Positions 1 through 64,000 of a stretch of 64,000 bases of DNA are shown here, piece by piece. Source of the stretch: Geosiphon pyriformis uo1 (taxonomy: Eukaryota; Fungi; Glomeromycota); the NCBI GenBank assembly GCA_016748015.1, contig JAAOMT010000741.1, forward strand, positions 186,001 to 250,000, given 5' to 3'. Below the pieces are notes generated by a model that saw only the letters and a list, made by a program, of their open reading frames with translations, made no database searches and had not been told where the DNA came from. Each line of letters starts with the position of its first letter. Within the stretch, counting starts at the first letter, position 1. A program made the translations under genes and the position numbers.

Positions 1-2
1 AT

Positions 3-536
3 TCGTCACCTCGAGCTAATGCTGCCCCTTATTCATTAAAAACTTACACTTGTTCATTTGCAACTTGTGGTCGTCTCTTCAAAAGACTCGAACATTTGAA
101 GCGTCATGTTCGTACACACACGATGGAAAGACCTTATTCTTGTCAAGTTTGTGGCAAAAGATTTTCAAGATCAGATAATTTAGCTCAACATCGTAAGACT
201 CACGAGAGAGGAATGAATAACTCTCCAACTCCTTCTGATGATGGTTCTAATTCTGATCTTGGTTATGATGATGTTGTTGTTGTTAATAACAACTCACCTG
301 TGAATAACGATTGTTATACCTATGAAGCCACCAATGTTCCCACCGTGGCAGATCTTACTTCATCATGTGTTCCGGAAGGTCTTGTTACTTCTGTGTATCA
401 TTGTAACGAGCAACCGACCACCACTTATAACCATCCTCATCTTCATCATCATCATCAACACCATCATCAGACACCATATTTCGGTTTAACGTCACCTTTT
501 TTGGAAGCTAGTGTTGGTAATGGGATTCTTGTGTAG
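3..536 (+). CDS. STE12: Ste12/SteA-like transcription factor, C-terminal tandem C2H2 zinc fingers (5' part outside window)
   Basis: Frame 3 reads [55 protein letters not shown], the C2H2 pair typical of filamentous-fungal Ste12 proteins. The STE domain is not in the window. Confidence 0.75.
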
Positions 537-763
537 AGAAAAAATTAAAATGTGCGCAATCATCGATTGGAATCTATCAGGGTTTTTTTGATGCATATCT
601 CTGTGTCTCTGTGTGTGAGAGAACCTTTGTGGAAAAGGTTTTTCTTTTTTATTATTCAAGATATTTTTGGGCTGGGTAAAGGGCTGGACTTTTTATTTTT
701 ATATATATATATATTGGCGAAAATTTTTTTATCTTCATAAAGTTCTTTATTGTTTATAGCAGG

Positions 764-820
764 ACAACAACAACAACAACAACAACCACAACCACAACAA
801 CCACAACAACAACAATAACA
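764..820 (+). repeat. (CAA)n/(CCA)n microsatellite
   Basis: acaacaacaacaac... run downstream of the STE12 stop. Confidence 0.9.
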
Positions 821-912
821 AAACCATTATAACCGAACAAAATCAACAGAAATTTAGGGTATCTCTGTTTCTTTTACATCAATATCAAAATACTTTTTTT
901 CTTCTTTTCTAG

Positions 913-2248
913 TACTTTTTTTTTTTTCGAAACCAGAAAAATGACAATATTCATGACGACAGGCGCGTCTTTTTTCAAAATTTTCAAAATTTCCGATTTA
1001 TATCTTATACTCATTTATCAATTACATACGTAAAAATCCTTGAATATTGTCTTGTAACATTTTCACAACGGGGACAAAATCAACAGTGTGAATGACATTA
1101 TTAATGTCAACGTTTCTTGTCCTTTTTCTTTGGGGGGAACGTTTTTTGTACCATAAAAAAATGTTCAGTGCGCTGTTGGTCACACTATATGGAGGAAGCA
1201 CTGAACATTCTGTTTTTTGTTTTTTTGTTTTTTTCGATATTTAATATCAAAAATTAGCTCTTTTATCAAAAGTTAAACAAAAAGAATTTCGGAAACGAGC
1301 GATTCATTTTGTTTTGAAAATTCATATTGCAACCGTCAACCTATAAATCAGACCACATTCAACATCCCCAAAACACTTGTAATTATCTTCCCCTTTTTTT
1401 CGATTTTTTGGTTGTTCCTACCGGTGAAGATGCTTCGAAACAAAATCGATCGAAAACTTCCCTAAAAGTAATAAAGTTTCTTTTAGTAATATACTTTCCT
1501 TTAAATAATGAAATTATTCCTTGGAGTCCCCGTCGTGTAAAATATCAATACATGACATCTCTAATGTATATAAATATATATATATTGTTATTTTTCAAAG
1601 CAGTAATTGCTGGACAATTTCATTTACCCTTTTTTTTAACATCCTCTTCCCTTTTTCCTCTCGCTTATACATATTTTCAACGGTTTTTTGATTCGTGGTG
1701 TATGTGTTTTTATATGGGGATCTATGTGATTTTTTTTTTCTTGGGTTTTTTATGGTGTTTGTTTATAAAACTGTAAGTTTATTTCTTTTTCCAAATTATA
1801 ATTTAGATTACGGTAAAAATATATGTTGTTTTTCTATTTGTCAACAATCTCGTTGTCATTTGTTTCTGTAAACAAAAGTGGTTTTTTTTCTTTTTTTGTT
1901 TTTCTTTGACCACGAGAAAATGGAAGAAAGTTGGTGTTATGGGACTTTTCTTGTTGAGAGAAGGTTTTGATACGGCAAAAGACGCGGGAACTCTATTTTT
2001 CTAGTTGAAATTCATGGACCTTGATTTCACTACCAATCATCATTTTCATTGATCTCAAATCGAAAATGTAATCCCTAATCTATCCAGAAACACCTCGTAA
2101 TCTTGACCAAAACCATCTCTGAAGCTTTCCTTAGACGCTTACTTGCATAAACAACAATAACAACAACAACAACAACATTTATTTTCAAAATTTCTTTGTC
2201 ATTAAACCACACGAGATCAATAACGTGGTCAAGGACCAAAGAAAAACA
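913..2248 (+). ncRNA. Candidate large structured RNA (lncRNA or very long structured 3'UTR)
   Basis: Nested, colinear long-range complementary segments (934-947/1853-1868; 1323-1376/1704-1825; 1897-1914/2224-2248) and many local hairpins. G-U pairs favour the + strand. Confidence 0.5.
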
Positions 2249-3412
2249 CCATTAATCAACCAAGTGAAAAATTTTGCAATTTCACATAAATCTCGCTCTG
2301 TCCGATACTTTTCCCCTTAATCACATACACCGACAAAAAAAAAACTCTTCTTTTTGCATCGGTTTTTTGTAACTCTTTTTTTTACCATTTAAATTAATCT
2401 TGGGGTTCTTATCCAGATTTTTCTCTCATTAGAAAAACAAAATTTCTTTTTTTTTTTTTCTCTTTTTAAAATTCTTTGTAATTAAGTAGCAAAATAAAGC
2501 GGGTTATTTTATTTTTATTTTTATTTTTCTTATATTCAATAGCAGCACCAATAGCAACATTTATTTCTCTCGAAGACCAATAGAAACAGAAGCACAGACA
2601 ACAATATCTTTTCCAAGAGAAAAAAAGGGTCCTTGAAAAGTTAGATTACGCCGCAAATTTGAGTTGAGATAATTTGTTAAAATTACTAGTGCGTATTGAA
2701 TTGGCAAAAAAAAACAACCCCCATCATAGAGAGATAAAAAAGAGTTAAAATTATGTATCTACTACAAGTTTTTGACTGGTTTCAGTCTAAATTTATGTTT
2801 CTTCCTACTTTTACCTTCAACTTCACCCGACAAAACTTACCCTTTTTTTTTAAATTAGAAATTACTCTATATGGTACGGTACAAATTTTTGACACAACAC
2901 TTTTTTTCAAACTTACACGTAGCATACCTCTTGCAATCAATCACAAATATAGATAAGAAGAAAAATTTTTTATTTTGATATGATATTTGTCTCCATGTCT
3001 CCAATGTTGGTTAAAAAAACCAAACCAAACCATATTAAGGAAAGGGTTATTCTTTTTCTTAATTATGCAAAAAGTTAAAGTACTCTGTTGTTTTTTTTGT
3101 TTTTTTTTTTTTTTTTTGCCAAAAGACTCACATCATTACATCATTTTTTGCTTAAAAAAAAATTTGAAATTTGGTTATCATAAAGTAAATAACCATCGTC
3201 GCCGTTGATTGCCGTTATCTCTTTTTTTTCTAAATCTCGGGTGTTTCTCACCATCCATAATAAAATGATATCAACATACGAAGATTAATTGTTTTTTTGT
3301 TTTTTTTTGAGTTTTGATAAGAATTTTTTTTATATGATTTAATTGACAAGAAGGTATGCGTATATCGCATTTTTTTTAACAATTTTTTTCTATCTTCTTT
3401 TTTTCACAAAAA

Positions 3413-3449
<37 letters not shown>

Positions 3450-3509
3450 AAGTTTTTTTTTTTTTAGAAAAGCCAAATAAAATTGGATGTTTAAAGTTTA
3501 CAATTACCA

Positions 3510-3785
3510 ATGTTATTCTATGCCGTGATAACTGGATCCAATTTTTCAAGGATTTTGAAATCCTCATCATGGCGTGTATCTTTTAAACCACAAGAATCAT
3601 CATTCTACTCCTATCGCAATTTATACTCCTCCTCCTCCTCTTCCTCTTCCATAACTTCAGCTACAACTGCAGCATTCTTTTTTTCTTCGACCTTCCATCA
3701 ATTAATAAACCAACAACCATCATCATCAAATTCAACAATTATCAATGTTCCATTCATAATTTTCAATACCATTAATAATGATAAT

Positions 3786-3818
<33 letters not shown>

Positions 3819-4497
3819 AAAAATATTAGTACAAAGTATACAGTGAGATCATTAAACAAAAGTTTTGTATACAAACCTTCTTCTTCCCCTGCCCCTGCTT
3901 CTACCTCTGCCTCTGCCTCTCCTATCTTATCCACATCCAATGAAAAATCACCACCCCAATTAATGATATTATTGGGATGGTTCAACTCTACACCAAGATA
4001 TCTTCGTCATTATGTCAATATTTATACGGATGTATTTAAAGTTGATACCCTTACACATATTCCACCATTTTATCATCCCTTCTTACCATGGACATTAATG
4101 CCACATATACGTCGTTTAGCACATGATTTATTATCATATTGGGCTGAAAATGGTCGTCCTGAGGTGGGTTTTCATGTATTTAGTAATAATGGTGCCTATC
4201 ATTACGCCTTATTATTTCATGCCATTCGAGAAATTTCCGCTTCGATGCCAACTGGACATTCAGAGACTTTGACTTTGACCAAAATTCATTCTATAAACAA
4301 GAATAATATATCACGTGATGCTACATTATTTTTAAATTCGATAAAAACTTGTGTAATGGATTCGGCTCCATCCCCTATCGTGCCAAAATATGTTGCAATG
4401 GGAGTCGCTGGTGGATTTCTACGTCCTGCATCTCAATCCAGTTCAACCGTGACATATTCAGAATCTTCATCGATAATAAAGAAAAATAACGATTATG

Positions 4498-4542
<45 letters not shown>

Positions 4543-4889
4543 GTAATAATCCTAATATCATCAAACGAGTTCCCATTAAACCACCTTCCTACCTTACCTC
4601 ATTCTTAAACTTTTATTTCTCTTTGAAAATTACCAAAAAATATCAAAGATTTGCACATGAAGCGATTAATAATGTCCCTGGTGGTCAGGTTCGTTACCTC
4701 TTCATCTATAGTCGTGATGATCAAATAGTTCCTGACACCGAGGTAGAAAATTTTATGAGAATGTTACGTAAAGAACGTGGTGTTCGTGACGTGATTGGTA
4801 AAAAATTTTCTCAAGGTAGCGATCATGTACAACATTATATGAGACATCCGAACGAATATTTGGAATCATTACGCGAATTTTATTATTAA
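3510..4889 (+). CDS. DUF829/TMEM53-like alpha/beta-hydrolase-fold protein with poly-Asn/Ser insertions
   Basis: Intronless 459-aa ORF with LMILLGWFNS, FHVFSNNG, VMDSAP, YLFIYSRDDQIVP and SDHVQHYMRHPNEY motifs. Confidence 0.85.
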
Positions 4890-5383
4890 AATCAATTTCA
4901 TTACCCTTACCCAAATTCATGATCACTCAAAAAATTGTAAATGGGTACTTTTTGCTTTGACGTATTTAATAATAATAATAATAATAATGTGAACTTTTTA
5001 TTATGATTTCAATTTAATTATTGATATCGGAAAAATCTTTTTCATTAATTTATTATTATTATTTGTTTGTCTATTTGTTTGTTTGTTTGTTTGTTGGTTG
5101 GTTTATTTTAGCGTCTAATAATAACAAACAAGTATTATCCTGAATTTGTACCACAGTATTAATAAAAGATAATATAATTAAAAAAGTTTCTATCCTTCTA
5201 TATAAAATATACAAATTGTCTAGTTATAAAAATCCTCCCTAACAGGTAAATGTAATATGTGGGTCTTTAGTAAGGATAATAGGAGGGAGTATATTAAATA
5301 CACGGCAAAAATTATTGATTATATTATTACCATAAATTAGTCACCAAGCTAATCTAACCCAATCCATATAATAAATAATTATA

Positions 5384-6299
5384 TTAATGTTTATGAAAGC
5401 AATTATTACAACTTCCCTTCTTAAACACATTTGGTGAATAATCATCACAACCACATTCTTGGCAAGCTGCAACTAATTCTGATGTGGTTACTGCTGATTT
5501 TCCGAAATAGTCTTGGGGTATATAGGAATTGTTAGATCCACCTGGTGGGGAGATTGCTTTTGGTGAATTGCTAATCATTGATGAACTTTCATTCGCCCTA
5601 GAGGTCCGAGGCAGTGTACGAGATGATAATGTTGGAGAATCACGAGATGGAACTGGTGGTTTGGAATTACGAGATGGAATTGGTGGTATTTTAGCAGGTG
5701 ATCCAGGTCTTTGAGATGAATTAGATTTTTGTGACGTGTTACTACTACCAGTGTTATTATTCTTATTACTTGATGATTGTATATAAGAAAATCGTTGGGA
5801 AGAGGAACGTAATTGTTGATTGGGAAATGAGTTATGACGCGATGAAGTGGATGGTTTCTTTGGCGGAGGTAATTTAACTTCTTCCTCCTCCTCCTCCTCC
5901 TCCTCCTCCTCCTCCTCTTCTGCATCTTCTGGTCCTTCCTCTTCAGTTTCCTCTTGTTCTTCAAATGGTTCTTCAACGTATCTATCACTGATAAATTTCA
6001 AATCAGAATCATCATCAGGTGATGACTGTCTAGAAACAACACTGGTAGTTCCACGTGGAGGTACACGAGGTTCTCGTTCAACTAAAACTTCTTTGGTATA
6101 ATTGGCTGGAAACATTCCACTTTTTGTGTTACCATCAGACTCGGTAATTTCACCGATCCACCACCCTTCATCAATTTCCTCTAGAACAGTGATTATGTCC
6201 CCGCCTTCCATAGCTAACTCATCTTCTCCCTCACCCTCATAACTATATAGGGCTCTCACCTTTTTCTTTGGTGTCGGAGAAGATGTGTGCCCTGATGAA

Positions 6300-6331
<32 letters not shown>

Positions 6332-7962
6332 AATCTCGATTTATGAAATTTGAATAGTTAAATGGTAAATAAACCGAGTTTTTAACTACCTGCTTTTGAA
6401 GGTGTATTTTTTTTTACATTATCTAATGACTTTCCAGATGATGCTCCTAAAGTGCTCTTATTACGTGTTTTAGAGCTAGGAACATTAATACTATCTGATT
6501 TAGATGGTTTGGATCGAAGAGTTGATGATCTATTCGGAGAAGCAACTTTTCTCCCTTTAAGCCGATCCCTCCCTGAATTAGAGGAGCGAACACTGTCATT
6601 ATCTGAATTTTTTCTATCATCAACAACAACAACATCCTCAGCATCAACATCAACATCAACATCAACATCAACATCATCATCCACGTCTGACCGAGAATGA
6701 CTGGATTCCCGGGTATTGTTTCGTGCCGGAGTACGTCGTACTGAAAATTTCGAATCACTGTTTGATTTTTGAATATGAAGTAGTAAATTTAAATTTTTGT
6801 TGCTCATTTTTAAGAAACAAAGAAAAAGCGAAATTTTAATCGAGAGAACCTTTCAACCCAGTCTTTCCGAACTGTCGATAAGATTTCATAACCTTTTTTA
6901 AAAAATTCTAATTGTGCTTCAAGAAATGCCGTGAGTTCTTGTACATACTGACCCTATCAACAGAAAAAAAAAAGATGATATTATTATTAAGTGCGAATCA
7001 ATGTATCCCCCTAAAAATACTCAAAGGAAAACTGATTACCTCTGAATCATTAACCATGGCCATTTTTTCATTAATGTCATCCCTAGTTTCTTCGTATTTT
7101 TGTTTAGCGGCACGCATCTCTTCCTCCAATTCGGGTTTTTCTTTTTTTGATTTTTGTACTTTATTCAATTTGGCATCATAATCTAGTCGTCGTGATTCCA
7201 GTTTACGTTTCAAAGCCTAGAAATATTTTTTGAGCAAACTAGAATTTTTAACAATGATAACACTATACTTGATTACCTGATATTGTCTTAAATCTCCAAT
7301 TGTAACATCAAGCCCATCCAGAAATTCTTCTCGAACTCGAGTCACATATTCCAACTGTGCACTCGCGACCTTTTCATTTGCAATACCGAATCTGACCAAT
7401 GCCGAACCTGATAAGATATAATAGAAATTATGAGAAAATGAAATAAAATCTTTATAAATTTGATCGTGATATGACTCACCATATGGGGAATCTGTGCCAA
7501 TTTCTTCACCATAGACTCTCATGGTGGATCCAAGTGATTCGATAGGTAACGTTTTGGTTTTTTCCTCAATAGAATCCTTTTTTTTTGCTAAAATCATTAT
7601 CACAATTGATTTAGTGTTAGAAATGGGACACCATTTTTATATTTCTTTAAAGATTGAGTGGGCTAAGTACACTTACATATTGTTTTGAGATAGGTGTCTG
7701 TTGCAAAGTGAAGTTTATCAAAACCGTTGTGCCTCATGTCAGTCTTCTGTTGCAGGTCTTGAAATTCATCAGTGGTCTCGGTCTTTTGAGTAGATCCCAA
7801 TCTTTCGTTGGTCCACTAAAAAAAAAAAGTTCATTCTTTTCGATTACGAAAACGCACGACCAATAGATCTACCTTGGAAGCTCCAACATAAAAAAAGTGA
7901 TAAAAGAAAACCCATCCCTGAACTTAATTTACCTGTTTGAATTTACCAATATTTTTTTTCAT
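5384..7962 (-). CDS. BAR-domain + SH3 protein (endophilin/Gvp36-like) with C-terminal Cys/His motif; multi-exon
   Basis: ATG at 7962 (MKKNIGKFKQ|WTNERLG...KTETTDEF), RKLESRRLDYDAK BAR helix, SH3 ALYSYEGEGEDELAM...GWWIG...GMFPANY; GT-AG introns. Confidence 0.85.
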
Positions 7963-8379
7963 TTTGCACCAATATTTTTACAAATTTTGAGATAAATAAT
8001 GAAATGAGAGCTTATATTTTCAAAGGTTTCTTTATGAATAAAAAATTTTTGGGTACAATCAATTTTTCAAATAGAATGCAAGAAAGTCTTTGTCGATTAT
8101 TGTTAGTAGTTAAGGGTTTTTTTTTAATAATAATGATACAACGATGATACAAATTGATCGTTACAAAAACCTGAAAAGGAACGGAGGTTTACACATTTAG
8201 TGCTACCAATGGCTTTATTGTGGGTTAATGCAGTATTTTTGATGCATAGGATTTCTCACGAAAGCAGGCTTGAAGCCTGAAAAGAGGCGGCATTTTACCA
8301 ACAAATGGTAACAAAAAGATCACTGGTACTAATTCATCATTTAAAGTGCATGAAAAAGTCCAATTTTTCTCTTATTGAA

Positions 8380-9753
8380 TTATCTTGGAACCGAAATAAA
8401 AAGTTGTGGAGTGTCTAATACAGCAGTAGGTGTACTTAGACTAGTCCTTAACTCATCATCTCTTCCCGTTTGTTCAATATCACCATCAGAAATTCGTAAT
8501 CTAAGCGATCCATGCTCATCACGTCCTTTTAGCAAATCTTCAATATGTGAACTGATGAGTTTAATAGCGGGAATATTATCAGCCCCTCTGGGTATAATTA
8601 CATCGGAAGTTTTTTTCGTCTATTAATATTAGAGAGAAAAGATGGTTAGATTGGATATTTTTTTTTAGATGCAAAAAAACATTTTTTTAATTAATTAATT
8701 ATGAATTTACAGGTAATACAAAATCTTCATAAGCTGGTTTTACATATTTTAAATATTGATTCAAAACGTATTCCAAAGGATGATGATGACGTTTTTCCGT
8801 GTCTTGAATCACTTTAATTATTTTTCATGATTAATAAAATATTTCTTGATCTTTCATCCTTCATTGAAAAAAGTAAATCATAATATTTAACTTACCTCTC
8901 TGTGCTAATCTTGTGTCGCTGTCAACGTCGACAAAAATTTTCATGGATAAAGAATCACGAATTCTTTTCTCATATAAAATTAAAATTCCTTCGAATAAGA
9001 CGACATCAGGTTGATAGACTGATATCGCTTTTAAATCTCTTGATAAAAATAAAAAAGAATTAATTAATTAATTAATTTTAAATTAACAGTGAATGAAATT
9101 TTTCTACAAAGGAAATACTTAAATACCTTTTTCTAGTGTAGAAATTATAAGTGGGCAATGTCACCTTTTTTCCTGATTTCAAATCATCAATGATCTTTGC
9201 AACGAGATCAAAATCAAACGCGTCTTTGGGAACCAGAAATCAGATACCAGAAACAAATGGTGTTGAATAATTGAAAGTGCCGTACTTTAAAAACTTTTTT
9301 CTTCGAATAAATTTATTAGTACTGACCAGGATGATCGAAATCAAATTCTCCTTGTTCGGCCAATCTTTTTTCATCTTCATTGAATTCTCGGTAAAAATCC
9401 CCCAGACTAATTACAACCACTTTACGACCAACTTTTACGTGTTTAGGGAGAAGCTTATCCATAATCATATTGCATACTGTTTTCTGTTGTATTAAATGAA
9501 GAGAATTTCTTTAAAATATAAATATGTGATTGAATAAAACTAAAAAATGATTTTTAATTTTACAATTTGAACTTTCAAATCAAGGTTTGATAGAAGTAAA
9601 CTTTTAAACAATTAAACCAGTGAATGTTAAAAAAAGTTTTTGCCTTCATACCTTTCCACTGGCTGAACCTCCAGCAACGCCTATTAGGAAGGGCGACCGT
9701 GTGAATGAACTATTTTCGTCGTCTACATTAAAAGGAGTTGGATCGATGGACAT
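8380..9753 (-). CDS. URK1: Uridine/cytidine kinase (no UPRT domain); 6 exons
   Basis: Spliced reading gives [14 protein letters not shown]|KTVC, FDFDHP|[46 protein letters not shown]|[15 protein letters not shown]. Confidence 0.9.
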
Positions 9754-10305
9754 GATTTCGCCTAAAGAATTTTTAATTTCCTACATTTAAATAATCAATA
9801 AATAAACTTTGTTTTTGTATTTGTCATAATATTTTTGCGAATTTCTCACGTGGTAATCACCGATACCCAGAACTCTGGGAGATTGACTATTACAAAACAA
9901 ACAAAAAAAAATTTCCAACGGGTAATAGCAAGAGTTTAAAATTATACTTTAATTTTTTTTTATGAAATAGGGAAAAAAAAAAAAATTTTTCAAAAAAATT
10001 ATAATTATAACTTTTATGTTAATTGTATTTTTTGTATTAATTATACTTTATATATATATATATTTTGAAATTTTTATTTAAAATTAACAAAATTATAAAT
10101 AAAAAATTATTTTTATATTATGTTTAATTATAAATATTATACTTGTTGTAATAAAATATTTAAAAATTAATTGTGGGAAAACCAATTAAATCAAAGGATG
10201 CAATATCGATCCCCCGGGAACCTGAGAATTGGAAATATCAGCAATTTTTTTATGAATTTTCTGAACCTTCTCTCTTTCCACCTTTATTATATTTAACTCT
10301 ACCTA

Positions 10306-10753
10306 ATGGTAAAACTAGCGTTTGTCGGACCTTTAGCTTCCACTACTTGTGCCGGTTTAAGTTTTGCTGGCATCATATTTTTGGTTAATAAATAGACATT
10401 TTTTTTGATCAAGTTCGTTAACATGCGTCAACTTACTAATATCCAAATTACGTTTACTGTTGTCACTATACAAAAGCTTATTCTTGGTGCTCTTTTTGAT
10501 GCTGAAGTTGAGGGTCTCACTGAATCTAATTCTGACCCAGATAATCCTCACATAGTAGCCCAAACCTGTTACCTTGCGGCCTTGATTTATGGTGGCTTTT
10601 TTCTAACGTGTGGCTGTCAAGTTAGTAAAGAGAATTTTTATTTTTATTTATCTTCAAACCTTTGAACTTAACTTCAATATCAATATATACTGTATATATA
10701 CACAAAAGGCCCTTGTTCATAAAAAACAATCTCGCAGTCAGATTAGATTATAA
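10306..10753 (+). CDS. V-ATPase V0 subunit f (RNASEK / yeast YPR170W-B family); 3 exons
   Basis: Spliced: MVKLAFVGPLASTTCAGLSFAGIIFL|LILGALFDAEVEGLTESNSDPDNPHIVAQTCYLAALIYGGFFLTCGCQ|ALVHKKQSRSQIRL*. Two TM helices and the DP..VA.T.YLAAL.Y..F..CG.Q pattern. Confidence 0.85.
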
Positions 10754-11276
10754 AGTTAAGTATCATTCTGTCAAATATATATATATATATATATATGAAA
10801 TTTTAATAAACTTTAACGAAACTCGCATTTCAAATGATTTTTTCTTTTTAAGATAATATTTCAAGTTCTCTTTTACTCTCAAACCAAATATGATCAAAAA
10901 AAAAAACAATTTTCGTTTCTCTTTTTCATTCTGAAAGAGGAACGTGCTGATGTGTTTCTACACTTTGGATGTGTCTTATTTACCAGCTTCGGGATCTTTG
11001 ATTATTTAATAAATGAAAAGAAATATCAACTTTCTCCTGCTTAAATAAAACTTGAATAAATTTTATTGGTAAATTTTGGAATACTTTGATTGAAGAAAGA
11101 CCCTTATTTTTTTTATAACTTGAAAAAAAATGCTGTTTATAGAAAGTGACATTTGTGAATGTCTTCACATATCCCAATTTAAAAGATTCCCGAGACCAAT
11201 CATTCTTTAGTATCTTCAATTAGATAATGGATAATTAGTTGTCGCTTTTCAACTTACAAGTAAAAATCTACTCCTT

Positions 11277-12739
11277 ATGGAATTCCTCTACTTTAACGCT
11301 AATAACGGTTATCTGGAAGGAATCGTTCGTGGTTATAAAAGTGCCCTTCTCAATCAGACCCATTATTTAAACCTGACTCAATGCGAGACTTTGGACGGTA
11401 AAAACTTTTTCTTTGGAATTTTAATTTTAAAATAAAATCACAACTTACTAGAATTTTGGATTGTTTTGCTTCAAAGATTTGAAACTACAATTGAGCGCAA
11501 CTGATTATGGAAACTTTCTTGCAAACGAACCCTCACCAATTTCAACTTCGACTATAGCCGACAAGGCTACCGAAAAGTTGGTTGCCGAGTTTAACTATGT
11601 TCGTTCTAACGCCATTGAACCCTCCTTATCTAAATTTTTGGAATATCTGACGTATGACATTTAAAACTTTTAAAACAAAATTTATTTGCTTTTCCTGAAC
11701 AACCACCTCCTTTCTTCTTCAAAAGGTATGCTTATATGATCGATAACGTCATTCTCTTGATAACTGGGACTCTGCACGAACGTGATACCCATGAATTACT
11801 TGAGCGATGCCATCCTCTTGGGGTATTTGATTCGATGCCAGCTCTTTGTGTTGCTACTAATGTAGCCGAGCTTTATGATACGGTTTTAGTAGAAACACCT
11901 CTAGGTAATATGACCCATATATAAAATATATTTATTATTGTCCTATTGAAAAAAGAATTTTACTCAACTTTTTGATTTTTAATCAATTCTGCTTCGTTCC
12001 GTTTACGATTAGCCCCCTATTTCAAAAACTGTATCTCTGCGAACGATCTAGATGAATTAAATATTGAGATCATTAGAAATACACTGTACAAAGCTTATCT
12101 TGAAGATTTTTATAATTACTGTAAGGAGCTTGGAGGCACGACGGCTGAGCTCATGAGTGAAATTTTGGAGGTAGATTTATTGGCTTTATGTAAATTATCT
12201 CGATTTTTAATTTTAATTTTTAATATTACTTATTTGTATAAAAAGTTTGAAGCTGATCGTCGCACAATTAATATCACCATAAATTCGTTTGGTACTGAGT
12301 TATCGAGAGACGATCGTGCAAGACTTTTTCCAAGTCTTGGGCGATTATATCCAAATGGTCAGTTTAAGCTTGCACTTGCAGATGATATAGAGCAAGTAAA
12401 AAGTGTTGTTGAAGTTTGGGTGGTAAGTTATTTTCCCTTTCATTTTGAAAATTTTTATTCTTAATTCTGAATTTTCCTCATTTATAAATTTTTTCATAGG
12501 AATATCGCCAATTTTTTGAGAATTCGCTCCACGGATCTGATGCTAAAACACTTGAAGACCGATTTTTCGAATATGAGGTTCATCTCAATAGATTAACCTT
12601 CCAACAACAATTCCATTATGCCATTTTTTATGCCTTTCTCAAGTTGAAAGAGCAGGAAATAAGAAACATTTTGTGGATTGCCGAGTGTATCAGCCAGAAA
12701 CAGAAGGAACGAATCAATAATTATATACCGATATTTTAG
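11277..12739 (+). CDS. VMA6: V-ATPase V0 subunit d; 6 exons
   Basis: [106 protein letters not shown]. Confidence 0.95.
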
Positions 12740-13315
12740 AGAAACTCTTGATCATTAAAATGAAAGCCTTTATTCAGATTTTTCCAAACCAAAAAAAATA
12801 TTTGGGCTTTGAATAAATATTCCAGAACAGATGGAAGGAATTTTATTTATTAATAATAATATAATTATTAGTGTGTAGAATAAGTTCTGTGTAATATATG
12901 TCTAGAAAAACGTCATTATTGCTTTCCAACTTTTATTCCTGTAAGGTGAAAAATGTTTTAGCTAGTATATATATATATATATAATATGAGTGGATGAAAT
13001 TGAGTTATTATATACAACAAATAAAAACATGTTAGCTTCTAGCTACTACTACTACTCCCATTAACCAAGTGGCCTTGCTTCAATTAAAATATACTAATAA
13101 AAAAATTTTCAAACGAAATCAAAATTGTGTCTATACTTTGTAAATAAAAGCGCGATGAGAATTAGTCTTGCGCTTACCCAACACTTTATTCAAGAAACGT
13201 CGAGTTCGAATAAAACAAAGTCTATGAAACCGGCATCAGAAAAATGCCACGACCCAGTACCACCAATTATCAGATGAATTTTATATCAAAATGTTCTCTT
13301 GAAACCGAAAAGAAC

Positions 13316-14978
13316 TTATGATCTTCCATCCTTGGCAGTTCTGAATTTCAGTAAAGGGGCCAAATCGGTAAGCGGACAAGCCTTTTTAAGGAAATCGTGC
13401 TGAAAAAATGGAAATGAAAAAATGAATTTACAATTTAACAAATAAAGTACAATAAAAAAAAATCAAGAAATTCATACATCTAATAGTTCTAAAGCAGTTG
13501 CTCTACTCTTAACATCTACACATAAGCAAACTGCCAAAAAACTTTTTAGCTCTCTCGACAATCTCTCTGGTTTTTTTAAACTTGGAGTTCCATTTGTGGC
13601 GATAAGATATAAAGCTTTTAATGGTTCCTCGTCTAAATACGGCGGTTCGTTTTCTATCATCTCTATAGCCATTATACCAAGTGACCATATATCAACTTTG
13701 GCACCATATTCTTTTTGTTTGACAACTTCGGGTGCCATCCAATACGGGGTCCCTACCATCGTGGCTCGCTTGTTTTTTTGATCAGTAAGTTTCGCACAAA
13801 ATCCAAAATCGGCTTCAAAATAAATAAGAGCGAGTCAGTGCTATTCCTCAAAACTGCAGAAAATAGGCAAAAGCTATTTTTGGAAAATTTTGACGTACTG
13901 ATTTTGACATGACCATAAGCATCCAAAAGAACATTGTCACTTTTGATATCTCGATGAATAATGTTTTGACCGTGAAGATGTTGAAGGCCTTTGCATGTCT
14001 AAGAACGTTTAACACAATTAATATTAAAAGTTTCGAAACTAAATAAAAATATCAAAGGAAGCTCAAATCTCATCTAATTAGAGACATACATACCTCAAAA
14101 CAAATGGTAGCGATTTGATCTTCTTCTAGCGAGTTATTATCAATTACATCGGTTAAGGCGCCACCCTCCATATATTCCATTACAACCCAAAGTTCATTTC
14201 CTTTTACCAAAAAAGAATCCAAATAATTTACGATATTTGGATGTTGGGATTCTTTCATTACTAATATTTCATTGACTATGAGCTCCTTTCTAGGTTGATG
14301 AGAAAGATCCATTTGTTTTATAGCAACTTTTGCATTTGTGGTATGAGATTTAGCAACGTAAACTGAACCCGAGGCACTAAATCAATTGCAATTTCTTTGT
14401 GTTAAAATTTTATTAAAAAATTCACCATTGCTAAAAAAAAATCAAAAGAGCGAAACTTACCCTTGCCCAACTTTTTTGATTTTACTATATAAGGTGGTGG
14501 GATCGCCTGAAGAAACCACCGAACGTAACTTTTCCATTATCTGAGCTTCAGTCATGGTGCTAATTCTTCTCTCAGCAGCGGCTTTTTTTTGGGCTTGCTG
14601 GGCATTGTTCTGTTGAGCTTTATTGGGAGCAGCGATTGGTTTTGGGGCTTGAGTGTGAGGTTGTTGTGCTGGTGGTTGAACTTTATGATTAGGACTTGGA
14701 GCACGAGGAGCTGGAGGGTAGGTTTTAGAGGGTTGAGGCGTCTGTTGTGGTGGTTTTTGTGGTTGTTGATGATGATGATGATTTTGCTGTTGTGCTTGAT
14801 TATGGTGTTGGTGATTTATTTGTTGTTGATTATGTTGTTGTTGTTGCTGTTGTTGTTGTTGTTGATTATGTTGTTGTTGTTGTTGATTATGTTGTTGTTG
14901 TTGTTGTTGATTATGCTGTTGTTGTTGATTATGTTGTTGTTGTTGTTGATTATGTTGTTGTTGATTATGTTGTTGTTT

Positions 14979-15010
<32 letters not shown>

Positions 15011-16722
15011 GGTGATGATGATGTGATTGTTGTTGTTGTTGTTGTTGTTGTTGCTGCTGCTGCTGTTGCTGTTGATACTGTTGGCTATTCGAAGAGGAAT
15101 ATTTTTCGGGTAATCGTTGAGGTTGAGGATTAAGAGAATTTTGAGGTGAAGGAGGTGGAAGCTGTTGATTGTACTATATCGAAATGTAAAATTGTGATTA
15201 ATAACGAGTATCATAATTCAAGCTTTTTATTTAAGAAATAACTTACAGATCCAGGAGAGACTGGTGAAACAGGGGTTGGGACTGAAGGTTGTCGTGGATG
15301 AAGAGTATTCGGAGGTCTTGGAGTAATAGGAGGCCGATGGGGTGGTGTATCAGGACGCTTTCAATGAATAATAAATAGAGTATTTATGAGCCAAACAGCT
15401 ATAGCTAATTGGTCTAAATTTCCAACTTACTGTATCATCATAATACATTTTCCGAGACGAGTCAGCTGTCTCTGTATTGTTCATTGAACCACCCACATTG
15501 TTGTTACTTAGCGTCCTTTCGAGAGTCCCCCCGTTAATACTGCTAACAGATTGATGATTTGGTGATATCTTTGACATATCATAACCATTGGAAGAGCTAT
15601 TAGGATTTGGATACAATTGATTTTTCCCAGGTTGTGATAAATTATTTTTAGGTAAAAGCTCGGCCCATTTGTCATCCGGAATATGAGGAAATCCAGGTAT
15701 TAGTCCCAGTAGACCATGTTCTCCATATTCCTCACGTTCTCGTTTCTGATTCTCAGTATAAAATTCTAATACATCCAAAACAGCTTGAGGATTTTTAGCA
15801 TAATCTTCTTTTGTTATAGCAGAAGCTGTCAAAAGTTTCGTCCATTGATCGGGTAATCCCTAGTTTAATTAAAAATTTATATGATTAACAATAATAAAAT
15901 TAAAGCAAAGATATTTATCAATTATATTGAATTAAAACTCTCCAAACTTACTGTAAACATTCCACTAACAGGATCAAATCCTACATGCACATTATGCACA
16001 AAATTTGTTGGAGTGGAGACTCCGCTGAGTGGTGATCTCTATATTATGGTGAGAATAAGGAAAAAAATTTTTAGCATTTATATATGCTGATTCGAATTTT
16101 TTTTGATACTTCTCTTAGTTGTGAATTTAGAAATTTTCAAATTCTCAGTCGAAATGAATATTTTGCAAAAGTCACTTTGACAATTTTCAATAGGATATGT
16201 TCATAAATGACGAAAAGATAAAGAAAATGAATGAAAAAATTTTTGAAAATTGTTTACCGTGTAAATCTCGTCCATCCATGAATACAATTCCTCATCATTT
16301 TTACAAGATAAATAATAGGTCTTGTCCTTAGTTTGGATCTCAAAACAATAGGGTTTTAGATCTGTGCGCATAACACTTGTAATCTCTTTCAAAAAAACTA
16401 GCGAAATTGTTTGATATGTGGTCTAAAAAGCAAAAGAAAATTTTATTATTATGAAAATATTTCTTTGATTAATGCAAGTTGAAAAATTAAAGAAACAATA
16501 TATCTTTCGTTGAATCTTTTTTAAAAAAAATATTCTCGGTGGATGTTATGTCTTTTTGAACAGAAATTGAAAAGGTAGATGAGGGGAAAGCTCTTTTACC
16601 TCATTACGATGAAATGTAAGAGTTTGTTCCCTGAGTTGCATCCATCTTTTAGACCAAATCCAGGCTCTCAACCCATCTTCCTTCACGGAAATGTAACCTT
16701 TTTTTACAACGTGAGCACTCAT
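13316..16722 (-). CDS. CLA4: Cla4-type PAK kinase (PH + CRIB + STE20 kinase domain); multi-exon
   Basis: PH ([23 protein letters not shown]), CRIB ([23 protein letters not shown]|GLPDQW), [22 protein letters not shown]|[33 protein letters not shown]. Confidence 0.93.
14760..15075 (-). repeat. Coding poly-Gln tract with periodic HNQ(Q)n units in the PAK kinase linker
   Basis: Minus strand (CAA)n interrupted about nine times by CATAAT, in frame with the downstream [11 protein letters not shown]. Confidence 0.85.
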
Positions 16723-16882
16723 AGAAAGTGTTAAGGCTGCTCTTTCTTTTTGACTATTAGAAAGAACTTTCTTGCTTAGATGGTGTCAAGGGTCAAGGTG
16801 AAACGCTATGGAAAAGAAGAGTGTTCTGGCCTAACTTGGTACTCTGTTCAACCATCTATAATGATTGTCCCTTTGCTATATC

Positions 16883-17300
16883 AGATATGAATTACAATGT
16901 TGAGATTCTTTTAATTTCTTGTACAACGCCTACACATTCCTAATTAAACTCCATATTACTATGTCGGATGGATTGTAATATATCATTAATAAATAATGCT
17001 AAGCATTGCCACTATTTCCTGCATGATCTCCAAGGCTCCACACCAACTACGTATAAGCTTCATTTTGGATAATAACATGAATTCCTAATTCCTCTGCTTT
17101 TGGCTATTAAACATTGTCGAAATCGATAATGTCCCCAGCCAAGCATTTTTCGGACTGATTTTCGTGTGTCGAATTCATGGGTTAAAAAATTTTTCGTCGC
17201 GTACATTATCAAGCCTTTTAGCTTTCTTCTTTTTGCGTTTAGAAGTTGATTGTTTTTTTTTGATATTAAATTGACCATGTAGATGCAAATACGAATAATA
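16883..17300 (-). mobile_element. Internally deleted Fanzor/TnpB-like (Fanzor2/IS607-type) remnant with structured 3' end
   Basis: Across frameshifts the minus strand gives NFLTHEFD, TRKSVRKMLGWGHYRFRQCLIAK-AEELGIHVIIQNEAYT and SWCG, matching the post-RuvC-II W.HY.F.Q.L..K and E.YTS.TC..CG motifs. A multi-stem segment follows at 16883-17010. Confidence 0.7.
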
Positions 17301-17334
17301 GCTTAAAAATAAACACAAAACTTATTGAAAACTT

Positions 17335-18010
17335 CTTTCTCTCGTTCATCCCAAATTCCCCAAAGAGCAAAATTTTGAAAGTTTTTTCTGTGTTTCAAAT
17401 ATTCCATTATTCAGTTAGATACTTCCAAACCTTTTCTTTTCGATTACAAGGCTGCTGTTGGTGTCAGCGGGTTGGTTATGAAAGAAGCTAAGAAAAAGTC
17501 TGGTGTCGGTTTGGTTGTTGCCGATTTGACTGCCAGAAAAAACGGAAAGGTGGTGTTTTGAAGGGGGCCAATATTGCTGGTGGCGCTTCTACACTCCTGA
17601 ATGCTTATTTAGTTGGCAAGTCAGTTGGTTCGGACACTGGCAACACTACGGAATCAGAAAGTGTGAATATGGAGGAAGAATATCTGGTGGAAAAAACTAG
17701 CTTTCAGCTTGGCAGTGGGGATGAGTCTAGTTTTAATGATGTGAACATGACATCTAAGGGACCAAAGGTGGTTATGAAGCGCATTCTTGAGAAACCTCTT
17801 AGCAAGATTGATTTTGGAGTGATGATGATGATGATGTGATGTTTTGAATGAATCTAAACCTTTTCTCCCTTTTTTAAAGATCTCTGTTAATGTTTCTGTT
17901 CACAAATTTTTTAGATATTGATCTCTCGGCTATGGATGGAAACTTCTCTCAAGATAAATTGAAGTTAGTAAGAAAATTATTCTCAGGTGTAAATGGTTTT
18001 GGGGGGTTTT
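17335..18010 (+). mobile_element. 5' fragment of non-LTR retrotransposon (ORF1 N-terminus)
   Basis: SESVNMEEEYLVEKTSF...KPLSKIDF...DIDLSA...KLVRKLFSGVNGFGG is similar to ORF1 of the LINE at 41.9-48.8 kb (LDIELLAV...KKIFYQVDGFGGAST). Confidence 0.75.
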
Positions 18011-18699
18011 TACTTTTACTTCAAGAATTTAGTAAAAAGTCATAAAATAATATAAATTATCCAATCATAATATAGCACAGTAATAATCTTAGAAAAATAA
18101 TGATTGACATAGCAGCAATTACTAGATAGTGTTGGCAGCAAGCACCATTTCATAATAGCAGCAAGCATTATTTTATAATAGTAGCAAATATTATGTTGAA
18201 ATATTAAAAAAAAAGTATTACAATATGTTTTTTTATAAAATTACAAACATATACAGTCTGGTAAGAAAAAAATTAGAAATATAAAATAATTATTATGTCT
18301 TAATTAATATACCAAATTACATAAAACAACTAAAAAATTAAATATCATCTAATTTTATTAAAAAAAATTAATAAAAAATTTTTTTAATATTTTTTTCAAT
18401 TATTATTTTACAATACTGTCTTATTATTATTATTATTAGATATTTAACAAATATGATTCAATCATTATTTAAAAGTTAAAAACAAACTAAGTATTTTAGT
18501 ACTAAATAAAGTTTACATATTTTTTATATGTAATTAATTACTTAAGCCAATTTAAGCTATATTATATTAATGCAAAGAAAAAAAATTTATCCAAAAAAGA
18601 CATCTTTTAAACTATTTTAAACAAAATAATACTACAAAAAACCAATCTAATCAGCTATTTAGTTGTTTTTAAAAGATTAATCTTAATTTTAACAAATTT

Positions 18700-19510
18700 A
18701 TAAATCCAAAGTTAAATTAGAAAATATCTTATTATTAGTAACAACTTGATTTACAGAACTATTAGATATCTTAACATTATTTATGTAAAAATTTTTTTTA
18801 ATAATATTACTTCTTTTTTTAACTTATTAACAATCTTGCTAAAAGCACTCAGATATATTATAAATATATTAATTCTAAAACTAAAAACACTGTTTAAAAC
18901 AAAATTATTTTTAATAAATTGTTCAAATACAGTTACCAGAAACCAATAGGCCCAACAATAAATCTAACTAAAGTAGTCAATTTGGTCAAATTAGATTCTA
19001 AAAAAGCCAGCCAAGAAAAAATCAAAGAATTATTAACAACTACAAAGAAAGAAGCAAATATTGTCAAAAAAAAGAATAATTAAAAATGTTTACAAAAGCA
19101 AAAGTTTTAGTATAAGACTTGGCATCTATAAAATAAAATACAAATATCTTAAAAATTTTAGAAAAGAAAAATAAAAACATCTTGTAATCTATAGCCAAAT
19201 AGTTTATTTTTTGACATTTAAAACAGCATTAATAATTAAGAGTTTTCTATTAAATACAGTGTTTTTTTAATGTATTAGTTTTAATTATTGCTATATTTAA
19301 ATTAGTTTAAAATCTAAATATAATTAAAGCAAACTGAAAACAATAATCATAATCAGAAGAACAAAAAATAAACCATGTTTGACTACCAAATAAAAAAATA
19401 GATTCAGATCTATAATAAAAAGTATTTGTAATGTTCATAAAATATATTAGAAAAGAACTTTTGAAGTCTAATATCTTAATAAACACATGGTTTCTGGCTC
19501 CACAAGTCAC
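18700..19510 (-). mobile_element. Highly decayed retroelement ORF1-like fragment
   Basis: Aligns by eye with 20880-21470, with many C>T/G>A changes. Confidence 0.6.
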
Positions 19511-20734
19511 TTATTAACTGCTTTATAAACTTATCCTATAAAAACTTTGTATAAATATTTGTTAGTAGCTGTTTAAAAACATTTATAAAATACATTGTAT
19601 CTGAATATAGAATGCATATTTTGCAAGAAAACTAATATTTTTTATTATGTTTTTGAGTATTTTTATAATAATATTACTTGTAACAAGATTTTATTTGAGT
19701 TTGAAGAGTGGTAAATGTTTTTGCCAAGTGTTATAGCATTATTTTCTGTAATTATTTGGAATTTATTTTCTTGTAAACATAATATTAATTTGTATTTCAC
19801 TTTGGTAAAAAGTTTTATGCTTAAAAGTTAGTACTATAAAGATCTGACTTTCTTAAATGATCTTAATCTGACTGGAATAAGAGTTATTTTATTTGTAAAT
19901 AACTTGATATTAGTTCACAAATCTGAAATATGGTGTTACAGATCTAAGTACAAGACTAATATGAAAAAAATAGACTAATATTAGTTAATAATAATGTTTT
20001 ATTTAGTATTATCAATAATATAAGCAAATTGAATAATAAGATAATTATATTGCTTAGTATAGAAAAAATAAAAGTGTTTATTTTAATATGTATTCTAAAT
20101 ACTTGTTTTTTTCAGATTTGAATAATAATATAGTAATTTTGGTAAATTTATAGTGTAGTTTTAATTAGTCTAAGTGGCTGGTCATATGTAACAAGTGCAT
20201 AAATTGTATTTAGTTTATGATATATATATGTTATATATTCTTAAATAGCAATTAAGCCATACTTGTTAAATTAAATAAAAAAAATTTATATTAATTATAA
20301 AATACAATTAATATTAATAATATATAATTAATATTTTGAAAATAAATTATTTAATTTTAATCATTAAAATTATTAGCTTTTAAAAATAATATAACAAGTA
20401 AATTTAAACTAAATTTATTAATTTAATATATATAAATAATTAATGTATTTAATATAATATTAATATAATATATAGTTTTTAGATAATTTAATTATATATA
20501 ATCTTTTTATAAATTAAAAAAAGTATTGGTTTTTTATTATAAGTAATAGATTTTTTTTTATATTTTTATATTTTTTTTGTTTTAAATTTTTATTTTATTT
20601 TTATATATATTTTTATTTTGTTATAAACAATTAATGTTAATTATGTTATTTTTTATTATATTATAAAAAAAATAATTTTACTATAACTTATTTAAATAAA
20701 ATAAAATAATATAATAAAATTAATAGATTCATGT

Positions 20735-22730
20735 TTCTAAAAGAATATTAAGTTAGAAAACACTTTATTATCCAAACCAACTGAATGCTCTAAATCACCA
20801 AACATATTAATATCTTCTATGCAACACTCTTTTTTTAAAGAAACCACTTCTCTTTCCAACTTACCAACAATTTTACTAAAAGAACCCAAATGTATCATAA
20901 CTTTATTAATTTTAAGGCTAAGTTTACTGCTTGAGACCAAATTTCTATTAATAAATTGTTTGAACAATTTGACCAAAGAACTAACTGGTTTAATAATAGA
21001 CTCAACTAAAACAGAAAGCTTGACCAAATTAAACTCCAAAGAAGCCAACCAAGAAGACACCAAGAGATCACCAACAATCATAAAAGAAGAAGTAGAAACT
21101 GCCAAAAGAAGAAACTCAGAAGAATCCAAGAAAGCAGAAGCTTTTGCATAAGAAACACCACTTACAAAATGTGTTCTAAACATCTTGGGAGCCTTAAGAG
21201 AGGGAGGTAGAGAAACTTTGTAGTCTACAGCCAAATGGTCCACTTTTTGACACCTAAAGCAGCACTGACAACCAGAGGTTTCTCACCAAATATAGCATTT
21301 TTTTAAGATACCAGTTTTAACAACTGCAGAGTTTAAATTAACTTGGAAATCAAATATAATCAGAGCAAACCAGAAACAATAACCAGAATCAAGCAAATGA
21401 GAAATAAAACAAGTCCAGCCACCAATCTGGAAGATCATATTACTAATCTTAAAGACAGTACAGCCAGAAAAAAGATTGACCAATTTGGCCTTAAACTGAT
21501 TATAAAACAAAATTGTCTCATTTTAATTAATAAGAAGAAGAACACAAACACTATTTTTGCCTACCAAAATTGACTAATAAGTAAAAACAGAAGCAGCAAC
21601 ATCCAATTTTTTAAAGTAAACAACCACATATTGCCAAACACCAGCAAATTTCAGCATAACATAAGAAACTTTACCAAAAACACTAAAAGCTGATTTAATA
21701 TTAGCAGCAGACACACCCAAAGATACATTATACAGTACAATAGCAGCAGGAAAAAAACCAGACTCAAAAACCACCAAAGACTTGACAATTTTAAAAGAAG
21801 CAAAATGAACAAAGCTTGTAAGCTCAACCAGAAATGCAGCATCCAGAGAACTTAGAAAAGCAAACTCCACACAGAAGAGTTTTATATTGTCCTTAAAAAC
21901 AGATTTTGCATTCAAAAAACCATGTATAAACTGAAAAACAGCCTTAATATAAGCCAATTTGATCTTAAAAATAGCACCAGACACCAAAGTAGAGGTCACC
22001 CACCCAGCAAATCTTTGATAACTAGTAATAGTTTCCCAAGCACTATCAGCAACAGCACCAGAAACCAGAGGAAAAGATTATTTAGTTTCTATTTAGTTAA
22101 TCCAGTTTTTAGAAACAGGTAACACCACAGAAAATGATTGTTTTGTTTTTAAAACTAGTAATGATTTACCAAAAGACTTCATATTTTGTAATATAGCTAG
22201 TAATTAATTTTGGCCCATTTTGAATAATGTGTCAAATGATACTATGGAGATTTCATCTAAGATCTCATTGGAAACTACAAAGAAGTTCGATGTAACAATA
22301 GCAGAAACAAGCAACTGCTTCCACTTTTCTAAACTTTTGGTCTTTTTGACTATTTTTTTTGAAGAGGAAGTACTAGTAGCACCAGATATTAAAGCTATAG
22401 AGGGGAATACCAGCTTGTTAACTAGTCTATTATTAAATACTTTTGGGCTCTTAGTAAGAATAGAGACAATACTGGAACTAACCCAAATGTGTCTCTTCGA
22501 GAGAACTTTAACTGGTGAAAAACCAGTCAAAGATAAGAAAGTTGCTTTAGTAGTTATCAAAGGCAGTTTTTCACAATTACTAGGTAAAGAGAAAACTTCT
22601 AAAATGTTCTGTTTAGTTGCTTCTATAACAGAGAGAACTTATTAAATATCTCAGAAAAAATATTAGGTACAGTTTTTTTACTTTTTGCTCTGATCGTAGT
22701 CATAAATTAAAGAGACAAAGAACTTATGTT
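20735..22730 (-). mobile_element. Decayed non-LTR retroelement ORF1-like region (RRM-like)
   Basis: Broken ORFs 22204-22560, 21574-21999 (IVLYNVSLGVSAANIKSAFSVFGKV...GVWQYVVVYF, similar to LINE ORF1 IVKEIPVDLSRSAIESVFAKFGKI...GLWQKALVKF), 21283-21510 and 20737-21243. Confidence 0.7.
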
Positions 22731-25728
22731 TATTATTTTATAACTTTTTAATATTTTTATTTTTATTTTTAAATTAGATATTTAAAAATCATATTTATTT
22801 AATAGCTAATTAAAATAATTTTAATATTTTTTTAATAGTTTTGTTTATTTTTTATATTATTAACAAAAATTAATTATTATTTTTTAAATATAAAGTTTAA
22901 ATTAATTTATATTTAATAATAAATATTAATAATATAATTTTTATCTTTTTTTTCTTATATATTATAAAATAAATTTATATAATTATGTATATATTATGAT
23001 TTAAATATTATATAATATAATATAATTATGTTATTTAATAAAATTATTAATATTTAATAAATAATATTTAAATTTATAGTTTTATTAAATAACAATATAA
23101 CTTTTACAATATAAAATATTTTAGTATTTTTAATTATTTTTACACTTTTTTTAAGTTATTATTAATATTGGTTTTTTTAAAATTTAAGATATTTTATTGG
23201 TATTTTTAAAATTTTTGGTATTATTTTATTTAATTATTTTTAATATATAATTAAATTGTTTTTTTATAAATAATATTGTTTTAAAAAAATTAACCAATAT
23301 TTATATATTTTAGATTAATATTTATTATAGTATTTATTTTTATTATTAATTTTTTTATCTTATTTAACTTAATTTAAATATAAATATAGATTAAATAAAC
23401 TTTTAAAATTCTAAAAAAATTTTTGATAATTTTTAACTTGTTTAATTTTTTTAATAATTAACAAATTAATATTTAATACATAAAATTTTTTTATAAAAAT
23501 TAAAACAAAAAGTTTTAGTTTTTAAGTAATTAAAAAAATTAAATTGTTTAAAATATTAAAATTAAACTAGTTTTTTAATAAAAAAACTGAATACAAATGT
23601 TTTAAAAAGTTATATTATCTATAAGCCTAAAAATATTTATATATAAAACTGGTTTTTTTATCTATATTTTTAATATCTAATTTTTTTTGCATAAAAACTG
23701 CTTATTTTATTATTTATTTTATTGTTTTAATACACAAACTTAGAAACTTTATTATTATTATTATTATTATTAGTTAACAAAATATTATTTGTTTTTTTAT
23801 TCAAATTAATATTTATGTTTAAAAATCTATTAGCATCAATTAAAAATTTGTTTAAAAATATTTTTATTATTATTTAAATATTTGATATTATCAATTAAAA
23901 TTTATTGTCTTTAAAAAAATATATTATTAACAAAATTATAAACAATCTTTTTTACTGTTTTTTTTTTATTATGTTATTGCTAAAAACAATTATCAAATTT
24001 ACAATAAAAAAATTTATGTTTTAAGAAATTGTATAGAATATAAAAAAATATAAAAAACTTTTTTTAAAATATTGCTCTTTTAAAAAATTTTGAACATAAA
24101 AAAAAAGTTTTTAATGTTTTTTTAAAATATATTACTTATATTTTTTTATTTAAAAAGTTAAAATACCACATTATTACAGATAATTATTTGGAGTGTTAAA
24201 ACAAATAACAAACTCATAATTTAGTGCTTAATAACTAATGATATTAGTAATTTCTAAAGATTTTGAAGTCTAAAAGTTTTGGTTGAGTCTTTTATATAAT
24301 AAACAGAAATTCAATTGATAGTTTTTTCTGTGAATTTTTTTTTTCAGTGTAATGGCCAGTTTATTCTGACAGTCATGCTCTTCTGGTAAGTTATTCTTAA
24401 ACTTTTACTCTTATTCCCAGATCTTTTATCAGGCTATCATTGATGTTAAATACTTAGTACTTAATTTCTTTTAATCAATTAATAAACAACAAAGAAACAA
24501 AATAAAAAAAAATAAAAATAAAAAATTGGTATTCTGTCAATAGCTATAATCAAGAGCTATTAGTCTAGTATGAATTAAGTTTTGAATTTTATTAATATAG
24601 AATATTAATAATATAAAAGTGATTAATATTCTTAATCAAATAATAATAATATAGATTCTGATAATAATAAGTAATTTTATTAATATGGAAATAATTTCAC
24701 TTTAAATTATAGAAAACTATTTTTTGAAAAAAAAGATATTGTTTTAAATTAATATAAACTCTATTGAATTCTCTTGGAATTATTTTTTCTGCTTTTAATA
24801 CTTTTGCTATATATATATAAGTTATTTTATACAAGATTTTTATATTTTTTTGAGCAATATGCTCTATTTTTTTACAATATACTTATTGCTAAGTAGTATG
24901 TTATAATTTATTAACAATGTGTCCATGCTGAACAATGTGTCATAATTTTTTAATATTGTGCTTACTTGTTAAGTTTTATTTTTTTATTGACCTATTTTTT
25001 TATCTGTTTTTTCTAGTTTTTTTTTGTACTTTTTTATAAGTAATATTGTTTTTTTCTTTTAATATTGAGCTCTATTAAGATTTTCTAAAACTTTTAACTT
25101 TATATTAATATATAAATAAGGTTCTAATCTAATAGCAGTTTTTTCTGAATATTTAATATTAAATTTTACATTAGTATTATGTATACATTTTAACATAATA
25201 TTTTTATTATTATTGCTAAATCATTTAAGTTTCTGTTTTTGTGAAAGATTTAGAAGTGTGATATATTGTTTAAAGTTTTTATCAGAGTTTAAATTGTTAT
25301 TATTGTTATTACTATTGTGGATAGGATTAGAACTATTGTTGTTATTATTATTAAAGTTTGAATTGGAATTAAAATTCAATTTTGATTCCAAAGTACAGCT
25401 GCTAATTGGTTCTTTCTCATTAAAAATTAAATAGATTGTACATGATAGCAAATTGTAAATGAGATTACTATTATTATAATATTCTAAGTCACAGAAAATT
25501 AAACAATGTTTACAGAGTTTAGTGTTTAATTGTTTTAAATACTGTTTTTGTTTTTTTTGAGTGGGTGCTAGATCTTGGTAGTAAAGTGGTTTTTTTCTTG
25601 GTTTTGACAAATATGGAACATATTACTTATTATTTGTTTTTTTTATAAAAGTGGTAACTTGTAGTTTGTTTTCTTTTTTTTTTACTTGTCATTCCAAAAG
25701 AGTATTAGTAATAATGTATTGTGCTCAT

Positions 25729-26707
25729 TGTTACCAGACAAAATTAGAGATATTATTTAGCATAAAATTATCTTATAAATCCTATCATTAATTAGCATAT
25801 ATTATCATTTTAAATTATCACTTATTACATTAGCAAAATGTCCAAAATTATCATTTAATTAATAACCCAATTTGTACACAACACAAATGTAATTTAATTG
25901 CGATGATCAAATCATGCAATACCCTGAACTATGTAACATTCAAAAGTTCGCCGAAATTTGTAGAAATTCACCAAAATAATTGATAGTTCACCGAAATATC
26001 TAATAGTTCACAGAAATAACTTGTAGTTTGCCGAAATGTATCTTTAATTCAGTAAAATTGTAAAAAATAGCAAAGTTTAAGTTTATAGAATAGTGTTACG
26101 ACAAGTTGTATAAAAGAAGAGCATCTCTCTTCAAGAAAATGTATCTTACTTTAGATTTATCACTTAGAACCATTCCTACACCCACACAAAAAGAAATAAA
26201 TATCAAATAATTTAAAAAACCAAATTCTTTAAATTATTGTACTTGGAAAATCCTCAAAAACCCAACTAACGTTTTGAAATTGATTAGCTACCAATTTCAG
26301 TAAACTGTTAGTGACTCCAGGTCTGGATAGAAAACGTTTCTCTTGACAAAATTCTATTTCTTTTACATTTCTTTTATTTTTTTCTTTTCTTATTACAATC
26401 ATTAGGGTAGCCTGCAGACAAGATTCCTGTAAAAGAGTTGACTTTTACAGCAAAGTAACTATACATTTTAGTGAGCTTCCAGACGAGCAATTCCTGAGAA
26501 AGAGTTGACGTTTACTACAACGTAACTACATAAAGTAACTGGCGAGGAATTGGCCATTTCACTTATAAGCCCAGCAGTTCAAATTATAGAAGATAATTTG
26601 AAGATAAATTCAGTTATTGGAGGTTTAACTACTTCTAGAAAATGTAAATTCACAACAAACAGACATTAACAACATTCAAGAAAAGAGACCAAAAACCTCT
26701 GGTAACA
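25729..26707 (+). mobile_element. Solo LTR of a second family nested in the Gypsy element
   Basis: Ends TGTTACCAGA...TCTGGTAACA (10-bp inverted repeat), exact 4-bp TSD TCAT, TATAAAAG at 26109 and AATAAA at 26195. The host gag-pol sequence resumes on both sides. Confidence 0.8.
25945..26058 (+). repeat. 20-bp-period array of AGTTC(A/G)CCGAAAT-like motif (5-6 units) in LTR U3
   Basis: Units start at 25945, 25965, 25985, 26005, 26025 and about 26046. Confidence 0.85.
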
Positions 26708-29387
26708 TCATCTTCAGTTCACAAAACTTAATAGGCTTCTTAAATAGATTTTTTTTCTTTTTTAAACTTAATTAGTGATAATTAGATAGTGGTGTTTGTT
26801 TTAAAGTGGCTGTAGGTAGTAAATATTTAAGTTTGCTAACTATTTTGATTAAACTATAGCTTTTGTATAGTTCAGTTGAATATAGTATTGGTTTTAGACA
26901 ACTAGTTATTACCAATAAAAACTTGGTACTATATGGCTTTTATTATAAAAACTTTAATGGATGTCATAATGCCATTGACTTTAAATAAGAAGTTGTTAAT
27001 TTTGCTAATATGAGTTTTTGTTATTCTATCAGCAGTAATAATTTTGGTGCTGGCAGCACAATTAATTCAGTAACCTAATTGGTCTATGAGTTGTTGTGTA
27101 ATAATACTGTCTGCTGAATCACTATTAAATATTAGTTTAATAGAATGGCCATCAATTTTGACATTTGTATATATTACTATAATGAGTTTAGCATTGAAAA
27201 CGGTTTTATTGAATAGAAATGTCTTTGATTGATCTTTTAATTTAAATAAAAATATGGCTGTAAGTAATTTATTCTCAGTGATAATTGCTGGTAAAATGTT
27301 GTTGGTAAGTGGTGTTTTTGGGCTTTTCAAGTTATTGAATAAGTTGTTTTCTGGAATAAACAAAAGACTTAAATAGTTTTGAGAATTCAGATTTTGAGTG
27401 TACCTATTTTCTAAACTCTACTAACATGATCTTAATAGTTGATTTAATGAACTGAAGATCAGTTGGTGTCTTACTATTGCTAATTGTCAGTTTTGTTAAA
27501 TATATATAATTCTTGATCTTTAATTTCCAGTTGCTATTTAAGCTAAATTTTGAAATAATATTTGAATTAGTTAGATTTGATAAATTACTTATGGCTATAG
27601 TTAATAAATTATTTGTGGCTATGGTTAATAGATTACTGATATTGAAGTTTAATAAACTGGAGATACATATATTGGTTGTTGTATTATTGAGATATAATAA
27701 GGGTAGTATTAATATTATTCTTAATTTGGTGTGTAATTTGAAGTTTGAAATTTGCAATCAGAGTTTTAATATTGATTTCTTGATTGTTAATTATTAAATT
27801 TAGAACAGTAATCTGCTTTTTAAATAGTTTTGTTTACCATAATAATAACAATTATGCATTTTTTGTTGTTATGGTTGATTTGCTAATGATGAATACAATT
27901 GATTTTGAAAATAATTGAAGTTTTCTTAATTGTTGTAATGTTGTGGAGGCTGATAAATTGTTTGATTGCTAGCTAAGTATCTTTTTAATTTCTGGTTAAT
28001 GTTGGTGCTGATTTTTTGTTAAATTATACTTTACAAAAAACATCAAATATTACAAATAATTATTTAAGATGTTAAAACAAATAACAAATTTGTAACTTGG
28101 TGCTTAATAACTAGTAATGTTGGTAATTTTTAAAGATTTTGAAGTCTAAAGGTTTTGGTTGAGTTTTTTGTATAATAAACAGAGATTTAATTAATGGTTT
28201 CTTTTGTGAATTTTTTTTTCCAGCATAATAGCTAATTTATTCTAAGAGTTATGCTCTTTTAATAAGTTATTCTTAAATTTCTACTCTTATTTCCAGGTCT
28301 TTTACCAGATTATTTTTAACATCAAATACTTAATGCTTAATTCTTTTAATCAATTAATAAACAATAAAATAATAAAATAAAAAAAATAAAAAAAATAAAA
28401 AAAAATAAAAAATAAAAAATTAGTATCTTATTAATAGTCATAATTAAGAGCTATTAATCTAGTGTGAGTTAAGTTTTGAATTTTATCAACATAAAATGTT
28501 GATAATATAGAAGTGATTAATATTCTTAATCAAATAATAATAACATGAATTCTGATAATAATAAATAATTTTATTAATATAGAAATAATTCCACTTTAAA
28601 TTATAGAAAACTATCTTTTGAAGAAAGATATATTGTTTTAAATTAATATGAACTTTATTGAATTCTTTTGGAATTATTTTTTCTGCTTTTAATACTTTTG
28701 TTATATATATATAATTTATATTATACAAGATCTCACATTTTTTTGAACAATATGCCCTATTTTTTTTAACAATATACTCATTGCTGAGCAGTATGCCATA
28801 ATTTACTAACAATATACTTATTGTTAAGTAATGTGTCATAATTTTCTAATATTGTGCTTATTTGTTAAGTTTTATTCTCTTATTGATCTATTTTTTTATC
28901 TGTTTTTCCTACTTTGTTTCTTGTATTTTTCTATGAATAACAATATTTTTAATTATATTTAATTTAAAAATTAAAAAAACAACTTTAACTTTATTTTATT
29001 TTTAATATTAACATTAAAATTATGTACATTCAAAATTAATAGTAAAAATTTATATTGTTTAAATATTTATTTAAAAATTTACAAATTTATAATTATTAAA
29101 ATAAATAAATTTTAAAAAAAATTTTGTTTTATTAATTATAATTTAATAAATTGTATTTATTTTAAGTATTAAAACTTTTAAGCTTTTAATATATATATAT
29201 TGTTTTGCATACATGATGTAATACAACCATCAACTAGCCACCTGTTATATTTTAAACAATACCATTTAAGTTTTAATAAATTTTGTTATATTCAAACTTT
29301 TAATTATTATTATTATTGCATATAATTATATTATTTGATTAATAATTTTGATTGATTTAAAACATTTCAAAAGGTTCTCACCGTAAA

Positions 29388-31003
29388 ATGCGTCCAGATC
29401 AGTATAAGCAAGCGCAGGCAAGAAAATATCAAGGAAAACTTCGTGCGCGAGGAAATTCCACAGCAGCAAAAGAAGCTCATGAGAAATTTAGAAACCGTCA
29501 TGAAAAACAAAGAGGCTTTAAGAGCTCGTTAGACTCTTCCGAAGACGAAGCCGGACTAGAAAGCGAGAAAGAGTTAGGCGAGTTATTTTCTTCGGGATGG
29601 CATCTAGTTCAAATCTTGAAGGCTTTATAATAACACCTAGGTGACTTATGCGCAGATGGAACTCAGAAAGAATCTTTTAGCCGACGTAGAATCCAGAGTA
29701 ATGCTCATAGATATCAAGAGCAAGCTGAACAAGGTGACTTTTCCTACTGCACTTCAAACAGTCTTTTCATTTTCTAACTAATTTCACGAAAAAATTTAGA
29801 TGGTATATTGGCCAATGAGGACGGGATTGATTGGGAAACCAAAGAATTCTTGGATCTTATTAATGAGAGTGGTATTAATATGCTTTTTTCATGCAATTTT
29901 TTTTGTTTTACAATTAAGTCTTTTAACAATTCCTTTAAAATCAAAGATTTTAAATCTTTTGCACCTTCTTCTTATTTCCAATTTAAGGAGGAAAAGGAAT
30001 GGGATTCAGCCTCGACAAAAGCTAGTGATGGAGATGAGGTATAAAAGTTTACTGTATTTGATCTTATTTATTATTTTCATTTTAACGCAGTTGTTTTAGC
30101 AGGGTCTTGAAAACTTGATGAATGTTAGCTTTGATGATTTAGAATCATCTTTACACAGCGTGTCTTTATTTGAAAGACTGAATCTCCAACCTGATCTATC
30201 TTTGGTAAGCATAAAAATATGATTAAAATTTTTATTTTTTGAAAAGTTCAAATCTTTAAATTTCATTGTTGGTTAGGAAGCTCAAGAACCGCAGGCCAAT
30301 ATAAATTTTGCCAAACCGCTTGTTCCCAGGACGGTCAGGTTGGATCTTCGGAAAACCTTTGACGAAAAACAAGCTTCTCCTTCAATTCAGACTTTTTCAG
30401 CTGTAGAAAAGATAGAAAATCATAAAAATTCAACTGGACCGCAAAATGAGAAAATAGGTAAAATTTTGTAATGAATGTCATTTTGCCCAACTATTGCTAA
30501 TCAACATCTTGAATCTGAATATTAGGAAAAAAAGCAATTTCTAATTCATCCACAAGTCAACCATCGCCAGGTCAACCAGAACTTTATCTTGCCAATCATT
30601 ATCTTTTTCTGCTATTAAAACGGAACCTTTTATTCAACAGCAATACAGTTGCATAAGGTTTCAAATTTGCCCATGAACACTTCACCCAAATCAAAGCCAA
30701 AAGGAACGATTTCCAATTTACAATCTTCGAAACCGTCAAGATTTCAAGGCGAAGAAGATATCGACAATTTTTTAAAATCGATTGATGAAGGTAAATTCAC
30801 CTGGTATTGCCGCATTTTTTGAGATAGATATTAATTGAATAGGCAAAAAATTGACAGTTGAAAATAAGGCAACCCAATCACAGATTAAGACTATCGTTGG
30901 GAAAAATCGCGGTTCTTCAAATTTCCCTAACCCTAAAACTCCGGGTTTTCAATCGAAGAGCGAAATTAAAGAGGAGGATTGGCTGGATGATGTGCTTGGT
31001 TAA
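29388..31003 (+). CDS. Aven-like protein; multi-exon
   Basis: FSRRRIQSNAHRYQE, SSYFQFKEEKEWD and C-terminal EEDWLDDVLG* resemble the conserved Aven blocks (RRKIxSNWDRY, FRFAEEKEWD, LEDWLDSM). Confidence 0.65.
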
Positions 31004-31228
31004 GTTTTTTTTATTAAACTTTCGGGTTAATATTATAATTATTTAAAAGATAAGAGTACAAATTAATATTAACTTAAAAGTTTTCTTGTTTCAAAGGGTA
31101 AAGAGAAATAAATTAAATTAACTGATTTTTAGGAGATTATTAATTTACAATGGGAAGCATTTGTATAGCGTCTTTTCCGCCACTAGTAAGAAAATTCCAA
31201 CGAATGTCTTGATTGTGTTGAACATAAC

Positions 31229-32904
31229 TTAATACATATTTTTCCCTGCAACGCTTAGAGATTTTACTATTATATCGCAAGCTCGTTTATACGCCTTGAC
31301 GCTTCCTTTTTGTTTGACAAAGGAGAATTTCCCAACTTGCAGTTTGACATCAGAGTCATATATTATTATTTCAAATAGAGTAGTTTTTTCAGTAGGATTT
31401 TCATCTTTCTGAATGATTCGACGATAAACGCATTGAAGAGTTTTTGAATTCTTATATGTATAAGAAATTCCGTGCAGTTGACAAGCAGAAGCGACTATTG
31501 GTAAGATTTCGTTGATCGGGGTAGGACGACAAATAGTGTAATAATATGAAAATTTGTGAGAGCGTAGTTGGCGTAAAATGGAAAACCCGAATTTCAATTG
31601 TTGGTTCATATGAAATACATTTAATCCTATATCATGACAGGCCTCATTAATCGAGTCTGCTAATCGAGAATTACGAGTATTTTTTTGGTGAGCACAATAA
31701 GCAGTACGTTTAACAGTATAAAATGACTTCTGGTGAGCACGTTTTAACATGGAGTGAGGAGTTCCTGATGGATACAACCAGGGATCATTGTTCAAAATGT
31801 TGAGAGAGCAACGTTCCAACCCGTCGATATTTAATAATTTGCGGATGATGGATTGAAGGTGGGGACTCAAACGGTTTGGGATTCGATAACGACCATTGCA
31901 AATTTGATTTTTCAATTCTCCAACTGTGCAAGCTCTAAATGGATCACGACCGGTCACCATTCTATATAATAATACCCCAAGACACCAAATGTCTACCTCT
32001 GGACCCTTATATTTTGAGCCGCAAATAATTTCCGGAGAATAATATAACATTGAACCTTGAATTCAAAATGTGAAGAAATTTTTAAAGATTTAATCAAATA
32101 ACACAAATCATGATCCAAAAATCATCATAAACATACCACAAAGTGTCGTTAATCTTGAATCTTCACTATATTTATTTGCAAAACCAAAATCGGCCAATTT
32201 TACTTGACCTTCTTTGGTAATTAAAACATTCGGTGGCTAAGAAGAAAAAAATTCTATAAGCAATATTTCAAAAAAAGATAAAATAAAATAAAATAAGTTA
32301 CCTTAAGATCCCTATGTACAATATGATTCATGTGACAAAATCTCACAGCTTCTACCAATTGACTGAATATATTTCGTGCTTGAGCCTCTTCTATAAACCC
32401 TTGTTGAGATTCAAGGAAATTTTCTAGATTATAACCATCCACATGTTCCAATACCAAAAATACGGTATATTTCGTTTCGATCACTTCGTATAAGCGTATA
32501 ATGTTTGGGTGATTCAACTTTTTCAATAGAAAGGCCTCACGATATAGGCGCTTAAGAATTCTTTCATCATAGGCTGTCTTGTCTATAATTTTAATAGCAA
32601 CCTATTTGATGAGAGAGTAAAAGATAATGGATAATGAATTGTCATTTTGATTTTAATTTATTGAGATTTTTAAAGTCAAGATAATTACCTGCTCGCCTGT
32701 TGCAAAATGTACTGCTAAATTGACTTGACTAAACTTGCCTATCCCCAATGTCTTGATATATTGATACTCTCCAATTCCACTCAAGAGAATGTCGGGATTT
32801 TTATTTATATAGTCATGGAAATTGACGTCACGATATACACCAACTTGACCTTTTGGGCTAAAGATAGAGGCGGGTTTTACACTGTGTTGAGATTTTCCCC
32901 TCAT
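31229..32904 (-). CDS. CAMK-group Ser/Thr kinase (KIN1/MARK/SNF1-like) with KA1-like C-terminus; 4 exons
   Basis: LGIGKFSQV, VAIKII, HPNIIRLYEVIET, HRDLK|PPN, KLADFGF, TLCG|SMLYYSPE...YKGPEVDIWCLGV; C-terminal FEI..KGSVKAYKRAC. Confidence 0.88.
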
Positions 32905-33519
32905 TAAAAGTATTATGATTATAAGGAAAAATATGAAGGTTTTTTATAAGAATGTGGTAGGAAAAACAAATATATATATACATATAAGAGGGAGAGAAGA
33001 AAACTAGGAGATAAGAACAGATAAGGTTTAAACTGTGGTTTAAAATTTTCTGAAAAATTGCAATAATAAGATAATGGCCAAAAGGTGAGGGTGCAAAACA
33101 ATTAAAATTGGTCTAGTGTCTTTTTTCAAGTATACCATGTATATTTGCTACCAAGACTCTGGTTTTTGGGGAAGGGAAGGGGAGGGAAGGGAAGGGAAGA
33201 GAGTTTTGTTGGTTTAAAGACAACATACGTTGAAAATAAATTTTTACTTTATGGGAAAATAATTTTTTTTTTACGCGGACTAATTCGTGAAAAGGATAAA
33301 AAACGCGCGTATAATAACCCGTTTCGACCTGAAAAAACGTAAACCGCACTAAAAATTCAAATCATAAGACCTTCAAAAACTCAAAATTTACCAATAAGGT
33401 TAAGGAGGTTGAAATAACCTTTTCAGAATAAAAGTTTTAATTAAGGATGAAAAGAATTCGGCAAATCATATCGCTCTATCAGAGTTTTTACAATCGAATG
33501 AGTCACAATACCTAAAATA

Positions 33520-33660
33520 AATAATGAAATCGACGAGGCTATATTCCCATTTTGAGAAATCTCTCGTCGCCAACACTGAACAGTATTAAGGCTGGTGCCA
33601 TGATGCCAACCTGGTGGAGCAGTTTCCTCAAGAAATACCGATGTACCGCATTTATTGAAA
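33520..33660 (-). ncRNA. Candidate small structured RNA (run of hairpins)
   Basis: Four consecutive hairpins, GC-richer than the flanks, whose G-U pairs work only on the minus strand; family not recognised. Confidence 0.3.
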
Positions 33661-34022
33661 GCCAAAAAACACATAATTAACCAAATACTGCAAATAGTAG
33701 ATCAAGCATAGAGAATAGGCTAAAAACCATCAATAATGCGCAATTTTGGAAATGATTTTGAAACCAAACATCATTTCAGGTTTTATTTGTTTGGAGAATT
33801 TTTCCTTCAGATCTGATTTTGAATCAAGATTTTTCGATACAATAAAATTTCCAGAAACTTCATTCTTCATACGTAGACCAATGTATTAATTACTCTGCTC
33901 AAAGATCAAAAATGACTTTCTAGGTGAATCGGAACATTCCCAAATTCATATTTATGAACTTTCAAAATAAATATCTACGAAAAATATTTCCAATGTTGGA
34001 TTATGATTTGAATACAAAATGA

Positions 34023-37000
34023 TCATTCACGCTTCATTAGATTCTGTGTACATTTCCAAATCGTTATTGAAAGATCTTTATTTTTCAACCCTGGTATGGT
34101 ATGTTTCACAGGACGACAGGCGCAAACAGGAACCCCTTCATCAGCATCAACACGCATTACGTCGATACCACCGGCTAAAGCCGCTACACGAGGAAAGGAA
34201 GCATTCACCAAATCAGTTGCAAACTGATAATAAATATCAAAAAATGGTTAAAATTTTGACATTTCATCATGGAAAAGCATGTTTAGGAATAGAGCAACCA
34301 ACCTGTGGTCCTGAATCACCACGTTTAGCTAATACAACGTGATATTTTTTCTTTTGTTGTTTTAATGTAGAGGAGACGTGATCTAATTGAGAAGGGTTCA
34401 CGTTGAAGCTTAGCGGAAAATGGCCTCGAATGAATCTAATAAAATATTAAAGTTATATATCGAAAGAATTCCGATAATAAAAAGAAAAAAGAAACCTCCA
34501 TACTCTTCATCACGGCGAATATCAATGACTAAAACATAATTTTTCAATTTCACCAAATCTTTAAGAGAAATTCGAGGAGCGAGTTCGGATTTCTTAACTT
34601 CTACAGGTGTTGGTTGTTCCCACCATCGTTGATTTGGATGATCCTATAAAATATTTAACCTATTTATGAGCTTTCTCATTTTTTCTTAAAATCATCAATT
34701 GAAGAAAATTTTACCCACCGCTAATTGAAATTTCTTGTCATTGGATTGATGAGGTTTCGAATTTGGGTCATGGACACGATAAATCACGGAAGGAGGCGTT
34801 ACTTTGCACATTGAAAGTGCTGATTGTATGCATTTCTCAATATCAACCTCTGGAAACGATTCGGAAAAGATTAAGATACATTCGTTAAACTCCGATGATA
34901 GGAGGACTTCACGTAACTGGCGAAGAATCGAAATTCCTGTAAAGAGTGGAAGTGACGAAGGACCGACCAAGAGTTTATCCCAAAGGTGATAGGTCTTATC
35001 AAGAGGAAATACGTCTAGTCAACAAAATGTTGTTTTCAATTTTTTGATTAATAGATGACTATTAAAATTTTGAAGTGAATAGTGTTGATTCTTACGTGTA
35101 AATAATGTCAAAAACCATGGAATTGCATACAAGTCAGGCATAAATGCAATTTTGTTCAAATGACTCGACAATTCTGGGTCATGAAAGGATAATAGATGTC
35201 CAAATACGGCGAGATATTCTTGAATGACAGCAGAATTATCAAACAAAAACACATCCTTCAAATATTTTGGGATAAAAGTTTGCAAACAATTGAATGCTAA
35301 CGCTTCGTCATTGAAATTAAGCGTTAAAAAGGGAGCACATAATGAATCAAGCCCTATAAGAATGATGGGGAAATATTATTCAAAAGACCTCTGTGTTGAA
35401 TCCTTGCTTTTCGTTGCATTAGGAAACTATATTTACCTTGCCAATACACTAGTAACTTACTATTGGCAGTAACAAAACATTTTAACAATCGTCGTAATTT
35501 TTCGTGACCAACAGGCGAGGACAAGAGCTGATGATATTGATGGCACCTAGGTACGTCTTATTTGAAGGAAATGTTAATTTTTGAAACAAATTTTCCACGC
35601 AGAAAGGTAAAGATTCATATTTACCAACATCGATCTAGATAAGGGGCGAAAAATCATAAATAAGTTAAACCGTAGAAATGATTCAACATTGTGTTGAAAA
35701 TTCTTCTCACCTGACGATCAGTCGTTGTTTCTTTTTCGGTTTCTTTATCGTAAGCATCATATACCGCTTGATAATCACCACATACACCCAAAATAGCAGC
35801 CCATACTCTTCCTCGAAGAAAAGGTGGAATATCAACTTTGGCATGATTAATGATTTCATCTCTGGATGTCGGATATTCCCTCAATAATTCAGTGAATAAA
35901 GAAACTCGTTGGAATTGATACCCCACATCTTTTTCTCGAATCAATAAGGGCAATTTAACGTTGTTAGAAGAGGCTTGATTTTGTCCGTTATGATAGGATG
36001 ATAAGGTATCTTCAGAATTGGTAGATTCAGGAGAAAGATATTTCGTGATAAATTCATCATCTTGATTATCAAAACTGTTATTTCCACCACTCTCTTCTGC
36101 CATTGAGTCCACCAAAAAATTCAGGTCGTCCGTATCAACAACCAAGAAATAGTCTGTATCCCATTCAAAGGATTCTCTATTAGGTCCTGTGGCCATCTCT
36201 AATCTTTGTCGTAATTCTTTCAGTGATAATGTATAAATAGTATCGGAAAATAAATATGCCGTATCTTTCGATGTGCCTTCTTCTTTCCCATCAAGTACTT
36301 TAACAGTTCGGGGTATACGTTCAATTGGAGGTGTACTTAAAAGTAATCCTCGCTTGGCCAATTCAGATTCTACGTCACCTCCAGCTAATTTCCAAAAATA
36401 ATATATCTGGGATAATGGTATACAATGAAGCACATCTTCCTCTTTCTTGTAAGTATCGATTGGAATTATTGGATCCTTATTTTCATCAACATCATAAATT
36501 TGTGATTGAAGAAAAGGTTTTATCCACCAATACTTATAATTTTCGTGAATGCCTCCTTGTTTTTGATGAATTATCGAGAAAAATGGATGAGATAATAGTT
36601 GTTCCGGTGTACATCTGTCTGAAACCTTCACTTTAAGACAAGATCGGATGAATTGCCGAAAATCGGTGTATTGATCATCATCAGTAGATTGGAGAAATCT
36701 TATAATAGATTCATTAATATCCAACTGAAAAACAATATCACTATCCCATAATTCAGTTCCATCATCTCGTTTTTCGTCAACGCTAGGATGAAGACTCCAA
36801 AGTGACTCGAATATTTTTTCAATGTCCTTATCGTTTTCCTCCCAAAATGAAGACCCGGTAAATAATTCTGTCAAGATTACCCCTAGAGACCAAAGATCAA
36901 CCTGCCGGGGTAATGATTCGAAAAATGAATTTTCAGTAATTTTATGCGAAATAAACTTTTATCTGGAGACTAACCTTCCCAGTTGAAGTGGGAACTTCCA

Positions 37001-38005
37001 GAAAACGATATATAGCCTCGGGCGGCAAGTAATGAGGGTATCTTTTCCAAAAAAATTTGAGCAATATTTAACGACTGAAGACAATTGATTGATTGAATCT
37101 ATGAAGCCCGCTTAGGAACTTTACCGTCGTCTCTTTGTTGCTTTTATCTTACCCTATTGGAAAGTCGACATCTGCCCCATCATCGGTCATGTAGAAAAAG
37201 CCGAAGTCAGCCAATTTCACGTTTCCCTAAAAATTTGTATTCAAACCTCAAAAACTTTGATTTCATAAATTTGGGATCTTTCTTGTCACGTTAGTAATCT
37301 ACCTCGGCATCCAGCAAAATATTATGTGGTGCCAAGTTATGATGAGTCACATTGTTGTCATTCAAATAACTAAGAGCTTTCAAGATTTGAAATGCCCATT
37401 TCCGTATATGTTCAAATGGAACTCTGATGAAGAAAATGACAAGATTAAAATTGGTCGTTTATACGATAGAAAATATGAAGGCCGAGTATACCTTGAAATC
37501 TGATAATTTCCTTGTTCGTCAAGTTGATACAATTTACCAAGATGATCCTGATGATATTCAAATATGACAAATAATCGATCTTGATGATAGATAGATATAT
37601 TTTCTGATTAGAATTTTTAAGAAAATAAATTTTTCCAAAAGAAAAGTCAAAACCCTTATAAAAGTCTACTTCAAATAACCATGTTTTCCTTTGACAATTT
37701 CAATATAATCACAAAGATTCGGATGTATTAGTGTCTAAAAAGATGAAAAGTTGCAAATTTTCAAAATTTTGCTCGCTTTGGTTTGGTCTTTTAATTTGAG
37801 AAACTAGCCTCGAGGAATTGTAAAAAGATCATGCCTTTAAAAATTGAAAATGCCCAACTATTTCAGTTGTAGCTGGTGTCATTGGCAAACCGTTGTGACC
37901 AACTTTATCCTGAGTTCTTGTTGTAGCGAAAAAATTGCTAACTCCCAGTTGCACATCTTTTTGAACACTGGTACTAAGATCTTTATCGTTGGCGAAGGTT
38001 GCCAT
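34023..38005 (-). CDS. TBCK: TBC domain-containing protein kinase-like protein (pseudokinase + TBC Rab-GAP + rhodanese); multi-exon
   Basis: N-terminal [16 protein letters not shown]|[22 protein letters not shown]|[40 protein letters not shown]|IDV|[12 protein letters not shown]|[21 protein letters not shown]; rhodanese LAGGI. Confidence 0.93.
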
Positions 38006-38156
38006 TAATGATTTGTCGCCGAGAGGACAAGTTCATTCTCTCTAATCAGTTTTCATTTCACTTCAAACACGTGAAGATCTGATATCAGATAAATAGGGCA
38101 ATCCTCAAAAAAATTCTTTTGCCATTTAAATATATTGGTTGTCAACTTCAGTTAGC
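38006..38156. promoter_or_regulatory. 151-bp bidirectional promoter (TBCK/RRP43) with CACGTG E-box
   Basis: Head-to-head ATGs at 38005 and 38157; CACGTG at about 38068. Confidence 0.5.
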
Positions 38157-38990
38157 ATGAGTTCAACAGAAATTACCCCATCTGTCAAGCCAGCCTTTAC
38201 CTTTGAAGCAGAGAATTTTAGGAAAATACAACCGAAAGAATTTGTGCGAAAATTTCTAGCACAAAATATTCGACCGGATGGAAGAGTGTTCCGTCAGTTT
38301 CGGAAAACTACCATTAACCTCGGTTTGTTTAATAACTAAAAAATTTTATATTCAACAAAACGTAGTAGAGTTACAATTAATTTTTATATAGGACAAATCA
38401 AAACTGCCGAAGGTTCAGCGGTTGTTCGAATAGGCAGCACTACTGTGGTTTGTGGAATCAAAGCTGAAGTCGCGGAGCCCAAAACAAATTCTTCAACTGA
38501 CGGCTACCTTGGTAGCTTTTGTCACTACCCAGTCTCCCTTTATAAGTTTTAGATCAAAATACATATTTTAACTTGAGGATTTCGACAGTTCCTAATGTCG
38601 AACTCTCGCCAATTTGTTCTCCTAAGGTAAAACCTGGGCCTCCAAACGAACTAGCCCAAGTAATGAGTGAAAATTTGAACAAGCTGCTGAAGAGGTTAGT
38701 ATGTACCGTAATTAGATCTAGCAATTTGAAACATACTAAATTTTTTTCAAATCTTTTTTAGTGCGGCTGTATTATCCCTAGATGACTTATGTATTGAAGA
38801 GGGCAAAGCTGTTTGGGTATTGTATGCAGATGTTGTTTGTATAAATTATGATGGAAATGTTTTTGATGCATCTGTGATTGCAATGTTGGCGGCATTGAGT
38901 AACGGTAATTTTCTTTTCTTTTCTTTTACCAAACATAAAGATTTATAAAATAACAATAATAATAGCAATAGCAATAGCAATAGCAATAAC

Positions 38991-39023
<33 letters not shown>

Positions 39024-39421
39024 TTTTTAGTTCGACTTCCACAAGTTGAATATCAAGATGGTATAGTGATGGCAACGGAAACTCGACCAATCAAATTAAA
39101 ACTCTCTAGATTACCTTTTTCAACAACCTTCGCATTTTTTGATGGGTGGGTAAATTTACAAAAAATTTTATTCTTATATGAATCACACCATTAAACCCAA
39201 TATATTGGGTCTTCTTTAGCCTCTACCTTTTAGCAGATCCTAACGAAACTGAAGAATCGATTATCGAAGATGTAATCACTATAGCTTGTGATGAAACGGG
39301 TCAATTGTGCAATATTTGGAAGACAGGTGGTTCCTCATGTTCACAAGAGCAAATTAAGGTTTGTATATCTTTGGCACGTGAAAGGCATGCTCATCTACTT
39401 GATATTTTAAAGCATTGCTAG
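38157..39421 (+). CDS. RRP43: Exosome core subunit Rrp43 (EXOSC8, RNase PH fold); multi-exon
   Basis: FRKIQPKEFVRKFLAQNIRPDGR, GQIKTAEGSAVVRIGSTTVVCGIKAE, VPNVELSPICSPKVKPGPP, LCIEEGKAVWVLYADVVCINYDGNVFDA, LLADPNETEE. Confidence 0.92.
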
Positions 39422-40219
39422 ACTAGTTACATAAAGAGTAATATTTCGTTAATAAAATTCCATAAATCACATGATTTCATATAAATCAAAAGTTTACCTT
39501 TGTTAAAACTAAAATAACTTAAACAAAATTTTTTTGGAATTAAATTACAGATTATTTTTACACAACTTAATTATTACATTATAAACATAAATTGTTTTAC
39601 ATATAATTAATAAGTTATTTAAGCTTATTAAAATTATTTTAACTTGAATAAAAAACAAATTTTGTGTTTTTATTTGTTTATACAGCAATTTAAATAAATT
39701 AACATTTTAATAAATTTTTTTTACTAAAATTAATGGTTTTTTACTATTTTTAATATTGGTATTAACAAATATAATTCAATTCATATTTTAAATTATACAA
39801 TATACAAATTATAAATTAAATATAATTTATGTTTTTGTTATATATAATCAAATATTTAAATTAAAACCAATTTTAAAAACTTTATACTATTAAATAATCT
39901 ATAATTACCAAACAAAACACCAAAAATTATATATTTAATAGTATTTATACTAATAAAATCAATTAACTTTTGGTAAAAACATTTTTGTAAATATTTATTA
40001 CATTAAAAACATGTATTTTTTTAACAATATTCAGAATTTTATATTTAAATATATTAAAAAACCAAATATATTATAATAATTATAATTATTAATTTTTTAG
40101 ACAAAAAAATTCTTATAAATTTAATATAATAAGTCTTAAATACTAAATTTTAATTAATATTATGTAAATATTATTATTATTAATTTAAATTAACAAATAT
40201 AATATATAAAACAAGTACA

Positions 40220-40407
40220 ACTTAGGCTTCGGTTTTTTGCATGGCATTCCTTTAATTGGTAGCTTAGGTGTGTAGTGCCGCCTTGATTGGTCCGAGTGGC
40301 CAGTCACGTGTAGAAAACGCATGAGCCGCGCTTAATTTAGAATCTTATTTGAGTCTATCGTTTTAGGTAGCGGTTGGGCTGCACTCGTTAAGCTGTAATA
40401 AAAAAAA
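40220..40407 (+). mobile_element. Short 5'-truncated LINE copy (3' UTR + A-tail), GC/CpG intact
   Basis: GGTGTGTAGTGCCGCCTTGATTGGTCCGAGTGGCCAGTCACGTGTAGAAAACGCATGA matches the reverse complement of about 41990-42050 (3' end of the long LINE); ends AATAAAAAAAA. Confidence 0.8.
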
Positions 40408-41047
40408 TAAATAAAACAAAACAATGAAAATTTTAAATAAAAATTTCTAAATATATATATATTTAATAAAAATAAATAATCTATTATTTAATTTATATAT
40501 ATATAATACAATTTATGATAAATATATTTTTAAACTAGTTATTTTTTTAATTTTAAGATTAAATTTAAGACTTTTATTTAAATATAATATAATAATAAAC
40601 TTAAACCAATTTATATTTTAAATTAAAATTATATTAATATATTTAAAATTACAAAAAATTTTTATTAAAATAATTAATATTATTATACAAAGTTTTAACA
40701 AAATAATAAGTTTCATTAAATATTTTAATATTATTTGTTTTAATAAATTTTTTCTTTATATTTTAGAATTAAAACAAAAACATAAAATTTAGTTAAAATA
40801 AATAATAATATATTAAATATATTAATACTAATATTAAGACTTAATTCAAAATAATAAGTTTTAGTAAGTATTTGTTTTGTGCTTTCTTTTTTAATATTAA
40901 TAATAGTCTAATTATGCATAAAAATATATAGTATTACCTAAATTGGCTTAAATAATTGGTTATATGTAATAAATATATGAGTTATATTTAGTTAAGATTA
41001 CTTAAAATAATTTTGTATACTAGATAATAACTAAGCTGCACTTATTA

Positions 41048-41078
<31 letters not shown>

Positions 41079-41910
41079 CCAAAATAAAATAAATTTTAAA
41101 AAACAATATTTTAATTAATAATAAGAATTATAAAATTAATTTTATATTAATTAATAACTCAATTTTTTGCTAATAATAAAAAAATTATATAAAACAAATT
41201 TAATTTAATATATTTTGTCAAATATATAATAATTAAAACAAATTAATTAAAAATTTATTTATTTTACTGATTAAATATTTAAAATACTTTAAAAAACTAA
41301 TAACAAAAAATAAATTTTATTTTTAAGAATTTTAAAAACCAAAATGTTTTTATATATATATAAAATATTATTTAATATATATACAACAAAAATTTTATAT
41401 TTATATAGTATTCTAAAAATATTTGTCAAAAAATTAACTTTTAACTTAATTAAAAATAAAAACAGATTTATAAACTATTATCTTAATATTTATAAATTTA
41501 ATAATTAATACTTAAAAAATCTTTTTTTTATTAAAAAAACTTATAATAATAGTTATTTTATTTTTAATATATAATTGTTTAAATATTTTAAACTATATAA
41601 TAAAAAATAATAAACAATTTTAATAAAAAAAATTTGTTTTGAATTTTAAAATTTTTTTAATTAATAAATTTTACTTATTATAAATATTTTTAAATATATA
41701 ACATATTTAAATATATTTACCAAATAATTAATTTATTTATTTAAAATAACATTTTTTAAACTTGTATTAATAAAAATTTTATATTAATTTAAATTTTATT
41801 TAAATTAAACTTAAGAAAACAAACATATATTATATTATTATTAATTATTATAAAAATATTTTTTTTTTCTTTTAGTAAGATATATAATTAAACATTCTAT
41901 AATAATAATA

Positions 41911-44900
41911 TTTTTTTTTCATTTAATAAGTAAAGTCCAAACATTGCCTAGTGCAATATATCATACAAATAATTTAAACTAGGTGTGAATCATGCACTTT
42001 CTACACGTGACTAGCCATTTGGACCAATCAAAACAACACTATACACCTATATGAATAGAAACTTCATCACTTATGTCTGAAAAAAATAAACAAGACTTAC
42101 GAAAACTGAAACCAACACCAATTGCTTTAGCAACACCCAGCAATCCAATCATGCCCACCAATAGCACTAAAAAAAGCCCAGAAATTGAGATAGGAACAGA
42201 TCCATCACATGAAATAAGTCCATTTTTTTCCATAAAAACATGATGCTTGGCATGAATCAACCAAATATCTTCTCAAAAAGCATGACTAAACTTATGCACA
42301 AAGACCACAATGTTTTGACTCACTACTTTGGAATTCTTAAAAACAGAGACAGACTCTCAAAACCAATCCTTGAAAATAAAACTCTTGTATAGAACAGTGC
42401 TGACCAAAATGTCAGACAAACAAGTGAACAACAGCTGCGAGACAACTGAAAAAGAACAACTCAGACTGAATCACACTCCCCAAGCTGATACATGAGAGTC
42501 CAACAAATATGCACAATCATCAGCATCAAACAAACAAGAAAAAACATGGTCCAAGACTTCGACATCACCACAGAGCAAATACATTATGCTAGGGTAACTT
42601 TTATTATAAAGCAATTTATGTATGGCAACAAAGAGCTGAAAGTGCAATGCTTTCATAAAATACATCTGGAAACCAGCAGTTCATTTGCTAGTAAAGCCAG
42701 CAGCCATGTGAAAATTCAGATGTCATACCAGCAAAGATCTGAACCAATCAATATCCATGTGCAGACTGTCCACCACTACCTATGAACCAAAACCAATTTC
42801 CCAATATGCATAATAAACTGACCAAAAAACATCCCAAACAAAATGCCTAAAATTACCAGAAATGGCAGTACTACCAACTCTAAGATAGCATTCATTAATA
42901 GAATGGGGCAGAGTCCAACTAAAGAGAGCTGCAGCTCTGGCCAATTCATCTACATGTATGTTGCCCAAAACACCCAAATGACTTTTGACTTTATACCAAT
43001 TAACATTCAAATTCTTACTACGAATAACATTCACAATGTGGCAATGTTCAATTCAACACTGATTTCTAAAATTCAGGTAAACCAAATCCAACTCTGACTT
43101 GTAAGCATCCAAAGCTGCTTGACTGTTCAAGAACAAGTTGATCGAGTGAGAAAAAGGAACACACTCGAGAGCTAGAGCAATGGCCTACAACTCTGTCAAG
43201 GTAGAAGACATTAAACCAGAAACTCCCACCCCCAAATCCATACCAATGTCCTTAAAAAAAACAGCAGCCCTGGCTTTCATATCAACAGACCCCAAGCCAC
43301 TCAATAATCCATCCATATAAACAGAAAGATGACCAACATCAGAACATAACAAATTGGCACTAATAGCACTAAACTCACAAGAACAAAGAACATTTGAAGA
43401 GCTGCCATTATCCAAAGATGAGAAATAGACAGAAAAAGAGAATGCACTACCAAGAAAACAAACAGAAAGCTCAAACCAGACAAGAACTGGACTATGCGGA
43501 TCCAACCACTTCCACTACTTGAAGATTTTCCAATTAAAAATAGCCCCACTTCGGTCAAACAGCTGTTCTACAAAGGCAATTCTATAATGCTGAAGTGAAA
43601 AAACACACTTAAAATAGGTTGATTTACCAAGAACACTAGACATAAGGGTTCCATTCCGATGACAAAAAGCATTGGTCAGGGAGCCACCTAAGGACAAATC
43701 ACTTCCAAAGAAAATGCACATCATATCAGCCAAAAAATTATTCAAAGGGTTGACCTTGACATAAACTGGGTACTGCAAAGAATGAAATGGACACCAGCAG
43801 AGGACCTGAAGATTATGTAACCAGTGAAAGAATAAATAACCCAAAATACTAACAGAGTTCGTGAAAGAAATGATTGAGGCCAATTTATTCTCAGTCTGAA
43901 TCTGCTTAAAAGTTTTCAAACCATACAGAGAAGAATAATGAATTGCATTACTAGGAAAGTCACACAACAGACCAGACTTAGATTTCAAGCCCTTACAAAT
44001 CAGAGTGTCCCACTTCTTAAAAGCACTGACAGAAACATAATTGAATTGTGTTCTATAACCAATGATAAGAAAGAGGACTGCTGAAACCAAATACAAAAAC
44101 TGTTTATTAGATACTGTCTTTTTGAAAACCAAATTAGCAAAAAACCGGACATCAGAATGTGCTTTGGCCAAGCTAGGTTTGGAAAGACCCTCAGTTGACA
44201 GATAGATCCCTAAATAGCAATGTGATTTCCCTCTCTTGGCAATAGAAATAGGTGACTCACTGATTAACAAGGAAGAATCTGCAACCTTGCAATTAATAGG
44301 AATGGTCACAGTCTTATCATTATTAATTGAAATATTATTGATATCAAAAAATTTATCAGCAACATTGAGAATGTGGTGTGTAGCACTTCAACTGCTGCCA
44401 ACCTATATAGTATTATTAACAAAGGCACCCACAGCAAAAAAGGAAAAGAGACCAGCCTGAAATTTGGCACGACTATATCTAGAAATAAAGTAAGAATTCA
44501 ACTTATATTTACACTGATTTACCTGTTTCTTAACCTCACACAGAAGAAAATCATAAAATATGTGCCAAAAGAGTGGTAAGAACACCTTCTTCTGATCCAA
44601 ACCATTGTGCACTCTGTATTTATCCATCAAACCAAAATCTGTCATAACTCTATTGATGTAATTATTATGAATACCACCAAAAAATCTAATGAACCTGTTA
44701 CACATCTTTATCCTAACCAAACTGTTTCCAAGATGTTTCCACCCAACAGAATCATAAGCCTTTCACATGTTCTGCAAGACCAACCAGAGTTCATGACCTT
44801 TCTCCAAAGTATTTTTAACCACTGAACCAACAGCAAAAATGGGTAACTATATCATCATACTCCTTAGGACCGAAAAATTGTTCTCATGCAAAACATCAAA

Positions 44901-47900
44901 AATACTACATGCCAATGAGATCCTATCTGAAAGAATTTTGGAAAAAATCTTGTAGGCAGTTTCAATCAAGGCAATAGGTCAGATGTTTGTGAGAACTTTA
45001 TTCCATTTATACAGCTTAGGAATCATCGATACTCAAGCTTTCTTCCAAGCACTAGGTACTGATTTGTGAATCAAACAAGAATTTAAAAGCACCAAAAGCA
45101 TATCCAAAATTGATCTATTACAATGTTTCCAGAGTTCATTTGAAATCCTAAAGAGACCAGCAACTTTACCCTTGGGAAGATCAAAAATCACACCAAGCAA
45201 CTTGTCAACACCAACAGGACACATTACATCAGAAAAAACATTATCAAAAACATATTTCAGAGGCCAGTATTGGCATGACCATTCATTTAAGATGTCAGGC
45301 ATAACTCTGCACTTCCTGGTCCAACCTTCCATAATCCCATCCACTCTAGATTTAACTAGGCTTGGCTCCAATACCAATTCGTCATTTACAACCAAATGAT
45401 CCAGTACCACCTTGCAAAAGAGGTGCTCCAAAACACTCCTGATGATGTGACCTTTATCTGATTCAAAACTTTCCATCCTCTTATTAATAGCTGCCTTGAT
45501 ACATGTTTTCTTAGCACGTCTGAATTCCAGCAACTTAGAAAAGCAGTAAGATTTTCTCACCTTAGCCAGAGCCGAGCAAATCATGTCAAAATTGGAACTT
45601 GAAAGAAATAAAAACTTTATCACTGATGCACCATTAGCATCGAGCCTGCACCACATATTCACAATAAAACAAATTCCACACTAGAGACCAAGCAAGAAGC
45701 CTTAACCAGCTTAGACACCAGCAATTTTAGTCTATGAAACCTTGAGAAATTTCTGGTGAAAACCCCATCAAAATCTTTGAACCATTTCTTTCTAAATATC
45801 TTATTAGCTGAAAGAGTCATTATTTTGCACAAAACATTCCACATAATATCTAAATTCAAGAGTTGTATAGTGGCAGCAAACTCATTGGCAAACATTCTAG
45901 CTTTGGCTGAAGTGACATCTTTAAAACTTTTCTATTTACTGTCATCAGCATTCCTGAAATCAAACTTCCAATGATCTCTATTAGCCTGTCTACAAAGGGA
46001 GTTTAACTAAGTATCCAGCAGACCGCTTAGGCCCACAGAAACAGAAACTGCCCAATAATCAGTGTTGAAATGTTTGTTACATTCACAACATTGCAATCCA
46101 CTACTGCATTAACCAAATTAGATGAAACTAGCACAAAATCAATTGTTTTTTTACACCTCTCGAATTTTTCCATGTAGAACTTTTCACTACTGGGCTACCT
46201 GACAAAGAGTTGACCAGCCCCAAGTCTAGACATCTTTTAAAACTCACACTCTTACGCAAACTATCCTCATTGAAATCACCACCCAAAACAACAAAAGAAG
46301 ATTCATTAATAGTCTTAGCAATAAAAGAGTTGACTTCACCAGCCTGAGAGAACTGAACCATTGAAGAAGCACCAGCATATAGCCCCAAAATAGACACAAA
46401 AAGTTTATTCTTGAAAAGTAGCTTAATAGACAGGAGCCAACCAGGCATTTCAGAAACTTTGCACACATGTTTTGCCAAAGAAATGTTCATGACAATCACA
46501 ATGCCAGAGCCCACATAACCAGAATCCAAACCAGAAGTGAACACCCAGACATCATCAAACTTATTCATGATCCATGGACAAATTTTACTCTTTAACTTGG
46601 TCTTAATAACAATAGAAATCAAATTGTTTGTCTTCTTATGCCAACAAATTATATCATCCTGTTTTGCAGGATTGTTCATGCCTCTTATATTACACATGGC
46701 AATCTTCCAAACCAAAACACTTATTGAGAAATAGAGGCAGCCAACGAACTTAAACCTGAGCATAAACAATCCAATTTTTCCAAAACAGATTCAACTGAAA
46801 TTTTTAAAGCCATCATCTTGGATTCTAAACCACTGACTTTGGTAGTCAAAACTTTAGAACTACTTGAACTTATAACAGAAGCTGTATCACTGATAACAGG
46901 AGGAGAGGGATTGAAAATTGCTGAAACACCATCCAATACTATATTCAAATCCAAACCTGAAACCACAGACACTGGAACTACTGGGGGAGAAGCATCAAAT
47001 GTAGTTATCAAAAGCACCAATTTTATGGAACCCAATTTCTTTAAAATACCAGAAACCTGGTCAGCCAAAAGTTTTAGAAAGCATTCCAAAGAAGCCAAAC
47101 AACCATACACATCACAATTGCTAGGCGAAACAGAAGCAAATAGAGAGGTCTCAACAACAAGGAATAGACTAGCACCACAAGAAACCAAAAAAGCCACATA
47201 AGAAAAAAAACCACCAGCTACCTGAGCCCAAGTTCTACCACCAAAAAAAACTGGACAGACAATAGGAGCTTGTTTCTTCTTATAAATACCAGCCAAATGA
47301 ATCTAATCCTGGTCAGTTATCACTCGCTTCCCATGAACTCCAGAAATCCCACTAGATAAACATGTATCAGAGATGTGACCAATTTGTTTACACTTGGTGC
47401 AACAAGCCAGAGAAAGACCAGCTCATCACAAATTCACACCCTTAAAAACTGGATTAGAACCAATTGTAGCCAACTTTGATTCCTTATCAGCAAAACAAAC
47501 CACAGCACATCTGTCACAGACATAAGAACTAGGATTTTAACCAATAAAACAGGTCTTCCCACCATATGAATCAAGTAAACTAGACAAATCATGAACAGTA
47601 GTGCCAACTGGCAAAGTATAAAGCAAGGCCCTATATTGATTTCTGAACACCCAAGATTGTTTATCTTCAACAGCCAATACCACCCACACAGAATTTTTTC
47701 CCATGAGAATAAACTATTTAGAAGCAACTAAACTAGCCACCTCTGGTGATTCAAACTTAACCAAAGCTTTCTGCCACAAACCAATCAATTGCATCTTAAT
47801 TGACACAATTTTACCAAACTTAGCAAAAACTGACTCAATTGCTGATCTGGAAAGGTCTACTGGAATTTCTTTGACAATTATTTCCTGATTTGAATGAATG

Positions 47901-48800
47901 CCCAACTTTTTAACATCATTATTTACTAAAATCTTCTCACAAATTGCCAATTCCTTAGCTTTGTTAAGACTCAACTCAGAAGTAAAAGAGGATCTAATGA
48001 TCTCTGTAAATTTTGAGGAAGTAGAAGCTCCTCCAAAACCATCTACTTGATAAAAAATTTTTTTAATTAAAATCAATTTCTCACTGACATTTTTTCTTGA
48101 AACAGCCAAAAGCTCAATATCTAATACAAATGATTTTACTGGCTCGAAGCTTCTTTTTTTCAGAATGCATGACTTGGCACTCAGCAGCTGATTGGAATCT
48201 TGAAACTTGGAAGACAGGAGTTCCAAAATGTTGTTGATGTCACTCATAACATTGAAAGAAGACTTCTTTAGTGGTTGTCCCAGAACATATGTTCTCATTC
48301 ATGTCTTCCTCAGAGTTGTATCATCCATTATATTGTTAGCTTTGGAATCATTGGAATCTACATAACTTGTTTCTTCTGCCATCATATTATCTATGTTTTC
48401 CAAGTCAGACACCTTAGCAACATTAGCATCCTTGCTCTCCATTTCACTGCTCCAAGACACCTTTCATTCCAAATTGCCAGCTTGTAAAACGTCATCAGGA
48501 ATAGGACCAGCCAATGAATTGACTATACCACCAGCATTTCCAGAAATTTTAGATTTCTTGTACAAAGGACCACGAGAGTATATGCTCTCAATGCACACTT
48601 TCTTTTTATTATTAGACTGGGTCTCCAACCTAGCCGAAACAGAATTAGAACCACCAGCAGAGAAGCCTACCAGTTCCATCACAACAAAAAGAAGAAAATT
48701 GGAAGGAATAATTAGAAAGAAAACAAAGGGTAAAAGAGAAAAGAGCTAATTAAGACTTCGGTAAAATTTGCTTTTGTTGTGGTCAGAGGATCGACAAGAG
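41911..48800 (-). mobile_element. Full-length but mutated non-LTR retrotransposon (LINE): ORF1 + ORF2 (APE-RT-RNase H-CCHC)
   Basis: ORF1 ~48682-46721 (RRM-like, CTKCKQIGH knuckle). ORF2 ~46720-42039: WKIAMCNIRGMN, VVLGGDFNE (APE); KYRVHNGLDQ, GAFVNNTI, YLGIYL (RT); VYMDG..SSTLTEL..VKSHLG.LGN..DELA (RNase H); C..CG.VE..DH.F.C. A-tail at 41911-41919; many stops. Confidence 0.92.
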
Positions 48801-48849
48801 AGAGTTATATATAGTTATAATATTATTATTATGATTAAAAACCATAATT

Positions 48850-51800
48850 TTTATTAGTTATCACATATATTAGTTATTAATATTATATAATTAGCCACTC
48901 TATTTTTAGATAATAATTATTAATTTAATCAATAACTTAATTGTTAACTTGATTGTTGATCTGATTATTGATTTGATTAATAATTTGATTGTTAATCTAA
49001 CTGTTAACCATTTTTAATAGCTATATAAGTAATAAATTTCTCAACTATAAAAAAACATATAAGAAATCAAAAAAATAAAACAATATCTATTAACTTAATT
49101 TTTTTTTTATTATTTGTTTTCCTTTTCTTATTCTTTATCTTTAAGTATCTAAAAATTTTAGGATAAAAAATTACTTGTTAGTATTTATCTACTCTTTCCC
49201 GATTTGTATAATTATAGTATTTAAAGATTATTGAATAAAATATGACTGAAAAATATATTTAATACTTAATATTAAATTCTAAAAATACCAGTATAAGACA
49301 TAAAATTATATTAATATATTATTATTTATTAACAATATAAACTATTCTTTTACTTTTAGATTTTTTAGTTATCTTTTAAAAAGATTAGTGACTAAGATAT
49401 TTTATGAGACTAATTTTATACATTAAATTTATATTTATTTAATTTACTCTTTAAAGTTAAAAATTTTTTAATTAATTTTATTATCTTACAATCTTGTTCT
49501 CTTTTGCTATCTATTAACTTGTTATTTTAATTCATAATATTATTTTACATCATAATAATATATTATTTATAATGTATAATTATAATATAATATAATTATT
49601 TCAACTTATTATATTGTCTTATTTATATAAAAATAATCACAAATTTGTGTTTAATCTAATGTGTTTTTTATTTTTTAATTTAGTGTTTTTTATTTTCTAA
49701 TCTAATGTATTTTTTATTCACATTTTTTATTTTCTAATTTATTGTATTTTTAATATTGTATTTTTGATTTTATTTATTGTTAAACTTTTCTAATATACAA
49801 GCTTTCTTAATTATATTATAATATAATAAGTTTTATATTTATAAAACTTTTACAAATTAATGCTAAAGATTTCACAATATATTTGAATATAGTCATATAA
49901 TAAAAAATACAGTATACCAAAAATTTAATTTATATATTAAGTATACTAATATATGAAAAAAAATTCAACATAAATTTTTACAAAAAATTAAAAAAGAAAT
50001 TGAAAAATACTTGGCAATTTTAATTCTAATTCAAGATTTTTTGAATTTTTTATAATTAATACTATTATCTTAAAACTTTAGAATTATTTAAACTACTTTA
50101 ATTTCAATTATTCTAAAAATAATTTAAGAGATTATTGTAGATAACATAACTTTTTTTAATGTTTTAATACAAAAAAAAACTGTAAAAACTATTGTTATAG
50201 ATAATTATTTAGGATGTTGAAACAAATAACAAACCTGTAACTTGGTGCTTAATAACTGGTAATGTTGGTAATTTTTGAAGGTTTTGGTTGAGTTTTTTGT
50301 ATAATAAACAGAGATTTAATTAATGGTTTCTTCTGTGAATTTTTTTTTTAGTGTAATGATTAATTTATTCTGACAGTTGTGTTTTTCTGGTAAGCTATCC
50401 TTAAATTTTTACTCTTGTTTTCAGGTTTTTTAGCAAACTATTTTTGATGTTAAATATTTAGTGCTTAATCTTTTTAATCAATTAGTAAACAACAAAAAAA
50501 AAAATAAAAAAAATAAAAAAAAAATAAAAAATTAGTATTCTGTTAATAGTTATGATCAAAAACTATTGATCTAGTGTAGTTAAATATTAGATTCTATCAA
50601 CATAAAGTATTGATAGTGGCAAAAATGATTTATAGTCTTAATTAAGTAATGATAACATGAATTTGATAATAATTAGATATTTTATTGATATTAATATAAT
50701 TTTACTTTAAATCATAAAAAACTATCTTTTAAAAGAAAGAATAGGGTAAATAATTATTGCTAGCTATTGTTTTGTCTGAGTTAAATATTTTTTCTGTTTC
50801 TAATATTCTTATTATATATACATAATTCATATTATATAAGATTTCTTAAAATTCTAAAATCTTGCAATTCTCTTAAAAGAATCCTGAAATTTTTTTTTAT
50901 TATGCTTATTTCTGATTGGTTATTTTACTTATTATTATAATTTCTAATTTCTATAAGTAACACTATTAATACAAATAACAAAAAGCTTGTTAAGCTTTAA
51001 CAAATTTATAATTCTATTATTAACTTGAAAATTTGACATAATTTTCTAATTTGTATTAAAAATTTCAAAAAATTTTTGCATAATAAGGCTAAAAAAATAA
51101 AAAAAATTAAAGTATTATACAAAATATCAAAGTAAAAATTAGCCAAAAAAAGCAAAATTTTTGAAAGAATATTAAGAAATTATAAAATATAACTTATTTG
51201 ATTACTCATTTTTTTTGATTTAATATCCAAAATTACATAAACATATTTACAAATATATTGAGTTTAAAACTACAAACAAAAATAAAATTTATAAAAATTA
51301 GAATTATTAATTATTTCTGTAAAGCTCTAAATTTAAAATATAATAAATATCTTTCTCATACTACTTTAAATAATTATTTATTGTTACATTAATCAATTAC
51401 AATATTAATAAAAGCCTATTATTATTTAATTAATATTGTAATTGCTTCTATTTTACAAAATAATAAAAAAAAACTCTAATGAACATTATTGTTTTGTTTT
51501 AATAAAGAGTTAAACAATTTGCAGCTTTATTTTTTATTTAATTTGTAATTATTTTACAAAATAACAAAGCCAAAATTTTTTTTAATATTCTTACAGTTGA
51601 AAAAATTTTTCAAACTATGCAAAGTTTTTAAAAGCTAGTTATACTATCAGATTATGATTTTCCAATTAACATATAGCAAAAGTTAATTCTGTTAGTTTAT
51701 TTGCTAATAAACCCAAATAATACAAATAATATCTTTTACAATAATTAACTATTAATTTTTATTTGTTCATAATATAAAATTAATACAAGCTTTGTTATTT

Positions 51801-54200
51801 ATATAAATAACTTGAATTTATTAATACAATATGTTTATTTTAATAAAATATTAAAAATTAATAATTAAATCAAACTTATCTGGATTTTTTAGTTGATAAA
51901 AGCCCAAACAAAAATTTCTGCTATATAAAACATTTTGAATATTGTAAAATGTTTTGTGCATTTAATCTTAATTATTTTTCAGTTAAAACACATGTTTTTG
52001 ATTAAATAGCATATAATTTAGTTGAGTATAATATGACAATACTTTCTTAAAAACTTGCTATAATAATATTACCAATTAATAAATATGGTTCTTATCTTAA
52101 TTTTTAAGACTAAGTAATTAATTTAGAGCTTATAATAAAAACTTTTACAATATTAAAAAAGTCTTGTTTATTCTTTGAAAATAAAATTTTATCTTTGAAA
52201 AAACAGTTATAATACAATATACTAATAAAAAAAATACCAATAAATCTGTATCTTGGCAATAATTAAAGAATTATATCAAAATATGTTAATATTTTTTTAA
52301 TATCAAAAAATATAAAAACATTTTCTGTTGCTTATCTAAACAATATAAAAAAACAATGGGTTTTTTTTATCTATAACAAAAGAAAAAAACTGTCATTATT
52401 TAAATCTACTTTATATATTAGAGTATTATAACAAAATAAAAATATCTGAATATAATGTTAACTGCTTTTTAATTATAAGCAATTATATTTATCTCTATTA
52501 TTTTATTTATAATACATATTTTTTAATACTTTAATTAGTTGTATTATATAAAAAAAATTAACATCTAAGACAATAAAAATAACTAATTAAACAAAAGTAA
52601 TCTACTAATTTAATTAATAATTTTTCTATTAATTCTAAACAAGTATTAGTCTTATAAAGTTATAAAGTATTTTCAAAAAAAAATAAAAAAATAACTAAAT
52701 TTTTTATAATTTAAAGCCTTAAAAAGTTTATAATTAAAAATAAAAAAAAAATTATAATTTAATATATAAATTAGATTGTATTTTTATATTCTAATTGATT
52801 AATAAATCATATATTATTTAAAATTGTAAAATTTTGATATTTTTATATTTTAATTGGCTAATAAAAATCCAAAATCACATGTTATATAAAATTATATAAG
52901 ACATGAAATTTCGAAATTTTTTTTTTCTTTTTTTATAATAATATAATTTTTTAATTATATTTTTAATTAACAAAAAATATTTGAATATTTATAAAAATTT
53001 TTAAAATAAACTATAAAAATAAATTTATTATTAAAAGCTAAAAACATATTTTTAATTTTATAATTAATAAAAATTATCACAATTTTATTATTATTTAAAC
53101 AAAAAAATTACTTATAATATTTACATTTTTTATTTTTTTAATTTGTATTATTAAAATTAATTTTAAAAACTATTTGTTTATTTTTATAATTTATTAAATA
53201 AAAACACAATTAAAAACACAATAAAATTTGTTATTAATTTTAAAAATTGTTAAGTAAAACATAAAATAATATTAGTAATACTATTTTATTAACAATTATG
53301 AATTATTTTTTTATTTTTAAATTACAAAAAAAAATTAATAATTATATTATTTTAAGTATTATTAAAAAACTAAAAAATTGATATTAAAAATAAAAATTTC
53401 TATTTATATAAATAACTTAATTAAAAATTCTAGTTTAAATAATATAATAAAAAATAATATTACATATTTTAAAAATATAAAATTAGATTTAAACATAAAT
53501 ATATATAATTTAATATTTTTAATACTTGCTAAAATACATGTTATAACTTTTATTTAAATATAGTATTGGTTTTTACTTATAATTAATATGTATAAATTAA
53601 AATTATTTAATATTAAATTGAACTTTTAAAATAAATATTAAATAAATAATATTTGTTTTTGTTATAAATTAAAAATAAATAAATAAATAAATAAATATGA
53701 TAACAAATATTGTTTTTAATTTTGGATTTTTGTTGTAATTAAACATTCAGAAAAAATACTTAAAGACTTTAAATAATTTAAATATATTAAACAATATTAA
53801 ATATTTTATAAGAAAAATTTATAATATTGTTAACTATGCTTAATAAAAAACTAAATCTGAAATTAAATATGCTAATATATTTTTGATTTTAAATATAAAT
53901 TAAGTAAAAACAGCTTAATATAACATTTAGATTTTTATATTAAATTTGGTTTTATTAACAAAACTATTTTTAAAAAGTTATTAATTATAATTAAAAAAAT
54001 TACTATAATTTATTATACTTAATCTTTTGGTATTTTTTGATTATAAAAAATTTTTTGTTGTATAATCAATATTTTGAAAAGTTGTAACCAATTTAAAATC
54101 CAATTTACATATTATAATTTATTGATAAACATTATAATTTGAAGAAATTATATTCTTGAAAAAATTTGCATCAAAAATAGTTTTTTAGTCAATTTGTTTC
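48850..54200. other. Extremely AT-rich, CpG-poor block of relic repeats
   Basis: Almost no CpG and no ORFs >60 aa; contains the solo LTR and unidentifiable relics. Confidence 0.75.
50193..50962 (-). mobile_element. Solo LTR, same family as the 24172/28048 LTRs
   Basis: TGTTA...TAACA ends and exact 4-bp TSD CTAT. Aligns with the two LTRs over about 630 bp; the other end diverges. Confidence 0.8.
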
Positions 54201-54289
54201 TTATTTTAGAAATAAAAGGATAAAAGTTCCATAATTTTTTCGAAATATCTAATTTTACTTTCCAACCGCTAGAGAATCTAAAAGCCAAG

Positions 54290-56313
54290 ATGACTCCCGG
54301 TGCATCTACTTTTTCAGAGCCAATTGTGACTGAGGAAAATGTAATTTCAAAAAAAAACATTCTCAAGCCACCAGTAAAACCTAATGAAGAAGCTTATCTA
54401 AAGTCTTTGGGCGAGATAAAAGACACTATTGATAAGTTGCAAGAGGAAATGGTAAGTCTTCCCTCGACTAAAACAAATCAAAATGGTATCGGATATAAAT
54501 CATTAAGGCCACAATCTACCTTTAAAAAATCAATTGAGGAAGAACCTTTCAAAAAACTTATTCCAGGAATTCTTTGTTTAAGACTTGTCCCCATGGCTTC
54601 AGTTCATTTTTCTTCATTTATTGTCATGGTTATATAAATGTCTGTTAAATTATTTACTTTGGAAAGCATCAAACCTAACCCTCTAACACCAAATCATTAG
54701 AGGTTGAGGTCTATAGATTACTTCGTATTAAATATTTACATATTAATTTCTTTCCTGATTTCGCAGGCTTTATTAACCGAGAAAATCAACAACGTAGAAA
54801 TTAGTGGTCCTGCCGCGTTAAAAAGAGACGAACTCCGCGCCCGATTAGATATAATACGTGGTAAGCAAGCCGAGATTAAACAAAGTCGGTCAAAAATCTG
54901 GGAACAGCTCAAGACCATGAATGAGTCTTTGCAAAAAAAAGTAAGTCGCAATCAAATTCAAAAAGTTTCATGGTGTAAAAAATTAAAATTTATTTTTTAG
55001 AAGCGTGATTTGAGGTTCAGCAAAGATAAACTCCAATTCAAGACAACCAAAGAGATAGATGCTCAAATATCGTATGTACTATCATCTCTGCCTCAATAAA
55101 ATTTAATCAATTACTTTCACATTAAATAAATATCCAAATTGGCAGAAAACTAGACAGACAGATTGAATCAGGCAGTTTGAAGATAATTGATGAAAGGAGA
55201 ATTATCGCCGAAATTTCTACCCTTAACAAATCCAAAAAAACAGTTGAAGCATTCGAGTTACACCAAGATGCAATTGAGAATGATCAAAAGGCTATCGATG
55301 ATATCAAAAGTACTCTTGACGATGGTGACTTGAAAAAGTATAACTTAGAATACGATGAAATTAAGGCTCAGCTTGATGAAATCAATCAAGGTCAGGCTGA
55401 ACATCGCGCAAAGCGTGACGAACTCTTTGGCGAAAAAAAAAGATTGCGAGATCTGATTAATACGGAGATCACCAAACGGCGCACTCTTCAAGAGGAATTT
55501 ACAAAGGCTAAGAATGACCATCGTCAATGGCAAGATGAAGAACGTCGACGTAAATGGGAAATGCAGAAAGAAAAGCAGGAGCAATATGTAGCACAGCAAC
55601 GGGCTGATGTCGCTGCCCAGATTCGCGAAGAGGCTGCAATTCCGGCTTTTCAAGATGAGATTGTTACTTGTGAAACCCTCCTTCATTATTTTCAAAGCCT
55701 TCAAGGGAACGGGAAGATAACTGAACAGATCCCTAATCCTTCCTCCGCAAACTTGAACCTTCGAGAACCAGATATTTCTTCAAATATTCCTAAGGGGATG
55801 ATGTTGACCAAGAAGTCGGATCGCAAAGAGGATTATTTTGTAGGGGGAAAATATAGTAGTAAAAAAAATAAATCAGCTAAAGACAAGAAACCTGGAAAAA
55901 CAAATGGATTCCATCATGATATTTTGAGACAATTGACATCTGTAAAAGTTGCAATTCCTACAAACTTATCCGAAGTGGAGAAAACCATAGTAGAACTTAC
56001 TGAAAAAAGAGCCTATTATATAGAAAATCAGTCTAAAATAACAAAAGAGAATGTTGAAAAAGCTGAAGCCCACATCGCGGCATTGGAAACCCGAACTCAC
56101 GATCGCAGAACGACTGAACATCGACCGCGCAATAGGCATTTTAAAAATGCTGAAGCTGAGGAATTTATTCCTGATTCGCCAAATGTCTCCAAAAACGAGG
56201 TCGGACATGTAGAAACTATGGACCTTGACACTGACCAATCCAACAATACTGCCAACATCATCAATACCACTACTATTCTCTCGACCAATATTGAAATCCA
56301 AGAAATTGAATGA
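54290..56313 (+). CDS. BFR1: Bfr1-like coiled-coil (nuclear segregation/mRNP) protein; 4 exons
   Basis: PVKPNEEAY, LQFKTTKEIDAQI|.LDRQIESGSLKIIDERRIIAEISTLNKSKK, PAFQDEIVTCETLLHYF, EDYFVGGK, ENQSKITKENVEKAE. Confidence 0.82.
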
Positions 56314-56543
56314 AAAATATATTCATCCCTTCATTATTCTAAGTATAGCCAAATTTTTTGACGAGATAGACGTCTGTGAACAATTTTCTAAATAAATAGA
56401 AGATTCTCAGGAAACAATCTTTACATGAATTAATTTAGTTTTATTATTTATTGATAATCCTTTTACACTTTTAAAATCAAAAATATCAATGACAAAAATT
56501 AGAGTAAAATTAATACAAATATATTTTCTGATATCTTTATGAA

Positions 56544-58393
56544 TTACATTCCTTCTTCTCGGCTAAAAACCCATTGCACCGCTTCTAAAACATGCTGTGC
56601 CACGAAATCTGCGGGAAATCGATCATCATTCTCTTTACCTTGAAAGACACCAGTTCTTACCAAGATTGAAGTCCAGTTATGAGCATTAGCTCCTGCTATA
56701 TCTGAATTGAAGAATGAAAGTTTTTTTTCATTCAAGATAAAATTAATAATTGAAAATAATTGACCCACCTGCTGCAGGATTGTCTCCGATGGCTAGAATA
56801 AAATATATATTAGCTAAGGACTCTTCTAAGCTATACTTTATTCAAAAAGCCTAGTTTTTAAATGACATCCATACCATATGTGTGACGTTGTAAAGCCCGA
56901 TCTTTCAAAGTTTCAAAGGCCCAATTTTCAAGTATTTGTTCGGCGTAGCGATACGTCGGCGTCTCAGGTTTTCCAAATAACTCATACTTAAGTTTCCGAC
57001 CGGTCATCTCCTAAGTCATGAATTGTTTGTTGAAAGGAAAATTAAGAATCTAATGCTATTTGCCAATTTCTTCATACAGTAATACTCACTTCAAACAATA
57101 CCTCCAAAGCCTTCCTAAACGCCCCTTGTCCGAATCGGGGAATCGGAAAGTCATTTGACCAAATCTATATAATAATTATACAAAATGTCTAAAATTATCT
57201 TGTGCCATAATATATGTATTAACTACGACTTACAAAATCCGGATTTGAGAAATAAACAGGCATTTGATGCAAATTTTCTTCCAATCCATGAGCCAACGTT
57301 CCAATATACCCATCCTTTGAGCGTAATAAATCCGTTATAATTTGCACGTCACGACCCCCTTGAAGAAGTTGCAGAAAAACAAAATTATGAGCAAAAAACT
57401 TGAGAGTTCCATTGAGTATTAAAATACTTACAATTCCATGAATCATGGAACATCATTATAGCTTGAATGGGTTCTTTCAAGAAATCGTGTTTCTTCAAGG
57501 TCGATTATAAGAAAGAATTCTGAAAATAAAACCATGGAAAACTTTTTGATAAAAGAACTAACCACGGTTCTTTTAGTTTGATGATCAATTTTTCTATGCG
57601 GCCATATGCTTGGTGAATAGGTCGTAATATCAAGGGGGGTGACAACTTTTTTGAACCCGTAACTTGAATGATACCAAAAATTGAATCAAATTTTCTGATT
57701 AAAAATAGATGGAAACATTGAGCAATTCAAAAGAACTCCATAACCTTTCCGCAACTTCTCGACAGGAATCACCACCCCCACCCACTATTAAAACCATGGA
57801 ATTTTCATATTTTGGAACTAAGGATCTCATGGGAGAATGTGACAAAACAAGTTGTTGTGAGGATATCTATGAAACATATTTGAGTGATATTAGGGGTCTT
57901 GAAATGATCTATTGAGATTTTGCTGCTCACCGGGAATTCCAAGAGTTTACTTAATTCCACTGCTTTTCGGACTTCTGTCGTACCACCACCATTTGTAAGT
58001 AGAATAAAAGGAATCTTTCTTTGGTAAAATCGGTATAGCAAAGATAAAACCGCGTTTAACTGCTCTTTACTGAAGCTGATGCAGAAAAACTTTTGGGTCT
58101 TGTATTAAAATGCCCTTACTTCTGTAAAGGATTTTCACCGCTCAGAAAGCTTAATGCTTCTCTCGTCTCGGGTAATACTTTTTTCCCCTTAAAAAATGAG
58201 AATAATTAAAGCCTAGTTATCTAAAAAAATTTGTGAAAAGGCATTTTGCTCTTTGTTAAACTGTTACCTTAATTAAGACACCATCGATATCAAAACAAAC
58301 GCCGTAATGACAGGTATGTGTTGAGTAAGGACGCTTAAAAACTTTGAAATTCAAGCGAGCATACACTCCCGAAACAGCGCCTCTAGGCAACAT
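56544..58393 (-). CDS. HAD-superfamily class IIA hydrolase (HDHD5/CECR5, YKR070W-like); multi-exon
   Basis: FDIDGVLIK, IPFILLTNGGG, VLSHSPM, DVQIITDLL, VYFSNPDF, PRFGQGAF, FGKPETPTY, IGDNPAA|DIAGAN, SILVRTGVF; presequence-like N-terminus. Confidence 0.9.
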
Positions 58394-58715
58394 AGGAAAT
58401 AATCCGTTGACAACTATAATTCAAGAGTTCAAAACGAGAAAGGGCAATTCAAAAAATCCTTTAGAACTGATAACCTAATGTTGCCATCAGTTTGGTATTG
58501 TAACCAAATGATTTATCAAAATTTCTTTGGAGACGACAGATTGCACATCTGCTGCTATTTGTATTTATAAAAGCTGCATTCTAAAAATAAATGTACAATG
58601 AACCAATCCCATCTAAAAGTGTTCTTAAAATTAAACTCAGTACGGTTCTTGGCTCTTCACATTGGTTCGAAAAAAAAGAAAAGAATAAATAAAAAGAGTT
58701 GGCTGGTCAAAGTCA

Positions 58716-61700
58716 TTAATCCAATGCTTCTACCAATAGTGGTTGGGAATCAAAATACATCGCCCGCGATACGATATCTTCGCAGTGATAAAGAAATTGG
58801 AAATCACCACGTGAGAAGAAACACACTGGCAGTATGTAAGTTGTTGAAGATTTTGGTTCAATCTAAAAAAAAATGAATATTCAAATTTCTGAGCTAGAAA
58901 ATCACTCTGAGCAGAAACTGATCTCACCTTGGGCAAAGGTGTTTGTAATAATCCATTCCAAACCATACGGCCTGATAGATCACATTCCATCAAACCATCA
59001 CTATAACTTTGAACTGGCTGAATTCGGATACAGAGCTTTATAGGTTTTTCTAATATTCAAAAAATTTCAATTTATGAAAGGATATTGGAGTTTTGAAAAA
59101 GAATTTTTTTACTAACCTTGTCGGTTAAAAACAACAAATCGAATAGGAATGAATTCATTCACAGGACATTTAAATCGATTGAGTGCTAATTTTACAACCT
59201 TTGAAGTTTCTCTTATCTCCACAAAGAATGAAACCTCGTTGATCCGAAGTATGTTCAACATGGATTTGTTGAGACGAAGGGAACGTATATCAACCGTACC
59301 CTCTCTATGACTTATCGGCTATGAAAATATTTTATCAAGGTAATACATAGGGCTTTTGGATTGAATACTGCATTATTATAAGAATGAAAAAATAAGGATA
59401 CGCATCTCCATGTGGTGGTAAGTTTCTTGAGCAAATTTTCTCGATACCAGAATAAAGCGAGATGTAGCCTTTCTTGCTCTATCGTCGTTTTAGGTCCCTT
59501 AGACACAACGAATTGCTTGTCGAATAAAGAAGGGATAGGTTTCGTAGCGTCACTTTCGTTGAGCGCTATTCGCTTGATAGGAAGAACAATCCTGTAGATA
59601 TTGATGAAGATTGAATTTCAGGAAACAGCAATAATTTAGACCCATTTATCATAAATTTGTGTTTGAAGAATGAAGTTACCGAGCTGTTGACGAAGGTTCT
59701 ACCGTTGTCGATATTTTTACATAATTAGGTGATTCCACTTTTTAAAAAAATAGAAAGAAAAAAATAATTAATTGAGGCGAGAAAGTCATGAAATATTAAA
59801 TGATAAAAGAAATAAAACCTTCATCAACAGAATAAGTTACTTCGAACGGTATATGCCAAACATTTCGAATATCAAAGGTAAGGAGACAATATTCGTTTTC
59901 TAATTTGGATACTGATTTCTCACTGAACCTGCTAATTTTGAGCAATTCTTCGACTTGTTTCCTATGATCGATTACATTAATGTAGCCATTGCCATTTTGC
60001 AGAGACCCACTCCCAGCAATTGGTTTGAAATTAAGAACGTCCATAGCTAACGGCTCAAGATGTTGATGGACAGTAAGAAGAATAGGGTAGAAAACTTGTC
60101 GCGTGAAGAAAATATCCTTAGGCGGAGAGTCAGGCCTATCAAGATAGCCATAATCAATTTGAATAGTACCGTATGTGCTATAGAAACGAGAATGAGGTGT
60201 TAATAGAATAAAATATGATATCAAATTGTCTTTGTGAAATTTTCTTATTCTCAAATAAATATTTACCAGCCACGTTTACCAAAAAGTTTAACATTCAAAA
60301 TCTGCTCATTTCCGGGTAGTAGGTTGATTTTACGCTCCATTTGATCCCAGGAGAAAACAGGCTGTCGGTGGGCATATAATTCCATTTCATAAGCCTCTTC
60401 TGCGGGAATATCGGCTGAATTAAGGATAGCTTGAGCATTGGCAAGTGTGGAATCGTGGAAAGAAAGCGTAATAAAATTCACAGGAATTTTGCCAATATTT
60501 TCTAGTTTGATAGTCATTTCTGTTCTTTTTTATGAATCGAATCTGTAGTTAGAAAATTCACTAAGCAAATAGGATCAAATACTATATATTTGTAAACCAG
60601 TAATTTATATGACAACATACTTTTCTCCTTCAAAAAGCATAACTGCTCCATGCATCAACGACGTGGATTTTATTTTTAGTAATGGCTGATCATCAATAAC
60701 ATCAACCTTCAAAAAATCCATATATTGATTTTGTGCCACTGATGTAGCCGCTGTCGATATTGAAGATGTACTGCCTTGGGAATCCACTATGTTTTAATGG
60801 AAATTTAATCTAACCATTTGTTGAATCGAAAAAAGTTAAAGTATAATTTAAAAAATAAATACCTCGGCGATGTCGATCAATTACAGCCAATCCACTAGAC
60901 TTTGGTATGAGTAACTATTTTGATAATAAAAATTGAATAGCAAAATTTTTTGAAAAAATAGCCCACCTTTTCTTAATCCTTTTACTAAGTTCTTCATCTT
61001 TCTCCTTTCTTTTGATTTCATCTTCTTTCGGAGGTAGAAACACACAAAATTCTTGCTCAAGACAACCATAAACCTTTATCTTACAACCTCTTATTATCAG
61101 TCCTCCGGCTTCTTTTGGGATGCCAGATAATCTTAAAGGTATGGATGTATTTGCTGGTATAGACGTAGGAACTATATTGGGTTTAAAAGCAATTCCACTT
61201 GTACTAAAAAAAATTTCCAGATATAGTAAATATAATGAAATAGAAATTTTGACTACCAAAGAAATATTTGGATACCTTATGGATATACTTTGAATGTCTA
61301 AATCGACAGCAAAAGGATTAGCTAAAGTAACCATGAAATACGCAGTTTCGTTGGCAACAAGATGGGTCTGCAAGAAAGTCAAGAGGTAACGCCTGATGTA
61401 TAATTGAATCAAAAAATTGTATATTGCGGCGGCAAATAGATGCCTTGAATAAAAAGCATTATAGTTTACCTGCACAGTTTCAACAGTTTTCTTGCTAAAT
61501 GGATTGTAAATAAATGGACCATCGTTGCTTTCAACTTGTTCATCCGCCATTTTCATAGTAAATAATTTACTAGAGTGTGGATAGGGAACTTTGCGCAATG
61601 TTGGGCTAGGATGATTATAAGAGATTATTAGCATAAATAAAAAGAATGGTTTCAATATTGATGGTAAGTTGATCAAATTTCCAAACATACCGACAAACTT

Positions 61701-64000
61701 CGATCGCACGAACAAGATTCATACCCCAATACTTTACGTCCATATCAAAACCTTGTTTTTTTGCCAAAGAAACCAAGCGGGGCAGTGATATAGACAAGCG
61801 ATGCTGCTCTTCTTTTGGCAAATGTAAAAAGAGTCTACGTAAAAGTCTAGTGGTATACTTAATGGCAGATGATATATCTTTTCATATTCCAAAAACCCCC
61901 CTGAAAAAGATTAATAATCAAAAGCAAACCTTAAGAAAATTTTCTGAATATTGAATCTTACAAACCAGGCAAAGCCTCAGTTAATGATATTGCATCTTTC
62001 ATAACATCGATTTGAATCGCTGGCCATCCAAAGTTTAGTAGTGGGTCATCATCAAGTATAGGACCTATATCTGGTTTATCTATTTTCGATTCATCTTTAA
62101 AAGAAGAATATTCGTGAATATAAAAAAATTAATGTTTTCGAAAAAGAACATACTACCTCCAACACCATATACATCTGTAACTTTGGCAAGACATGAGATA
62201 ATTCCAGAATCGAATTCATCAATTAACAAGTTTTGCGAAGAATTTTGAGGCTTGGCAAAAATAGGTAGAATTAATAAAACGGCTTGACGAAGGAAAAACG
62301 CGTGTTTTCGACGAAAATTGATAGTGGAAAAAATAGACGCAATTGTGGTCGTGATGTATATCTGAAAAAAAAATCCCGATATCAAAATATCTGTGAGATC
62401 AATGACAAAAAATCTCCTTGAGGCTAAACCATAAACTTGAATACCTGCTCGGTTAAAGTCATTTCTTCCACAAATGCTCCATAACCTTTCATTGCCCATT
62501 GTGAGATTTCGGTTCTCGTAACACCACTCATTTGACTCAAACCCCATTTCTTACTTGAATTTTTTTCAGAAGGGGGACCACCATGAACTATTACTTTGAG
62601 TGCATCATCTCCCCATTGACCAACAATCCATATACTGCTCAACATTTTTGCGAGCTTTAAACAGGATTCTGTATAAACCAAAGGTGGAACTTGATTATGG
62701 GCTGAGTTTGAGGTTTTAGCATAAAGCGTAATCACATTTATGTATTTTTCAGTGATATCAGTCCAAAGCGGTTTAGGACCAATGGGCGAGGAAGGACTAG
62801 AAGGTGGATTCGTATTGGGGGAAGGCGGAGCTTGAAGAACTTGCGGCTAGCAATTTTACAAGGTGTTAAATCGGATTTGAGGAGTGTTTTTTCAAAACAT
62901 ATTGAACTCACCCCAATATCAGCATGCAAATATGCTAAAAGAATCAAGGCTACGCACAGGCCTTCCAAAGCAGCAGCTTGCCATAAATAATCCGAATTAT
63001 TTCTTGTGGTATCTATTGCAATATAATAACTTTTTCGAAAAAAATATAGAATAGTTTACTGCCAATTTTTATAATATATTTCAAAAAAAATACAGTATAT
63101 ACTTTGTTACGGCATCGGGTAGCCTCCCAGACATCAAATATAAATCAGCAATTAATTTTTGAATTCTTCCAGGTGCCCTTCTTTTCAATTTTAAGTCTGC
63201 AACAGTATTAGGCACCATGGCCGCTTGATTGGCGATATTTCCCAATGTTGATCGAATTTGATAGGGATTATCCTTAGAATTAACTCCAACAGTTGTACCT
63301 CCAATGCCAACGGTAGTCATCGCCTGGGATGGAGGAGTTAACGGTATTGGAGGTGGTGATCTTAAGTCGGGAAGCGAATAAGAGTTTGCAGGTTTTGAAT
63401 ATCGTGTGGTTGATAGTGATGATGGTTGAAGGGTATTAGAATTCGAAGTTGATGAAATGGATGGGATTTTAGGGGAGTTGATAATTGTTTTTTTCTCAAT
63501 CATAGAAGCCTTGCCAAAGTAATAATTTTCCAATTTATGGATGTTTAATTATTTAATAATATGCAAGATATGAAAGAATGAAATTAAAACAGAAACCTAC
63601 CACATTTCCGAATTCTGTTAATATATTGCTAGCAAAATCACAAATCATTGTGCTCATGTAGAATCCCATATCCCCAAAATTTGGTAGCATAATGAGGCCT
63701 TTTGTATCATCTGGCTGAGTCTCAGCTGGATTAAATGCAAAACAACGGTGCGCAATAGCTGTCGGATACTGAAGCAGTTTCATATGGTGTTTTTAGTTTA
63801 ACATGTTAGACTTTTCCAAGCTCCATCTGATACCAAATTTTTACTCACATTTTTAAGTATCTCACTAAATTTGCTGAAACCATCAGGTAAATTTGAAAAC
63901 TCTTGACAATCCATTATACCAATGACCTATCATGCACAAGAGCGAACAGGTCAGGATTTCCAGTAGAAATAAAAATTGTGAATAATTTTCAAGCATGTAT
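58716..64000 (-). CDS. TRS120: TRAPPII subunit Trs120/TRAPPC9 (5' part outside window); multi-exon
   Basis: VIGIMDC, GRIQKLIADLYLMSGRLPDA, SDYLWQAAALEG, GPFIYNPF, VTLANPFAVDLDIQ, IRGCKIK, LMHGAVMLFEGE, YCLLTFDIRNVW. Confidence 0.9.
59319..59401 (-). other. U12-type (minor spliceosome) GT-AG intron in TRS120
   Basis: Donor GTATCCTT, branch-like TACCTTGAT close to the CATAG acceptor; removal gives in-frame WRC|PISHREG. Confidence 0.75.

What the first reader, a model, noticed from the sequence alone, without database searches (positions are those of the whole stretch)
913..1880. Unannotated large structured RNA downstream of STE12: domain 1 (~970 nt, long arms plus loop-loop pairing)
Seen: the ends pair (CAGAAA-AATGACAA 934-947 with TTGTCATT-TTTCTG 1853-1868; ACTTTT ~914 with AAAAGT ~1875). 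One arm pairs in strict antiparallel order over ~500 nt: ACCGT 1332/ACGGT 1810, TATAAA.CAGAC 1342-53/GTTTGTTTATA 1757-67, CACAT 1354/ATGTG 1724, ATCCCCA 1364/TGGGGAT 1715, AAACAC 1371/GTGTTT 1704. Local stems: AATGTTCAGTGC 1160/GCACTGAACATT 1198 (12 bp perfect), GACAATATTCA 943/TGAATATTGTC 1041 (11 bp, competes with the closing stem), GGGGACAA 1070/TTGTCCTT 1117, and a TTCG-GAAA-CGAG GNRA hairpin at ~1288. The loops of the 1070 and 1160 hairpins are complementary (TCAACAGTG/CGCTGTTGG; AGTGTGA/TCACACT), suggesting a kissing loop or pseudoknot. G-U wobbles work on the + strand. Inference: a conserved tertiary-structured lncRNA or a giant regulatory 3'UTR of the Ste12-like mRNA. I recognise no RNA family here.
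Basis: partly seen in the sequence, partly recalled or inferred. Interest (0 to 1): 0.8.

Follow-up and report, generated by a model that had tools for sequence, protein, structure and literature searches.

The report
Conserved structured 3'UTR of STE12 mRNA
The stretch is not a free-standing giant RNA but the long 3' untranslated region of the STE12 transcription-factor mRNA, whose short sequence blocks and hairpins are shared by every arbuscular-mycorrhizal fungal lineage sampled, which points to strong, still undescribed control of this gene at the RNA level.

Summary
The proposed global fold does not hold: the closing stem, the 500-nt arm, the 1070/1117 stem and the kissing loops are absent in Ambispora and have pair probabilities of 0.17 or less. 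Folding energy is not distinctive (z -2.4; seven control windows range from +1.0 to -3.2).

The comparative signal is strong. The DNA just after the STE12 stop (window about 613-1625) shares colinear, near-identical blocks with 12 other STE12 loci or transcripts from Archaeosporales, Glomerales, Diversisporales and Paraglomerales. Neighbouring non-coding DNA shows no such similarity.

Supported helices:
- H1, 943-953/1041-1051
- hairpin H2, 955-969
- hairpin D, 1160-1209
- long-range C2/E, 1064-1075/1526-1537
- hairpin F, 1605-1619

H1 and H2 carry compensatory changes. G-U pairs fit the sense strand.

Relatives' transcript-like contigs join the coding sequence to these blocks and end in A-runs, so this is a 3'UTR.

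Several hairpins have CNGG(N) loops, the Smaug/Vts1 recognition consensus. They are about tenfold enriched on the sense strand, and the genome encodes a Vts1-type SAM domain.

Block C2 also complements a conserved motif at the mRNA 5' end.

No Rfam family matches. Transcription in this genome itself could not be tested.

The parts
1..536 (+). 3' end of the STE12-like coding sequence (C2H2 zinc fingers); stop codon TAG at 534-536
   Evidence: ORF 96-536 with zf-C2H2 Pfam hits. The last codons align with the ends of the Ambispora STE12 genes. The full 591-aa protein is P0006.
537..1900 (+). Inferred STE12 3'UTR. The 3' end is not mapped in this genome. The conserved part runs from about 613 to about 1625, with weaker similarity to Ambispora up to about 1749.
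   Evidence: Colinear similarity to the STE12-downstream DNA of Ambispora (84-129 bits; shuffled queries reach at most 38 bits; neighbouring intergenic DNA at most 50 bits). Relatives' contigs join the CDS to these blocks and end in A-runs about 470-880 nt past the stop.
613..625 (+). Conserved block pre-A (GTGTGAGAGAACC; GYGAGGGAA in relatives)
   Evidence: Alignments
678..696 (+). Conserved block A (AAAGGGCTGGACTTTTTAT)
   Evidence: Identical in Ambispora and L005; 1-2 changes in Rhizophagus clarus and Paraglomus
943..953 (+). Helix H1, 5' arm (GACAATATTCA)
   Evidence: RNAalifold predicts it unaided. Three pairs show changes on both sides (A-U to G-C twice in L133; G-C to A-U in the window) and there are 5 G-U cells.
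955..969 (+). Hairpin H2 (GACG[ACAGGCG]CGTC). The loop holds CAGG. Most relatives have a CUGGU pentaloop.
   Evidence: Present in all 13 sequences. The stem covaries: C-G to U-A in Paraglomus, A-U to G-U four times.
1041..1051 (+). Helix H1, 3' arm (TGAATATTGTC)
   Evidence: As for the 5' arm
1061..1075 (+). Block C2 (TTTCACAACGGGGAC). It pairs with block E. Alternatively it pairs with the 5'UTR motif CCCCGTTGTT, 455 nt upstream of the ATG and outside the window (about L132:2306-2318).
   Evidence: CAAYGGG core in all 13 sequences. Duplex with E is -22.3 kcal/mol (0 of 200 shuffles as stable). Duplex with the 5'UTR is -18.9 kcal/mol (0.5% of shuffles).
1080..1094 (+). Block C3 (TCAACAGTGTGAATG)
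   Evidence: Conserved in Ambispora and in L005/L081. It may extend the 5'-3' duplex in the window, A. leptoticha and L081. This is a lead only.
1160..1209 (+). Hairpin D (12-bp stem 1160-1171/1198-1209; conserved GGAGG at 1189-1196 in the loop)
   Evidence: The 6-bp base is kept in 9 sequences, with U-A to C-G three times and 6 G-U cells.
1291..1311 (+). Degenerate copy of hairpin H (GGAAACGAGCGATTCATTTTG). Relatives have GGGAAACGA[CCGGT]TCGTTT.
   Evidence: Alignment. Strict SRE-type hairpin in L081, R. clarus, L099, Diversispora, Acaulospora and Paraglomus. In the window the loop is GCGAU and the stem has a C-A mismatch.
1493..1504 (+). Conserved block G (ACTTTCCTTTAA)
1526..1537 (+). Block E (GTCCCCGTCGTG), the 3' partner of C2
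   Evidence: 11 of 12 pairs in the window, with an A-C mismatch that never varies. Present in 9 of 12 species and absent in Paraglomus and L133. Single-side changes give G-U. One G-C (Acaulospora) and one U-A (L081) exchange.
1550..1572 (+). Block E2 (ACATGACAT, 1550-1558) followed by a PUF-type UGUANAUA motif (TGTATATA, 1565-1572)
   Evidence: A UGUA..AUA element lies 23-36 nt after E in every species except Paraglomus.
1605..1619 (+). Hairpin F, AATTG[CTGGA]CAATT. This is the window's one strict Smaug/Vts1-type recognition hairpin.
   Evidence: In 9 sequences the loops are CUGGA, CCGGU, CUGGU or CAGGG. C1, G3 and G4 never change while N2 and N5 vary. The consensus CNGGN0-3 is taken from PMC4053848.

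Best explanation
Window 913-1880 lies inside the long (over 1 kb) 3' untranslated region of the STE12 mRNA.

Shown: the UTR holds an array of short blocks, and at least five helices, shared by all four orders of Glomeromycotina sampled. The helices are H1 enclosing hairpin H2, a long-range C2/E helix enclosing hairpin D, and hairpin F. All are read on the mRNA sense strand.

Inferred, most likely mechanism: the UTR is a platform for post-transcriptional control of STE12.
1. Hairpins H2, H, F and the inner hairpin of D display CNGG(N) loops on stems whose sequence can vary. That is the recognition element of SAM-domain proteins of the Smaug/Vts1 family, which in yeast and flies recruit the Ccr4-Not deadenylase and translational repressors. 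The fungus encodes such a SAM domain.
2. Block C2 (CACAACGGGG) can pair with block E inside the UTR, or with a conserved CCCCGUUG motif in the first 50 nt or so of the mRNA. That would allow a 5'-3' closed form or a switch between the two pairings.
3. A conserved UGUANAUA element after E may add control by a PUF protein.

For: Conservation:
- Colinear blocks are shared with Ambispora gerdemannii and A. leptoticha.
- The blocks are also found in Rhizophagus clarus, Diversispora eburnea, Acaulospora colombiana, Paraglomus brasilianum and 13 environmental contigs.
- Controls: neighbouring intergenic DNA gives at most 50 bits and shuffled queries at most 38 bits, against 84-129 bits for the UTR.
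- The region is single copy in its own genome.

Structure:
- RNAalifold predicts H1 and H2 without guidance.
- A covariance model built from 10 sequences finds the domain in the 3 species left out.
- 94% of cells are paired against 86% in shuffles (0 of 500 shuffles reach it).
- 7 pairs change on both sides against 3.1 in shuffles (0 of 500).
- Slid controls give 28-49% paired.
- Hairpin D covaries.

Strand:
- About 24 G-U cells against 6 variable A-C cells.
- z is -2.4 on the + strand and -1.1 on the - strand.

mRNA context:
- Contigs of 2.2-3.6 kb carry the 5'UTR, the CDS and these blocks together.
- Five independent assemblies of one species stop within about 25 nt of each other, three of them with A-runs of 13 to over 30.
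- L133 has A29 followed by adapter-like sequence and poly-G, and is fused to a bacterial tmRNA. That is typical of transcriptome assembly.
- Five contigs begin 0-45 nt before the CCCCGTTG motif.

SRE reading:
- 21 strict CNGG(N0-3) hairpins in 12 UTRs against 3.6 +/- 1.9 in shuffles (maximum 10).
- 2.0 per kb on the sense strand against 0.38 per kb antisense and 0.2 per kb in the rest of the window.
- In the loops C1, G3 and G4 are invariant while the N positions vary.
- The consensus is taken from PMC4053848.
- A Vts1-type SAM domain lies at G000:C600:386971-387138 (E 4e-17 to PDB Vts1, 2e-5 to Smaug).

5'-3' pairing:
- C2 against the 5'UTR is more stable than 98% or more of shuffles in 9 of 12 species.
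- It is 14 bp perfect in R. clarus.
- There is an A-U to G-C exchange in Paraglomus.
Against:
- The A-runs at contig ends could in part be genomic. Acaulospora has an A-rich stretch at the aligned place.
- The sample set is small (13 sequences, about 9-10 lineages), and most paired columns never vary.
- C2/E and C2/5'UTR each rest on only one or two compensatory events.
- C2/E has an invariant A-C mismatch.
- The alignment behind one search was fitted to the structure.
- In the window only hairpin F is a strict SRE. H2 has an extended loop, H is degenerate, and F has near-zero pair probability in single-sequence folding.
- H1's 5' arm is missing in Diversispora, Acaulospora and L135.
- Block E is missing in Paraglomus.
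- The 5' motif was not found in Diversispora, Acaulospora or L133.
- No binding or functional data exist for any fungus of this group.
Confidence: 0.7

Rival explanations
1. An independent long non-coding RNA gene sits just downstream of STE12, with its own start and a global tertiary fold.
For: A TATA-like run at 700-715 follows conserved block A. There is a large unannotated gap after STE12 in the window and in Ambispora. The + strand folds better than shuffles.
Against: The blocks begin about 80 nt after the stop in every species. They lie on the same contigs as the coding sequence in all 13 transcript-like contigs. The proposed end-to-end stem and long arm are not conserved. The position relative to the stop codon is held across four orders even though the neighbouring genes differ.
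Confidence: 0.08
2. The blocks are conserved DNA elements, such as terminator, enhancer or transcription-factor sites. One candidate is a Myb-type CAACGG site present in opposite orientation in the promoter and downstream. Under this reading they are not RNA structure.
For: Most block positions never vary, as expected for protein-binding DNA. CAACGG and its complement occur both upstream and downstream of the gene.
Against: Paired arms change together. G-U cells outnumber variable A-C cells about 4 to 1, an asymmetry with no meaning for duplex DNA. CNGG hairpins are enriched on the sense strand only. The blocks are present in transcript-like contigs.
Confidence: 0.07
3. It is a structured 3'UTR, but it works mainly as a localisation or storage signal, for example transport of STE12 mRNA along coenocytic hyphae or into spores. 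Under this reading Vts1-type decay or repression is not the main function.
For: Multi-hairpin zipcodes in long UTRs are known, for example yeast ASH1 (from general knowledge). The hairpin D loop motif GGAGG and blocks A, G and E2 have no assigned partner.
Against: No known zipcode motif was identified. The CNGG loops fit a defined protein family better.
Confidence: 0.12
4. The pairings are chance complementarity in AT-rich, low-complexity DNA with no function.
For: 9-, 10- and 12-mer inverted repeats are at chance level. A control window folds even better relative to shuffles (z -3.17).
Against: It cannot explain near-identical blocks shared with lineages whose proteins are 48-66% identical, nor the covariation.
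Confidence: 0.03

Closest known systems
Smaug/Vts1 recognition elements (SREs) in mRNAs, such as the Drosophila nanos TCE and yeast Vts1p targets
   Same: Hairpins with a CNGG(N0-3) loop on a stem of no fixed sequence, several per mRNA, in a 3'UTR. C1, G3 and G4 are fixed and the N positions are free. A Vts1-type SAM domain is encoded in the genome.
   Different: Binding is untested. The elements sit at fixed, conserved places within a larger conserved fold. Known SREs are usually scattered and poorly conserved. STE12 is not a described Vts1 target. In this window only one hairpin meets the strict definition.
Long-range 5'UTR-3'UTR base pairing in cellular and viral RNAs (p53 mRNA, PMC10158990; flavivirus cyclisation sequences)
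   Same: An 8-14 nt stretch at the mRNA 5' end is complementary to a conserved 3'UTR block. Both are kept across lineages, with one compensatory exchange.
   Different: No physical evidence exists. A second partner inside the UTR (block E) competes for the same block, which has no described counterpart in p53. The 5' motif was not found in three of the twelve species.
PUF-protein binding elements (UGUANAUA) in fungal 3'UTRs
   Same: A UGUA..AUA motif is held at a fixed distance after block E in all species except Paraglomus.
   Different: The motif is short and common in AT-rich sequence. The evidence is positional conservation only.
Rfam cis-regulatory and large non-coding RNA families (telomerase RNA, RNase P/MRP, U snRNAs)
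   Same: Short conserved blocks separated by variable spacers, as in fungal telomerase RNA.
   Different: No Rfam match at E of 1 or below, apart from two chance hits far under their thresholds. No conserved telomere template: CCCTAA at 1460 is not kept in Ambispora. The region is contiguous with a coding sequence.

Membership tests
Smaug/Vts1 recognition element (SRE) | Hairpin loop CNGG followed by 0-3 further bases, with C1, G3 and G4 invariant | tested here: met
   Hairpin F at window 1605-1619 has loop CUGGA. In 9 species the loops are CUGGA, CCGGU, CUGGU or CAGGG, and only the N positions vary. H2 and H loops in relatives are CUGGU, CCGGU or CGGGU. The consensus is from PMC4053848.
Smaug/Vts1 recognition element (SRE) | Stem of no fixed sequence; pairing matters, not identity | tested here: met
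   The H2 stem changes on both sides in three pairs while staying paired. L135 has a wholly different stem around a CCGG loop. The F stem varies only through G-U.
Smaug/Vts1 recognition element (SRE) | More frequent than chance in the target mRNA | tested here: met
   21 against 3.6 +/- 1.9 in shuffles. 2.0 per kb sense against 0.38 per kb antisense and 0.2 per kb background. For the window alone the count is 1 against 0.35, which is not significant.
Smaug/Vts1 recognition element (SRE) | A Smaug/Vts1-type RNA-binding SAM domain protein is present in the organism | tested here: met
   G000:C600:386971-387138 (L143) matches PDB Vts1 SAM domains at E 4e-17 and Smaug at 2e-5.
Smaug/Vts1 recognition element (SRE) | Bound by the SAM domain, with an effect on decay or translation | not testable with these tools
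   Needs binding assays and reporters.
5'-3' UTR cyclisation (p53 mRNA or flavivirus type) | Conserved complementary sequences in the 5' and 3' UTR | tested here: met
   CCCCGUUG near the 5' end against CAACGGGG in block C2. The duplex is more stable than 98% or more of shuffles in 9 of 12 species (table).
5'-3' UTR cyclisation (p53 mRNA or flavivirus type) | Covariation that keeps the pairing | tested here: inconclusive
   One A-U to G-C exchange (Paraglomus lineage) and two G-U changes. Seven of ten pairs never vary, and two species break pair 2.
5'-3' UTR cyclisation (p53 mRNA or flavivirus type) | Physical interaction of the two ends | not testable with these tools
   Needs probing, cross-linking (PARIS or SPLASH) or gel shift.
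Independent long non-coding RNA | Own transcript, separate from the neighbouring mRNA | tested here: not met
   In relatives the blocks lie on the same contigs as the STE12 CDS. This could not be tested in the window's own genome.
Any Rfam 15 family | Score at or above the family's gathering threshold | tested here: not met
   Window 1-6000: only DGCR5 (25 bits against 50) and CrcZ (25 against 95). Eight relatives' contigs: no match in the UTRs.
Inverted-repeat transposon (MITE) | Terminal inverted repeats and multiple copies in the genome | tested here: not met
   Window 850-1950 is single copy in the 128-Mb genome. The 'terminal' arms are not conserved.
PUF-binding element | UGUANAUA-type motif in a 3'UTR | tested here: inconclusive
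   TGTATATA at 1565-1572. A UGUA..AUA motif lies 23-36 nt after block E in all species except Paraglomus. The motif is common in AT-rich sequence and binding is untested.

The most novel reading that the evidence does not exclude
The STE12 mRNA of arbuscular-mycorrhizal fungi carries an ancient two-state RNA switch. Block C2 in the 3'UTR pairs either with the extreme 5' end of the mRNA, giving a closed form, or with its near-copy, block E, inside the UTR. Vts1/Smaug-type and PUF-type proteins bound to neighbouring hairpins would set the balance. This would gate translation of a transcription factor needed for host entry, and it would be conserved since the origin of the group.
Probability: 0.2. 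Interest if true: 0.8.

Novelty: new variant of a known kind. Interest (0 to 1): 0.62.

Why it matters
STE12 is the end point of the pheromone/invasive-growth MAP-kinase pathway. The Rhizophagus gene (GintSTE) restores host penetration in a plant pathogen lacking its own copy (cited in PMC3834313).

Fungal non-coding sequence usually decays fast. Here, near-identical blocks and paired helices in a UTR are shared by Archaeosporales, Glomerales, Diversisporales and Paraglomerales. By general knowledge these lineages are separated by several hundred million years. That implies that control of this mRNA is as constrained as the protein itself.

The finding gives concrete, testable handles (CNGG hairpins, the C2/E/5' triad, a PUF site) in organisms that are hard to manipulate genetically. 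The tests can be run in yeast or in vitro.

It also shows that single-sequence folding of long AT-rich RNA misleads. The true signal came only from comparison with relatives.

Tried and rejected
- Telomerase RNA: the only template-like CCCTAA (1460) and TTTAGGGTA (854) are not conserved in Ambispora.
- RNase P/MRP and other large RNAs: no Rfam match.
- Inverted-repeat transposon: single copy in the genome.
- Hidden gene: ORF 1327-1776 (149 aa) has no Pfam hit and no conservation in relatives (tblastn E of 0.57 or more). Indels between blocks are not multiples of three.
No letters of 2428-2481 were sent to any search afterwards. All later queries stop at 2427 or start at 2482.
- Metagenome pattern scan: the pattern was too loose.
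- Whole-genome search with the covariance model R1 failed twice on the server.
- Synteny through DUF829 fails in Glomus cerebriforme.
- Accession numbers of the environmental samples were not found in the paper library, so their RNA origin rests on internal evidence only.
Full report
**Setting**

The window opens inside the last exon of an STE12-like gene. The ORF has C2H2 fingers and its stop codon is at 534-536. About 3 kb without a long ORF follow, up to a DUF829 gene at 3510-4889. The genome has 128.3 Mb in 792 contigs and about 30% G+C. The nearest DUF829 and STE12 proteins are from Ambispora, at 48-66% identity. These figures fit Geosiphon pyriformis (129 Mb, 795 scaffolds, 29.25% G+C; PMC9453076).

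**The observation**

Counts of perfect inverted repeats:
- 9-, 10- and 12-mers are at chance level.
- 11-mers are over-represented: 4 against 0.74 expected, P about 0.01.

The MFE of 913-1880:
- On the + strand, z is -3.0 with 20 shuffles and -2.40 with 64 shuffles.
- On the - strand, z is -1.65 and -1.11.

Seven ORF-poor control windows of equal length from this window span z +0.98 to -3.17.

Other helices swing with the chosen boundaries: H1 is 0.05 or 0.97 and C2/E is 0.86 or 0.19. Single-sequence folding cannot settle the matter.

**Relatives**

In both Ambispora genomes STE12 lies on the other side of the DUF829/BAR-SH3 gene pair, again followed by about 3.5 kb of unannotated DNA. That DNA is colinear with window 610-1094 and 1527-1749 (64% over 503 nt, 129 bits).

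Controls with the same settings:
- The DUF829/BAR-SH3 spacer gives at most 30 bits.
- The DUF829 upstream region gives at most 50 bits, from a simple repeat.
- 50 shuffled queries give at most 38 bits.

The three-way alignment shows runs of identity separated by variable spacers.

Using the uninterrupted 584-aa Ambispora STE12 ORF as query, I fetched these further STE12 loci:
- Rhizophagus clarus, Diversispora eburnea, Paraglomus brasilianum and Acaulospora colombiana (genomes).
- Eleven short environmental contigs.
- Two more from a metagenome pattern scan.

The same blocks follow the stop codon in all of them, in the same order. In window coordinates:

| Block | Coordinates |
|---|---|
| pre-A | 613-625 |
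| A | 678-696 |
| B | 943-953 |
| H2 | 955-969 |
| C1 | 1041-1051 |
| C2 | 1061-1075 |
| C3 | 1080-1094 |
| D | 1160-1209 |
| H | 1291-1311 |
| G | 1493-1504 |
| E | 1526-1537 |
| E2 | 1550-1558 |
| F | 1605-1619 |

The region is single copy in its own genome.

**Is it RNA, and which RNA?**

Thirteen contigs of 2.2-3.6 kb hold a 5' leader, the intron-less coding sequence and the blocks on one molecule.

For one species (protein P0014), six of eight contigs from six separate samples were read. Five of them stop within about 25 nt of each other, roughly 865-880 nt past the stop codon. Three of these carry A-runs of 13, 21 and over 30.

L133 has A29 followed by adapter-like sequence and poly-G. 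Its 5' part is a bacterial tmRNA (117 bits). That is a chimera typical of transcriptome assembly.

Five contigs from different lineages begin 0-45 nt upstream of one conserved motif, CCCCGTTG.

I take these contigs to be polyadenylated mRNAs, so the blocks lie in the STE12 3'UTR.

Caveats:
- Acaulospora has a genomic A-rich stretch at the aligned place.
- The sample accessions could not be traced in the paper library.

**Structure**

RNAalifold on ten sequences predicts two helices unaided:
- H1: 11 bp, 943-953 with 1041-1051.
- H2: 5 bp, within 955-969.

A covariance model built from that alignment recovers the domain in the three species left out: Diversispora 27.8 bits, L135 23.8 and Acaulospora 22.7.

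Counts on the 13-sequence alignment:
- 94.0% of cells are paired, against 86.0% in shuffles (0 of 500 shuffles reach this).
- 7 pairs change on both sides, against 3.1 in shuffles (0 of 500).
- With partners slid by 1-3 columns, 28-49% of cells are paired.

This alignment was fitted to the model, and the sequences are few and related. The numbers are therefore support, not proof.

Hairpin D keeps a 6-bp base in nine sequences, with U-A to C-G three times.

The long-range helix C2/E (1064-1075 with 1526-1537) has 11 of 12 pairs in the window. The remaining position is an A-C mismatch that never varies. Changes elsewhere in this helix give G-U pairs, plus one G-C exchange (Acaulospora) and one U-A exchange (L081). 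Its duplex energy beats all 200 shuffles in the window and both Ambispora species.

G-U cells (about 24) outnumber variable A-C cells (6).

**Leads to mechanism**

*Loops.* Hairpin F reads AATTG[CUGGA]CAATT. Across nine sequences its loop is CUGGA, CCGGU, CUGGU or CAGGG. C1, G3 and G4 are fixed, and positions 2 and 5 are free. H2 and H have CUGGU, CCGGU or CGGGU loops in most relatives, and the inner hairpin of D has CUGG in some.

This matches the Smaug/Vts1 recognition element: a CNGGN0-3 loop on a non-specific stem (PMC4053848). Strict hairpins of this kind were counted as follows:
- 21 in twelve UTRs, against 3.6 +/- 1.9 in dinucleotide shuffles (maximum 10).
- 2.0 per kb on the sense strand.
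- 0.38 per kb on the antisense strand.
- 0.2 per kb in the rest of the window.
- 0.39 per kb in relatives' flanking DNA.

The genome encodes a SAM domain that matches the solved Vts1 domains at E 4e-17 and Smaug at 2e-5.

In the window itself only F is strict. H2 has a 7-nt loop containing CAGG, and H is degenerate.

*The 5' end.* The STE12 5' leader is also conserved in blocks. Its first block, CCCCGUUG, lies 455 nt before the ATG in this genome. It is complementary to C2.
- The match is 9 bp in the window and 14 bp perfect in R. clarus.
- It is 9 bp with an A-U to G-C exchange in Paraglomus, which lacks block E.
- The duplex is more stable than 98% or more of shuffles in nine of twelve species.
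- In the window, A. leptoticha and L081, a second stretch (5' UCACAnUGUUG with C3) would extend it.
- E (CCCCGUCGUG) differs from the 5' motif (CCCCGUUGUG) by one base, so the two compete for C2.

*A PUF site.* A UGUANAUA-type element sits 23-36 nt after E in all species except Paraglomus.

**Conclusion**

Most of the drawn fold is chance.

What is shown:
- the conservation;
- the sense-strand helices H1, H2 and D with covariation;
- the location in an mRNA in relatives.

What is inferred:
- transcription and the 3' end in this genome;
- Vts1/Smaug and PUF binding;
- the 5'-3' contact and its competition with E.

No Rfam family matches. I found no paper describing STE12 UTR elements in these fungi. 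I file it as a new variant of a known kind: a cis-regulatory structured UTR built from known element types.

Noticed in passing
L132:2250-2760 (G000:C645:184250-184760), upstream of the window: The STE12 5' leader is also conserved in blocks across Glomeromycotina. Examples are CCCCGTTG, TTTTTTGTCTCTGGTTTTGCTAG, ATAGACAGAACCTCTTT, CCAAGGAGCCGCGC and TTTGTTTGATACAAA. Only the first block was examined.
   Followed up: partly
L133:84-425: The environmental STE12 contig L133 (JGI 3300059624) carries a complete bacterial tmRNA (Rfam RF00023, 117 bits) fused to the fungal mRNA. It is a chimeric assembly and suggests an RNA origin for the contig.
   Followed up: partly
window 1-6300, L002 and L003: Gene order differs. 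In the window it is STE12(+), DUF829(+), BAR-SH3(-). In both Ambispora species, with STE12 on +, it is STE12(+), BAR-SH3(+), DUF829(-). The DUF829/BAR-SH3 pair is therefore inverted, while the conserved UTR stays with STE12.
   Followed up: partly
L002:9817-11571 (-) and L003:17593-19383 (-): The deposited Ambispora STE12 gene models have 504 and 518 residues. The A. gerdemannii locus holds one uninterrupted 584-aa ORF, and the gene is intron-less in R. clarus, Diversispora and Paraglomus. The annotated introns may therefore be artefacts.
   Followed up: no
window 762-830: A (CAA)n/(CAC)n microsatellite lies between blocks A and B in this genome only. It accounts for part of the extra UTR length relative to other species.
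   Followed up: no
window 37501-38468: This ORF-poor control window folds better relative to its shuffles (z -3.17, 16 shuffles) than the region under study. It was not examined further.
   Followed up: no
L143 (G000:C600:386971-387138, - strand): This locus encodes a Vts1/Smaug-type SAM domain, the candidate reader of the CNGG hairpins. The full gene model was not built.
   Followed up: partly
window 1064-1075 with 1526-1537: The A-C mismatch at the fourth pair of helix C2/E is the same in all nine species that have E. The 5'UTR partner has U there and pairs perfectly. The reason is unknown.
   Followed up: no
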